64,000 bases of DNA from IMG/VR virus record IMGVR_UViG_3300031760_000044, positions 5,220 to 69,219 of that record. One strand, given 5' to 3'. Source of the DNA: a virus (taxonomy: Duplodnaviria > Caudoviricetes). Within the stretch, counting starts at the first letter, position 1. Each line of letters starts with the position of its first letter. Under the pieces are notes generated by a model. The model was not told the origin of the DNA, ran no database searches, and saw nothing but the letters and a program-made list of their open reading frames with translations. The translations under genes and the position numbers were made by a program. Below are positions 1 through 64,000 of this stretch, piece after piece.

Positions 1-1192
1 CAACGTAATTTCCGTTGCTGACATTACCTAACGTTATAGAATCACCATTGTCAGCATCTATAAGTGACACATTGCTGATATGGTTTCTGATAGAGTTTCC
101 ATAATCTGTTTGCAATTCAACTGAATCAACAAGTGTTCCACCGCTAATCGTTGAAGCGAGAGTCTGCGTATCTGCTGACGAATTGATGTTTATATTGATA
201 CAAAGCAAACGCGACGTTTGGGTTACGGCATAAACCGTTGTACCCTCGCTGTAATTCCTTTGTGCTTTTCGAGCGAGAAGCATAAGTTCCTTTGTGAAAG
301 ATGTTCCCGAAACTAACACCCAATGGTCAGACATATATAAAAACTCGCCAAGTTTCTTATCAATTGAATTTAATAGATAATATAAACTTCCGTCCGTGCT
401 GGAGTTTTGTGGAGGTACATAACCATAGGATATAGAACTGCCACCGCTTCCGCCACTACTGGAAACCTTATCCATGACAATCCAATCAATTTGACCGTAG
501 GTCTGACCCGAATTCGTATAAACATTAAATGTCAGCGTGTCATTTGCAGAGTCATAAACAACTGTTTGATCTTGCACTACTATTATTCCACCCCACGATG
601 TTAAAGGAAGTGCGTTTGTGGCAAATACAACGGGATCCGTGTATTTGTTCTGTAAATTTAAAACAATCTGTGTGTTATCATATATCTCAACGTTAGTTTG
701 ATGTATTACCTCATGCTTGACAACTCCACCAACACTTCCGCTTCCTCCGAGGGATAAAATATCACAATAAATATTTCGCCAATTACCCGAATAATATGTA
801 AGTCCCGCCGTAGTACTTGTAATTTGCAGTTGCCAATTTCCAATAGAAAGAGTCTGCGTGGTTCCGTTCCATTCCATATAGTTGTAGTAGGTAGAACCAA
901 GGGAGTCATTTACCACGACAAGGTAATACCCGTTAACAAGGGTTTTATCAAGGTTGCAAGTAACATATGTTCCACCACTTGAACCGATTAATCCGTCATT
1001 GAGGTAGTATTCTCCACCGCCACCAGTAACGTTGATCACAGTCTGATCATTAGCCGAGTCATCCATTACAGAAGCCGAACCCGTAAACTTGAGCTTTGAG
1101 CGGTTTGGCATAGTGGTTCCGTTTGGGTCAATTATGGTATGACCGCCACCGCCGCCAGAATATTTTATTCCATTTGACACTAACTGACCCAT
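1..1192 (-). CDS. Tail fibre / adhesin-like protein, truncated by the left window edge
   Basis: Not in the ORF track because it runs off the edge. I translated it from ATG 1192 (RBS AAAGGAG upstream): MGQLVSNGIKYSGGGGGHTIIDPNGTTMPNRSKLKFTGSASVMDDSANDQTVINVTGGG..., open to base 2. Gly/Ser/Thr-rich; shares modules with the two neighbouring genes. Confidence 0.7.
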   Translation of the reverse strand, partial: MGQLVSNGIKYSGGGGGHTIIDPNGTTMPNRSKLKFTGSASVMDDSANDQTVINVTGGGGEYYLNDGLIGSSGGTYVTCNLDKTLVNGYYLVVVNDSLGSTYYNYMEWNGTTQTLSIGNWQLQITSTTAGLTYYSGNWRNIYCDILSLGGSGSVGGVVKHEVIHQTNVEIYDNTQIVLNLQNKYTDPVVFATNALPLTSWGGIIVVQDQTVVYDSANDTLTFNVYTNSGQTYGQIDWIVMDKVSSSGGSGGSSISYGYVPPQNSSTDGSLYYLLNSIDKKLGEFLYMSDHWVLVSGTSFTKELMLLARKAQRNYSEGTTVYAVTQTSRLLCINININSSADTQTLASTISGGTLVDSVELQTDYGNSIRNHISNVSLIDADNGDSITLGNVSNGNYV

Positions 1193-1204
1193 AGCATTTC
1201 TCCT

Positions 1205-2302
1205 TTAATCCGTTGTTTTTGTGTATTGAATAGTGAATCTCATTCGAGATATTGAATCGTTTCGGAATAAGCAAATATACATGATAGAATCTCGGAAGTT
1301 ATCGTATCTTGCCTTGAAGTAGTACCAATCATCAGCCTCGATTGAGTTGGCATAGTAGGTTATGTCATTCGCTCCCGAATGTCGAACGGCATACCCAAAT
1401 AAATAGGGGCATTCATCAATACTTAACGAGGTTAGGTCTACCAAATGCTCGTTGCTATCATTGACGGGGTTTGCTACATCTACCGTAATTTGATACAACG
1501 GTTTTCCGTCAATCCATGTCCCTATCACTTGTTCATTGGTCGAGTAATGATGAGTAGGTGTAGCCGTTGGAGTCCATGTTCCACTTCCAGCGGTGTCTGT
1601 GTTTTTGGTATATCTCAAAGTGATAACAAAGTCTGAAATTGTCGCAAAGCCCGAACCCTTGTATATAAATATCGTGTTGTTGGATGGTTTATAGCCACCA
1701 TATAAACAATATGTCGAGTCCTCTGTATAAGGAAATTCATAGATAGAATTATCATTTGCGGGAAATCTGAATTTTCCCGTTATGTCTTTACAATCTATCC
1801 CCGACAATCCGCTATTAATATCGTTCCACCCCGTATTGAGATTAGATGTATCAATAACAAAACTCTTTTGGTATAGTGGTTTTCCGTCTACCCAACAACC
1901 AACCTCACGTTCGGTAGTTGAATAACAAGCACTTGCATACTCTGATAAGAATGTAACTTGTGAACCCATTTGCACACCATAGACAATATAATCAGTATTT
2001 GTCGTATAGGTGGAACTGATAGTAAGAGTCTGTCCTTTCTTTAACATTAAAGGGAGACCTTGCATTATAATAGAACCAGCACCATTCCAACCGCCAACTA
2101 CATTATGTCCGTCAATTTGCATCGTACAACCAGTATTTTCAGCCATAGCCATAGACGTATATACGAAACAATCTTGCGTGGCGGTATAGGAGAAATTTCC
2201 TGAGTGTGTTCCGCTTGTTATCACATTATCCGTGTCGATAAATACTCCTTGTGCATCTATCAGACCACTATAATTTCTTCCGTTTAAAATTAACTTTCCC
2301 AT
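1205..2302 (-). CDS. Tail fibre / receptor-binding-like protein with two tandem YST..DGKPLYQ...YTKxTD domains
   Basis: 365-aa ORF with RBS, internally duplicated beta-rich domain, located in the structural cluster. Confidence 0.7.
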   Translation of the reverse strand: MGKLILNGRNYSGLIDAQGVFIDTDNVITSGTHSGNFSYTATQDCFVYTSMAMAENTGCTMQIDGHNVVGGWNGAGSIIMQGLPLMLKKGQTLTISSTYTTNTDYIVYGVQMGSQVTFLSEYASACYSTTEREVGCWVDGKPLYQKSFVIDTSNLNTGWNDINSGLSGIDCKDITGKFRFPANDNSIYEFPYTEDSTYCLYGGYKPSNNTIFIYKGSGFATISDFVITLRYTKNTDTAGSGTWTPTATPTHHYSTNEQVIGTWIDGKPLYQITVDVANPVNDSNEHLVDLTSLSIDECPYLFGYAVRHSGANDITYYANSIEADDWYYFKARYDNFRDSIMYICLFRNDSISRMRFTIQYTKTTD

Positions 2303-2313
2303 AAGTTACCTCT

Positions 2314-3645
2314 TTAATCAGTTGTTTTTGTGTACTGAATAGTAACAAAGCCTGAATAAACATTCATCCACGATTCCTTTGTCTTAACAGTTATGTTTGT
2401 TCGGTCACTTTCCAACTGTACGCCATAAGTCAGCGAGTCAACATTAATGCTGGGCAACGACAGAAACGTATAAGAACTATTATAAGCAAAGCCCTTGCAT
2501 GAAACGATCAAATTAAGGTCAGCGACACCGTGAGCGACGGTCTTTGTGTCGTTTGATGGCAAAGAGCCAATATCAACCGTTTTTTGATAGAGTGGTTTTC
2601 CCGTCACCCACGTTCCCACCACTTGCTCACTCGTTGAATAGTGAGCGGCTGGCACTCCACTCGGAGTCCAATTACCGCTACCAGCCGCATCAGTAGTCTT
2701 TGTGTACTGATATGTGCATACAAATTTGACACTGCTTTGCCATTCGCTATAACTCGTATTTCGTTTGACAAGACATTTGTAATGACCAGACGTTGCCTCC
2801 CATAAATATTCCCAAAAATTAACGTTCACCCACCATGTATGAACAATATCACCAAGAGAATTTATAAAATATGCATCTTTTGTTACTTTGATTTCTTCAA
2901 GTGAGCCGCAATCCAATGCCTCTTGTACATTTGATGTGTTTGTACAATCATAGACAAATGTTTTCTGATAAAGCGGTTTTCCGTCTTTCCAACAACCTAT
3001 CTGCCTTTCAGACGTTGAATAGCAGTCTCCAAGCCCTACCAACTTGCTATCGGCTGGTGAGTATTCATCTTTAATTGCTCTTAATACTCCGTCTGTAAGT
3101 TTGGTATTGGGCAACGCATCATACTCGGCTTGTGTCATTTCCTCGATTTCAGCACCACCACCAGTAATATCTACAATGGTTTTATCGTTTGTCTCATCGT
3201 CAACTATATTTGCATCGCCAGTAAACTGTAGAAAACTTCTTTGCGGATACACAACATCTTCTGAATCAAGAATGATATGTTTATCCTCAGTGTCGCTAGA
3301 CGGCACATCTTCGAGCATATAGATTTTATTATCTGATAATTTTGTATTAGGTAAAGCATCGTACTCGGCTTTGGTTAAATGTACTATATCGCTGCCACCC
3401 GCATCTGCATTTTCCCACTTTTGAGTAGTAGAGTTATATTTAATTATTTGTTCATCTGATAGGTTTGTTAAATTGACATCTGTTAATTGTGCCAGTGTCG
3501 ATGACCCACCAGTTGCAGTACCAACTATGGCTGCGCCACTCCGATCATGAGCCGTCTCTCCAGCCATAAGCGTACTTGGCGTAACAGTATCTTCTGTTAA
3601 GTCTATTAGAGTTTGTCCGCCAAACTCCACTTTATTAATAGCCAT
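2314..3645 (-). CDS. Tail fibre / receptor-binding-like protein (MAINKV N-terminus, two AEYDALPNTKL repeats, two C-terminal YST...YTKTTD domains)
   Basis: 443-aa ORF. N-terminus is paralogous to 3665..4252; C-terminal domains are paralogous to 1205..2302. Confidence 0.7.
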   Translation of the reverse strand: MAINKVEFGGQTLIDLTEDTVTPSTLMAGETAHDRSGAAIVGTATGGSSTLAQLTDVNLTNLSDEQIIKYNSTTQKWENADAGGSDIVHLTKAEYDALPNTKLSDNKIYMLEDVPSSDTEDKHIILDSEDVVYPQRSFLQFTGDANIVDDETNDKTIVDITGGGAEIEEMTQAEYDALPNTKLTDGVLRAIKDEYSPADSKLVGLGDCYSTSERQIGCWKDGKPLYQKTFVYDCTNTSNVQEALDCGSLEEIKVTKDAYFINSLGDIVHTWWVNVNFWEYLWEATSGHYKCLVKRNTSYSEWQSSVKFVCTYQYTKTTDAAGSGNWTPSGVPAAHYSTSEQVVGTWVTGKPLYQKTVDIGSLPSNDTKTVAHGVADLNLIVSCKGFAYNSSYTFLSLPSINVDSLTYGVQLESDRTNITVKTKESWMNVYSGFVTIQYTKTTD

Positions 3646-3664
3646 AGTCTCTCCTTTAAATCAA

Positions 3665-4252
3665 TTAAACAGTTTGTACGTCACCAATACTCGCAGTATA
3701 TCCACCAGCAGCATTCAGAGTTTCGGTATAAGAAATAGCATTAACTACTACTTGAGACAAATAATCATAACCCTGATCTGGTAATACAGTCTGCTGAGTT
3801 GTATAAGGTGTAACAGTCTTGGCCTGAGCAGTGGATCCACCGCCAGAATACGTACCAGTTACACCGAGAATTTCTACTCCATTTTTAATATTTTCCGCAA
3901 TAATCTTTGCTTGCTCTGTTGCATTAATCTGCACAGTTCCAGAGCCATCGTGATAGCCTTGCGGAACGGTTACCACCTGAGCCTTCATGCTTATGTTTTC
4001 ATTAATGGCTCCACGATTGGGCATTGTACCTACAAGCTGGGCGCCCCTTGCGTGTGCAGTTTTACCACTAAGTAACTCTGCAACAAGTGCGGTGTCTTCG
4101 CTGGTATCTGAATCGTTAGTATTAGTACCAGTAATAGTAGCACCGCTGGCATCATGCGCAGTTACGCCATTTGCAAGATCAGCAGCTGTAATTGTATCTG
4201 CCGTAAGATCTATAAGTACGTCGTTTCCAAATACGACTTTATTAATAGCCAT
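3665..4252 (-). CDS. Tail fibre-associated structural protein
   Basis: MAINKVVFGNDVLIDLT... start chosen at ATG 4252 behind GGAGG; the ORF track extends it to 4267. Confidence 0.6.
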   Translation of the reverse strand: MAINKVVFGNDVLIDLTADTITAADLANGVTAHDASGATITGTNTNDSDTSEDTALVAELLSGKTAHARGAQLVGTMPNRGAINENISMKAQVVTVPQGYHDGSGTVQINATEQAKIIAENIKNGVEILGVTGTYSGGGSTAQAKTVTPYTTQQTVLPDQGYDYLSQVVVNAISYTETLNAAGGYTASIGDVQTV

Positions 4253-4256
4253 ATCA

Positions 4257-4628
4257 TCATCCTCCAATAATAAAAGTCACACCCTTAGTATTACTTGTTT
4301 CGTAATGAGGTATTTCTTCGACAACTATATTATCCATAAGTATCTTCTGACTAGTGTTAAGCTGGACACTCTCATAAGGCTTTGGAGTTATAATGGTTTC
4401 TCCGCGATATACTGGAAGCCCTCCAGTATTTCTTTCCTCGCTCACCTTTAATTTTATAGGTGCTTCTTTCCCAACTTTTAAACTAATCGTATTTTGTTTT
4501 GCTACCTTTAACTGTATAAGGGCAGTATCATCTTTAACTTTCAACTTTATTGGAGAATCATCAATTTCTAATTTTATTAATTGAGCATTATCTACTTTTA
4601 ATGGGATTTTAATTTCTGATGGTTCCAT
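4257..4628 (-). CDS. Hypothetical structural protein with repeated IxLKV motifs
   Basis: 123-aa ORF tightly packed between its neighbours. Confidence 0.55.
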   Translation of the reverse strand: MEPSEIKIPLKVDNAQLIKLEIDDSPIKLKVKDDTALIQLKVAKQNTISLKVGKEAPIKLKVSEERNTGGLPVYRGETIITPKPYESVQLNTSQKILMDNIVVEEIPHYETSNTKGVTFIIGG

Positions 4629-4629
4629 A

Positions 4630-4935
4630 TTAGATCACCCCATCTTTTAATACATTCTCCACATCTATACTAGAAATTGTAGTAGCATAAGCCAAATCGT
4701 CGTTTGTCTTAAATCTGACTTGCACAGAACAACTTCTACCATTAATTGCCAAAGTGTCTTCTTGTGAAAGAGGCACTTCAATAGTTTTATTTGCATCATC
4801 TATTACAACATCAGCCAACGTCTTGTTGACTTCTGCATTAGCCGTCTTAAAAGTAACCCACATTTCAGTAAGGTTGGCAAGAGATACATCCGTGTCTAAT
4901 TCTAAAGTTAGAGTCGGTGTAGTTCCTCTATACAT
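4630..4935 (-). CDS. BppU-like baseplate upper protein N-terminal domain
   Basis: MYRGTTPTLTLELD...LSQEDTL...VQVRF pattern typical of Firmicute phage baseplate Ig-like domains; RBS AGGAGG before ATG 4935. Confidence 0.5.
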   Translation of the reverse strand: MYRGTTPTLTLELDTDVSLANLTEMWVTFKTANAEVNKTLADVVIDDANKTIEVPLSQEDTLAINGRSCSVQVRFKTNDDLAYATTISSIDVENVLKDGVI

Positions 4936-5198
4936 ATTGAATACCTCCTTTTGTATATAATTAAAATGACGGGGCATTCGCCCCGTCTGCTGTAATTATT
5001 TATGCCCTATAGGCACTGTAGCGGCAATATCAGGTTATGAACCTATATATCGCCTATACGCTCGTTTAACGTCACCACGCAGGACGCATGTCGTTTCCGA
5101 CAAGGAATTTTACATTGACTCGGCAAGGGAATAACTGTCCCCCACAGTATTGGATTGGGATTTGTTTAGCCTTTTTACTCCACGCCAATGCAATAAAA

Positions 5199-5265
5199 GG
5201 TGCCGCAGGGAATCGAACCGCCGCATTAACTGGCGCGCCTTGTATGCGCATCTGCCACCAGCACC
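5199..5265 (-). ncRNA. Degenerate tRNA-like RNA lacking a D stem
   Basis: Minus strand: GGTGCTG/CGGCACC 7-bp acceptor, GCGC-ATACAAG-GCGC stem-loop, GG-TTCGATT-CC T-loop. The T stem pairs poorly. Confidence 0.35.
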
Positions 5266-5375
5266 ATGATGCACCCCTCCCACCTATAGGACATAAGTGA
5301 GAAAGGTGCCAACGGAAAGAAAAATGAAAATAAAATAAGGGCGGATTTACACCCGCCCCTAGTAACAAGCTTTAT

Positions 5376-6581
5376 TTAATTCAATTTGTATGTATATTCA
5401 CATACTTTACCTTTGCCTCTTTCAAATACAAACAGTGAAGCACCAGCATTTGAAGTTCTGTTTAATGACATACCATAAGGATCCACACCGATAATGCTGC
5501 GAATATGAATTGCTTCCGCATCCATGCCGACTTCAACGGCGTCTGCATGGTGCTTATGTCCAGCAATGATATAATCAACACTTGCATTATAAGCACGAGA
5601 CAAATCATTAATTGCCACACCTAAATTCTTAACTTCACCATGAATACCAAGGATCTTCGAACCAGCAAAGTCACCATAATTCATACCAGTAGGATTCTCA
5701 GTAATGGTTATGTTGGGATTATTCTTAAGTCTCTCCTTAAGGAATGAGCTAATGACCTTGCTCATATTCTCGTCGGGAAATGCATTCTTGGGTGCGCCAC
5801 AAAGTCTAAGCTGGTTATGATTACTATCAACTACCATCTGGAAATCAATTGCCACATATTTGCTAAGTTCGCTCAGCCAGTTGGCTACATACTCAGCATA
5901 AAGTAGCGATGACTCGATTACTCCATAACGCAGTTGCATAAGCTGCGAATTAAGACGAAGCATACCCTGAATGGCATCGCCCAGCTCCCATACAGAAATC
6001 TTTATAATGCCCTCTTTCTTAATAGTCATAACAACCTCAGATAAAAGAGTGTTCATTCTTTCTACGAAAATCTCAGGGCTATAAGCATTAATTACATTTC
6101 CAAAGAGATCCTTAATCTCAAATTCAATGCCATAGTGCGCATCGGCAAAACAGAGAAGATATTCTTTATCATTCTCAGTAACCTCGATACGTTTGGGTAT
6201 GGCAATAGGTGGAAGTTCCTTAATGGCTTGCTTAATGTGTTCCATAATAAGCTCGTCTCTGGCCGCCTCTCTAAGGTTCTTGTTGAGCTCAAGCTTTTCA
6301 GTCTGAATCTTATATCTCTCTTTTCTAAGATCAAGAATCTGGTTGCCAAGTTCAGTTCCAACCAACCTATCTTCCATATATTTTCTGACGGCATAACCGC
6401 CGAAGATCGTGCCATTCGCTTTTCTCAATACGTCAGTTGCATAAGGTATATTGTACTTATTGCGAATCTCTTCCCAGTCAAGATCAGATGATCCGTCAAG
6501 TTTGTCTTGTATATCTGTTAAACACTGTTCATATTCTTCTTCACTCATGCCGAGCTTCTGAAGTTCTGCCGTTATATCCAT
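5376..6581 (-). CDS. Calcineurin-like metallophosphoesterase
   Basis: Motifs DAHYG, GDAIQG, SNH, GIHGE, GHKHH; N-terminal coiled coil. Confidence 0.8.
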   Translation of the reverse strand: MDITAELQKLGMSEEEYEQCLTDIQDKLDGSSDLDWEEIRNKYNIPYATDVLRKANGTIFGGYAVRKYMEDRLVGTELGNQILDLRKERYKIQTEKLELNKNLREAARDELIMEHIKQAIKELPPIAIPKRIEVTENDKEYLLCFADAHYGIEFEIKDLFGNVINAYSPEIFVERMNTLLSEVVMTIKKEGIIKISVWELGDAIQGMLRLNSQLMQLRYGVIESSLLYAEYVANWLSELSKYVAIDFQMVVDSNHNQLRLCGAPKNAFPDENMSKVISSFLKERLKNNPNITITENPTGMNYGDFAGSKILGIHGEVKNLGVAINDLSRAYNASVDYIIAGHKHHADAVEVGMDAEAIHIRSIIGVDPYGMSLNRTSNAGASLFVFERGKGKVCEYTYKLN

Positions 6582-6591
6582 TTAATCTCCT

Positions 6592-7218
6592 TTATTTAAA
6601 TATCTGTTTAAGACTTATATCTTCGCCTATGATCTTATGTACGATTCCAAGTTCCTTAGCGGTGTCTGCATACATCCACCACTCACGATCATCGTTTTCC
6701 TTATAAAGTTCCTCGCTTATATCTGTGTTGCTAATGACATGCTGCTTTACACGCTCATTCATTGAGTCGAAGAATTTCATAGTATCCTTAGCCTTATTAT
6801 TGGAGTTAGATAAATCTACCCCGCCATCATGCTGTAAGAAAATACTATTTTTGAACGCATAGCGTTCAGGGGCTGACAGATAGATGTAGTACGCAGCCGA
6901 TGCCACAAGACCGAGAGCAATTGTTCTCACTGGGGTCTCAGACGCGGCGATCACATCCATAATGTTCCCAGCTGTATACATGTCACCACCCATACTATGG
7001 ATAATAATAGTAATAGGCTGTCTGTCTCTCTTTGCCAGTGGAAGATCTTCAAGGTTCCACTGAAGGATCCATGCTGACACATCCCTAAGCAGTGGAACGT
7101 CCACCTCGTTATCAAAGATAATTATTCTGTTCGACAGAAACCAAGCTTGCTGCTTGTCCCAAATCGAAGTGTCGTCATTTGTAAAAATAGACGCAATATC
7201 AATTACTTTACCGTTCAT
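6592..7218 (-). CDS. clpP: ClpP-family serine protease subunit
   Basis: IHSMGGD, ALGLVASAA (nucleophile Ser), FLQHD (His), and WWMYADTAKELGIVHKI, which matches the ClpP C-terminal pattern. Confidence 0.8.
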   Translation of the reverse strand: MNGKVIDIASIFTNDDTSIWDKQQAWFLSNRIIIFDNEVDVPLLRDVSAWILQWNLEDLPLAKRDRQPITIIIHSMGGDMYTAGNIMDVIAASETPVRTIALGLVASAAYYIYLSAPERYAFKNSIFLQHDGGVDLSNSNNKAKDTMKFFDSMNERVKQHVISNTDISEELYKENDDREWWMYADTAKELGIVHKIIGEDISLKQIFK

Positions 7219-7362
7219 TCAAGTTTCCTCCGTATATTCCCATATGTTGTGGGTGGCAATAGCGCCACCCTCTTCATATGGTAACTTTAGTTTTGTATTA
7301 AAACCCCAGTATTTATGCGGCTTCCAGCCGATTCGATACCTTGAGGGGTACCCAAAAATGGG

Positions 7363-10141
7363 TCAATTTAACACATTTTTTGAAAAGCATTTGAGTAATA
7401 CTTCGGGGTTTACCTCATATAAAACCCTTAATAAGATCGCTCTATTCTTATTTAGTTTACTTTTTAACCCAGCCGTCTGCTGTTCAAGTTGTGGTGTCAT
7501 CCTAAATGCCCTATCAAGTAGCCAACTAAATAACCCAACATACTTACTAGGCATTGCGATACGCCTTATATCGTCAACGAGTTGATCAAAGTCTTCCCTT
7601 AACAAGAGGAAGTTATCTGAATTATTCTCGCTATCTTCTTTTTCTATTCTGCTATCTAGCAATTCCAGTTGATACTTCTGTATAAGATTTTCAACATTGC
7701 GCGACATCTTCTTTGTCATATCTAATGGATACTTCTGGAAAAAGTCTACCGTTGGCACAGTCTCAGTTGTGGGCTTGTAGGATTCAAACTCCATTTTGTA
7801 TAGCCGACACATAGGAGAGTCGAGCTTAAAATTTATTCTGTTTGTTGGGAAGCCCTTTCTAATCTGTTGCCAAAACGGAGGATACTTCGTTTCCTTTATA
7901 TTCATATCATCGCGTATGCGCTTTATTTCATTTGTAATGTCTATAGAGAACGTACGTTTGCTACTATCTATAGCCGCCTGAGCAAGCACCGCCAGTATGC
8001 AAGCATAGTCTTTGAACTTTTGATCTTTAAAATTATATGTATAGGTTAGGCACACCTGAGCAAGATTACTTGACTCCCCGATATTCCTTTGGCTCGCACT
8101 TAAGGCATTATCCATGGCTGCAAAAGATGCGGGGTCTGAATCGTATTTCTTTTTACTCTTAGGTATATTGTTTACTATTGTCGGATAAACCTTATAGCAA
8201 TACTTGGCATGTTCGACAATTGCGGGAGCGTTAGTTGTGTATATTGAATCTGCATTTTGTTACCGTATCAGCTCTTTATCCGATACTTCTTATAGTTTCC
8301 TATAAGTTCTGACTATCTCTTAACCTCCAACTTTACTTGCTGAGGTTCCTCGCGCTCGTGGGATTGCGTCCTAGTCGATACACCTTTCCTTATGGACTTG
8401 GCTCGGATGTTAGCCTGACATTTCTGTTTTAGCGTTCACCGAATTCACGAGGTATTTTTTACGCACATTTCTGTACGCTGACCCATTCTCTTAAGTCTTG
8501 ATCGCTACCGTTGTTCCTATCGCAGAAACTTGTTCCTTGTAGGTTGACGGCTATACACAACTTGCCTAATCTAAAATACTTTTTAATCAGTGGATGTAAA
8601 TGGTTATGCAGATATCCCAAATTGTTTTGCGAATTAAAAGGATTTCTAAACTCTGCCAGATATTCTCCGTCCTCAAATCTCTCCGAGTAACATTGAATTG
8701 CATCTTCCTCCCCATCAAAAGTGCAATCTTTGCCCACATCTTCTCCGACAGAGTGCAAGAGCATTGCATATGGACTTCCGCATATTACCAGATTATCAGC
8801 ATTCTGAAGAAGCTTACCAGTTTTTACGCTTGTAGTATAATCATATATAATCTTCTTTTTGCGTTCTCTGAAATACTCACTCTGTTCAAAGCTATGATCT
8901 TGAGTCCATATCGCCAGCAATGCTTCGTAGTCATTTGAAAAGTTGGCATTCCTTTTTAGAAAGTCAAGGAATGTATTTGTGTCCGTCTTTAATGCTTTCA
9001 CATAATCTCTGGTTGGAGCGGCCACCTCTTCCACAAAATCGTTGTTAAGTGCATTTACCATTTGATAAGACATTCTTTGGTAATCACCAAACTTACTGGG
9101 ATGTGCCGTCTTGACTACGCCAAACATCGATCCATTCTCGCGCACCTTCTCACACCACTTCTCGTAAGGATAATCATATTTAATCCACTTACAAGCATTA
9201 TTAGTGGTAATCACCTTTACATTCTTGGCCAAGTGTTTATTGCCCCACATATCCGTCAGATAAGCTGTATCATATTTCTGACCAAAATAATCTTTGAGAA
9301 AGCCTTGGATATCCGTAGCAAATGCCGCCGCCTTTGTAAAGTGATGACGGAGAAGCACATATCCATTAGTCCATTCAGGACATATAGACAAATCTATCAA
9401 TGCTTGTCCGTCAAACATGTCGCAGCCCAGCGTGTAGTCTTGGCGGTACACCGCCTTACATTGATTATTCTCAACCTCTACACTTACCACATTGGTCTTG
9501 AACTCCGACCTTACATCATTAAGTATTACAATATCTTCGGGGTTGATCTCTATCTTGCCCACAATGGTTGAAGTTACCAATGATGTATACGCCCCAAACT
9601 CCGTAATTGGTGCATCGTGCTTTGGAAGTTTGAGGCCCATGTAGAGGAAGTCATGAGCCTTTTTATATAAGCTTTGCTTTATGAACATACACGAACCAAC
9701 CTTAGCCTTACCAGCCGTGCGGTATAGGTATTTGTATTTCACATCGCCGTTCTTATAATGGATCGTAACTCCCTCTTGATAATACTTGAGGCGAATCTCG
9801 TCCGCACTCTTGCAGTCAAACTTATCTTTATTGGCCTCGCACTCAGCTTTGAGTGCCTTGAGATATTCATTGTTGGGATCCTCGGCCAACGCCACATCAA
9901 TGCGCGCCATTTCGTTATCAAATGTGCGGCTGCCGTAATTGAAGTTTAAGCATATCACATCACGGGTATACTTTTCATTCTTTGTGGTCAGCCCATTGGC
10001 TTTAAGAAAGTCAAGGAATAATGAATTGGTGAGCATTGCTGGCTTAGTATCGTACTTCTTTCTTACGCCGCAGTCAACTTCATAAATTGATCCTGCCTCG
10101 TAATTGTTGATCTTATAGCCGTAATTGCCCAACGGCATCAC
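7363..10141 (-). CDS. YonO-like single-subunit (RdRP-fold) DNA-dependent RNA polymerase; exons 10141-8494 and 8252-7363, 845 aa spliced
   Basis: Joining the exons gives ...RNNGSDQD-S-DSIYTTN..., restoring a DxDxD catalytic triad. Upstream motifs MFDGQ and LAEFRNPF are consistent with the double-psi barrel RNAP family of SPbeta YonO. Exon 2 is in frame with ORF 7363..8115. Confidence 0.85.
8253..8493 (-). ncRNA. Group I intron (IA-like, 241 nt, no internal ORF)
   Basis: The 5' exon ends in U (GACU) and pairs with GGUC in the intron (U.G wobble P1). The intron ends in G. Conserved elements P (GAAUUCGGUGAA), Q (AUCCGAGCC), R (GUAUCGACUAG) and S (AAGAGAUAGUC) are present, with P7 GACUA/UAGUC. 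Removal restores the reading frame. Confidence 0.9.
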
Positions 10142-10563
10142 CTCTCTTCGTCAAATTTAAACAATACATTTCTGCCCGCAGTGTTGATTACAAAAATTCC
10201 AAGTTCGGGATCACTTGCAAATGACATTGTGACGGGATCCTCACATCCCTTTGCTAATCTTCTAAATGCTTCGATCATGGTGTTCACGTCTTCCTCGAAA
10301 GATTCGTCGTCTTCGGGCTCCTCCTCTTCTTCTTCGTAAAGAGAGTCAATGTCGAGATAGATAACCGCGAACTCCTTGCTGACATGATCGACATCAATTA
10401 CGTCGCAGCCATACAGCACCTCGTCCACATCATCTGCTGCCGCATAATATTCAATGCAGTCATCAATCTCCATGTCGGACGCGAGCTCAACAATGTAATA
10501 ATTATCGCATCCAAGTTCCTTCATAGTGTCAATTAGTTTCATCTTTCTTCCTTTCTGGCTCAT
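10138..10563 (-). CDS. Hypothetical acidic protein
   Basis: 141-aa ORF whose stop overlaps the RNAP start (ATGA coupling). Confidence 0.6.
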   Translation of the reverse strand: MSQKGRKMKLIDTMKELGCDNYYIVELASDMEIDDCIEYYAAADDVDEVLYGCDVIDVDHVSKEFAVIYLDIDSLYEEEEEEPEDDESFEEDVNTMIEAFRRLAKGCEDPVTMSFASDPELGIFVINTAGRNVLFKFDEER

Positions 10564-10721
10564 AGCCCATATCTTTTATCCCTCCAGTTAATAATAAAAA
10601 CTGGTAGTGGTCATCACATACCGCATAATAGCGCATCGTCTTTATGTTAAACACATGTGTCGCCATTATACGCTTACCATTTAGTAAACACATTTCACAA
10701 CATATTTGTGGACGTTTCGCT

Positions 10722-10976
10722 TCAGCACTTAGGCTCCTCAGCAAAATGCTTGTCGGCGCATTTAACGCATACTCTATCACTGCTGCCTCCCATTCCAATG
10801 TCGCCAAGACTTATAATGGTATCGCCCCTACGTAAGATCTTGTGGCAGTAATAGCAGCGATCCTTTTCATCGCACTCCTTAAATGGGAAGCACTCTTTGT
10901 GGTAGTGATATCCCAGCGCCACATATCCCTTACCCGAAGGTACCGAATCTCCGCATAGCAGACATTTCCAAGCCAT
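10722..10976 (-). CDS. Small Cys/His-rich zinc-binding protein
   Basis: CxxC...HxxC and CxxC...CxxC pairs; RBS GGAGG upstream. Confidence 0.55.
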   Translation of the reverse strand: MAWKCLLCGDSVPSGKGYVALGYHYHKECFPFKECDEKDRCYYCHKILRRGDTIISLGDIGMGGSSDRVCVKCADKHFAEEPKC

Positions 10977-11174
10977 TTACTTTTCCTCCTCGCTTACAGC
11001 GTATATTGCATAATATTTTCCGCCCCTTGTAGTGAAGCGCATTACACCCAGAAACTTCGACAAATCACTTTCGGTAATATGAGTCTCCACATAACGTGAA
11101 GCATCGCACCAATTGTCTTGCTGTCTTGCCTTGAAATAATCTGAGTATGGTATTTCTATTGCCTTTTCAGTCAT
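10977..11174 (-). CDS. Hypothetical protein
   Basis: 65-aa ORF abutting its neighbours, with RBS. Confidence 0.5.
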   Translation of the reverse strand: MTEKAIEIPYSDYFKARQQDNWCDASRYVETHITESDLSKFLGVMRFTTRGGKYYAIYAVSEEEK

Positions 11175-11186
11175 TGTTTCTCCTTA

Positions 11187-11786
11187 TTACTTTCCAAAAT
11201 AATGAGCGCCATACTGAAATAAATGTTCAGATGCGCATCCGTTGTATCCCTGATTGCTGAAATATACCGCCCCCTGAGATCCGTCCCAGCCAGCCGACAC
11301 CATAAGCAGTGCTATCTCGGCCTCCTCGTCGGGCTCCCGCATGCCAGCCGTATAGTACTGACTGGGTGCGTATATTACATCGTGGATACTCTGCCCACTC
11401 TTTTCGCAACGGTTGAGCACCGTCAGCATCACAAGAGCCTTGCCCACAATTCCTTGGTTATCCGCCTCCGACATCGCGATCTCTTTAAGTTCGCGCTCCT
11501 CGTCAGGCGTCAGCTCTATCAGTGGGCCAGTGAATAACGCCATGGGATCTTCCAGTACCCAACGCGTATACTCCAGCTCCTCCAACAGTGCCACATTCTC
11601 TTCGCGGGCCATAGCCACTTCTGTCTCCAGATCGTCCGCTCGCTGTTGTGCCACTGCCAACTCTGTCTCAAGTTCGGCAATGCGGATCTCTTGCTGCTCG
11701 CACACTCTGCTCATCCGCAGCCATGCCATAAAGTAGAGCAACACAAGTTCAATCAACACGACAATTACTATTCGATTAAGTTTCAT
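11187..11786 (-). CDS. SleB-family cell wall hydrolase with N-terminal membrane anchor and coiled coil
   Basis: AMSEADNQGIVGKALVMLTVLNR...VIYAPSQYY is the hydrolase_2 pattern. Start reassigned to ATG 11786 behind GGAGG, downstream of the promoter at 11806-11834. Confidence 0.8.
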   Translation of the reverse strand: MKLNRIVIVVLIELVLLYFMAWLRMSRVCEQQEIRIAELETELAVAQQRADDLETEVAMAREENVALLEELEYTRWVLEDPMALFTGPLIELTPDEERELKEIAMSEADNQGIVGKALVMLTVLNRCEKSGQSIHDVIYAPSQYYTAGMREPDEEAEIALLMVSAGWDGSQGAVYFSNQGYNGCASEHLFQYGAHYFGK

Positions 11787-11805
11787 AAAAACCTCCTTCG
11801 CATTC

Positions 11806-11834
11806 ATAGTATCACAATTACGGGGCAATGTCAA
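11806..11834 (-). promoter_or_regulatory. Sigma-A-type promoter
   Basis: TTGACA-N17-TACTAT with TG extension. Confidence 0.7.
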
Positions 11835-12394
11835 GTCAAATAATAATAACTGGGCATATTTTTACGATGCGCTATACTAATAACTCCCAAATCTTTTAAT
11901 ATTCCATTATACTTTGTTAGCGACAATTCACTCATATTAAGTTTGTCGGCAAAGTATTGTCGGCTATACGAACACTTATTGTCTCTGCTCATATGAGCCG
12001 CCAACATTAAATAGTAGCGCAATACCCCCTGCCAGCTCTGTCCGCTCTGCATTATCTTTTGCACATCTTCATATATTAACATTCTGCCGCCATACGTTAA
12101 CTTCGTCAAGTCGTAATTAAAAGATCGCTGGCAGTCCACAACATACGATCCGTGTCCAACTGATGTGGCCACCAAATGTCCTCCCTCAATTAATGAGTCT
12201 ATGGCGCCGCCAACCTCTTCACGTTGCTTTTGGTTTGGCAACCGCCCCATCATATTAAAGTAGATTCCTTTATCTGTTAGCAGTATCTGATCGCGGTATA
12301 TAGTCCCTAAGTCCATGGCGGACAAAAGCACTCCCAGTTCTATGCCAGTCAGGGGCAACTGCAACAGCTCGCGATCAACAATTATTTTGCCCAT
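11831..12394 (-). CDS. HTH-containing protein, possible replication initiator or regulator
   Basis: C-terminal SRQYFADKLNMSELSLTKYNGILKDLGVI is winged-HTH-like; the gene lies next to the AT-rich repeat-flanked region. Confidence 0.45.
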   Translation of the reverse strand: MGKIIVDRELLQLPLTGIELGVLLSAMDLGTIYRDQILLTDKGIYFNMMGRLPNQKQREEVGGAIDSLIEGGHLVATSVGHGSYVVDCQRSFNYDLTKLTYGGRMLIYEDVQKIMQSGQSWQGVLRYYLMLAAHMSRDNKCSYSRQYFADKLNMSELSLTKYNGILKDLGVISIAHRKNMPSYYYLT

Positions 12395-12415
12395 AGCAGA
12401 ACTCCTTTCTGCTTT

Positions 12416-12444
12416 ACAATAACATATAAAATTCAGGAAGTCAA
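12416..12444 (-). promoter_or_regulatory. Sigma-A-type promoter of the leftward operon
   Basis: TTGACT-N17-TATTGT on the minus strand, followed by RBS AAAGGAG. Confidence 0.7.
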
Positions 12445-12652
12445 GTGATTGTAGTATTTTTTTAATACAATCGCATATAACTAATCAATACTACATATTA
12501 TTATCATTATTTATATATTAGTATTATTATTATATTACTATTACTATTACTATATAGTATATAATATAGTGTATATAATATATAGTATACATATATTATA
12601 TCTATTATGTAGAGTATGTAAGGGTATGGTGATTGTAGTATTTTTTTATACA
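12445..12652. repeat. Direct repeat GTGATTGTAGTATTTTTTT(A)ATACA flanking a very AT-rich, low-complexity tract
   Basis: Copies at 12445-12469 and 12629-12652; the interval is almost entirely A/T with (TAT/TAC)n runs. Confidence 0.75.
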
Positions 12653-13710
12653 CATCTTTATAAACTACCGCGCGTGGGGTTAGGGGGGGGGTGGTAACTA
12701 TAAGTTAAGTGCGGTGGTGTGTGGTGAAGTGGCGCATTTCACGTGGGTGTGTGGGTGAAAGACCTTATGCAAAATCGCAAAAAACCTAACAAAAATCCGC
12801 GTAAACTATGCCCCCGAACCCAGTATTCATGCGGGTTTCAAGAAAAAAGTTTTTTCGCACACACGCTTTTTTAGTTTATAATATAGGTATAAGTGAGTGG
12901 GAAGTACGGAACGGGTAAATTCTACCCTGACTACATTTTCCAAAAAGGGCATTTTCCACTCTTGCCCTACTTTCAGACAAGGTAGACTCTTTACTTTTTC
13001 TGATTCGGAAAATTGTCAGACCTGAATCATACCATTTTCTGAAACCCTAAGGTGCTTACCTTCTAACATTCAGAAGGGCCGACGAACAAAGTACTCGGCA
13101 CCAACAGTTCCTTGACAAGCTCCATCACATACCAGAAATCCTCGGAAGTCAACAAGGATACCAACTCAGACGGCTTAACCGCTGAGAAGGTCTTGTTGAT
13201 GGAAGTGGATGGAAGGCGGATGAACGCACTGTTTTGCGGAGGAGGTACCTACGAGGAACCGCCGACAGTAATGGTACAGTGAAACCATTCGGAGGTTGAT
13301 GAAACCGTGAAGGCTGTCATAGACAACCTTAGTAACATCCTTGCGATGATCCGATGTCAATATCGTGACTGGAGCGAGGATGATAACTGATGCTAAATCT
13401 GGTGATGATGCTGAGCGATCCTCGCTACTTGCTAACCTACAGATCAGACCTAAGGTCGAGTGATGATCTTTATCACAGTAGGATCATGTGGTATGTCCCA
13501 CATGGTTTCAAACCCGAAGCTCTGAAGCAGGATGTGATCTATCCTGAGCAAGTGGCACAATTTAATCAGGATCTGATTTTCAGATCTCCCTCGGGGGATA
13601 GCGTTCCTTTAGCGAGTCTTGTCTACGGTCTCAAAGGCCGGCGAGGGCTTTCGGATCAATAGTGATCCACAATGGCAATCATGCCGCATCCATAATAGGA
13701 GGAAAAACTT

Positions 13711-14145
13711 ATGGATAAAAATTTCATGCCCGTTCACACTTACCAGCTCAATCAGATCTACGCAGCTATCGATGCTGCACTTCAGACCAAAGCATTTTAT
13801 ATCGATGACTCTCCGTCTCTTGAGTACAGATCATGGAGCACCGATCTTGGTGCTGGCCCGATCCACATCACAATCTCAAGATGTCTTATAGCGACACTCA
13901 ATCTTCAGACACGTGTTAAGATCGAGGTTGATCATGAGAAGGCACTTGACACCTTCATCAAGAGTGACAAAGAGATTGACCAGATCCTCCAGATCGTTAG
14001 ATGTCTCAATCCTGAGCGGCTTAAGAATCTCAACGATGAGTTGCCTGATCTGATCGATGATACCGATTACCTCCTTGATGAGAGGTATAAATGGATCACT
14101 CCTGATTTCAGCGGACTTGAAGAATGTCCGTTTGATTTTGTATGA
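13711..14145 (+). CDS. Hypothetical protein within the GATC-dense segment
   Basis: RBS AGGAGG, 144 aa. Confidence 0.6.
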   Translation: MDKNFMPVHTYQLNQIYAAIDAALQTKAFYIDDSPSLEYRSWSTDLGAGPIHITISRCLIATLNLQTRVKIEVDHEKALDTFIKSDKEIDQILQIVRCLNPERLKNLNDELPDLIDDTDYLLDERYKWITPDFSGLEECPFDFV

Positions 14146-14152
14146 TTCACAG

Positions 14153-14221
14153 CGGATCATAGCTCAACGGTAGAGCGCGGTGCTTAGCACCGAGATGAGG
14201 GTTCAAATCCCTCTGATCTAT
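14153..14221 (+). ncRNA. tRNA-like RNA with a 5-nt anticodon loop (2 nt short)
   Basis: (C)GGATCA TA GCTC-AACGGTA-GAGC G CGGTG-CTTAG-CACCG AGAT GAGGG-TTCAAAT-CCCTC TGATCTA: perfect D and T arms, truncated anticodon loop. Confidence 0.7.
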
Positions 14222-16930
14222 TTCGTAGCAATAGTGCTACAACCTGACCAATATTGGTCGATTATCCATAGGAGGATAAAGTTATGAAGCGTATTGACGT
14301 TCTTGAGAGTATTGAGTACACTCTCAACACCATCGATGATGATGTTCATGTCAGAAGAAGCAACGAGGGTCAGGGTGCCAGACGTGCCTTGATTAACTGC
14401 AAGAAGTATCTGTTGATGTCCGACGATGATGATGAGTTGGTTGCTATGCTCAAAGGGGCAATTGTTGAGTGTAATCGTGATATTGTCAGATGCAAGGGCA
14501 AAGGTTTAATGGAGTATCTGAATGCTAAGAGGGGAGCTTATGTGGATACCCTTTTTAATGTCCTTAGACCTGAACCTGAACCTGAGCCGAGAAAAGATGA
14601 ACCGCAGTGGTATATGTTTGATGGTCGCAAGAAACTTTGGGCTGTTCCAGAGTCAGACAAAATCAGGATAGAGCTTGCTGGAAGGCTTGAAACTGATAAA
14701 GGTGTGTATGTGCATTTACATTTCATACCTTGGAACTAAGTATTATTTCCCTGATGCAATCCGTGAGTAAGCACGGCAACGGTTGATACAATCTGAACCG
14801 TGCTGAAAGCGGCAAGGGTAGTAACTATAAACACTCATATTTAAAGGAGGCATTTATGAAGGACGTTGTTTTTGATGTTGTACTTGAGAACGGTCATGTT
14901 TATCATGGTAAGCTGGTTGACTACAACCAGCACTGGAACGTATGGCTTACTGGCCAGATGGATGAGAGCTATAAGCTTCTCGAGAGCGGAACTGTACTCG
15001 ACGAGGACGACTACTATCAGCTCTGGTGTGGTCAGGATACCCTTGGCTTCTGGCATTACGGTGCCAGACAGCTTGAGGACAACATTGAACATGCAGCTGG
15101 GTACATGTGGTCAAGTAGGGCATCAATAATGAACAAGTATCTCCCGAGCCACATTGCCGACATAGTGGTCAACCAGATGGCTACAGCAGTATCTCTTGAG
15201 GATCTGAAGAGGATCCTTAAGGCAGCAGCAGTGGTACAGCCTGACCTTGCCATCGATGTTGAGCAGTGGCACGGCGAAACAAATTATCATATCGTGTCTC
15301 TTCTCAATGAAGAGCATGATGTGCATGAAGTATTAAAGGAGGACGAAGTATGAGAAAGGGAATTGTGATTATGGTAATTGTAATGGTAATGGGGTTTGTC
15401 CAGAAGGCAAACGCCGTTACCCAGTCACATCAGGAGATTAGTGGCGATAGCGTTAGAGCTATCGTCACTGACGTTGAAGGTGACGTAGTAGCCGTCGAGA
15501 TTTTCGACGGCAAGGGAATCGAGATCTACTCTTTCTATGGTGACAACTTCACCATAGGAGAAGAGATTACATTAATCATGGTCGATGACAAAATCGTCGG
15601 CGTAAAAAATTAATTGCGCAAAGCAGAAAGGAAAACAAAACTATGGAACAGATGGTACAGATTCAGAAGGATGCTGTCAAGGCGGTAAGAGATTTTATTT
15701 CTTACCAGAACTACAAGGATGGTGAGATGTACAAGTACTTCTCACCGATTACTGAGGAGATCATCAAGGTCTCCGAGACCGAGGAGTGCATCAATGCAAT
15801 CATGAAGCTCACCCTTGATTACAAGGGGAGCAATATTTTGAAGGATCTCAGATCTGTTTGTAACAGATTTGGAATCGATGGAGGTGAGGCTATTATGAAT
15901 GGTCTCCGCAGAGTTCTTAAAGAAAAGGAAATTACCTTCTGCGAGGAAACAGAAAGTAATGTTCTAGTGGCTATTGACTACGACAACGGTATAATCATCA
16001 CTCAGTACAGTAGTGATGTGTTACCTAGTAGCTTTGAACTATATGATACATCGTACAAGTTAATAGCCACCCAAGATTGTGCCAAGGATTCTAATCCTTG
16101 GCCCTTCGGGGGTTGGAACTCATGGGGAGCAATAGCGTAAGAAAGGAGAAAGAGAAATGAAAATTGCAATGTATCTTAATAGGATCGTGATGGCAATAGC
16201 TATCACACTGGGGCTGTTCTTCGGAATGGCCCTTGACTCAGAGGGTTGGTGGGCACCAAGAGGACTTGCCTGCAGTCTCTGCGTAATAATGATTACGGCA
16301 GTAATTAATGTGTATCTTAAGGAGGTAACAGAATGAAGGCTCGCAATGTAAAAGAAACCTATATGGAGAATCTTAAGGAGAAGATCCGTATCAAAGTAAG
16401 CGACACCGAGATCATGGTTGATGTATATGATTATATCGATTATGATAATGAAGCCGAGTTTCATCAGGAAAAGGAAACCGTAAGCTTCTTCGATGAGGGT
16501 GAAATTAGTGAAAAGATCACCGAAGAGGTCGAAGAGGCCGCGAGGGATCTTATGTTAGACTTCGAAACGAATGTTCCCGAAGAGAATATTCAGACCAAGG
16601 TAAATCAGATAGTGGAAACTATTGTATGCTTGTTCGAGAATAATATGACTAACAAGCTGAGTAACTACCTTGGTTGCTTGGCAATGGAAAGAGAATCATT
16701 ATATGACTAAAAGAAAGGAGAATAAATATGTATCTGTATCGTGTATATCGTGTTAGCTTTGGAAGGTCAATTTGTGTCGGAGAGTTCAAGACAAGAAAGG
16801 AGGCAGAATACGAACTTATCCGACTCAGAAAGATTGATACTGTGTCGTACTACACTATGTAAGCACTATGGTTGTGCTATCGACCATTAAACGGGCAAGT
16901 AACTATTAACCCAAAACGGAGGTAAACAAA

Positions 16931-17581
16931 ATGGGAATTGATGTTTCAAGACTTAAGGCAATGGCACCTAAGCCCACCAGATCTAACGTAACTGATAATG
17001 TAATCACTAAGGAGGACGCTACTATGTCACAGAATACCAACACCAACGCAACTGTAAACAACAATACCATGGAGGACAACACTATGAACAAGATCAATGC
17101 TAACGTAACTACTGGCAAGGCAACTGAGGGTGAGTTCGCAATCAGCTATCAGAGAGATGGCTATGGAGCTCTTGTTCCTATCATCGATGGAGTACCCCAC
17201 AAGGAACTCATGATGGGATATGTAAGTGAGCGTGATGCTCAGGCTGGAATTGAGTTGCTCGGCAAGGCACTTAAGGCAACCAACGGAGATATCCCTGCAG
17301 CGATGAGATACATGTACACCGCCGCAAGCGTTGCTGCGGCAGACATCAAGCCTACGGAAACCGTTGAAATTCCTGAGCTTGATGCAGAGTTCTTAATTGA
17401 TTACGAAAAGAAAGCCATCTACTACTATGATGACGAGAAAGCCAACCTTGATGATCTTGATACTACCAACTGGCCTAATGAAGCAATTAAGGCTATGCTT
17501 GTTACAAGAGCGAAAGAGAAGTGGGAGCAGGAAGAAGAAGGAGCTGATAATTTTCTTGATCTTCTTGCAGGATTAATGTAA
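16931..17581 (+). CDS. Hypothetical protein with an Asn/Thr-rich N-terminus and internal in-frame starts
   Basis: 216-aa ORF; additional GGAGG+ATG at 17024 and 17084. Confidence 0.6.
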   Translation: MGIDVSRLKAMAPKPTRSNVTDNVITKEDATMSQNTNTNATVNNNTMEDNTMNKINANVTTGKATEGEFAISYQRDGYGALVPIIDGVPHKELMMGYVSERDAQAGIELLGKALKATNGDIPAAMRYMYTAASVAAADIKPTETVEIPELDAEFLIDYEKKAIYYYDDEKANLDDLDTTNWPNEAIKAMLVTRAKEKWEQEEEGADNFLDLLAGLM

Positions 17582-17815
17582 TCACTAAGTTAACCAAGAG
17601 GGGCGGCATAAGCTGCCCCTCAGATTTAAAGGAGGTGTTATGTTTAAACGAAAGGTTAGTGTTATCATTAGATCCTTGAAAGAAAAGCAAAAAGAATACA
17701 AGGATCGATGGCAGAACGGAGACCCCTATGCAGAGTATTGTAAGGGAGTATATTTTGGATTACAGATAGCAATTGCTATGCTGTGCAAACAATATGATAT
17801 ATGGGAGGATTAATT

Positions 17816-19981
17816 ATGAACAACATCACAACCAACGTAACTGTAAATAATGCTAAGGAGGACAAAGTTATGAACAAAAGCGAAATCGTAAGACAGTATG
17901 TATCTGAGCACCCGACACCCGATCAGAACATCTGTCCTGAGATCGTTCAGTACTGGTCAAGCAAGAAGGACGGCATCATTAACCAGTCCAACCGCAGTAC
18001 CGTCCGTATTAAGAACGGAATTAAATACAGTATCAACGACAATAAGATCTACTATGCGGTGAGATCCTATAACTATGAGGGAGCATATATTAAGTGGATT
18101 CCCGAACTTAAGATGCTCGAGACTTCTCATGTCTATCTGAGTGGTGGCAGATTTATTGAAGGAGAGACAAGGGATTGGTGGTTTACGGGCCGTACCTTCG
18201 CATTCTTAGGAGACACTGTTGCCTATGATGCCAACGGACAACTTCTTAAGACATCCTATAGAGAAAACGGAGTGTATAAAGAGAAAGTGTCTGAAGGTAG
18301 ATACTACTGTCCTGAGTTTCTTAAGCAGCTTAAAAAGCTGGATCATAGTGGTTGTGTCAATAACAGCAACGCTGTTCGTGATCAGGTTAAAGCTATGGGT
18401 GGTAAGATTGACAAGGATATCTATTGGCATATGGGAACACTGATGGCTTTCTATAAAAATCAGTGGGTGTCTCGTGAGAAGTCAGAGCTGGCCAAGAAAG
18501 TAGACTCTTACGATTTGAGCGAAAACGGAGACTACAATCTGAATAGCGTACCTGACGGTTATGGTTACGCAGTCACTGTTCAGATTCTTGACAATGAATA
18601 TCTTTTATTCAGAAAGTTTTCCCACAGAGGCAGGGGGTATGACTATGCAACTCGCACCTGCAAAGAACATGTTTGGGAAGAGTTGCATAGAGTATTCATT
18701 GATAAGAAAGGTAAGCCTACTATAGTACAGAAGCGTTGGCGTGATCCCAAATGGAGGATAAGCACAGCTAGTATACATCTGTGGAATGATGAACGGCAGT
18801 ACGTATTTGGTGAGGAATTTATTTCCCAGTGGAAGCCCGTTATGTACTTAAAGGATCTGATTGACTTCAAGAATAATAATGCTCTTGAAGAGCTGGTGAA
18901 TACGCTCAGGCACCCTATTGTTGAGCAGCTTGCAAAAGCTGGCTATCCTAATCTGGCTAAAGAAATTACCTATGAAAATAAGATTGCTGGTAATTTAAAG
19001 AGCTACTTCAGGGTTGAAAGTGAAAGGAAGTTGCCCTTATATAAGTTGCTCGGAGTTAATAAGTGGCTTCTTAAAGCCCTTGAAGATGTACAGCCTAAGA
19101 GATACTATAATAGTCTTCGTCTCTTAACTGCCCGCAATATTAAGTTGCTGTACGGTACTGATGTCAGTAATCTCGACAAGGAAACTATTGACTTGTTAGT
19201 CAATGGATTAAAAGACTTGTCGTTCAATGACATCAAGGAAATCTGTGGCTATGACTCATGGGAGTACAGACATACCTACTGGATAGAAATCACTGATGAA
19301 ATGCGTAACTTTGTAATAAAGTTATTGCGCATGAGCAAGAAGTCAGGTCGGGATATGTGCAAAATGTATATCGATACAATGAGAGTGTATCAGAGAATAG
19401 AGAACAAGCCTGATGTAGACTTGCACAGATTTGAAGATGCACATGGGCTTGTGATTATTCATGATGCATTAGTAGCCATTCAGACAAGGGAATATGAAGA
19501 GCGTCAAGCACGGTGGGATGAAGAAAGACGCATGGCGCTGGAAGAAAAGAAGAAGAGATTTGAACGACTTCAGAAAGATCGCAAGGAACGCTTCAATGCG
19601 GAGAGTGATAAGTACATCATCCGCGTACCTGAAGAACTTGAAGAGATTACAAAAGAAGGTTGTGATCTTCATCATTGTGTAGGTGGTTATCTGGAAACCC
19701 ACGCAGTAGGTAACACAAACATCATCTTCTTAAGAAGGAAGGCAAGTCCCGACAGTTCATTCTATACGATAGAAGTTAATCCTAATAATGTCCTTGTTCA
19801 GATCCATGGCTCGCACAATAAGTGGCTCGGCAACGATCCCGAAGCAATACCCTTTGTCTACAAGTGGCTTAAAGATAGGGATATCAAGTTTGACAAGGGA
19901 ATATTATTGAACCTTGGTGCAGGATATGGCAGATCATGTGACCAGCTTGACGAAAGCTGGCTTACAAAAGAAGTAAGATAA
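17816..19981 (+). CDS. PcfJ-domain protein
   Basis: C-terminal IIRVPEELEEITKEGCDLHHCVGGY...IIFLRRK...FYTIEV...QIHG is the PcfJ pattern. Start at ATG 17816 behind GGAGG. Confidence 0.8.
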   Translation: MNNITTNVTVNNAKEDKVMNKSEIVRQYVSEHPTPDQNICPEIVQYWSSKKDGIINQSNRSTVRIKNGIKYSINDNKIYYAVRSYNYEGAYIKWIPELKMLETSHVYLSGGRFIEGETRDWWFTGRTFAFLGDTVAYDANGQLLKTSYRENGVYKEKVSEGRYYCPEFLKQLKKLDHSGCVNNSNAVRDQVKAMGGKIDKDIYWHMGTLMAFYKNQWVSREKSELAKKVDSYDLSENGDYNLNSVPDGYGYAVTVQILDNEYLLFRKFSHRGRGYDYATRTCKEHVWEELHRVFIDKKGKPTIVQKRWRDPKWRISTASIHLWNDERQYVFGEEFISQWKPVMYLKDLIDFKNNNALEELVNTLRHPIVEQLAKAGYPNLAKEITYENKIAGNLKSYFRVESERKLPLYKLLGVNKWLLKALEDVQPKRYYNSLRLLTARNIKLLYGTDVSNLDKETIDLLVNGLKDLSFNDIKEICGYDSWEYRHTYWIEITDEMRNFVIKLLRMSKKSGRDMCKMYIDTMRVYQRIENKPDVDLHRFEDAHGLVIIHDALVAIQTREYEERQARWDEERRMALEEKKKRFERLQKDRKERFNAESDKYIIRVPEELEEITKEGCDLHHCVGGYLETHAVGNTNIIFLRRKASPDSSFYTIEVNPNNVLVQIHGSHNKWLGNDPEAIPFVYKWLKDRDIKFDKGILLNLGAGYGRSCDQLDESWLTKEVR

Positions 19982-20122
19982 GCTTGACAAGATGATAAGT
20001 TCGTAGTAATCTTAAAACCAACAGAAGGGAGTTATCATGAACATTGAATTAAGAGCACCGCCGAAAGACAAACCGACAATTGAATATGGAACATATACAA
20101 CAAATTAAAGGAGATTATTATT

Positions 20123-20638
20123 ATGGCTAATAAGATTTATAAGAACGTTGCTGGAGTTACTAACATGGATAAGATTGATATGATCGCTAAGGTTAATGCT
20201 AGTATGATTCATATAGCTTGGAAGAGTGATCTTAGCGCCACATCTAAGATGAAGGCGTCTGCCAAGAAGGAAGGAATTAAAATCGTCAAGGTAAGTTCTA
20301 CTGCCTTAGCACTGGATATCCCGTATGAGCACAGTAAGGAATACGACAAGCATGAACACACTGGTAACTGGCAGGAGCGTGTACAGTGTGCGGCTAAGGG
20401 AATCGTCAAGCATAAGACAACTGGCAAGTTGTATGTGCAGGGATATCCCCAGAAGAGCAAGAAAGATGGATCGCTTCTCAATCCGATTAGAACTAAGTAC
20501 TACTTGAACGGAAAGGAAGTTAGCAAGGAAGAGGTTGAGCCCTACCTCAACAAGAGTTCTCACGGTGAACTCGGAATGCTGACCATTCCTCTTGATAACG
20601 TCTTTGAGCTTGGCAAGGTTGAAGAAGACGAGATGTGA
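20123..20638 (+). CDS. Hypothetical phage protein
   Basis: 171 aa with strong RBS and highly biased codon usage. Confidence 0.6.
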   Translation: MANKIYKNVAGVTNMDKIDMIAKVNASMIHIAWKSDLSATSKMKASAKKEGIKIVKVSSTALALDIPYEHSKEYDKHEHTGNWQERVQCAAKGIVKHKTTGKLYVQGYPQKSKKDGSLLNPIRTKYYLNGKEVSKEEVEPYLNKSSHGELGMLTIPLDNVFELGKVEEDEM

Positions 20639-20747
20639 GTTATACAAAGGGCGGTGTAACAGCCGCCCTAGTATAAATACAATTGAATATTGATGACAAC
20701 TGAATATGGAACAACTAATTTATTAAACGCCTAAGGAGGACAAATTT

Positions 20748-21770
20748 ATGTCACAGATTATTTCTTTCAACAACTACGCAGCAACCACCAACAGCAACAT
20801 CGTAATCCCCAACGTAACCGCTCAGTCAGAAGTGCTTGACTCTACACCGAAGGCGCACATTAATCCTTTTGAGAACAGAAGAGTTCCTTGGTCTGGTATC
20901 GGAAATGATATCCGCTCTGCATCTTGTGTAGATGAGGCTATTGCAATGTCGGGTCTTAACTGGGAGCTTGGTCTTGGTAAGGTTTATGATGAAGCTGGAC
21001 ATGTTATTCCTCACTTCAATGCAATAACCCGTGCTGATACTGGTAAGGTATTTGGTATTACAAAAGATAAGTACAAGCCAGTACAGAACGCAGATGCGTT
21101 TGGGTTTGCAGATATCCTCCTTACTCAAGGGGCTACCTTTGAGAAGGGAGGTTGTTATAAGGGAGGAGAAAAGATTTGGTTCCTCATGAAGTTACCTAGT
21201 AGATCATATGCTGGTGATCAGCACGACTTGTACATGTTCTTAATGAATGGTAACAACGGAAAGCAGTCACTCTTTGCTGCTTTCACTACCATAAGAGCTA
21301 TGTGCTGCAACATGGCTCATCTTGTAAGTAAGCATGCTACCTACAAGGTAAGCATACAGCATAGAGGTAACATCGAAGGCAAGATGCTTGAGGCTCAGGA
21401 AGTAATGGCTGGTGCAACTGCATACTTCGATGGACTTGCTCACACCATGGATGAACTGAGAAACATCAACCTCACTCGTGCTGAGATGGGCAAGATAATC
21501 GAAGGCCTCTTCCCTTATGCAGAAGATGCTACCGATAGAGTTAAGAGAACGGCAACTGAGAAGAGAAATCAGCTGATCAATATTCTCTACAACGCTCCCG
21601 ATCTTCAGAATGAAGGAATGAATGGACTCAGGTTAGTACATGCACTTACCGACTGGGAGTCACATGCAGAGCCTGCAAGACATCCTGAGGGATTTGCAGA
21701 GAACAGACTGATGAACCTTGCAGAGAAGCCTATGCTTGCAGACAAGGTAGTTGAGATTCTCACCGCTTAA
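20748..21770 (+). CDS. DUF932/DUF945-family phage/plasmid protein
   Basis: PWSGIG...AIAMSGLNW, YKPVQNADAF, RAMCCN, KVSIQHRG motifs. Confidence 0.8.
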   Translation: MSQIISFNNYAATTNSNIVIPNVTAQSEVLDSTPKAHINPFENRRVPWSGIGNDIRSASCVDEAIAMSGLNWELGLGKVYDEAGHVIPHFNAITRADTGKVFGITKDKYKPVQNADAFGFADILLTQGATFEKGGCYKGGEKIWFLMKLPSRSYAGDQHDLYMFLMNGNNGKQSLFAAFTTIRAMCCNMAHLVSKHATYKVSIQHRGNIEGKMLEAQEVMAGATAYFDGLAHTMDELRNINLTRAEMGKIIEGLFPYAEDATDRVKRTATEKRNQLINILYNAPDLQNEGMNGLRLVHALTDWESHAEPARHPEGFAENRLMNLAEKPMLADKVVEILTA

Positions 21771-22315
21771 TCACTAGTAACCAAGAGGGTGGGCATAGTG
21801 CTCACCCTTATTTAAAAGGAGGATATTAATATGGCTGGAAAGAAAAAGAATTATTGGTATGTAATCGTAATGACGGGAGATGGCCCCGTATTTGTTACAA
21901 AGGTTAACCATTCAGATAAAACAGCTGAGTGGCATAAGGATGAAAAGCCCCTTGAAATGGGAGAGTTTATGGCAAAGGATTTGGCAATGGGACTGATGTG
22001 CAACTTAACATCAGCGTATGCCGTATGCAATTTCTACGAACTCGACCATCAGCCCTATCTCTATAACAATGGACACTTTAAGTGGGAATCAAATGAAAAG
22101 GAGGATTGATTATGGAAGACGCTAAGAAAATGTTTCATCGTATTTATCCCGAAGGGATCATCACCAATGCCGAAGAAATAAATGGCAAGTATGTATTTGA
22201 GGTTGCATTTTCTGATGGTATCTATTATCATGTGGTTACAGATGATACTATCTCTAGAGCCTATGATGACTACTTTAGAGCAATAAGCGCTGCAACAAGA
22301 TAAGGAGGAAACGAA

Positions 22316-22669
22316 ATGAAAGCTTACAAATTAATGCGCATGAAGAAGGATGGAAAGGTGTATCCGCTGTTCATCGACAAGACTACTCCGACAAAGTTCG
22401 GAGAGTGGTTGGAAGCAGAGTGTCACCCTACTAAAGGATTTGCAGTCCGCAAAGGATGGCATTGTTGCTTCACACCTAATGCACCACACTTAAAGGAATC
22501 CCTTGCCTCTGGAGAACAGAGAGTGTGGGTCGAAGTTGAGGTTGAGGACTACACCACCTATGATCGTCCCGAAAGTCAGGGAGGCAAATGGATCCTTGCT
22601 AACAGAATGAAAGCGATCCGCACTATCACAATGGAAGAAGCAGCTGAGATAAGAAAAGGAGGAAACTAA
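22316..22669 (+). CDS. Hypothetical phage protein
   Basis: 117 aa with RBS; conserved-looking GWHC...PHL...RVWVEVEV...SQGGKW. Confidence 0.55.
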   Translation: MKAYKLMRMKKDGKVYPLFIDKTTPTKFGEWLEAECHPTKGFAVRKGWHCCFTPNAPHLKESLASGEQRVWVEVEVEDYTTYDRPESQGGKWILANRMKAIRTITMEEAAEIRKGGN

Positions 22670-22935
22670 TATGAAGAGACTTATCGCTTACATGAACGGA
22701 ACACTTACTAACCCTAAGGCAGGAATGCCGATTATGTTCGTGTCTAAAACGTACCGAGTGTACCACTGGACAGCTCCTAACTGTTCCGACTCTAAGTGGC
22801 ACGATCATGCCACCTATGAGGGAGCTAAGGAAGAGGCTGCCGACTGGGAAACAAGGGGCTACCATGTTAGTGTCGTAGTTCCCGCCACCCACAAAATGTA
22901 AAGGAGGAATCATGGAAATAAGGCCGCCGCCGTAC

Positions 22936-22964
22936 TTGACAGATTTATAAGTTAACTGTAAACT
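22936..22964 (+). promoter_or_regulatory. Sigma-A-type promoter
   Basis: TTGACA-N17-TAAACT with TG extension. Confidence 0.65.
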
Positions 22965-23462
22965 AAACACATAAGGAGAAAAATTATGAGACAGAATGGA
23001 ACTATTGAAGTGTTATTTGAAGCTGTTACTTGCCCGACTATCCAGACGGTTGTTGATGTCGTCAAGAAGGAACTTGAAAACAAGAGATACTTTACTGATA
23101 TTAATATTAGTATCCTTGATGGTATCTTAGAAGGTTACTTTAAGGTGGAAATGAACTTATGTTATGAGGCAGATTATGTCAGGGGATGTGCTGGAGACTA
23201 TGATAGTCCCGCCGTTGCTGACTCTTTCGACACCTTGACAGAAGAGCAGATTACTGATACCATAAATAAGATCGCAGCAAAAGTAAATGGTCTTAATATT
23301 GATGAAGTCTTTCTGGATATAGATACCGAAGAAACCCTACTTGACAGAATGGAAGAGGAGGAATATGAAGCGTATGAAGATGCGGAAGAGTTAAGGGGCG
23401 AGCAGTGGCGTGACGAACAGAGAGACGGAAGCTATATGTATTGATTAAGGAGGAAAAATCTT

Positions 23463-24131
23463 ATGAATAACAACACTCAGGTAGTATCAGCAGCAAAGTT
23501 CACAAAGGAAACTGGTATCAAGATCAGCAAGCTTTCAGGCAAGATGGAGAACGTAAGGGCGATCAGTACTTATGCTGGCGATAATCCTAGCTGTATGGCA
23601 CTGATGAAGTGTCCTGAAAATGTATGCAGCCACTGTTATGCATACAAGCAAGTTGAGTCTGGTGTTTATCCTGATCAGCGTAAGTGTCTTGAGCGTAATG
23701 GAAAGGCACTGTCAGGATCACTGCTTAAGATTGTTCCCGACTTAAGCAAGCTTAAGAATCACGCGATCTTCCGCTTTGAGTCACACGGCGATGTGATCAA
23801 TGAGACCAACGCCCGTAACTATATCAGGATCGCAGCTGCTAATCCTGAAACAAAGTTCGCAGCTTTCACAAAGCGTCCACTTATCTGGAAGGCAGCGATC
23901 GAAAAGGAGGGCAAGCCCGCCAACCTGAATCTTGTGTACAGCAGCCCTCAGGTTAATAAGTCGGTAACAAACATAAAGGAGAAGTTTCCCTTCTTCGATG
24001 TAGTGTTTACCGTATACGAAAAGGAACACGGGATTGGCACTGATGTTCCTTGCCAGTGCGGCCCTGAGTCCTGCAATAAGTGTCGCTTCTGCTACACAAA
24101 GCAGGGATGTGTCGGCGAGATATTAAGATAA
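23463..24131 (+). CDS. Gp88-like phage protein (radical-SAM-like Cys cluster)
   Basis: C-x-...CSHCYA, FRFESHGD, FAAFTKR and C-terminal CQCGPESCNKCRFC. Confidence 0.65.
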   Translation: MNNNTQVVSAAKFTKETGIKISKLSGKMENVRAISTYAGDNPSCMALMKCPENVCSHCYAYKQVESGVYPDQRKCLERNGKALSGSLLKIVPDLSKLKNHAIFRFESHGDVINETNARNYIRIAAANPETKFAAFTKRPLIWKAAIEKEGKPANLNLVYSSPQVNKSVTNIKEKFPFFDVVFTVYEKEHGIGTDVPCQCGPESCNKCRFCYTKQGCVGEILR

Positions 24132-24631
24132 TAACAAACTTAAGGGGGGGGCGGCAATAACGCTGCCCCCTTTTAAAATAAGGAGGAATAATATGGGTAA
24201 AATACTATCGGACATTACAGTAAGGCAGATTAGAATCCTTGAGAAAAAGATTGAACCGTACACAAAGAAAGGATGGATGGTCGAAGGCAGCGATGCAATT
24301 GACGGAGCCATTTCAATCTTCTTCAACAATGACACCGACGAGTGTTTCTTTGTTGGTGAAAACGGAGAAGTGATCCAACCCACATTAAATGTAACGCCAA
24401 CATACGCGGCCGCGCTTATGGCCAGAATAGAATCTAAAATTAATAAACTTGTAAAGGAGGATTAAACTTATGACTATGGAAGAAGCAAAAGATATTTTAT
24501 GGGAGAGCACACCCGCCGATGTTATTCTTGATACCTATCAGACTGGATCCTATGTCGAATTTACTTGTAGGGCGGGCGGCGATGTATGCGTATACCGCGT
24601 GTATAATAATGGAACCATAACGGAAAGATAG

Positions 24632-24660
24632 TTGACAAAATTAAATATCGATGTTACTAT
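24632..24660 (+). promoter_or_regulatory. Sigma-A-type promoter
   Basis: TTGACA-N17-TACTAT. Confidence 0.7.
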
Positions 24661-25603
24661 TAAAAGGCTCAAATAGAGCCACTATTTAAATGGAGGAATA
24701 AGTTTATGACATACGAAGTAATTCTTGTAAACAAACATTATTACAGCGCAACGATTGAAGCAGCAAATAAGGAAGAAGCAGAAGAGAAGGCAGAAGAGTT
24801 ACTGTGCGAACTTGGTACTGGACTTAAAGCGTACGACGGTGAATCTTATGTTGATATAATAACGGAGGTGTAAGTATGAGATATCATATGACAGATTTTT
24901 ATTCATGGGAGTGTCCGATAATAGAACAACTTCGTCACGAAGGTAAATTTGTCTATACCTTAATCGATGTAGGCGGAGACGATTATGTTATCAGGCGCTG
25001 GGGCATCTGTAATAGATTTGGTTATCTGGTTACTGACGTGGATATTCTCGAAGGAATAGACGAATTAGATGGTTACGATTTTGAAAACCTTGACGGTGAG
25101 GATGACTTCACTATTATCCGTCCTATAAAAGATGTATCCTCAAGGGTAGAGGAACTACGTAAGAAAGGGAGATATAATTATGAGATACACAATTAGGGTT
25201 CAGTACAATGATGGTACAATTATTGGCTGGATCACTGATGATTATTCTTTAGTTAAGTTTATTCTCTACACAGAGAACAAGCGTTACGGTAAACAAATCA
25301 AAAGGTTAATTCTGAAAGGAGAGCACGTATGAATATCTATCAACTTTGTGACGAAATAAGAGAAATGCTGCGCAACAATAGTCTATGGTGTGATGAGGTG
25401 TGGCCGATAGACGACGAGAATAGAATATGTGTTGACATCCAGTGGGGAGACTGGAAGCATGAACACCTTCGCTGCGACTTTTTAGTTGGTGATTATCTTA
25501 ATAGCAAAGGGATCCACTTCGATCATAGAGAAGTAATTACTGAAGAAGATGGCAGCGACTGTTATTCGGCAAGTCACTATTATAAACTAAGGGAGGTGAG
25601 TTA

Positions 25604-25807
25604 ATGGGCGGCAGAATGCATAACGGTACATATAGTGTAAGGGAGTTTAAACGATTACTGTTGGACAATGGCTTTGTATGTGAGCGCCAGACTGGTAGCC
25701 ACATAATATATAAGAGAGGCAGCGAGACACTATCAATGCCTAGTCATAAACCCAGTCAAACTTGTTTGTATGATTTGATCAAACAATATAATTTGAAAGT
25801 GAGGTAA
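25604..25807 (+). CDS. hicA: HicA-family toxin-like protein with no adjacent HicB
   Basis: REFKRLLLDNGFVCERQTGSHIIYKR...LSMPSH matches the HicA pattern (GF..R..GSH..Y...P.H). Confidence 0.75.
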   Translation: MGGRMHNGTYSVREFKRLLLDNGFVCERQTGSHIIYKRGSETLSMPSHKPSQTCLYDLIKQYNLKVR

Positions 25808-26420
25808 ACAAAGTGAAACATTACACAGAGGACGACTACTTATCAATAGTGGATCTCAAAGGAATGCCGATAGGCACACGTATACTGGGCACTAACACTT
25901 ATTATTCTGCAACGAAAGTAAGTGAGGACGGCTGGAACCTCGATGATCGTATTGATACATTCCGTAACTGTTCAGATAGGTTTATTGCAAACACATTTGA
26001 ATATACAGAGTTTGATGTAATGTAAAGAGGAGGTGTGTAATATGAGTTACATAACAGAGAACACAATAGTAATTAAACCTGATGCCGAAGAAAGAGTTGT
26101 GAACGATCTTAAGGAATACGGTTGTTCTGGCATTAATAGTGTGTGGCGCAATGATAAGATGGTCATAATCTTGTTCGACAATAACGGTGACAACCCTTGG
26201 GATATAGAGGGCACAATTAATCTTCAAGCCGACTGGGAGGACTTCTATGTGATAGAAACTAACTACGGCGATGACGATGGTTATTGGACTCAGGTATTTG
26301 TGGACGGCCAGTGTGTACCTTATGACGGTGATGCACTTGACTGGCTGTGTGATAACTTAGATCTCAGTGAGTACTATACAGTAAAGGATTTAATAGCATA
26401 TAATATTTAAATATTTGTGC

Positions 26421-26449
26421 TTGACAAAACAACAATATCCACTTACAAT
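26421..26449 (+). promoter_or_regulatory. Sigma-A-type promoter followed by the AATTGCGTAAGAAA motif
   Basis: TTGACA-N17-TACAAT; motif at 26452. Confidence 0.7.
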
Positions 26450-26792
26450 ACAATTGCGTAAGAAAATTAAGGAGGAATTAATTATGAGAGTAAAACATTT
26501 TTCAGGATACGGCAGCGTAAATGTTAAGAAGGTAACCAGAGCAGAGCAGCCCAACAATAGAGTATATCTTCATCTTCAGGTGCGCGGCCTTCATGAGCGC
26601 GGGATCTGCAGAGAAGACAAGTACGATGTTGTACGCTGGATCGGAACCAGATGTGACAAAGCTCTGACTGACTACCGCCAGATCACGGACATGCGAGTAG
26701 AAGAAGAATGGGACGAAGTTAACCGCGAGGATATTTGTGACTACTATATTAACTACATAAAAAATCCCGCCTGATAAATTAATACGGAGGTA

Positions 26793-27440
26793 ATGAATAT
26801 GGGACAATATTACATGGTAACAATCTTAAGGAACGGAAAGGCAAAGTATTACAACAGATATGTTAAGCCTGACAAGAAGGGGCTGGAGCATTTGGAAGAG
26901 TGGAATCGCGAAGAGGTTCAGCAAAAAGGGTGTTACTATACTATGGCCAAGCTTATGGAGCATAGTTATGTTGATAACCAATTTGTTGATGCGATCACCG
27001 AAGAGCTGATTAAGAATGGATCGGCTCAGATAGCATGGGTAGGAGATTACGCAGAGCTTCCTAAGGAATATAAGAAATATAATCCATGGAAAAGAAATGG
27101 TCGTATAATCAAATACACCACGCCCGCTGCTGACCATGTTCTCTCTGGTAAGTACATCGTCAACTTAACTAAGAAGCAGTATATTAATTTTGACGAGTAC
27201 TATAAGGCAAATCAGTGGAAAGAAACATGGACTGATAGTGATGGTAACAATCATGAATCGATCTGGTGCATACATCCACTGCCCATTCTTACTGCATGCG
27301 GAAACGGTCTAGGAGGTGGTGACTATCGCGGATCCTGCATGGGAATCGTGGGTGCATGGGCTTTTGATGAAATTAAGATCGTTGATCGTAAGCCCAGCCC
27401 TAAGTATCATCAGATTAATCCTATGCTAACAGAAAGGTAG
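26793..27440 (+). CDS. Hypothetical phage protein
   Basis: 215 aa; MGQYY, KLMEHSY, WVGDYA, IHPLPILT...GNGLGGGDY. Confidence 0.6.
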   Translation: MNMGQYYMVTILRNGKAKYYNRYVKPDKKGLEHLEEWNREEVQQKGCYYTMAKLMEHSYVDNQFVDAITEELIKNGSAQIAWVGDYAELPKEYKKYNPWKRNGRIIKYTTPAADHVLSGKYIVNLTKKQYINFDEYYKANQWKETWTDSDGNNHESIWCIHPLPILTACGNGLGGGDYRGSCMGIVGAWAFDEIKIVDRKPSPKYHQINPMLTER

Positions 27441-27469
27441 TTGACAAAATAACTAAGTAATGATATAGT
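27441..27469 (+). promoter_or_regulatory. Sigma-A-type promoter followed by the AATTGCGTAAGAAA motif
   Basis: TTGACA-N17-TATAGT; motif at 27471. Confidence 0.7.
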
Positions 27470-27568
27470 GAATTGCGTAAGAAAAAGGAGGGCTTAATGT
27501 GTCAAACACGACCACCGCCGTAAGTAAATAAGATAACAGTAAACTTAAATTAAAAAGGAGAGTTAACT

Positions 27569-28144
27569 ATGGGACTTGACCAGTATGTATATAGAATGAA
27601 GAAGATAGGCAAGGCAACTGCAAAGCAGCTTGAAGGCAAGAATACCGCCGATATTGACTGCCATAAGTTTGTGGTAATGGATCAGGACTACGTGGATAAA
27701 CACCCTGAAATGTTCTCTGATATAAAGGATATCTTAACGCCCGTTACGGTAATTGATACCACAATAGACATAGAGCGTATCAAGAAAGACCACAATGTGC
27801 CTGAACATTGGTGCATATATATGAGAAGCTTTATGGGTGGCGGAGTAACGTACGGATTTTCTGGTGACGGAAAAGCTGTCTCGGTCTCTTTAGATGACGA
27901 CAAACTTAAACAGTATCTGCTCGAAGAGGAAACGCCTTCTTATGTTTGTTATATGACAGAAGTATATTACATGCGTAAGCATTATGAAACGCAGGATGCA
28001 ATGTACGATTTGTACGACGGCGACATACAGAACTGTGGGTACCATCATATGTCGCAGGAAATGATCGAAGCTCTGAATGATCTGGAAGGTAAGAAAGTAC
28101 TTGACGAAAATGCAACTAACTTGTATTATTATGAGTGGTATTAA
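27569..28144 (+). CDS. Hypothetical phage protein (MGLDQY... type)
   Basis: 191 aa with RBS. Confidence 0.6.
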   Translation: MGLDQYVYRMKKIGKATAKQLEGKNTADIDCHKFVVMDQDYVDKHPEMFSDIKDILTPVTVIDTTIDIERIKKDHNVPEHWCIYMRSFMGGGVTYGFSGDGKAVSVSLDDDKLKQYLLEEETPSYVCYMTEVYYMRKHYETQDAMYDLYDGDIQNCGYHHMSQEMIEALNDLEGKKVLDENATNLYYYEWY

Positions 28145-29714
28145 GAAGAAGGAGGTTAAGATAATGGCAAACTTAACACAGTACGTTCATGATAATTTTG
28201 ATGTATCAAAGTCAACTCTGGATCTAATCGACAACATCTGTCACTATGTACTTGCGCAGCCTGAATATGTTGACGGCGAAGGACGTATAACAGAAGAGGG
28301 CTGTATGTTTATAAGCGGCCTACTGGACGGCGTGGCAGATATGTGGTACGATGAAATAAGAGAAGCATGGAGGTATGAAGGATGAAATTCTACGGAGTCA
28401 ACTTCCTCGACGACGAGGAGAAGATGCGGGACTTTAATTACCTTTCTAAAGAAGAGTTTCTCGCCAGCTACAGTTATCTGACAGAAGAGGAGTATGATAA
28501 CACTGCGATACTGTACGCCAGAGAAAGGGTTGCTTATAGCAAAGGAGGTAACAGTATGAGTACTACAACATTAAGTGAAGTATTAAGTTTGTTATCAGAT
28601 AGTAACACCGTCGAAATTCTGGATGAGGAAGAGAATGTCCTCGGCAGTTATGATGGTAAGAACTCTATCAGCAAGATCCTGATGAATCATTTAGTTGATA
28701 GCATAAGTATTCTGCCCATGGGTAAGATAAATATCTATATATCAGGTAAAACAATTGCGTAAATAGACTCTTACTTACGAATAAGGAGGAAAGAAATATG
28801 TTAGTTACAAGAAAGATAAATAAGGATACTGTAGCTGTAGTTACCAATGGATATTATGAGGTACTGCTTGGGATTGGTCTGCGTAAGAGTGGCAAGGCTT
28901 ATTATGGAACGGAGGAGGGCGCTATCTACCTCTGTGAGGATAAGCTCGTAATCAACAAACCAGTGGCCGAGAAGTATGGACTTAAGGTTGTAGTAAGAGG
29001 AGAATGATTACACCATGAAGAAGAAAACCAAGGATGTACCACGTTGGTCAGGCTGGACATTACTTGACGGAACGGAGGTACCAGCAGTTCCATGCGGATC
29101 AGTGTTCAAAGGTAAGAAAGAGAAGTTAAGATCGCAGCAATCTAAAGAGTTGAACAAACTCAGGAAGGAGTACTTATGACACTTAATCAGGCTATCATTC
29201 AGGTGATTAGCAACCAGTTTAAGAAGGATGCGAAAGAAGCACACACTCAGGTGGAGGCGGCGTTCTATAAGATAGAGAAGTATAACGGTCACTACCGCGT
29301 TACTAATCCCGCCACACATCGCTACTGCTATATAGTATACAGCGGCCACTACATGAAGGGAGATCGCTGGGTGCTTTACTGGGGATCCACTGGTCAGGGC
29401 AGAAAGGAACACTATGGGGATCCCGCCGATATAAAGGTGGATCTGGTTAACATGCTTAATACCCCTTACAATAAGTATATGTGCGAGTGTGAGTGGGAAC
29501 ATAATGGTAACCGTAGTGAAGCTATGCAGAAGTATGTTCACCTGATGGATCTTAAGAGAGACTATCAGGCATGTGATGTAGGTATGACTCAGGTGCTAAA
29601 GGACATTGATAGTCTGCAGAAGAAACTTATTAAGTATACCGAGCAGCGAGTTAATTATATGACGAAGTTAAATAACTACAGAAATGAAATAGGATTAGTA
29701 AGGAAGGATAATGT

Positions 29715-30656
29715 ATGAGCGGACGTCAGGAAAATGAAAACAGAATAGAGGCCGCCATTACCCAGCTCCTTCAGGGGGCGGCGGCAGAGCTACAACTTTG
29801 GAACGAACTTATGCGCGCTTCAGGATTAACGGCTGTAACTCGTAGGGATCGTATCACAAAGGTAAAGGCATTCCTGAATGGTCGTACGCCCGCTGCCATT
29901 ACCCGCGCCGATGTGATTACTTACTTTGGAGAATTGCGTCAGAAAACAATTACCGATACTTACCGCACATCTATCTGGTACACATTAAGTTCGTTCTTTT
30001 CTTATCTTCAGGAGGAAGGTATAACAGAAACCAACCTGATGAACGGTATTAAGCGCGGCCGTAATAATGATGTGCGCAGCCAGATCACAGTAACTGCCCG
30101 CGACTTTGCAGATGTAAGCAGTTCTGTTAAGACTGATACGCAGCGATATGCATACGCTGGCAGCATTACATTACGTAACCGCGATATGCTTATGCTGGCT
30201 ATTCTAATGGAAACTGGTCTGCGCGAGACTGCTCTGACATCCATAGACGTAGGGGATCTGGATGGAAACCACATATCAGTAATAGAGAAAGGAAATAAAA
30301 AGCGTGAGATCTACTTATCAGATAAGACTATCACGATCTTAAATGCTTGGTTACGTGATCGTAGCAACTTACTTAACGCACGTCAAAAGATAACGGATGC
30401 TTTGTTTGTATCTAGAGACGGTAATAGGATCTCACATGATACCGTGCGTTATGTTACAAGGAAATACTCTGGCAACAAACTTACTCCCCACAAGGTAAGA
30501 GGGGGCTACTGCTCTATCCTCTACGATCAGACACACGACATAGAGTTCGTCAGGCGGGCAGTGGGTCATGCACATGCCAGCACCACCCAGAGGTATGTCC
30601 GCACAGATGGGCAGGAGGCTCGTAAGGGAATGGAAATAATTTGTCAGACAATTTAA
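29715..30656 (+). CDS. Tyrosine recombinase / integrase (XerC/D-like)
   Basis: Catalytic residues R (TGLRETAL), K (EKGNK), HxxR (PHKVR), H (VGH) and Y (TTQRY); N-terminal SAM-like domain. Confidence 0.9.
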   Translation: MSGRQENENRIEAAITQLLQGAAAELQLWNELMRASGLTAVTRRDRITKVKAFLNGRTPAAITRADVITYFGELRQKTITDTYRTSIWYTLSSFFSYLQEEGITETNLMNGIKRGRNNDVRSQITVTARDFADVSSSVKTDTQRYAYAGSITLRNRDMLMLAILMETGLRETALTSIDVGDLDGNHISVIEKGNKKREIYLSDKTITILNAWLRDRSNLLNARQKITDALFVSRDGNRISHDTVRYVTRKYSGNKLTPHKVRGGYCSILYDQTHDIEFVRRAVGHAHASTTQRYVRTDGQEARKGMEIICQTI

Positions 30657-30664
30657 ATAATTGT

Positions 30665-30750
30665 TTTAATTGTATACACAAATTAATTATTTTATTTAAT
30701 TATATACACAAATTAATTATTTTTATTAAATAAATACACAATTAATTAAA
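30665..30750. repeat. Three about 30-bp AT-rich tandem repeats downstream of the recombinase
   Basis: TTTAATT(G/A)TATACACAAATTAATTATTTT(A/T) at 30665 and 30695; degenerate third copy with ATACACAATTAATTA at 30734. Confidence 0.8.
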
Positions 30751-30905
30751 TATTTTAAATTGTTTAAATATTCGCACAATAAAGAAAATTGTTTGCTGTG
30801 TTGGGCAAACCCTTTTACTCACCTCTTATCCCTCCCCCAAATCCTCTACTTGACAGCATTTCTCGACATATGATACAATTAACCCAGCACAGAAAGGAGA
30901 CGCCT

Positions 30906-31424
30906 ATGTTCCTACTTACAAGCATAATAATAGCCATAATATCCATCATATCCATTGCCTTCACTTCACTCGCCGCAAACATAGGATATCTGGGGCGTAA
31001 AAACCGCAGTTACAAATGGATGCAGTGGGCTATGACACACGAAGATGAATGGCTCGCAAACACAGACAGAATCGTAAAAGAATACGGAATGCTACGTTAC
31101 TATGGCCCCCTACAAAGAAACCGTAGTGGCACCAGATCCAAGGGTGATTTAGTTAAGTACGGATATGACAAAATTAAATGTCAGTACGGACTTATTTGTG
31201 GCGGAGAATTGGTGCTTGGCTATGAAAACTATAGCATTCAAGCGTGTTCCGACCGATTGCCAACCGTTAACGGAAAACGCATAGTATTATATAATCCAAA
31301 GCTATTAGTTGATGGTGTACATCGTATAGGTTATAAGGTAGTAAACGAAGGAATATACTATATAAAATGGTGCGGAGAATTTAAAGAAATAAATTACAAA
31401 AAGGGATATTGGTCAACATATTGA
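30906..31424 (+). CDS. Hypothetical membrane-anchored protein
   Basis: Hydrophobic N-terminus MFLLTSIIIAIISIISIAF; RBS AAAGGAG; promoter-like TTGACA...TACAAT upstream. Confidence 0.55.
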   Translation: MFLLTSIIIAIISIISIAFTSLAANIGYLGRKNRSYKWMQWAMTHEDEWLANTDRIVKEYGMLRYYGPLQRNRSGTRSKGDLVKYGYDKIKCQYGLICGGELVLGYENYSIQACSDRLPTVNGKRIVLYNPKLLVDGVHRIGYKVVNEGIYYIKWCGEFKEINYKKGYWSTY

Positions 31425-32295
31425 CAGATACCATAGTTGATGATAATATATGCAAAGGAGGATGGAAACAACTATGACAAATGAAACAAATACAATGCCC
31501 ACAAATTTTCAACTGATCCGTGAACTTAAAAAAACTTACGGGAGTCGAACTCATACTTTCGGATTCCTGACAGATGGAGAAGCTGAAGAAATCAGCAAAA
31601 CCCTCCGTCTGAAAGAAATGAACATTCTGGCACTTCGTAACCTGAGAGATTTTACTGTGGCGATCTGGGCAGATCATGATGATGAGTCCTTCAAGAAAAT
31701 AGACGAAATAAGTGCCATAACGTATGTGATCGACATGCAGATAGTGAGTCTCGGAGGAGAAGTCTAATATAAGTGAGTAACCGACATACAGATATTTAAT
31801 TATTAATAGAAAGGAAAGGTGGTATAATTATGTATACAGTAGTTATAGAGTGGCTTGATGACGGAATGAGAAGAACATACGAGTGCAACACTGAGGAAGA
31901 GGCACTTAATCTCCAGAAGCGTTTCGAGGATAGATACAGCAAGGAAAATATATGGAGTACAATAAGATTTGGTGCTGTAATGCATGGTTCATATTATCTG
32001 GGAGCATTTTGATATGTATATATTAAAAGATACATCATACCCATACCATGAAAGTCGCTACTATGACGGAGGAATAAAGGTAAATGACCAATGAAGAGAT
32101 AATGAATAAATATCTTGAAATAGTACAGCAGCTAGACCAAATTATATGGTGGTGTCAGGTGGCGGATAATCCGATTTACAATGTGGACGAGAATGGTAAG
32201 CGTCATTCCAGAGATTTATATGAGATTCGCAAGGGGTTTGCACAAAGATATAACCAACTTAGTGATGCGCTAGAAAAGGAAGGAGTGTAGCACTT

Positions 32296-32985
32296 ATGAG
32301 AATAATTGATAGCCAGTATGACTACTATGATTACTTGCAAAACTATACGGATCCTATAGTGTTTGATCGCAGAGGTTCGCGCGTGTTAACTAAGGAAGAT
32401 GTGTGCCATGCATTGTCACTTTATAATGATAGAACTGACAAGTACTTACTTTTGCTACATTGTGGCGCAACATACTGGCTCATTCTGGCCACGATTACCG
32501 AAAAGGAAAAGAGTTACTGGGGAACACGTAAAGAGCCTAAGAACTATGACCTCAAGGTTCTGAGTAAGTGGTCGGATTATTCCAAAGAAAGAAAGCTGAT
32601 TTCCCTCGACGTTATCACACTTCCTATGTGGAAAATATATCCCGATATATATTCAGGTGAAGTAGCCGAAGAGGCTGCTATTAAGTACATGGACGAAATT
32701 AAAGAAACGATTCGAATTAACGATTATAACTATTCCACAATATGTGACGCATACTGCAAAAAGTGGGACTATACCGCGCAGAAATATGTCGAACAGTATC
32801 AGCCCCCACTTCTTAAGGCTTGCGGCATATCCAGTATAATTGAACCTATGGAAATTTTTGTTGCCATTGAGGAGCACTTCTCGTTACTTAAGAGTGAGGC
32901 TGAGCGAACAGAACCACTGGGCGCAACCAACGACGACAAGATAATTATGCACGGATTTGATACAAAGACATCGTTTAGGGGGTAG
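32296..32985 (+). CDS. Hypothetical phage protein
   Basis: 229 aa, MRIIDSQYDYYD...HGFDTKTSFR. Confidence 0.6.
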   Translation: MRIIDSQYDYYDYLQNYTDPIVFDRRGSRVLTKEDVCHALSLYNDRTDKYLLLLHCGATYWLILATITEKEKSYWGTRKEPKNYDLKVLSKWSDYSKERKLISLDVITLPMWKIYPDIYSGEVAEEAAIKYMDEIKETIRINDYNYSTICDAYCKKWDYTAQKYVEQYQPPLLKACGISSIIEPMEIFVAIEEHFSLLKSEAERTEPLGATNDDKIIMHGFDTKTSFRG

Positions 32986-32993
32986 TAATAAAA

Positions 32994-33257
32994 ATGAAAC
33001 TGTTAGAAGATTTAATAAAGATTGATCACTTGGAAGTTTGGAAGTTGCCCGACAATGAAGTAGGGGTATGTTTTAAAAACTTTGCATACATAAAGGATGG
33101 CGATTTTTTAATAGGCAAATTCGGCAGTGGAAAAACCCTTGAAGATGCCGTAAGAGATTACGCGCAGGAGATATCAGGAAGAACGCTTGTTACAGATCCG
33201 ACAAGCAGCAGTAGAAAAGAGATAGCAGTTCTATTGATAGAAAAAGGAGAAGATTAA
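32994..33257 (+). CDS. Small protein with a possible HicB-like N-terminal fold
   Basis: GKFGSGKTLEDAVRDYAQEI resembles the G-x-T-x-E-E-A helix-start motif of HicB partial RNase H folds; weak. Confidence 0.3.
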   Translation: MKLLEDLIKIDHLEVWKLPDNEVGVCFKNFAYIKDGDFLIGKFGSGKTLEDAVRDYAQEISGRTLVTDPTSSSRKEIAVLLIEKGED

Positions 33258-33768
33258 TATGTACGCAGAAATAACTCTTTATGATGATGACGGAACCATT
33301 AAGAACGGAAAACCATATGTAGTGCCAGCTGGTCGAATAGATGTCTTCCCCTCTGATCAAGTTGGCGGAGAAAAGACTGTTGAATATAAATTTACCTTTG
33401 TATTGGCTGAAAGAATCCCCACGAATCCAAGAGAAATTGAAGTGCTTAATAAGATAGAAAGAGCCTATAAAGAAGGATTTGCCGAAGGAAGAGAAAGCGT
33501 CGAATATTATACTGGAGGTAGACATTAGATGGAGTCTATAATATCATGTCCTAATTGTGGTGAGGAAATGCATTTCTGCTTTGACGAGTGGGGTCATACG
33601 CCGTTTCATCTACACTGTGACAAATGTGAGATAAATATTGGCGCAACTTCTCCGAATAAGTGTATTGAATTATTAGCAGATTATCATAAACCACATACAT
33701 GGCTCGAATATTTCCAAGGAGATATTAAGATATTGTATGAAGAAGGACGGAAATTAAATGACTAATGC

Positions 33769-33797
33769 TTGACAAAATTTTGTTTCAAATATATAAT
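33769..33797 (+). promoter_or_regulatory. Consensus sigma-A promoter
   Basis: TTGACA-N17-TATAAT. Confidence 0.8.
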
Positions 33798-35615
33798 TCA
33801 CTTACAAAAGATGAGGAGAAAATATATGAGTAAATTAAGGAAAGCGCAGGAAATATATATCTATCTTAATGCTAAATGCAACTGGAACGGAAGTGTGTGT
33901 ATTGATGAAGTGTGGTCTTTTGAACATGCAAAGCAGCTTGCAGATTGTATGAATGATCATAACGTTCACATTGCGTATCTTATGGCAAGGAGAGAAATGA
34001 AATGAAAATAATTAAACGAGGAGATCCTGACAAGGCAAAAAATATTGTACAGTTTGAGTGCGACCGATGTGGTTGCATATTTAAGGCAGAAAAAGGCGAG
34101 TGGGGATACGCACCCCAGATGGCTCAGCAAAGGGGCGAAGGAACCTATATATGTAAATGCCCTTGTTGCGGAAAGGAAGTGTGGAAATGAAAGTATATTT
34201 AGTACACCATGGCGAGTACAGTGACTATACTGTGGATGCGATATTTGAGGATCAGGATACGGCTGAAAAATACTGTGATCTGCACAACAAATACGACAGC
34301 TATTATGGGGGCGTGTATGAATATGAAGAATGGGACACCACTGAATGCGTTATCAATATGCAAAGAGATAGGGATCGAGTCGGATATTTGTATCTCTTTG
34401 ATAAAAAGGGTCACCTCAAAGAAGAAGATAATCCTAAATTAAGACTTCAGTGGCGTGATGACGGAGATATTTACGCAGACAAAGGGGGATATAGCATAGT
34501 GATAGTTGCCAACAACAGAAGCGAAGCCCAGTGCCGCAAGATAGCGTGTGATAAAGTGGCTGCGTACAGAGCAAGGGAGGAATTATTTTAATGTAAACTA
34601 AAATGGTTTACATTTGAAATATTCATGATTAAGTACATTTTCACTGGCTTGGTGAAATGGTTTACAAAAGGAGAATAAAATGAAAGAATATTACGTATCA
34701 GCAATGGTCGTTTATGACGACAATGTATATGCAAATTCTGAAGAAGAAGCAATAGATAAGTTTATAGCAAACTGTCTCTATGATGTCGATGCAAGCACTA
34801 TTGAAGTTGAGACCATTACGGAAGATGAAGAGTAAGGGAGAAAGACGATGAATAAATTATTTGGTGATCCAACAGAAACTATGAGGAGCCTGATAGAAAA
34901 TACATCAGTAAATATATCTGATGCATTAGATCAACACAATAAACTTATGTCAGCTTTAGAAGGCTCTTATATAGGTTATAAGCCAGTAATTTATGACACC
35001 ATAACTACTTGTGAACCTTATCATCATGATATAATTTATATCCATAAAACAAATTGTCCAAACTGTGGCGGGCTATTAGATGGCGACGAACATAATCCAT
35101 ACGTTAAGTGTGGATGTTGCGGAGCAAAGATCTGGAGTGAAAGAGAGGTATCGTAATTATGATAACTTTATTATTTATTGTATTCATCATTGTAACAATT
35201 GCAATGGTTTGCGCCAATAATCGTGAATTAGATTATGACGATTCACTTTGCGTAATGATCGTTATAGATTTAGTATGTATCGGCGGCATAATTATATTAC
35301 TTGGTAATTTGTTTAACGTCGCTTATGTGATACCAAATAAGATTGCTATGTATCAAGAAGAGAACGCGATCATTGAGGAGCGAGTCAGCAGTACAGTTGC
35401 TAAGTATATGGAATACGAGAAGGATATTATTTACGAAGTGGCTCCTAGCGATGATGCTATGACCTTGATATCTTTGTATCCAGAGCTGAGCTCAGACGAA
35501 TTGATTAAAGAAGAAATCAACGTATATGTTTCAAATAATAACAAGATAAGGGAACTGAAAGATACGGAACTCAATAAGTCAATATATAAATTCCTACTGT
35601 ATTTTGGACATTAAC

Positions 35616-35644
35616 TTGACAAAACAACGTATCAATGATAATAT
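35616..35644 (+). promoter_or_regulatory. Sigma-A-type promoter with a hairpin at +1
   Basis: TTGACA-N17-TAATAT, then AAGAGAAGTG-AGATC-CACTTCTCTT. Confidence 0.65.
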
Positions 35645-37060
35645 ACAAGAGAAGTGAGATCCACTTCTCTTTATTAATCAGAAAGGCAGTAAGCAAATGA
35701 AGGTGGTAATTGATATATCCAAAGATGTATACGAAGAATGTCAGGGGCATATATACTTCCCTGATACGGGCGGAGAACTTTTTAATGCGGTTAAGAATGG
35801 TATTCCACTTCCTAAAGGACATGGTAGGTTAATAGATGCGGATAGTATATATCAGATAGTTAGGCCTATTGAACAAAGCGATGCTGAATGGGGGATGACA
35901 GCAGAAACAGCAATACGACTGATACACGATGCATTTAATAAAGCACCAACAATCATAGAAGCGGATAAGGCAGAAGCGAGGAATAAGGAATGAACGCTTA
36001 TGATGTACGAAATCTGCTTGATACTTTAGAAACGGCAAGAATACACGCAGGGGCAGAAATGGAAAGACTATGTAATAACAATCAACATATAGATGCATGT
36101 GTGTTTCAATCTATTCGGGATAGTATTGCACAGAATATACAGTTATTGCAATCTTATGTGATTTGTAAGGCAGAAAGTGAGGAAGTATGATGTTACGAAC
36201 TAAAAGCGAACAGAAAACCTACCTTGACGGGTACGAAATGTGTGCGGAATGCATTGAGGAATATCTATCAGACGAGGGTAAGAAGAAGTTGGAGTGTTTG
36301 CTTTCAGCCGTGAGAAATGCGGTAGATCTAGCAGAAAGCGATGCTCCAATTGAGGAGGTACTATAATGGCCAATGTAACAACAACCTACATTCCGTACCA
36401 TGGTAAGAATATAGAAAAAATTCATATCAAGGGAACCGCACATTCCTACTATATTTATCGCGTGGTGCGGGATCACAATACATGTAGCTGGAAAGATTTT
36501 GCAACAGAAGAAGAGGCTAAAACTTATATTGATAAGGAGGCTGAGTAGTGAGTAAAGTAACAATTGATGACATTTATGATGACATCAAGCACGGATCTGT
36601 ATCTGATTATGCTGCTTCAAAAGATGTCGAAGTTGTCCCTCGTAAGATGGTTGAAATGATAATCGATTACGCTTATAATTTAGCGAAATGTGATTATGAA
36701 AATTCTAAATATGCAGCGCACATTGGCGACGCGCAAGGCGCCATGGAAAGAAAACATCAGGCAGATGCTATTAGTAGTATTGTCCAGTATGGGAACCTTT
36801 TACTCGCAGAGTTTGAAGATGACGGAGAAGCATAATGAAAAATATAATAATTATATCGCCAACTTATAGGCGAGCCGTTCAGACGTGGGAAAGGTTTCAG
36901 AAGATACCAAAGATATGGATCTCTGCAACAAAGAACCCCTTAACACTCACACTGTTCAACGGTACCAAGTTTAGTTTTATTGGCGAAACGGAAGGTCAGC
37001 GTGGATTACGTGGTCGAGAAATAGAATATATCATTGACGAAGAAGATGTCTGGGAAAGAC

Positions 37061-37089
37061 TTGACATAATAAAAGATAAATGATATGAT
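37061..37089 (+). promoter_or_regulatory. Sigma-A-type promoter with a hairpin at +1
   Basis: TTGACA-N17-TATGAT, then TAATGGGTCA...TGACCCATTA. Confidence 0.65.
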
Positions 37090-38959
37090 ATTAATGGGTC
37101 AGGGTAGTCTTGACCCATTAATTAGTAAGGAGGTATCATGCTTACAGATTTTGACCGTAGGTTAATAGCGGCAGAGAACGAAGATCTAAGGCCAGTAGAT
37201 TTTTCTATTGAGCGGATCCTACGCAAATACCATGCCGTGCAGATTACATGTCACTGGTACGATAGCGATCCGCCCGAGTGTAATAAATGTGAGCGTTGTT
37301 GCGGTGATCCATGTAACACGTGGATAGAATGGAACGGAAGTGAAGCTCAGTTGACCCGTGAAGTGTGGGTTGACATATGGGGCGAAGGCATCTGGGGTAT
37401 GAGTCAGGCTGACGTAGATAAGTTTGCTGCAAAGTTATTTAAACAACGTGGTATGAAGGGCAGACTATTTTATGTCAAACCAAGCCCTGATGAAATATGG
37501 ATATACTATTATCATCGGGACGTAGCAAAATGTGATTACTGGTGTGTGTTCAAGGAGGCTTGACATGGATCCCAAAAAGAAGTATCATTGTCCTATATGT
37601 GATAAGAACTGCCGATCAAATAATACAGCCTTTCCCATTATAAAAGGCGAACTACGTTTTATAAATGGTAAAATGCTACAATATTATTACATGGAACAAA
37701 TCGAACTACATTGTAACGAATGTGATATTACATGGACGGAGAATAATGATATATGAAGAAGCCTACTTTTATAGCAAGAGACGTTAAGTTTTACGTTGGC
37801 GATAAAGTTATTCAGATTAGTAATGGAGATACACCAATGTTGGTTGAAGAAGGATCATTCTTTGATGAAATGGAAAAGATTATAGATGATACGCTTGGCA
37901 TAACGAAGCGACCAAAACAAGACATTGACCATCCAGATCCACCACAAGTACGACGTAATAGCCAAGGAATATACGTATACGAACCAAGAGAGGACAACCA
38001 TGATACTAAAGGATTACGAAACGTTTAGTATATCTTTTGATGGAGGGGGTAAAGACGATTGTGTCTGTGTAATAATGCGGCACAATGGAGACGGAACCTT
38101 AACTATGTTAAAAGCCGCTGCTGGTACGCAAGCGGAAATGATATATAGAATACTTACGGAACAAAATACAGAGATAAAGGAGATTCAATGAGCAGAGGAA
38201 TACTTGAAAACATATGTAGTGCAATTTATCTACTACATGCAGAAAACAAATCTATAATGGAAGCACTTATGATTAGTTCTGGTGTAAGCAAAGAGGACGC
38301 CGAGAATCTAACCAAACAGTGGGAGGAAGCACTTAGTAAAGTTTTTAAAAATATGGATAAGGAGTAAACAAATGACAAGAGAAGAAGTTATTAACACACT
38401 ACAGTTAATGGTAGACACCTACCCCATTACCGATCCCCTTTTTGATATCGCTATTCATGAGGCTATCAAGCTTTTAATGGAGATCGATTATTACAATTGC
38501 ATTGATAAAAGAAAAACACTTGACAAATTAAACGAATTGGCATATTATGATCCTGCAAGGTTTCCCAACCCTGATATGATGAACGGATACAATATGTGCT
38601 TGGGAGACTCTACAAACGTAGTGGCAAGTATGCCACCTTACAGTTCAACAGATGATGGAGGAATGTAAAATGAACAAGAAGTGGAAGAACAGTGGACTTG
38701 AAATTGGTACCAGAGTAAAGATTTCCAGTGATGTTTTTGTTGAGCCTCTTAAGGCCACAAAGAGATTACAGTACGTCGAGTATATGGGCGAAACTAATTC
38801 TGGTATTATTCTGAATTGTGTATTCAAGCCCGCCTTTGGAGCAAGAGATCCTAAGGATTATCAGTATAGACTTCATGTTAACTGGGCAAACATCTATTGT
38901 GGCGACACAAAGATCCAGCTTCCCGATGGATCCCTTCTCAGAGCAAAGAGAATTCCTGC

Positions 38960-38988
38960 TTGACAATATTACATAAGTAAGATATAAT
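38960..38988 (+). promoter_or_regulatory. Consensus sigma-A promoter
   Basis: TTGACA-N17-TATAAT; the -35 overlaps the TGA stop of the upstream ORF. Confidence 0.8.
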
Positions 38989-41199
38989 AAGGTTATCGGT
39001 AAAGGTAACCTTATTATTTTTTTTTTTTAGGAGGTGTTATATGATGAGTAAATGGTTAAAACTAATTGGTGCTATAGCATTATCAGGAATCGCTGTGTTT
39101 TGTTGTATGATGATTCCAATATCAATTATACAAGGACGCACGGTTTTGGCTATTGCGAACATTATAACCACAAGTATTCACTGGTTTCTTTATGCTTGTC
39201 TGCTTTATGATGCGGCAAGAGAGAGGTGAGTAAATGGATATGGCTGCAGTAGTGGCAGTAACAAATAAATTACGTGCCGAGAACGAAGAACTTAAAGACG
39301 AAATAAAAAGACTTCAGTGTGAGATTTTTAAGATGCAGACTGACTATAAGGTGCTTAATAGTCATTACACCAAGTTACTTGATACATATATGGAGGAAAG
39401 ATAATGCTGCGACCTAAACATATGAATAAACGTAAAGCCAAGAAGTGGCGCAAATATTGCGACGATTCCAGCTGGGTATATTTTATGTGCGGTGGAGAAC
39501 CCAAAACCTTGACGGATCTGAGAAAGCTAATTCAATTAGTTGATCGCGAATTTACTGGAGGTATCTATGGAGATTAAGGCTGGTGATATTGTTACGGTGA
39601 ACGGAACAGTAGTGTGTGCGCGTGATGCCGAAGATGGTAAACATATTATCATTAAGACTAACAGCGGAGAATTATGTATACGCGAAGAAGATGTAAACAC
39701 TATCCATCCTTATAAGGATCATTCTCTGGTGGATTTAAGAAGAGGAAATTAATATGAGTGGTTATGTAAACAAAGAAGAATTGCTTAAAAAAGTGTATCG
39801 AGACGACGACGGAAACTATGTTGTCTTGGCGGACAGTATAGAAGTTATGTCAAGCTATGATGGAATTCCTATTGACTGGATTCAAAAATATGCCAACGCT
39901 GTTCCTTGGGGAGACTATATTGAAGGACTGCTTTATGACTGGGAGAAACATCATGAACAATGAAATGATTATAATCATTGAATTAAACGACGATAAACGC
40001 AGCATCATGAAGATCAGAAATGTAATATGGTACGATTACGATGATCGTTTTATTAGAATTAAATATAAAAATCATGAGACAACTAATATAAAATGGGTCT
40101 CCCTTTCGTACATTAGAATGTTACAAATATTCGAGGAGGCAAATATATGAGCAGATATAAGGAGAGTAAAATGAAAGTATTGGTTGACATTCCTGATAGT
40201 GAATTTCATATGTTTAAAGATGCTACATCTTCAGGGATCGGAAATAGTGCTATGAAACATATAATGAATGGTACAATTATTTCTGATAATCTAACTAACG
40301 GAGATATAATTAGAATTATGTTTCCAAATATGGCAATATCCAACGAGCTTCGTGATGTTATGACCATATATACAATGTGTTCAGATGGTAATGAATTTGT
40401 TACTCACTTTGATCTTGACTGGTGGAAAGCACCCTATTGCGCGGAGAGGGAAGGTGGACATGATCAGAATTAATATTGAAATGCCTGAGACATGTTCGGA
40501 CTGTTTTGCATGTTACGACTGTATGTATTGCACAATAGCTGGAAGACAAATGGACTTTGAAACATTCACTGATAAGAGAGCTGACTATTGCCCGTTAAAT
40601 GAAGAATGGATCCCAGTATCAAGTGTAGAAGAAATACCAAAGAGAGGATGCTACTGGGTTACGAAGAATGCAAAAGATACGGTTTGGGTTGACACAATTG
40701 CATGGGATAACTATCACAAATACTGGTGTGACAGTGACGGCTTCAGAGCTTTCTCTGAGGATCTGGATAATATTGTAGCGTATATGCCATACTTTACACC
40801 CAAACCTTTGCAGGAGAATAGTAAAGGAGAATAATATGAAGGATTTAGATAAGTTAATAGATAATATATGCAATGCCAATTATACATACAAAAATGGCAC
40901 ATCTACTATTGTTAATAAGTATTCATCTACAGCAAATGAAGAACGTGCAGCGATAGCAAAAGTAGTTTATGACTGGGCTTCAACACAATTAGATGATTCT
41001 AAACGCATCGCAGAATTAGAAGCAAAATGTTACGCATACGAACAGATCATTTCCAATAGTAGTTTCGCACCAGTATTAACTGTGCAGCCACAAATGGAAA
41101 ATATTCCTGATGCTTGTAAGCATTGTAGTAATCATCCATCTAATGGTGGAAACGGCGTGTGTAACTGTATGTTGGGAACGGAAACATTCTACTGATCAC

Positions 41200-41228
41200 T
41201 TGACATCGGATCCTTTTTGGTGTATAAT
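41200..41228 (+). promoter_or_regulatory. Consensus sigma-A promoter
   Basis: TTGACA-N17-TATAAT with TG extension. Confidence 0.8.
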
Positions 41229-42511
41229 AAAAGGTAAAGAATAATATAGAAAGGGGGATTCAAAATGAACATGACAAACGATGATGAAATGGACAAGATG
41301 CTCGACCAGATATTGCTTGAAATAGCTAATTACTGGGTTGACTGTTATGAAAATGCGGAAGCCCCTAGTTTAACAAGGATAAGTAGGATAATTAATAAAC
41401 ATAAAAAGAATAAAAATGTGGAGGATTCGTAATGAACGCAGAACTAATGGAGGATCTTCAGAAGATTAGGGATCGCTACACGCAAAAAGACGATCACGTT
41501 ATCGACAGAGATTACTATAAAGACGGAGCGTGTGATATCTGGAAAGATATAATCATATTGCTCAAAGAGAGGGGAATACTATGAAAGAGAAAGTTATTGA
41601 ATTTCTTAGAGGATCATTCCCCATGGGTATTAAAATATATCACAGTCCGTCAAGCATAGAAGAGACTTGTGATATAATTTTTGATGAAAACGATGTGATT
41701 ATTTTTTACTGTAAACAATGGGAGTACATAGAGATATATGGTTTAGACTCTGAAGAATATGATGAAGTAGTTTTTAAATGTGGTAGTGCATATTCAAGTT
41801 ACTCAAACAGTAAACCTAAATTAACACAGATACAATAAGGAGTAGACATGACGGACGAGAAAGCCTTAGAAGTTTTAGATCAGGCACAACACAATGCATA
41901 TAAGGATGGTGATTACGATCTGTTGTATGCGCTTGAGACTGCCATTAAAGCCATTAAAGAAAAGAATAGGCTTGAGCAATACATTATTGCAAAGAAGGAG
42001 AAATAAATGACGAACCTAAATAAGTTTATCGAAACATTTGGTTTTGAGCCTGACCTTTCTACTGGCCCAGTTCCTTGTGGAGCATACTGCGAGGAATGTA
42101 AATATCACAGAGGTAACGTAGATAGGCATTGTTGTTCGCATGAATGGTGGGAAGAGGAATATAAGGATGGAAAAGAGGTATTGGTATCCAGTGGCGCTGT
42201 CCGCTGAAGACTGGTCTGACGGATATATTTATTTAACAGAGAAGGAAGCAGAGATAGTGGAGTACGCTACTAACCCTGCAAACTGGGCGCAAAAAGATAT
42301 GCGTCCATTGTCAGGATCTTTCTCAATAGATACTTTTCACAAAAAGGAGAAATTATAATGATTAATTTATATATTGAGAAAAATAATAAAGTGACTCAAT
42401 ATTATGATTTGCCTGAGATTCTGGTTAGAATGGTTTACAATATGGTTGACAATGTAATGACGTCTTCAGTTGAAACAGAAGATGGATACAAAGTTAATAT
42501 TGTAAAGATAG

Positions 42512-42543
42512 AAAAGGACAAGTAATAGTCCTTTTCATTTTTT
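42512..42543 (+). terminator. Intrinsic terminator closing the early region
   Basis: AAAAGGAC-AAGTAATA-GTCCTTTT followed by a T tract. Confidence 0.6.
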
Positions 42544-43171
42544 GTAAGAATTGCGTAAGAAAGGAATTAAATATGCGGACGTGTGAAGAATGTGTTTATT
42601 GTAAACCCGCTTGCAACGGCAAAGATTTGTTTAAGTGTATGTTGTCAAAGAAAGGTTTTAACACACCATGGTTTCATGGTTGGTTTTGCGACGGACGAGG
42701 CAAATCAATATTTAAAAAGAAGACAAAGAAAGATTAAATTACTACCCCCGAGGATCCCTTCGGGGGTATACTTGACAAATTTTAAAAAAGGACTTGCATT
42801 GGCTCTGAAGATATGATATTATCTAATTACAACAGAATATGCTATACTGTGATCTCCAGATAAACAGAATAAGAACTTAATAAACATGAGAGTAAACAGT
42901 ATATAATCTATAAGATGTAACATAATTAATAAATGCTGAATGAGGAAGTATAGATAAACAGAACTATTTTTCGTTCAGAACTTGATCTGGCAGTTTCACC
43001 CCCCCTATTGACAAATATGATGACCTATGATAATATAATCTATGTGAGGTACGGATAAAAATTTTTTAAAGAGGTACTTGACATAGATTAATCATTGTGG
43101 TAGTATTATATCAGACGCCCTAATGGGTGCGATATATTAACAATAATTAAGAATAGAAAGGACAAAAAAGA

Positions 43172-44305
43172 ATGAGATTCAAATTCACTGGTAATGCTAA
43201 TGCAGTAACCGATGCGGACAAGAAGGGCTACTTTGATCGCAGCGGCAAATCCAAGAACGGTAATCCTTATACAAGTATTACGTTCTCTGTAGCCTCATCT
43301 CCTAATAATAGGGGATACGTTGAAGTCTTTGGTATGGAAAGAGATACCATTAAGACTTATGATAACAATAATAATAAGATTGAGATCGACTGGGAAGATC
43401 GTAATGACGAGGGTGTACTCAAGACTGTACGCCAGAAGAATGTTATGAACTTCACCGAGGATGGCAGAAAGGAGTTTATTGCTGATCTCGACGTTGCTGA
43501 GTTCATTAAGGATCATATCTTTGAACTCGACAAGAAGAAGGTTGTTGTAACTGGTCAGGTTAATAAGGACTTCTATAATGGTAACGCTCGTGATAGATTT
43601 GTAGTGCAGAGTATCTACACCGCAGATGACAATGCCAAGACTGGTCTCAACATCATGGGTGAATATTTCTTTACTAAGGATAGTATTGATACCGCAGACT
43701 GGAAGAACGAGCATAAGCTCTACATCAATGGTTACACCAAGGAGTATGTAGCCACTGAAAAGAAGCAGATGTATGTTGCTCGTCAGCTGGTATTTGACTG
43801 CAGCAAGCTTGACTTTGAGAACGATAAGCATGTTGCTCTTGCCAACTTCCGTCTTGCACAGATCGGACTTAAGTATGAGGATGGTGTTATTGTAAATAAT
43901 CTTAAGGCTAAGAAGGTTTACAAGACTAGTGCAATTATCTCTTATACTAATGGCGCTGAAGAAATTGCCTTCGACGAGAAGGAGCTTACCGAGAATCAGC
44001 GCACCGCTATTGAGCTCGGCTTCAAGACTCTCGATGATTTCAAGCCCAAGGGTAAGATTTATGGCGACAGAAAGATCGAATATAAGCTCGTTGATTTTGA
44101 TATGAGAGACGAGTACGCAGATGGTTGCGTAGTTCTTGATGATACTATCAACGAATTTGAGGACGAGATTTATGTCCCTGCTATGGCAGAGTCTGAAGAT
44201 GACGCTTTCATGAATAAGCCTGAAGAGAAGAAGCCTACCAAGGCTAAGGCAAAGGCTGAGGAAGAAGAATCTGATGATGACGATGATCTTGATCTGTTTA
44301 ACTAA
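43172..44305 (+). CDS. Single-stranded DNA-binding-like protein
   Basis: First gene of the replication operon; beta-rich; acidic tail EEEESDDDDDLDLFN ending in a hydrophobic residue, as in SSBs. Confidence 0.55.
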   Translation: MRFKFTGNANAVTDADKKGYFDRSGKSKNGNPYTSITFSVASSPNNRGYVEVFGMERDTIKTYDNNNNKIEIDWEDRNDEGVLKTVRQKNVMNFTEDGRKEFIADLDVAEFIKDHIFELDKKKVVVTGQVNKDFYNGNARDRFVVQSIYTADDNAKTGLNIMGEYFFTKDSIDTADWKNEHKLYINGYTKEYVATEKKQMYVARQLVFDCSKLDFENDKHVALANFRLAQIGLKYEDGVIVNNLKAKKVYKTSAIISYTNGAEEIAFDEKELTENQRTAIELGFKTLDDFKPKGKIYGDRKIEYKLVDFDMRDEYADGCVVLDDTINEFEDEIYVPAMAESEDDAFMNKPEEKKPTKAKAKAEEEESDDDDDLDLFN

Positions 44306-44353
44306 TTATAAATGCGGGGCACTTTGCCCCGCTGGATGAAAAGGAGTAATAAT

Positions 44354-45484
44354 ATGGGTAAGTTTGGAAAGAAAGTAGAAATTAGTACTAACCCTCTCGA
44401 CTACAATATCTGTATCCTTGGTGAGTCCAAGATCGGAAAGACCACTATTGCCAAGCAGATGTGTGAAAAGCTTGTTGGCGACGATGGATACATTCATCTT
44501 GATATTGGTCGTGAGGAAGGAGCCGCTGCTATTGAGGGCATTGTGTCTGAGCATATCGAAGACTGGGCAAAGCTTTCAGAAGTAGTGGACGACATCGTAG
44601 AAAACAAGGAATCAGATTATAAGAATCTGAAAACCGTTATCTTCGACACCTTTGATGAACTTATTATTCTTGCAGAGAATGAGTCTGTGCGTCAGTACAA
44701 CAAGGCTCACCCTGAGAAGAAAACAGACACCATTAATGGTGCGTGGGGTGGCTTTGGTAAGGGTCAGGATTACGCAGCTAATCTTATTCTGGATGCGATC
44801 TATGAACTCAAGAAGGTTGGCGTTAATTCTATCATTATCGGCCACGTAAAGAGAAGTGATATCACAGATCCAGTTACTCAGGAGACCTTCTCTAAACTGA
44901 CCGCCGACACCACTCAGAGATATTTCAATGTTGTTAAGAATAAGATGCACTTTGTTGCTCTTGCTTATATCGACAGAGAGATCGTTAAAGAGAAGACTGG
45001 TAGACAGAACATTGTTACCAAAAAGGATATTGAGATTAACAAGGCTGTCAAGGAGAGCCGTGTAATTTCTTTCAGAGACGATACTTATTCTGTTGATTCA
45101 GGATCTCGTTTCGCTGATATTGTTGATAGAATTCCTTTTGATGCAGATGAATTTGTTAATGCTATGCAGGATGCTATCGACAAGGAAAAGCACAAGGGCG
45201 GTATGTCCGATGCCGAGATTAAGAAGGAAGCTAAGGCTAGAGAAAAGGCTAAGGAAGAAGCAGCCAAGGAGTATTCTGAGAAGAAGAAGTCTGCCGAAGC
45301 TAATGCTGAAAAGTCTGATGAACTTTATGAGAAGATTAAGGATGCAGCACTCAGCATGGATGGTGATACCAAGGCTAAGATTATTACATTCTTAAAGGAT
45401 AATGGACTCAAGAACTTTAAGGATAAGGATGCATTCACCCTTGAAATGCTTGAGGAAGCAGCGAAAATTCTTGGAGTAGCATAA
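44354..45484 (+). CDS. AAA-family (Sak4/AAA_24-like) ATPase, recombination protein
   Basis: Walker A GESKIGKT, Walker B VIFDT, IIIGH. Start at ATG 44354 behind AAGGAG. Confidence 0.8.
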   Translation: MGKFGKKVEISTNPLDYNICILGESKIGKTTIAKQMCEKLVGDDGYIHLDIGREEGAAAIEGIVSEHIEDWAKLSEVVDDIVENKESDYKNLKTVIFDTFDELIILAENESVRQYNKAHPEKKTDTINGAWGGFGKGQDYAANLILDAIYELKKVGVNSIIIGHVKRSDITDPVTQETFSKLTADTTQRYFNVVKNKMHFVALAYIDREIVKEKTGRQNIVTKKDIEINKAVKESRVISFRDDTYSVDSGSRFADIVDRIPFDADEFVNAMQDAIDKEKHKGGMSDAEIKKEAKAREKAKEEAAKEYSEKKKSAEANAEKSDELYEKIKDAALSMDGDTKAKIITFLKDNGLKNFKDKDAFTLEMLEEAAKILGVA

Positions 45485-45946
45485 TGGCCAGAAAGAAAAT
45501 GGTAGAACCTAAGGTGGAAGAGCCTAAGGTTTATGTGCGAGAGAAAACCGCAAAAGAGTTGGCAGTTGAAAAACTGTCAGCTCGCGGGATCTCCGCAACA
45601 ATAGAGAGCGGAGTCGTGATGACTCGAATAAAAACACCTGAAGAACTCAAGACCTATAAAGAAGCAATTAAAGCTATAGGTTATAACATGAGTTGGGGAT
45701 TTAAAATAGACAAAGGAGAAAACACAGATGAAACTGGACGAACAGCTGAAAGTATTGAGAGCGAAGGATCAGAAGATTACACTTAAGGACGGAGAAAATA
45801 TTCTTGTTGACAAAGGCACCAAGGATGATGTAACATATGGTGTGTTGGGAAGAGATGTGTTCTCCACCATTGTAGAAGAAGACAGAAGCATTACCATTTC
45901 ACTTGTGAATAGAGATTTAGTAAAGAAGAAGTAAGGAGATTAGGGG

Positions 45947-46441
45947 ATGAGAACAGTTAAATGTCAAGACACTGGCGAACTCGTCCCCTCAACTAATGCA
46001 TACAAGGCCTCTAATGGTAAATATTATTCATCAGAAGAGGCCTTTAAGCATTTGTTGGACGAGAAGATGTATCGTCAGCGGTGCCTCGAAGAATTAGGGA
46101 ACATTCTGGGGTATCATGAGGGTCAAAAGTTCCCTACAATTGTAGCTAAGAAACTTAAAGAGTATGAGTACTATGGCTACGACGTTGTTCTACAGACTAT
46201 TATCAGCAAGCGATCTGATATGGTTTATTCTATTAGTCATAAAGATTTTGCCTCAGAGTATAATAGAGTATCTTATATAATGGCTATCATAACTAACAGT
46301 ATCAATGATATCAAAAAGAAAATCGATAAAGAGAAAAGACTTCAACACGTTTCGAATAATGCAATAACTTCTGAAGAGGTGGAATCAAGTATAACACCAG
46401 TAAACAGTGGAGAGATCCACGATATATCAAAGTTTTTGTGA
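45947..46441 (+). CDS. Hypothetical protein upstream of the helicase (possible loader)
   Basis: 164 aa in SPbeta-like synteny directly before DnaB. Confidence 0.5.
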   Translation: MRTVKCQDTGELVPSTNAYKASNGKYYSSEEAFKHLLDEKMYRQRCLEELGNILGYHEGQKFPTIVAKKLKEYEYYGYDVVLQTIISKRSDMVYSISHKDFASEYNRVSYIMAIITNSINDIKKKIDKEKRLQHVSNNAITSEEVESSITPVNSGEIHDISKFL

Positions 46442-46449
46442 GGTAGAAA

Positions 46450-47913
46450 ATGATAAATATCAAAGAGTTACCCGATCAGTTGATCGAGGGCAGACAAGAG
46501 ACTGAATGTAATTTTATTATCAGTCTTTATAAGGATCCCGATTTAATTGGGCTCTACAAGGAAAAGATTACAACTGGAGACGACATCATTACAGATGCTG
46601 GTCAATTCTATTATGGGCTTGCATTAGGACTTGAAAAGGCTGGCTACGATGCTTTTGACGATATGGCAATAGTAACCTACCTATCCGATAAGAAGACGGC
46701 AAAGAAAAAGTTTGATGAATATGGTGGGCTTGCCACGCTTCATGAAATGGTGGGGCTGGTTAATGAAGCCAATGTTGACACCTACTATGATAGACTTGCC
46801 AAGAATAACTTCCTTGCCAAGTTATATCTTAAAGGATTTGATGTCCTCCGTGATATAGATAAATATCAGCGTATGACTGCTGAAGAATGCTATGACTATA
46901 TTGAGTACCAGATTAGTGATAGTATGGTTGCAGGAGTGGATAAGATCCATTCTGAAGATGTTAATGAAGATATGGATAACTTTGTTGACGAACTTGACAC
47001 TGGCGCACAGCAAGGATATCCTCTTGGACTTAACACTCTTAACTATATGCTGGGTGGTTTACATGCTGGTACAATGACACTTCTTGGTGCGCCTATCGGC
47101 CAAGGAAAGACGAGTGGTTCTGTACCTATCATCATCATGAAGAATCTTGAAGAAGGTCGTAACGTACTTGTTATCAGTAATGAGCAGACTTGCAAAGAGT
47201 ATAGACAATTACTTCTTACTTATGCACTGTTTAATAATCCTGACTTTAAAGGCTGCGGCCTCAACAGAAAGAAGATAGGGCTTGGACACTTTACACCTGA
47301 GCAGAAAGCAGAACTTAAAAAGGCTGGCGAATGGTTAAAGAGTCTTAAGGGACACGTAAGATTTGTTGAGCTTCAGGATTATAGCACGGCTGCGGTGCGT
47401 AAGATTATTACCAAGTATTCCAAGATCGGATATCCTATAGTAATCTATGACGTACTTAAGCCCGCAGACGGAGCATCTGAAAGAGCGTGGGCAGAGTTCT
47501 CCGCTTGTGCAGAGACATTGTTCCAGATGGCAAAGAAGACTAAGGTTGCATTGGTATGTACGTTCCAGTTGGCACCCGATTCTTTGACTAGAAAGTATCT
47601 TGACCTAAGTTCAATAGGTAAATCAAGAGGTATAGCAGAGACGTGCCATGCATGTATCATGTTCCGTCCAGTATTTAATAATGAGTATGAGGACTTGCAT
47701 CCGTACAACTATCGCACTACAGAGGACGGCAAGAAGGTTAAGGTATTATTGGATCTCGATCCTGAGAAGCATTACATAATAATCTTCGTGCCTAAGAATA
47801 GATCTGGTGAAGTATCACCTCAGATATGTGTACAGTTTGATATGGCATTTATGCGCATGAAAGAAGTTGGCTGGATAGATGTAACATTCGACAACTTCTC
47901 ACGTGGCAGATAA
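46450..47913 (+). CDS. dnaB: DnaB-like replicative helicase
   Basis: Walker A GAPIGQGKTS, VISNEQ, VIYDVLK, CTFQL, KNRSG. Confidence 0.85.
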   Translation: MINIKELPDQLIEGRQETECNFIISLYKDPDLIGLYKEKITTGDDIITDAGQFYYGLALGLEKAGYDAFDDMAIVTYLSDKKTAKKKFDEYGGLATLHEMVGLVNEANVDTYYDRLAKNNFLAKLYLKGFDVLRDIDKYQRMTAEECYDYIEYQISDSMVAGVDKIHSEDVNEDMDNFVDELDTGAQQGYPLGLNTLNYMLGGLHAGTMTLLGAPIGQGKTSGSVPIIIMKNLEEGRNVLVISNEQTCKEYRQLLLTYALFNNPDFKGCGLNRKKIGLGHFTPEQKAELKKAGEWLKSLKGHVRFVELQDYSTAAVRKIITKYSKIGYPIVIYDVLKPADGASERAWAEFSACAETLFQMAKKTKVALVCTFQLAPDSLTRKYLDLSSIGKSRGIAETCHACIMFRPVFNNEYEDLHPYNYRTTEDGKKVKVLLDLDPEKHYIIIFVPKNRSGEVSPQICVQFDMAFMRMKEVGWIDVTFDNFSRGR

Positions 47914-47914
47914 C

Positions 47915-47943
47915 TTGACAAAATAATTTATAGGCAGTATAAT
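47915..47943 (+). promoter_or_regulatory. Consensus sigma-A promoter for iscS and primase
   Basis: TTGACA-N17-TATAAT. Confidence 0.8.
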
Positions 47944-47963
47944 TCTATTATCAAAACGAAAGG

Positions 47964-49100
47964 ATGTTTAATATGAAAACTGTTTATCTTGATTATGCGG
48001 CAACCACGCCAGTAATACAGCCCGCCAAAGATGCGGTAATTAAATACTTGAATACATTTTACAATCCCTCTTCCGCTTATGCGGGAGCCAGAGAAGTTAG
48101 AGAAGCAGTGGAAAAGGCACGTGCGGATATTGCGTCTTGTATAGGTGCTCTGCCTGAGGAAATTTATTTCACTAGCGGATCTACTGAGGGCAACAATATT
48201 GCTATTCAGGGTGGCATAAAGACAGTTAGTGGTAGGTTTATCACTACAAATATTGAACATCCTTCTGTTATGAATCTTGTAGATAAATATTCTGACAATT
48301 GCTATGTACTTGATGTAAAATACGATGGCAGTATAGATCTTCAGGAATTAGAAAGTGCATTGGACTTTAATGATTTCGTGTCAATAATGCTAATCAATAA
48401 TGAAATTGGATATATCCAGCCCATGCATGACATCGCCAAGAAGGTTAAAAGACATAAGGGTATTATTCATACAGATGCTACTCAGGCCATAGGACATATT
48501 CCTATTGATGTAAGAGAGCTGGACGTAAATATTCTTACTGCCAGCGGACATAAGTTTGGTGCACCCAAAGGTGTAGGTTTTATATATATACGCAAGGGTA
48601 CACATATCCCTTCGCTTACATTTGGTGGCGGTCAGGAGAACGGCTTTCGATCTGGCACAGAGAATGTTGGTGGCATTGTGGCTATGGCCGCAGCATTAAC
48701 TCAGGCTACAAAGGATCTTAAGCGTAATACAACACATATTCAAGAGATTAGTGATTATTGTATTGAGAAGTTTGAGTCATGTGGTTTTTCATATAGTTTT
48801 AACTTCACATCAAATAATCATTACGCTGGCATTGTTAACGTATGTCTGATGGGAACTCGTGGAGAAGAAGTAGTAGAGTTCTTATCTCAGAACGATGTTT
48901 ATATATCATCTGGTAGCGCATGTCATTCACATGACGACAAACCTTCACATGTTCTACTTGCAATTGGTTGTACCACTGAGCAAGCTGAATCATCTATTCG
49001 TATTAGTATCGGCAATGATACAACCAAAGCTGAAATAGATAGATTGTTTGAGGTATTAAATTTATATTATACATTAAGGGGTGAAGATAACATTGATTGA
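47964..49100 (+). CDS. iscS: Cysteine desulfurase (IscS/NifS family)
   Basis: YLDYAATTP, FTSGSTEGNN, NNEIG, HTDATQ, SGHKFGAPKG (PLP lysine), SSGSACHS (catalytic Cys). Confidence 0.95.
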   Translation: MFNMKTVYLDYAATTPVIQPAKDAVIKYLNTFYNPSSAYAGAREVREAVEKARADIASCIGALPEEIYFTSGSTEGNNIAIQGGIKTVSGRFITTNIEHPSVMNLVDKYSDNCYVLDVKYDGSIDLQELESALDFNDFVSIMLINNEIGYIQPMHDIAKKVKRHKGIIHTDATQAIGHIPIDVRELDVNILTASGHKFGAPKGVGFIYIRKGTHIPSLTFGGGQENGFRSGTENVGGIVAMAAALTQATKDLKRNTTHIQEISDYCIEKFESCGFSYSFNFTSNNHYAGIVNVCLMGTRGEEVVEFLSQNDVYISSGSACHSHDDKPSHVLLAIGCTTEQAESSIRISIGNDTTKAEIDRLFEVLNLYYTLRGEDNID

Positions 49101-50124
49101 TGCTGCAAGCCTAAAAGAATATCTCCGCAATAAAGAGGACGAGATTGTTAAAGTGCTTGAGCATATAGGTATTGATACCGAGTCAATAAAGTATCATCCA
49201 ACTCAAAATTATTTATCTATGTGTCGTATAGGCGGAGATAATAAGAATGGGTTATTATTGTGGCTTGATAGTTTAAGCTATAAGATGATGACCCGTAACA
49301 ATTCTGGTAATTTGTTTACGTTGGTAATGGACGAAACAGACTGTAACTTTCCCACCGCTCTTAAAAGGATAGCACGTTGGAGTGGATATGACGGAGATAG
49401 TAATATAAAGATCGAGCTTCCGTTTGGTGGATTTTATAAACAAGTAAGGAAAGATGCTGAAGGCAATTATATTCCAACATTTACTTATTATCCTGAGTCA
49501 GCTCTGCCACCAGCAGACTGTTTATCTCAGAAATATTTTAAAGATGGAGTAGACTTCCAGACACAAGAATTATTTGGAGTCAGGCTGGATCTTGAAAATA
49601 ACTCAATAGCCACACCAATATATGATTATTCTGGGCAATTGGTTGGCTGCAAGAACAGAAGTAATGATCCGTTTTGCCCTAAAGACGAAAGGTTTTATGC
49701 TTCGCTTCCATATCCAAAGACCAGTATAGTATATGGATATGCTATAAATTATCATTCCATAGTATCTAAAAATACTATTGTGGTATTAGAAGCGGAAAAA
49801 TCCGTTCAGCAAATGTATAGCTTTGGTTGCCCTATCGCTACAGCGATAGGTGGCCATTGTATCAGTAGCACTCAGGCGCATTACATAAAAAGTTTTGGTG
49901 CTAAAAACATTGTGCTGGCTTATGATGAAGGTATTGATGAAGATAGTATGCGATATGATGCTGAAAAATTAATAGTAAATAATCACATCATGAAAAATAA
50001 TGTGTATTATATCTATGATAAGAATGGTTATTACTTGAATCATGGTAGCAAAGATAGTCCTTCTGATCATGGCAGATATTTGTTTGAACAGATGTATAAA
50101 AACTGTCTGGTAAAAATAACTTGA
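49081..50124 (+). CDS. DNA primase (TOPRIM)
   Basis: GTG start overlapping iscS; VVLEAEKSV and VLAYDEG TOPRIM motifs; N-terminal zinc-binding-like region. Confidence 0.75.
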   Translation: MKITLIDAASLKEYLRNKEDEIVKVLEHIGIDTESIKYHPTQNYLSMCRIGGDNKNGLLLWLDSLSYKMMTRNNSGNLFTLVMDETDCNFPTALKRIARWSGYDGDSNIKIELPFGGFYKQVRKDAEGNYIPTFTYYPESALPPADCLSQKYFKDGVDFQTQELFGVRLDLENNSIATPIYDYSGQLVGCKNRSNDPFCPKDERFYASLPYPKTSIVYGYAINYHSIVSKNTIVVLEAEKSVQQMYSFGCPIATAIGGHCISSTQAHYIKSFGAKNIVLAYDEGIDEDSMRYDAEKLIVNNHIMKNNVYYIYDKNGYYLNHGSKDSPSDHGRYLFEQMYKNCLVKIT

Positions 50125-50858
50125 CAAAATAATAATAGGAGTGATAATATGAAAATAGACACTGAATATAAAATAATCGATTTAGATATCAAAGGTAACA
50201 CAGTGAGGTATTATCTCGCCAAGGATCCCAAGAAGATTAAGGAAAGCTGGGGCGATGACTGGGACGACACACCTTATGAGCATAATGCTGGACGTGTATA
50301 TGGTCACTATGTTGATAAGGTGGTAGACGTTTTTTATCCTTACGACATGATAGTTACTGAACCCAGTGACGATTGGCATTATGACTATAATTCTCCTTTT
50401 TGCAAAGAGGATTTTAAGAAGCGTAAGGCACCTAGAGTTTGCGTTTATTATCCAGAAAATCCATGGGAATCAGAAACTTATTCAGAAATGATGGGCAATG
50501 AAAATATCAATAGAATTTATTACGGTGATTCTATTGATAAAGCACTTAAAAATAGTGTATATTATATGGAGGTAGAAAATGAAGATGTGTGATCAGGGTT
50601 GTTATAATCTTGTGGTAGCATATTTACGCCAGATGGCAGAAGATTATGAAAAGGCGGTAGAAAAGGGAGACTTAAAGACTCTTATTGAAATAGAAAAGAG
50701 TATTCTTTCTGATAATTATTATGGAGATATTATTGGACTATCGGCAGATGCGATGATTTTGCAGATTAGATATAACTCATATGACACCAGCAAGTATAGG
50801 ATTATGAGATACGAGAATACCAATATGCCACGCGGCATTATAAAGAAGGGAGAATAAT

Positions 50859-51923
50859 GTGGAGAGAGTAGAGGATAAACGACTTAAAGCATTAAGGGAT
50901 CAGGGTAAAAATATTTATTCTATCTCTCGACTTAATAGTCTTAACCAGTGTCCGTATGCGTCATACATAACATACGTTCTTGGTGACAGAGGTAATAATA
51001 ATGTATGGGCTGCACTTGGATCCATTATGCACGATACACTTCAAGACATTATTGACAATGGTACACCTACAGATATACTTATTGAACATCTTAATGACGG
51101 TATAGATAACCTTGAAATTAGCGGAATGGATTTTCCCAAGGATAGAAATGGTGGATCCAGTATTCGTGATAACTGGGTTAAAAATATGACAGAGTTCTGT
51201 AAACATTTCAAAGCCCCCAAGGGTAAGTTTAAAACAGAGCAGTTGGTTATCTATAAAGTGTCTGACGATGATTATGTACAAGGTTATATAGACTTACTTA
51301 AGATCAATGACGACGGAACAGTGAGTGTGTACGACTGGAAAACAAGTTCGCAATTCGTTGGTGATCATCTTATTGAGGCTGGCAGACAGTTGGTGCTTTA
51401 TGCTCAAGCATTAGAACAAGAAGGATACAAGGTTGACAAACTTGCATGGGTAATGTTAAAATATTGTGTAGTCAGATGGAAGCAGAAGAATGGTAAGATT
51501 AAAGAGAAGATTTGTGAATGGCGTAATTATGTAGCACAGATCCGTCCATACCTTCTTAAGCCTCCCGTAGCGGTTGATATCGACGAGTTTGAGCTGGACA
51601 TGATGATCGATAAGGCTGTTGAAGAAAACTCTCTTGATGGGCTTCCTACGGAGTTAAGAGACCAGTTTGAAGTTGAACAGTACGTTAGATATTACGACTA
51701 TAATCAGGAAGTAATTGATGAAACACTTAACTATGTAACTACGCAGATTCAGTCATACAAAGATCGTGGTACTGATGAAAAGAATTATCCACCCAAGGAT
51801 GTAGCAAAGGATAGTTATTTCTGCTCGGCATTGTGCGGACATAGCAATAAGTGTCAGTATTACAAAGACTACTGTGCTACATTTGTAAAGTCCGACAAGA
51901 ATGACGAGGATTCGCTATTTTGA
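50859..51923 (+). CDS. Cas4-like PD-(D/E)XK exonuclease with probable Fe-S cluster
   Basis: SISRLNSLNQCPY, QGYIDL...YDWKT, QLVLY, and C-terminal C-x3-C-x6-C. Confidence 0.8.
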   Translation: MERVEDKRLKALRDQGKNIYSISRLNSLNQCPYASYITYVLGDRGNNNVWAALGSIMHDTLQDIIDNGTPTDILIEHLNDGIDNLEISGMDFPKDRNGGSSIRDNWVKNMTEFCKHFKAPKGKFKTEQLVIYKVSDDDYVQGYIDLLKINDDGTVSVYDWKTSSQFVGDHLIEAGRQLVLYAQALEQEGYKVDKLAWVMLKYCVVRWKQKNGKIKEKICEWRNYVAQIRPYLLKPPVAVDIDEFELDMMIDKAVEENSLDGLPTELRDQFEVEQYVRYYDYNQEVIDETLNYVTTQIQSYKDRGTDEKNYPPKDVAKDSYFCSALCGHSNKCQYYKDYCATFVKSDKNDEDSLF

Positions 51924-52128
51924 TCAGGGTAAGTAGTGGGCTGTCCACCAGTATTTCTCCGTGTAAAAATTGCACCAGACGAAAAGCTGGGTGTCATTGT
52001 AAATGTGGGAAGTACAAAGGATATGTCCAAGATAATAAACAAGTTAGTGATAAAGTAAATGTACGCAAGCAAGTTGAACATGCATTAACATCAATAATAT
52101 TCACTAAAAAATAAAGTTATATTACCGC

Positions 52129-52157
52129 TTGACATTGTAGTACGGATATGATATTAT
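52129..52157 (+). promoter_or_regulatory. Sigma-A promoter at the start of the RNA island
   Basis: TTGACA-N17-TATTAT with TG extension. Confidence 0.75.
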
Positions 52158-52260
52158 ACTATTGAACTTGATTTTATCATAGTTAACTTTTTCCTTTTCC
52201 ATTAAAGAAAGAACGTGAAACGCACCGTCGTTACCCTTTATGGTTGTCCTTTCTTTATCT

Positions 52261-52333
52261 GCCCCTTTAGTTCAGTCGGTAGAACACGCGGCTGTTAACC
52301 GCGATGTCCTAGGTTCGAGTCCTAGAGGGGGCG
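52261..52333 (+). tRNA. tRNA-Asn (GTT)
   Basis: Canonical cloverleaf GCCCCTT/AGGGGGC, CGCGG-CTGTTAA-CCGCG, CTAGG-TTCGAGT-CCTAG; no encoded CCA. Confidence 0.92.
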
Positions 52334-52593
52334 CGGAAGTGAAGATTAAATAATGCAACAAACCGTAGGGTTATAGGTCTCTTCCATCTAACGGTTGATT
52401 GACTGATTACTGGTTCTAATGTGGCGACGGCCATGCATTAGCCAGCATAAGATAGGGTGACTATAAAAGATAGTTGCTCTACTTTATACCAAAGAGAGCG
52501 ATTACTCTCTGCGGTATACGCCGTCATGGCTCAATTGGATTCAATTGAGCTGGACGGTGATAACAGATAAATTTTTTATAAGAAGGAATTTTT

Positions 52594-53262
52594 ATGAAAT
52601 GTTTGGTTTGCAATAAAGAATTAATAAAAGAACAAACAAAATATTGTTGTAAACAACATGAAATTGAACACAAAAAGAATATAAAAATACAACAATGGTT
52701 AAATGGAAAAGATGCTGGATATTCTGGGACGGGAATTAAACCTTTTATAAGAAATTATTTATTGGATAAGGTTGGCTATAAATGTGAATTATGTGGATGG
52801 GGAAAAATTAATCCATATAGTCAAACATATCCCTTAGAAATACATCATAAGGATGGTAATTATCAAAATAATAAATTAACTAATTTACAAGTTCTTTGTC
52901 CTAATTGTCATAGTTTAACTGATACATATAAAAATATGAATAATAAGAGTGTTCGAGATAGAGGTAAATATACTGGAAGAAAGAAAACGATAAACACATG
53001 TATAGATTGTGGAGTTGGTATTTCAAGTAGATCAATAAGGTGCAGATTTTGTGAGTCAAAAAGAAAAAGTAAATTAATATCGAAACTAAAAATTACTAGA
53101 GAAGAATTAAAACAGCTTATAAGAACAGAACCATTTTTACAAATTGGCAAAATGTTTAATGTGTCGGATAATGCTATTCGTAAATGGTGCGATAGATATA
53201 ATTTGCCAAGAAAGAAATCGATTATTAATTCTTATTCTGATGAAGAATGGAATCTAATATAA
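52594..53262 (+). mobile_element. Free-standing HNH homing endonuclease with C-terminal HTH
   Basis: CELCG, LEIHHKDGN...NLQVLCPNCHS, second CxxC zinc site, VSDNAIRKW HTH; much more AT-rich than its flanks. Confidence 0.85.
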
Positions 53263-53268
53263 ATAATT

Positions 53269-53339
53269 GCCGTCATCGTCTAATGGTAAGACTTGACACT
53301 TGTAATGTCAGTATCTACGTTCAAATCGTAGTGGCGACT
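53269..53339 (+). tRNA. tRNA-Thr (TGT)
   Basis: GCCGTCA/TGGCGAC (one mismatch), GTCT-AATGGTA-AGAC, TGACA-CTTGTAA-TGTCA, CTACG-TTCAAAT-CGTAG. Confidence 0.8.
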
Positions 53340-53435
53340 AGCCCGTTTAAGAGTGTGCGGATGATAAACTCTTCCCTCGTAGTCAGGTGGCAGAATAGAC
53401 TATACGCTAGAGCGGCGGGTCAATAATGAAAAATA

Positions 53436-53463
53436 TTGACAGAATGCTCCTAGGCAATATAGT
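53436..53463 (+). promoter_or_regulatory. Sigma-A-type promoter inside the RNA island
   Basis: TTGACA-N16-TATAGT. Confidence 0.55.
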
Positions 53464-53475
53464 AATATCCTAGTG

Positions 53476-53540
53476 TTGTACGTAAACGGACTCATAAGGC
53501 TTATAGGCACTGAGGGCGCTTCGACTACGCCACGTACAAT
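53476..53540 (+). ncRNA. Small tRNA-like RNA without a D arm
   Basis: TTGTACGT/ACGTACAA 8-bp terminal stem, CTCA/TGAG inner stem, GGCG-C-TTCGACT-A-CGCC T-arm. Confidence 0.45.
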
Positions 53541-53845
53541 TTCTACCGCAGTAATACTTGAATTGACAAGTTATGTCGGGACGGCAGGGTCGAACGTAGC
53601 GGTGAGGTTTCTTCTCGTCTGTACCAACAAGATTAATAAAACAGACATAAGTTCAACCTAAGAACAGAAAATAGGCGTACGGAGAGCTTGTAGAGCATTG
53701 CGCAACCTCACTCCGCCCACGATAATGGCAATTAAAGATGTCTGCGAAATGTGTGTTATGAGAGAGATCGAGAAGTACAACGTGAACTTCTAACCTCGCA
53801 TGGCGTAGTTATGGTTCTACGTACCATGTGGTTAAAAACCAATAA

Positions 53846-53956
53846 GCCCAAACAATGTCGCTACTACACTTGTAAGGTGATAACTTAATGTGATGCGAAA
53901 CTGGGAAGGCGTTGGTCTCATCAACCAGCGTGTGGGTTCGAATCCTACTTTGGGCG
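53846..53956 (+). tRNA. tRNA-Met/Ile2 (CAT)-like RNA with a D-arm region enlarged by about 35-40 nt
   Basis: GCCCAAA/TTTGGGC acceptor, TTGGT-CTCATCA-ACCAG anticodon arm, GTGGG-TTCGAAT-CCTAC T arm; 59 nt between acceptor and anticodon stem. Confidence 0.6.
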
Positions 53957-54129
53957 TGTTCCTAATCCGAGATCCTAGGAATGGCAATGCTGAAATGCTA
54001 TGTCTACTCGGCGGGCGCAAGCTAATCCGCGAACGAAAGCTGGTCATACCCCTTGATTGGAGCAGCGTGTCTAAAAATTCAGTGTTCACAGCTGGAATCA
54101 CTTTGAATTTTGTAAAGCACATGGGGTGT

Positions 54130-54235
54130 TGGTGAGTCGTACAATGGTAGTACAACGCAAGAGGCTTTTTCTGTTGCCTTACAAACGACAAAGATATTTT
54201 TCGAGTAAATGCTGGTTCGATTCCAGCCTCACCAA
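54130..54235 (+). ncRNA. tRNA-like RNA with an expanded, non-canonical anticodon domain
   Basis: TGGTGAG/CTCACCA acceptor, GTAC-AATGGTA-GTAC D arm, GCTGG-TTCGATT-CCAGC T arm; 57 nt in place of the anticodon and variable arms. Confidence 0.7.
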
Positions 54236-54493
54236 TTACCGCAAAGTGGATGATGTGGTATAAATAAGACGGACAAGGCTTTGGCATATGACTTGTTTTA
54301 TAGAGTGGAAGGATAACATTCGTTACACCACAATATAAGATAAGAACAAGATGGTGGGATGCGAGTGGTCTTATTATAGGTGCCGTTTGTTAGACATAAC
54401 GGTTAAATGTCCAGTTAGTGTATTCAAGACAGAATCTGTGGGGATCCCGCTAATGAGAGAAAATCTTGATAAGCAGGAAACAGCCTATCTTTA

Positions 54494-54608
54494 TGTGTCG
54501 TGGCGGAAAGGGTAAACGCTATAATTATATAGTGATGATAACCTTGGCTATATAATGCTATATAGAAGTAAAGGTCTTTATGTAAGGTTCGAATCCTTAC
54601 CGACACAT
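54494..54608 (+). ncRNA. tRNA-like RNA (Leu-type D arm, 6-bp T stem) with a putative pseudoknot in place of the anticodon arm
   Basis: TGTGTCG/CGACACA, GCG-GAAAGGGTAAA-CGC, GTAAGG-TTCGAAT-CCTTAC; crossing stems ATTATATAG/CTATATAAT and ACCTT/AAGGT. Confidence 0.7.
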
Positions 54609-54749
54609 GAGGTCGGGTCATACCCGAATGATCTGAGAGTAAGCAGAACGCCTCAGAGAGAATGACAATGCCGAGAAAGGTTGGTCTCATAGCCGTGGAC
54701 GAGACAATGTAATGAAGGTGGGTTATTCTTTCCTTATCGGAACTGCCCA

Positions 54750-54834
54750 GCTGACGTGATGAAATTGGTAGCACATAGAAGACTTAAAATCTTCTGGAGG
54801 AAACTCCGTGCGGGTTCAAGTCCCGCCGTCAGCA
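54750..54834 (+). tRNA. tRNA-Leu (TAA)
   Basis: GCTGACG/CGTCAGC-A, GAAGA-CTTAAAA-TCTTC, long variable arm GGAG-GAAA-CTCC, GCGGG-TTCAAGT-CCCGC. Confidence 0.92.
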
Positions 54835-54863
54835 TTTGATATATTAAATGAAATAGGAGATAA

Positions 54864-55472
54864 TTGACGATGATCACATTATACATTGGTAAATCTGGGG
54901 CTGGCAAGGATACATTTTTAAAAAAGCAAGTAGCATTAGGTGTTAATCCTATTATTTCTTATACCACACGTCCTATGCGTGAAGGTGAAGTAGATGGAGT
55001 TGATTATAATTTTGTTTCTTCAGCAAGCTTTCTTGAAATGCTTGATCACGAACAATTAGCTGAGTGGAGAAAATATGATACACTAATTAACAATTCACCA
55101 GAAACATGGTACTATGGATCTCCATGGTTAGACAAGAGTAAGGATTATGTAGGAGTTGTTACTCCAGAAGGTGCCAAGAATTATATTAAACTATATGGTG
55201 CAGAAAATATCGAAGTAGTTTATGTCGTAGCAGATGATGACATTAGAGAAGAGAGAGCCAGAATGCGAGAATCACTCAGTATTGAAGAGTGGAATATCAC
55301 AGTTAAGCCTGAGTGGGACAGACGACTTGAGGCAGACTCAAAAGATTTTTCTGATGAAGCTATTCAAGATTTAGCTAACGCTCTTGGTCATAAGATTATC
55401 GTAATGTTTAACAATAGTTATCCTGACAAAGTAACATTTTCATGGATCTACCCTCTTGACAAAACGACATAA
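54864..55472 (+). CDS. gmk: Guanylate kinase
   Basis: P-loop GKSGAGKD and SYTTRPMREGEVDGVDYNFVS signature (ATG at 54870). Confidence 0.85.
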   Translation: MTMITLYIGKSGAGKDTFLKKQVALGVNPIISYTTRPMREGEVDGVDYNFVSSASFLEMLDHEQLAEWRKYDTLINNSPETWYYGSPWLDKSKDYVGVVTPEGAKNYIKLYGAENIEVVYVVADDDIREERARMRESLSIEEWNITVKPEWDRRLEADSKDFSDEAIQDLANALGHKIIVMFNNSYPDKVTFSWIYPLDKTT

Positions 55473-55484
55473 ATATGTTAATGT
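55456..55484 (+). promoter_or_regulatory. Sigma-A-type promoter; predicted start about 55491, immediately before the pistol ribozyme
   Basis: TTGACA-N17-TAATGT with TG extension. Confidence 0.6.
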
Positions 55485-55491
55485 ATTATTA

Positions 55492-55573
55492 GGTCGTTCG
55501 GGCGACCATAAATAGACTTCTAAGCCCGAAGCGTTTACGATTTTGCTGACCTCAGGAAAATCGTAAGGCAAGT
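55492..55573 (+). ncRNA. Pistol self-cleaving ribozyme
   Basis: P1 GGTCG/CGACC with loop TTCGGG pairing to CCCGAA (pseudoknot), linker ATAAATAG, P2 ACTT/AAGT, CTAAGCCCGAAGCG core, P3 TTACGATTTT/AAAATCGTAA, then GG^C. Collinear with the env25 pistol as I recall it (CGUGG UUAGGG CCACG UUAAAUAG UUGC UUAAGCCCUAAGCG...GG^U GCAA). Confidence 0.88.
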
Positions 55574-55725
55574 ACGGTGGAACGAGAGTCGCGAATCTCG
55601 GTGGTTTAGTGGTTTGGGTTTGCCACTATTCGTCCTAAAGGCAGCACATCATACAGAGATAAAAACCTATGTGTTGTCGGCGACAGTGTGAAGGCTTGAA
55701 AACGTCAACGGCTGTCGCAAAATAT

Positions 55726-55796
55726 GGGGATATAGTGTAACAGTAGCAAGCATGACTTTGACTCATGAGGTTCAGGGGCAGCACCTGATATCCCTG
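55726..55796 (+). tRNA. tRNA-Gln (TTG) with non-canonical D and T loops
   Basis: GGGGATA/TATCCCT, CATGA-CTTTGAC-TCATG, TCAGG-GGCAGCA-CCTGA. Confidence 0.75.
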
Positions 55797-55962
55797 CTTT
55801 CAACTAACAACTAATTGGTAACGGAGTTGCAAATCCTAGCCAAAGACGTTAGCCTTGGAGAAAGGTCTGTAAAGCGGGTCAGATAGTCAGAACCTGAAAA
55901 TCATGCATGCAGAAGACCAAGATAAGTGGCTTGGGTGGAAATGACAAAAGTTAGTTGAATTT

Positions 55963-56076
55963 TCTCGGTGGCGGAATATGTAGACGCGAAAAGTTATCTA
56001 AAGATTGTTACACACGGAGTGATAACACATTACGGCTATTGAACAATCATGTAAGGTGCGAATCCTTACCCGAGAT
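55963..56076 (+). ncRNA. tRNA-like RNA paralogous to 54494, with a putative pseudoknot in place of the anticodon arm
   Basis: TCTCGG/CCGAGA, GCG-GAATATGTAGA-CGC, GTAAGG-TGCGAAT-CCTTAC; crossing stems GTTATC/GATAAC and GATTGTT/AACAATC. Confidence 0.7.
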
Positions 56077-56177
56077 ATTGACCGAAATGGGCGAGAGAAG
56101 AGTAAGTCGTGTAAGTCACGTATCTTCGAAACAGAGATAGGAACAAAGATGAATTCGCCTCCTACAGTAGGTCATAT

Positions 56178-56261
56178 GGGAATATAGCTTAGTGGCAAAG
56201 CAGCGGTGCGCACCCTAAGAACAACGAGAGCAAGACTCAGGTTCGATTCCTGATGTTCCCT
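56178..56261 (+). ncRNA. tRNA-like RNA with a remodelled (branched) anticodon arm
   Basis: GGGAATA/TGTTCCC, GCTT-AGTGGCA-AAGC, TCAGG-TTCGATT-CCTGA; no 5-bp stem with 7-nt loop at the anticodon position. Confidence 0.7.
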
Positions 56262-56431
56262 TAACCGCACGGATGGCCGTGAGCGCAAACCGACGGGTTA
56301 AAGTTACGAGCACACAAGCGCCGTAGATAACTTTAGGTGCGGTATATAAATGAATATGGGCCTCAAGCAGAAAGTGGTACGCTCCTCATGAGTAAGCAAA
56401 CTTTAATCAGGATTAAAAGGAGGAATTAATT

Positions 56432-58194
56432 ATGGCATCAGCAAGTAAGCATAAGCAGAGAAGTTCAAGAGCGCATCAGCAGCGTCCTAACTTTGAGAGA
56501 TATTTCTACAACAATGCACATAAGCTTTACGTTAAAAAGATGTTCCAGCGTATGATGGAGTCTAATGCTGAAGAAGCAGAGGATAAAGATGAAAACGTAT
56601 AAGGCAATCTTTGATCTACCAGATGATATAATCCCACCCCCAGTGGTGGGATTTCAAATAGTCATTCCGACTAATCAACCCCAACCAACCCCAAACGTAC
56701 AAACTTATACCGCTCCTTTATTGCCAATAACCTATTACAACATAGAAGATGGCACATATACGGAAGTAATTGAGAAAGGAGAAAATGAATAATGGGATAT
56801 CAATGTTTTCACTGCTGCACTAATTCTGTTAGCTGGGATAGTGATTTTGATTTTGAAGATATGGGATATGAAGGCGAAGGTATAGTTCATATTTGCCACT
56901 GCTCTAATTGTGGGGCAGAAATTGAGTATCGTATTCCTCTTGGAGATCCAGAGGAGGACGAAGATGAAAAGAGCATTTGATTATATACTTATAATATTTA
57001 TATTGGTTGCTTTTGTTTATTTCTTATCACATGCTCTGGGTTCTTATTACGGTGAGACAATAGGTAGTACTCCACAATGGATGCTTGATCTTATACACGG
57101 AGGTCATATATGACTAGAGAAGATGCAATGATCATAATAAGAGCATGTAGTGGTAGTGCTTTTAAAGACAAAGACTTTCCATTTAAAACCGTAGAAATTC
57201 TTGAGGCCGTAGAAATAATGAATGATACCATTGATCAGCTTAAGAAAGCACGTAAAGCCGCACGTAGATATAAGCGTATGTATTTAAGACTTAAGACAGA
57301 AATGGGCGCAGCCCAGTGTAAAGATAGTGAAAAAATAGTGAAAGAATAATTACCATTTTAAAAAGGAGAAGAACATGAGAAAAGATTATAATCCTACACC
57401 CGTTTACAACAGAAAGTATGCACGTGGAGTTATCCGTGCTCAGGTTATCAAGCGTAACGGCTATCACAATGTAAGTGCGAATATGAGTCAGACATTCAAA
57501 GAGATGCGTGATAGATGGAATAAGCTTATGGAGGATTTCAAAAGTGAGGATTAATTTTACTACAATAAATGAGGCTGGAGAGAAAAGAGATTGGAGCATG
57601 ACTCCTAATGAACTTCAGGAGGCATATTGGAGTGAGGATGGTAGCCTTCCTGATTTAGACGAAAAGATTGTGTCGTGTGAAGTTGAAGATATTAATTTTA
57701 ATTGTTTTGAAGATCTTGTAACGGAATTAGTGGGGGCAATTGATTGATGAAACATAAGATTACATTTTCTACTGATGATAAAGTAACTTCTATTCATGAT
57801 ATTAAAGTTTCTTTTTATGATCAGGATAATAGAGCTTATTCTATATGTATTCCCACTGAAAAGAAAAATATTATTTCCATAGAAGATATTGTTAATGAAA
57901 GACTGGCTGAATTAAACCATCAGAATAATGGTTAAAAAGGTATAATTCGCCATCAAAATAATGGTGAGGTGAGTTATGAGTTTAGATAAAGCAATTGAGC
58001 ATGGCAAAGAACATCGTGAACAATACCGTGGATCCAAGGCTATCGACTGTACGTGCCGTAATAATGGATCGTGTGAATGGTGTAAGCAGAATCGTACCAT
58101 TCATGATACCCGCGATAGAGAAAGATGTAAAGATGCTATGCTTGACATAACCACAGAAAAAGAGTATACTAAATATCACAAGGTAATGAAATAA
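56432..58194 (+). other. Cluster of small hypothetical ORFs
   Basis: About ten packed ORFs of 55-80 aa with RBS, several with Cys pairs. Confidence 0.6.
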
Positions 58195-58300
58195 ACTGGA
58201 AGGAGCAAAAATGAATTATACAGTTTATCATCTTCATAGTGATCTATTGGCGTAATGCGCGCCAATAGATCTTTGTTGTTAGATATGAGTAGAGGTATAT

Positions 58301-59059
58301 ATGGAAAACAATATAGATAAAATAAAAGAAAAATACCCAGAATATAAACCAGATAAGACAAACAGTAATTTTTATGATAGAACTGGGATGCGATATGGTA
58401 GATTAAAAGTGTTATATAGAACTTTTAACAATGATCATAATGATTCTCAGTGGGTATGTTTATGTGATTGTGGAACCATTAAACCATATTCTGCGTGTAA
58501 ATTAACCACTGGAACTACTCAGTCATGTGGGTGTTATAAAAAAGATCGAATAAGTAAAGCAAAAAGAAAGTATAATAAATATGATTTGTCAAAAGAATAC
58601 GGAATTGGATATACTACAAATACTAATATTCCTTTTTATTTTGACAAAGAAGATTATGATTTAATAAAAGATTTATGTTGGATTGAAAATGATCAAGGAT
58701 ATATTATCTCTCCTACTAAAAGTAATTCCTCTAAAATCAGATTACATAGATTAATAATGGGTGTTACCGATAGTGAAAGTATTATTGACCATAAAAATAA
58801 TAATCGAGCCGATAATAGAAAAAGTAATTTGCGAATAGCAGATAAGCAAACAAATAGTATAAATAGAGGGTGTAATAAGAATAATGAGTTAGGTATCAAA
58901 GGGGTTAGTAAAATAACTAACAGCAATAAGTATATGGCAAGAATTATGTATAATGGGGAAACCATTTATTTAGGATCCTTTGATTCCATTGAAGAAGCCC
59001 GTCAAGCCAGAGCAAGTAAAGAAATAGAATTATTCAGAGAATTTGCATATCAAGAATAG
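58301..59059 (+). mobile_element. HNH endonuclease with AP2 DNA-binding domain
   Basis: N-terminal GRLKVL...WVCLCDCG...SCGC, IIDHKNNNRADNRKSNLR (HNH), GIKGVS...KYMARI...YLGSFDSIEEA (AP2); AT-rich. Confidence 0.85.
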
Positions 59060-59063
59060 GTAA

Positions 59064-62000
59064 TTGACAATGAAAGAATATTATAATTATCATAAACATT
59101 CTCATATATCTAATATATTCACCATAGATTCTACCACACGTAATGGTCAGTATGCAGAGCGAGCAATAGAACTCGGGCATACTAATCTTTCCACATGTGA
59201 GCATGGAACATTTGGTGATATTTTTGAGTGTCGTACTTTGGCGGATACTTATAACCTTAAATGTTTGCCAGTTGCGGAGTTCTATATTGTTAAAGATGCG
59301 AGACCTGAATTAAAAGATAGGCGCAATTACCATATTATAGTGACCCCTAAGACTAATGAGGTGCGCAAGAAATGTAATTATATTTCATCTATGGCAAATA
59401 TAGAAGGATATTATTATAAACCTAGGATAGATGTAGCACATTTGCTTACCCTCGATCCCGATGATGTTTATATTACCACGGCATGTGTGGCTGGTATACT
59501 TCGAGATGAAGAAGGAATCAATGATATTTTTCTCCCATTATTTAACCATTTTAAGGATAATATTCTCCTAGAAGTTCAAAATCATATTGATCCGAAACAA
59601 ATCGAGATTAATAAAAGAGTTCTAGATTTTCAAAAAGAATATGGTCTTAAGATAATCGCAGCGAACGATTCTCATTATATAGATGATGAAGGAAGAATAC
59701 AGCGCGATGAATTATTACGCGGAAAGGGAATGAAATACGATGAAGAATCTGGATTTATACTTGATTATCCCAATTATGATATCATGTTTGGCCGTTTTGA
59801 ACAACAAGGAATTCTTTCAGAATCTCAAATAGAAGAAGCTATTGATAACACTATGATTCTCGCAGGAGTAGAAGAGATAGCTCTTGATCATTCTATTAAG
59901 ATGCCTACAATAGATCCTGATCTTACTCCTGCGGAACGTGTTGCTAAACTTAAAAAAATAGTTAACCATAGATTTTCACAAATAGTTAAGGATGAACATA
60001 TCGAAGGAGAAGAATTTAATAAGTATAGAGATGGTATCCGTTATGAAATGGATATTATTGAAAAAACCAATGATGAGATACATACTGCGGATTATTTTCT
60101 TCTCAATACTAAACTTGTTGATCTTGCTGTGAATAAGTATGGTGGAGTTCTTACTCGAGGTGGAAGAGGATCATGTGCATCATTCTATATAAATAAAATC
60201 TGTGGAATGACACAGCTAGATAGATTCAAGATTAATCTTCCTATATTCCCTGATAGATTCGCATCTACGGCTCGTTTACTTGAAAATAGAGCACTACCAG
60301 ATATCGACTACAATGTCGAAACGCAAGAACCATTTGTTAAGGCAGCAAGAGAATTACTCGGAGAACATAGTTGTTACCCTATGTATAAGACTGGAAACTT
60401 TCAGCTTAAAGAGGCATTCAAAAATTTATGTCGGAGTAGAGGTATAAATTTTGAAATAAGTAACCAAATAAGTGCTGATATAGATAAATACAGAGAGGAT
60501 CCTGAGTGGAAAGATTTAATCAACGAAGCTGAAAAATATGTAGGAGTTATTTATTCTGCAAGTGTTCATGCTTGCGCTCACCTTCTTAGTAATGAAGACA
60601 TACGTTATGAGTATGGCGTATTAAGATTTGGTGATGTGTTATGTGTTCTTATAACCTCAGCTGAAGCCGATGAATATAAAGTACTCAAAGATGACTTTCT
60701 TATTGTAACTGTTTGGCATCTTATTGCTGAAACATTTAAAGCAATTGGAAAGCCTATTATATCCGCACATGATTTATTGGTCGAGATAAAAGATGATGAT
60801 AGAATATGGAATTTATTAGCGGATGGTATGACTTGTACTCTTAACCAGATTGATTCTTCTAATGGTACGCACCAAGCAAAGAGATATGGAATTAAGTCTT
60901 TTGAAGAAGGCGCGTTATTGGCGGCTGCTATTCGTCCTTCGTTTGATTCATGGCGTGAGAAATTTTTAAATCATGAGGCTTATACCACTGGATCTGATCA
61001 ACTTGATGCTGTACTTAATTCCACTGGGGGATATATATTATTCCAAGAAAATCTCATGGAATATTTCCAGTGGCTTGGTGTTACCCCCGCTGAATCCATT
61101 GGTTTGATTAAAAAAATTAGTAAAAAGAAAATTAAACCTCAGGATTTTGCCAAACTTGAAAAAAGAATTAGAAAAGTATGGATAGAAAAGACTGGGTCAG
61201 AAGACATGTTTGATGAAACTTGGGGTATGATTCAGAGTTGCATGAGTTATGGCTTCTGTAGTGCGCATGCGGCTGCAACATCTCTCGACATGTGTTATGG
61301 TGCGTATCTTAAAGTCCATTACCCTCTTGAATATTATACTGTGTGTTTTAATACTTATTCAGACGATGCTGATAAAACAGCACGATTAACCCAAGAATTA
61401 GATTATTTTAATATTAAAATACAGAATATAAAATTTAGATATTCGAGAGGAGAGTATTCCTTTGATCGAAATACCAATAACATTTATAAGGGGATGGCAT
61501 CATTACCTTATCTTTCTGGTAAGGTGGCAGAAGAACTTTATGCACTTAAGGATAATCAGTATTCTGATTTTATCGAAGTTCTTTGCGATATAAAGAATAA
61601 CACATCTGCCGATTCACGCCAGATAGATATACTTATTAAGTTAGATTTCTTTTCAGAGTTTGGCGGTATTAATGATCTGCTTGATATTAAAAATAAATGG
61701 GAAAAATATTCTAGCAGAAAAACTGTCAAAAAGGATAGCGATATACTCAATATGCTTGGCGTAGATAATGTTCGCACACATTCTGAAAAAGAGACAGACA
61801 AACAATTCTCTGGTGTAGATATGATAGCGGCACTCAAGGTGTGGATCAATAATAGAGAGTTAATTCCTACTAGTTTATTTGACAAGATGGATTATGAGTC
61901 TGAATATCTTGGGTATATATCATCTATGAATCCTAATATTAAAGCTGATTATTGGTATGTGGTAGATGTTGGCGAGTATAATAGGGTTAATCTGTATCAG

Positions 62001-62210
62001 ATATGCGATGGCAAGACACAGAATATTAAAATCGACAAGAACTATACTGTCAATAAGGGCGATGTAATTCATATTCTTGAGTACACAGACAAGCCTAGAT
62101 GGCGTAAGGTCGGAGAGGATCCTGACACACATAAGCCCAAGTTTGAAAAGACTGGCGAGACTGAACGTGTGGTCAGTAAAATTGCTCCAGTAAATCGTCA
62201 CAAGACTTGA
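59064..62210 (+). CDS. dnaE: DNA polymerase III alpha subunit (DnaE type with PHP domain)
   Basis: HKHSH PHP motif, AANDSHY, RGGRGS, LPDIDY, SVHACAHLL, YILFQE, YGFCSAHA...YLKVHYP; ATG at 59070. Confidence 0.92.
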   Translation: MTMKEYYNYHKHSHISNIFTIDSTTRNGQYAERAIELGHTNLSTCEHGTFGDIFECRTLADTYNLKCLPVAEFYIVKDARPELKDRRNYHIIVTPKTNEVRKKCNYISSMANIEGYYYKPRIDVAHLLTLDPDDVYITTACVAGILRDEEGINDIFLPLFNHFKDNILLEVQNHIDPKQIEINKRVLDFQKEYGLKIIAANDSHYIDDEGRIQRDELLRGKGMKYDEESGFILDYPNYDIMFGRFEQQGILSESQIEEAIDNTMILAGVEEIALDHSIKMPTIDPDLTPAERVAKLKKIVNHRFSQIVKDEHIEGEEFNKYRDGIRYEMDIIEKTNDEIHTADYFLLNTKLVDLAVNKYGGVLTRGGRGSCASFYINKICGMTQLDRFKINLPIFPDRFASTARLLENRALPDIDYNVETQEPFVKAARELLGEHSCYPMYKTGNFQLKEAFKNLCRSRGINFEISNQISADIDKYREDPEWKDLINEAEKYVGVIYSASVHACAHLLSNEDIRYEYGVLRFGDVLCVLITSAEADEYKVLKDDFLIVTVWHLIAETFKAIGKPIISAHDLLVEIKDDDRIWNLLADGMTCTLNQIDSSNGTHQAKRYGIKSFEEGALLAAAIRPSFDSWREKFLNHEAYTTGSDQLDAVLNSTGGYILFQENLMEYFQWLGVTPAESIGLIKKISKKKIKPQDFAKLEKRIRKVWIEKTGSEDMFDETWGMIQSCMSYGFCSAHAAATSLDMCYGAYLKVHYPLEYYTVCFNTYSDDADKTARLTQELDYFNIKIQNIKFRYSRGEYSFDRNTNNIYKGMASLPYLSGKVAEELYALKDNQYSDFIEVLCDIKNNTSADSRQIDILIKLDFFSEFGGINDLLDIKNKWEKYSSRKTVKKDSDILNMLGVDNVRTHSEKETDKQFSGVDMIAALKVWINNRELIPTSLFDKMDYESEYLGYISSMNPNIKADYWYVVDVGEYNRVNLYQICDGKTQNIKIDKNYTVNKGDVIHILEYTDKPRWRKVGEDPDTHKPKFEKTGETERVVSKIAPVNRHKT

Positions 62211-62235
62211 CATGGATGCGTCAGTATGGTATAAT
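62207..62235 (+). promoter_or_regulatory. Consensus sigma-A promoter
   Basis: TTGACA-N17-TATAAT; the -35 overlaps the dnaE stop codon. Confidence 0.8.
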
Positions 62236-62260
62236 AAGAAGTACCGAGAAAGGAGGTTTT

Positions 62261-62887
62261 ATGAAACCTATTAGTGAATATAATTTCAGAGATATTGTTG
62301 GCAAATTCGTAATGATTTCTGGAGTAGTGATTAATCCCGACTTCACAGAATATTTAGCATATTGTTATATTGATGAAGAAAAAGGATTGTCTTTTAAAAT
62401 ATTGGGCATGTATAGCGCGGAAGATTCAAAGGTTGTTGTAGATGAAATTATTATTTTACGTTATAATAATGATATTCAACTTGAATTATTTAGTGCCACC
62501 AATGAAACATTGCTCAATGAAGCAAAAAGAGTAGACGATATCTACACTTCTGAAGATCTAAAAAAGATTAGAAATATTGAAAGATATGATCCATATAGAG
62601 ATAATGTCTTTCCTGATGATTTATTATTGTTATCTTTTATTACACAAGATGACGAGATTAAATCGGAGCCTATATGGATACATACAAACAGAATATTAGA
62701 TGACAATGTTTATGGTGTTACCATTGAAGACGGAAAATATTTTTCAAAAGATACAGAGGTAGCAATAATAAATAAGGAATTATTATTTGGTAATGCTCAA
62801 GTTAATATTCCAGATGTTATAGCATTAGACTTTTCAACAGTAGATAAGTTACATAAGGAGGTAACAAATGACATTCAAGAAACGTAA
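62261..62887 (+). CDS. Hypothetical protein
   Basis: Start at ATG 62261 behind AGGAGG. Confidence 0.6.
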   Translation: MKPISEYNFRDIVGKFVMISGVVINPDFTEYLAYCYIDEEKGLSFKILGMYSAEDSKVVVDEIIILRYNNDIQLELFSATNETLLNEAKRVDDIYTSEDLKKIRNIERYDPYRDNVFPDDLLLLSFITQDDEIKSEPIWIHTNRILDDNVYGVTIEDGKYFSKDTEVAIINKELLFGNAQVNIPDVIALDFSTVDKLHKEVTNDIQET

Positions 62888-64000
62888 GAACGAACATGAA
62901 GAAACTGAACTTATTATGGGCGTAGAACAAGTTAATAAAGAGGCGTTAGCAGAGTTATGTAATGGACTTGGCGAGGATGAAGATGTTGAAAAACTTATGG
63001 GTATTGCTCGTCGGCGTACAGAAGTTGTAGGAGCTAATGCAAATAACAACAAGATATTTTCATCACTCTGTTGTAAGATAATTCCCAGCCCTAATTATAA
63101 TCCTCGTAGTGATGCGGCTGCATATGGTGTAAAGAATAATAAGATTGATACAATTACAATTCACCATATGGCTGGCAATCTTACAGTAGAAACATGTGGC
63201 AACATCTTTGCTAATCCCAGCCGTGGTGGATCATCAAACTATGGTATCGGTACGGATGGACGTATCGCTGGATATGTTGGTGAGGAAAATAGAGCATGGA
63301 CTTCTTCTTCAAAGTATAATGACTTCCGTGCTATTACAATAGAGGTTGCAAACAACACTCTTGCGCCTACTTGGACAGTATCACAAGAGGCACTTACATC
63401 ACTTTATAATTTACTTGTTGACGTATGTAAGAGGAACGGCATACAGAGATTGATTTATTCTGACAATAAGAACGATAGAGTAAACCATGTGAATGGGTGC
63501 AATGTCACAATTCACTCTGACTTTGCGGCAACTGCATGCTGTGGGCCTTATTTGAAGGATATTATGGCTGATATTTGTACCGTAATAAATAATCTTCTTG
63601 GTGCAAATCCTATTCCTCAGCCTCAGCCCGCTCCAACTCCTGCACCCACACCTACTCCCACAGTACCAACTGGAACACCTGATCCTTATGCTGACTATAG
63701 CAAGGCTTTCTGGGATTTCTTTAGAACGCTTGGTATGCCTGAGTATGGCGTAGCTGGACTCATTGGTAATATTTCTATGGAGAGTGCTATTAGACCCAAT
63801 AACCTTCAGAATAGTTTCGAGAAGAAACTTGGTATGAATGACGACCAGTACACTGCTGCTGTAGATAGTGGTAAGTACACCAACTTTGTAAAGGATGGAG
63901 CTGGTTATGGACTTGCCCAGTGGACATATTACACCAGAAAGCAAGGGCTTCTTGATTTCGCAAAACAGTGTAAAATGTCAATTTGCGACATCAACCTTCA
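62868..64000 (+). CDS. Endolysin-like protein: amidase_2 domain, Pro/Thr linker, phage tail lysozyme domain; truncated at the right edge
   Basis: Not in the ORF track. Translation: TITIHHMAG...SSNYGIGTDG...RAWTSSS...ITIEVAN...TIHSDFAATACCGP (amidase); PQPQPAPTPAP linker; GVAGLIGNISMES...GYGLAQWT (lysozyme). Confidence 0.85.
   Translation, partial: MTFKKRKNEHEETELIMGVEQVNKEALAELCNGLGEDEDVEKLMGIARRRTEVVGANANNNKIFSSLCCKIIPSPNYNPRSDAAAYGVKNNKIDTITIHHMAGNLTVETCGNIFANPSRGGSSNYGIGTDGRIAGYVGEENRAWTSSSKYNDFRAITIEVANNTLAPTWTVSQEALTSLYNLLVDVCKRNGIQRLIYSDNKNDRVNHVNGCNVTIHSDFAATACCGPYLKDIMADICTVINNLLGANPIPQPQPAPTPAPTPTPTVPTGTPDPYADYSKAFWDFFRTLGMPEYGVAGLIGNISMESAIRPNNLQNSFEKKLGMNDDQYTAAVDSGKYTNFVKDGAGYGLAQWTYYTRKQGLLDFAKQCKMSICDINL

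Follow-up and report, generated by a model that had tools for sequence, protein, structure and literature searches.

A pistol self-cleaving ribozyme in a phage genome stands directly behind a promoter and directly ahead of a conserved structured noncoding RNA (ncRNA) and a tRNA-like gene. In this cassette of ribozyme, ncRNA, and tRNA, the pistol is probably a built-in device that makes the 5' end of the ncRNA and not, as such, a processor of tRNAs. The context is easy to read: promoter, ribozyme, a covarying orphan RNA that starts at the predicted cut site, and tRNA follow one another without gaps. Cassettes with a pistol were found at seven loci (the window, L018, L020, L040, L062, L080, and L081), and an eighth copy of the ncRNA, at L111, has no recognizable pistol; together they are here called the clade.

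The window, meaning the whole 64,000-nucleotide stretch of DNA that was analyzed, covers bases 5220-69219 of a 69,219-bp IMG/VR record. CheckV estimates the completeness of the record at about 55%, a fraction that puts the genome of the parent phage at roughly 125 kb. The record encodes a DnaE-type polymerase (59064-62210) that shares about 40% identity with homologs from Bacillus, Geobacillus, and Clostridioides phages; because these are its relatives, the host is probably a Firmicute and the source an uncultured Firmicutes-type phage, and sigma-A promoter rules are therefore a reasonable guide. The cassette sits in an RNA-rich stretch with several tRNAs. Its upstream bound is a guanylate-kinase-like ORF (54864-55472, + strand; Pfam Guanylate_kin, E 1.6e-10), which lies outside the cassette and is given as context only. 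A blastn search with 54800-57000 found no match among deposited phages.

Fold and predicted cut site of the pistol

The ribozyme extends over 55492-55573 on the + strand, as defined by its Rfam match, its pairings, and compensatory changes in its relatives, and is predicted to cleave itself. RF02679 (Pistol) scores 36.9 bits at 55492-55565 on the + strand, where the gathering score is 34.5. The E value is 0.0039 when all families are searched in the 64-kb window, 6.6e-5 for a 1.1-kb stretch, and 9.8e-7 when RF02679 alone is searched against the 69-kb record. P1 (GGUCG/CGACC, 55492-96 with 55503-07) is paired at 5/5 positions, and its loop (UUCGGG, 55497-502) forms the pseudoknot with CCCGAA at 55525-30, paired at 6/6 positions. 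The covariance model RF02679 leaves this pseudoknot unscored and cannot score it, so the pairing is independent support for the assignment. The linker AUAAAUAG follows at 55508-15 and contains the conserved AAA linker (A55510-12), and P2 joins ACUU at 55516-19 to AAGU at 55570-73 (4/4 paired). P3 (55534-55567) consists of 11 bp (55534-44 with 55557-67) and a 3-bp tip, a hairpin that RNAfold also recovers.

The core AAG...GCG is found at 55522-24 and 55531-33. Its residues A55523, G55524, G55531, C55532, and G55533 are the equivalents of purine-32, G33, G40, C41, and G42, which have been located to the active site by structural and mutational studies (PMC6154101). In the Rfam alignment, the AAA linker and all of the core residues fall on upper-case consensus positions. 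The original prediction had recognized all pistol helices, the pseudoknot, and the conserved linkers, and had proposed a search with the Rfam pistol model as a check; the directly read pairings confirm the former, and the search came out above its cut-off. Every pistol feature that can be looked for in sequence is present except GU at the scissile step, which is GC here, and GU does not define the class. On every criterion that sequence can address, the element thus belongs to the pistol class.

The predicted scissile step is G^C at 55568-55569 on the + strand, the two nucleotides that join P3 to P2. Its register follows from P3 and P2 themselves and from relatives with a short P3: at L080, GUUAC-AUUA-GUAAC is followed by GC and then AAGU, and at L062, UUUGGA-UAA-UCCAAG is followed by GA and then UAGU. 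Because these two relatives fix the register, the cut site G55568^C55569 is taken to be correct, and the position given in the original prediction stands. The register implied by the Rfam alignment, which ends at 55565 and places A55560-U55561 on the GU, was rejected; it leaves P2 mismatched and is contradicted by the short-P3 relatives. This shifted register is an artefact of a long P3 forced onto a short-P3 model.

Steps were counted over the 28 distinct viral pistols whose register is unambiguous, as defined by a fully paired P2 at a fixed offset, a contiguous P3 of at least 4 pairs, and a 2-nt junction. An energy-based assignment of the register was discarded, having favored over-long "P3" segments. 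The step is GU in ten of the 28, GG in two, and AU in three; GC is found at L013, L029, L080, and in the group of the window, and GA at L014/L064, L059, and L062. Pistols of doubtful register show AC (L005) and AA (the second L049 copy). In published work, the junction's length is strictly conserved at 2 nt and the identity of the GU is "modestly conserved" (PMC4604425). Judged from these counts, the G^C step is ordinary variation and gives no argument against activity. The original prediction was right about the site but not in calling the step unusual, as GC is found in at least three other lineages and GU is only modestly conserved.

Selection on the fold can be followed across viral pistols. 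A loose pattern for the core recovered 78 viral contigs, and P1 and the pseudoknot, in varied sequences, are paired in 78 of the 82 pattern instances tested, this record included. Among 58 distinct viral cores collected without a pairing filter, P1 is paired in 94.8% and the pseudoknot in 94.5% of cells, compared to 17-59% in slid controls. Within the clade, the pistols all pass Rfam (36.9-63.6 bits) and fall into three versions, set apart by compensatory changes in P1 (GGUCG/CGACC, AGUCG/CGACU, and ACUCG/CGAGU), the pseudoknot (UUCGGG/CCCGAA, GCUGGG/CCCAGC, and UCUGGG/CCCAGA), and P2 (ACUU/AAGU, GCUU/AAGU, and GCUA/UAGU), while the P3 stems are unrelated. The P3 tip at L018 is the exact reverse complement of that in the window, a hairpin-tip inversion that preserves the stem. 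As judged by the compensatory changes among relatives, the pistol fold is under continuing selection.

Promoter and downstream RNAs of the cassette

A sigma-A-type promoter lies at 55456-55484 on the + strand, with the -35 element TTGACA at 55456-61, a 17-nt spacer, and the -10 element TAATGT at 55479-84. The spacer carries TATG at 55474-77 (a TRTG, or extended -10, motif) and also contains the stop codon of the guanylate-kinase-like ORF (55470-72). The -10 element ends 7 nt upstream of P1, and the predicted start, at about A55491, would give a 5' product of 78 nt. In agreement with the original prediction, the pistol would therefore begin at, or 1 nt after, the predicted start of a conserved promoter. 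The same -35, spacing, TATG, and TAnnnT -10 are present in six of the seven loci (the window, L018, L020, L040, L080, and L081), with a gap of 6-7 nt between promoter and P1 despite two different upstream contexts: the guanylate-kinase-like ORF is upstream in the window and L020, and in the other four a tRNA-Leu(CAA) and about 95 nt of RNA precede the promoter instead.

In the window, TTGACA-N16-18-TANNNT occurs 33 times against 3.4 expected, about a tenfold excess, and 30 of the 33 occurrences are on the + strand. A beginning with TTGACAAAA recurs often among these sites. A consensus promoter scan missed the promoter of the cassette, whose -10 matches TATAAT at only 3/6 positions. Among 80 viral pistols, a promoter that abuts the ribozyme is found only in this clade. 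At L062, the promoter (TTGATA, 17 nt, TAATAT) is about 120 nt upstream of the pistol, with another small RNA between them. The predicted position as first element of the transcript is thus typical of the clade yet not invariant; as a general statement, the original prediction would hold for the window and the promoter-abutting loci but not for L062.

From the predicted cut site onward extends a conserved structured ncRNA of about 157 nt (55569-55725, + strand) with no Rfam class, defined by its RNAalifold fold, covariation, and a covariance model (R1). The fold, with 41 pairs in RNAalifold, consists of a single-stranded 5' tail, a three-way junction with two hairpins, and two more hairpins. 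The tail is about 10 nt long and includes the invariant CGGUGGAAC; CUAUUCGUCCUAAA is invariant between the three-way junction and the two further hairpins, and CAACGGCU is invariant in the last hairpin. The invariance of these three single-stranded blocks suggests tertiary or intermolecular contacts. Across six distinct sequences, 93.8% of cells pair, and in 22 of the 41 pairs both partners have changed. Not one of 500 shuffles came up to this, and slid controls pair at 32-60%. Loose resemblances of the ncRNA to the T-box GGUGGNAC box and to a T-loop-like UGGAA were considered and are not claimed.

The order of pistol, structured RNA of about 155 nt, and tRNA is kept in all seven pistol-bearing loci, with about 146-162 nt separating the predicted cut from the tRNA that follows. 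In each of these loci, the ncRNA starts where the cut is predicted and stops 6-18 nt short of the tRNA. The original prediction that a structured RNA at 55569-55725 and a tRNA-like gene follow the pistol is thus borne out by covariation and by the seven loci. As the conserved RNA directly follows the predicted cut, it would receive a defined 5'-OH end.

Rfam gave no match to the ncRNA at E<=10 over 55300-56400 or at E<=1 over 52000-56500. Model R1 scores its members at 106-174 bits, recognizes this clade only, with one copy per locus, and finds no ncRNA in the other 70 pistol loci. A homolog search of viral contigs returned the seven known loci and L082, which R1 rejected. A metagenome scan gave 45 pattern matches, of which four are real by R1 and one, L111 (106 bits), is new. 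In representative prokaryotic genomes, none of 26 pattern matches is real by R1, and there is therefore no prophage or host clue from this source. At L111, no recognizable pistol or other Rfam ribozyme lies upstream of the ncRNA, and downstream of it comes a short tRNA-like acceptor/T-arm element. Because this copy lacks a recognizable pistol, the ncRNA is an independent unit for which a pistol is the usual, not the obligatory, 5' neighbor. In the copies at hand, the constant feature is a pistol immediately 5' of the ncRNA, in seven of eight.

Directly 3' of the ncRNA is an atypical tRNA-Gln(UUG)-like gene (55726-55796, + strand). It scores 43.5 bits with the Rfam tRNA model against a cut-off of 29, yet receives no ARAGORN call. 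Its anticodon is UUG, its T-loop is GGCAGCA, its D-loop lacks GG, and one D-stem pair is non-standard. The same atypical tRNA-Gln(UUG) is present at L020 (1524-1594), and the slot after the ncRNA is filled by a tRNA-Met(CAU) in L018, L040, L062, L080, and L081. The gene at 55726-55796 is presumed to be the RNase P site that forms the 3' end of the ncRNA; we infer this step because the 3' neighbor of the ncRNA is invariantly tRNA-like.

Proposed processing and competing explanations

In the favored account, the strong sigma-A-type promoter would start the transcript at the pistol or 1 nt before it. The pistol would fold during transcription and cut between G55568 and C55569, which would release a 78-nt ribozyme fragment with a 5'-triphosphate and a 2',3'-cyclic phosphate and leave C55569 with a 5'-OH. 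The cut would set the 5' end of the 157-nt RNA (55569-55725) whether transcription came from the promoter or from read-through, and an RNase P cut before G55726 would set its 3' end.

Several observations stand against this account. The L111 homolog without a recognizable pistol indicates that the ncRNA is not strictly dependent on one, and the L062 pistol, about 120 nt behind its promoter, indicates that removal of a triphosphate leader is not the conserved point. The non-canonical elbow of the tRNA-Gln-like gene might weaken recognition by RNase P. By analogy with Bacillus, a new 5'-OH would be open to RNase J1, and the downstream RNA could be destabilized or trimmed further (PMC3328962). 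Stabilization does not follow from cleavage, because a ribozyme-made 5'-OH is a substrate of RNase J1 in Firmicutes (PMC3328962); trimming of the 5' end to the first helix, or decay, could be the outcome.

Pistols elsewhere have related and different surroundings. In three unrelated pistol lineages (L021, L051, and L075, whose registers are ambiguous), a pistol is followed by 130-250 nt and then a tRNA, a spacer too short for a typical gene, and these spacer RNAs are unrelated to the ncRNA of the clade. The pistol of L021 begins 8 nt downstream of a tRNA-Val. The enrichment of pistols beside tRNAs rests on about four independent lineages. By comparison, 24 of the 80 viral pistols (about 30%) immediately precede a Shine-Dalgarno sequence (SD) and start codon, and ncRNA processing would be at most one use of the class. 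A broader proposal, to which we give somewhat less than an even chance, is that the 157-nt RNA is a new class of phage functional RNA that owes both its ends to ribozymes, the 5' one to the pistol and the 3' one to RNase P, and that pistols more generally are cis-acting 5'-end makers for ncRNAs in phage RNA operons.

The same elements can be read in other ways. The pistol could be the internal punctuation of a long read-through transcript, parting an upstream message from the downstream RNA genes, with the promoter secondary or unused; this explanation is modeled on a role thought likely for ribozymes at phage gene boundaries. The upstream message would be the guanylate kinase mRNA here and the tRNA-Leu with its spacer RNA in relatives. 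The + strand shows no terminator-like site from the upstream genes to the pistol, the ribozyme is clearly internal in L062 and L021, the 200 nt upstream of most viral pistols lack a sigma-70-like promoter, and the 24 of 80 just before an SD and ORF fit the same pattern. A promoter that keeps its distance to the pistol in six loci, although the DNA upstream differs, is harder to reconcile with punctuation, as is the membership of that promoter in a strongly over-represented, strand-biased class of motifs, and we regard this explanation as unlikely. It is compatible with the favored account, because in both cases the ncRNA would begin at the cut. A constitutive self-destruct device behind a strong conserved promoter would make little sense, and it is improbable that the cut limits the amount of downstream ncRNA and tRNA by recruiting RNase J1 to the 5'-OH, as in glmS-like control of decay or dosage. 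RNase J1 of B. subtilis does degrade the 5'-OH product of the glmS ribozyme (PMC3328962), the DnaE relatives mark the phage as Firmicutes-like, and the single-stranded 5' tail of the ncRNA (about 10 nt) could load an exonuclease. However, pistols have no known ligand control, and the strong structural selection on the ncRNA, together with its sequence-invariant tail, suggests an RNA that is kept and used.

That the ribozyme is an inactive relic, with a pistol-like fold that no longer cuts, for instance owing to its long P3 or to a G^C step, is very unlikely. Its Rfam score is just 2.4 bits above the cut-off, but this low score stems from the shifted alignment of the long P3 by the model. All core residues are present, several other pistol lineages have G^C or G^A and the class tolerates variation at the step, and the compensatory changes among relatives point to continuing selection for the fold. 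Equally hard to credit are two further ideas in the original prediction, that the 5'-OH serves RtcB-type ligation or circularization of the downstream RNA, or dodges a sensor of 5'-triphosphates. We know of no RIG-I-like bacterial sensor of triphosphate RNA, and evasion of triphosphate sensing was dropped for this want of a bacterial basis. Pistol products do carry the end chemistry of RtcB, a 5'-OH and a 2',3'-cyclic phosphate (PMC8782182), and the L062 phage encodes RtcB. In the search for RtcB, however, this was the only phage to have it; RtcB is missing from the record (about 55% complete) and from two cassette-bearing relatives with a completeness of 97% and 100%. Searches turned up no second ribozyme that could give the ncRNA a cyclic-phosphate 3' end, and an end made by RNase P would be a 3'-OH that RtcB cannot join. 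Ligation and circularization were set aside on these grounds.

Comparison with known ribozyme systems

The pistol class was reportedly found by bioinformatics in 2015. The chemistry of pistols is well understood, and to our knowledge no natural function has been established for them. The proposed 5' trimming of an ncRNA offers the class a concrete, testable job. If true, it would be the first defined biological function of pistols and would mirror that of theta ribozymes at tRNA 3' ends. The same gene order with unrelated RNAs in other phage lineages makes the purpose of pistols a question that can now be asked by experiment.

The ribozyme of the cassette has the P1, 6-bp pseudoknot, P2, P3, and 2-nt junction with the scissile phosphate that characterize the class (RF02679; Weinberg 2015; Harris 2015, PMC4604425; env25 structures, PMC6154101). 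It also shares the conserved core (AAA linker, purine-32, G33, G40, C41, and G42) and the habitat in phages of Firmicutes-like hosts. In contrast to other pistols, here the ribozyme would be the whole 5' leader directly after a promoter, lies in a tRNA cluster, and is fused to a conserved ncRNA; it also has a G^C step, a tolerated variant, and an unusually long P3 of 11+3 bp. Published descriptions place pistols "near phage genes," without a function (PMC4604425). A full-text literature search found no paper that links pistols with phage tRNA clusters or ncRNA maturation, in keeping with the original prediction, which knew of no description of pistols as processors of phage tRNA operons.

The glmS ribozyme of Bacillus (Collins 2007, as summarized in PMC3328962) is likewise a ribozyme of a 5' leader whose cut, in a Firmicutes cell, gives the RNA downstream a 5'-OH. 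It differs in being controlled by a ligand and acting in mRNA decay, whereas the pistol here has no known ligand and precedes a conserved structured ncRNA. In theta ribozymes, the cleavage site adjoins phage tRNAs, and they have been proposed as an alternative to tRNA 3'-end enzymes (Kienbeck 2024, PMC10879173). Theta (minimal HDV-like) ribozymes and the pistol here are both small self-cleaving ribozymes in phage tRNA regions, proposed as makers of RNA ends in place of protein enzymes. Their folds are unrelated, and the cut of the pistol falls at the ribozyme's 3' end and would serve the 5' end of an RNA that is not a tRNA; it would be the functional mirror image of the theta ribozymes, and is not a member of them. 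At E<=1, Rfam searches of the window and of the RNA island gave nothing HDV-like, a result to be read with the possibility that the theta subfamily falls outside Rfam.

The closest architectural parallels combine a cis-acting ribozyme on one side of an excised RNA with a tRNA-like RNase P site on the other. In eukaryotes, RNase P makes the 3' end of the MALAT1 ncRNA at mascRNA, and engineered ribozyme-guide-ribozyme and tRNA-guide arrays are synthetic excision cassettes. Compared to these, the arrangement described here would be a natural version from a bacterial virus, its RNase P step being presumed. The cassette thereby adds a new structured RNA to the repertoire of phages and gives the engineered ribozyme/tRNA excision cassettes a counterpart in nature.

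The cassette among related loci

At the tip of P3, the long stem of the pistol, the window (55545-55556, GCTGACCTCAGG) and the related locus L018 (702-713, CCTGAGGTCAGC) are exact reverse complements of one another; the difference between them is a DNA inversion of the hairpin tip in which the fold is kept. A homologue of the 157-nt ncRNA that follows the pistol is found on the minus strand of L111 (metagenome contig WARQ01031395.1, 613-769, 106 bits). Upstream of this copy there is no recognisable pistol and no other Rfam ribozyme, and 3' of it lies a short tRNA-like element composed of an acceptor stem and a T arm (GGUGG-UUCGACU-CCACC). RtcB, the RNA ligase that the original prediction raised as one possible route to joining the cleaved RNA, is encoded in the genome of the related locus L062, which is 98% complete (G003:C1:24760-25863; 163.7 bits, open frame of 400 aa), and is not encoded in two other near-complete relatives carrying the same pistol-ncRNA-tRNA cassette.

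Unusual tRNA-like elements

A non-canonical T-loop, GGCAGNA, is shared by the two tRNA-Gln(UUG)-like genes 3' of the ncRNA, in the window (55726-55796) and in the related locus L020 (1524-1594), and is also present in minus-strand hairpins upstream of the L062 pistol (about 7105-7090) and upstream of the L111 ncRNA (about 848-833). Its recurrence suggests that the clade has its own family of unusual tRNA-like RNAs. ARAGORN calls a "tRNA-Stop (tta)" at window 14152-14222 and at L111:1053-1138 (minus strand). The window call is doubtful because the anticodon loop is shortened in the Rfam alignment; the L111 element resembles a tRNA-Leu-type body bearing a UUA anticodon and is possibly an ochre suppressor. 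Two further window elements that score as tRNAs in Rfam (54130-54235, 43.3 bits; 56178-56261, 46.9 bits) have large insertions in the anticodon region, and only the latter is called by ARAGORN, as an 84-nt Gly(CCC).

Predicted promoters and a group I intron in the window

The pattern TTGACA-N16-18-TANNNT has 33 matches in the whole window against 3.4 expected, 30 of them on the plus strand (e.g., at 24632, 26421, 27441, 35616, 47915, 50121, and 52129). Many start with TTGACAAAA and have a TG preceding the -10, and by sequence the matches are a large family of predicted near-consensus, host-type promoters. A group I intron lies on the minus strand at 8289-8502 (Rfam 69.5 bits; gathering score 50).

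Pistols preceding tRNAs in unrelated lineages

The order of pistol, 130-250 nt, and tRNA, with the intervening stretch below typical gene size, recurs, as in the window, in three unrelated pistol lineages within other phage tRNA clusters (L021:11548-11867; L051:12544-12157 and L075:5783-5372, both minus strand). The P3 and P2 (cut-site-flanking stem) registers of these pistols are ambiguous, and their P3 stems may contain multi-hairpin inserts. In L021, a tRNA-Val ends 8 nt before the pistol starts, and the surrounding array comprises 23 tRNAs and a tmRNA.
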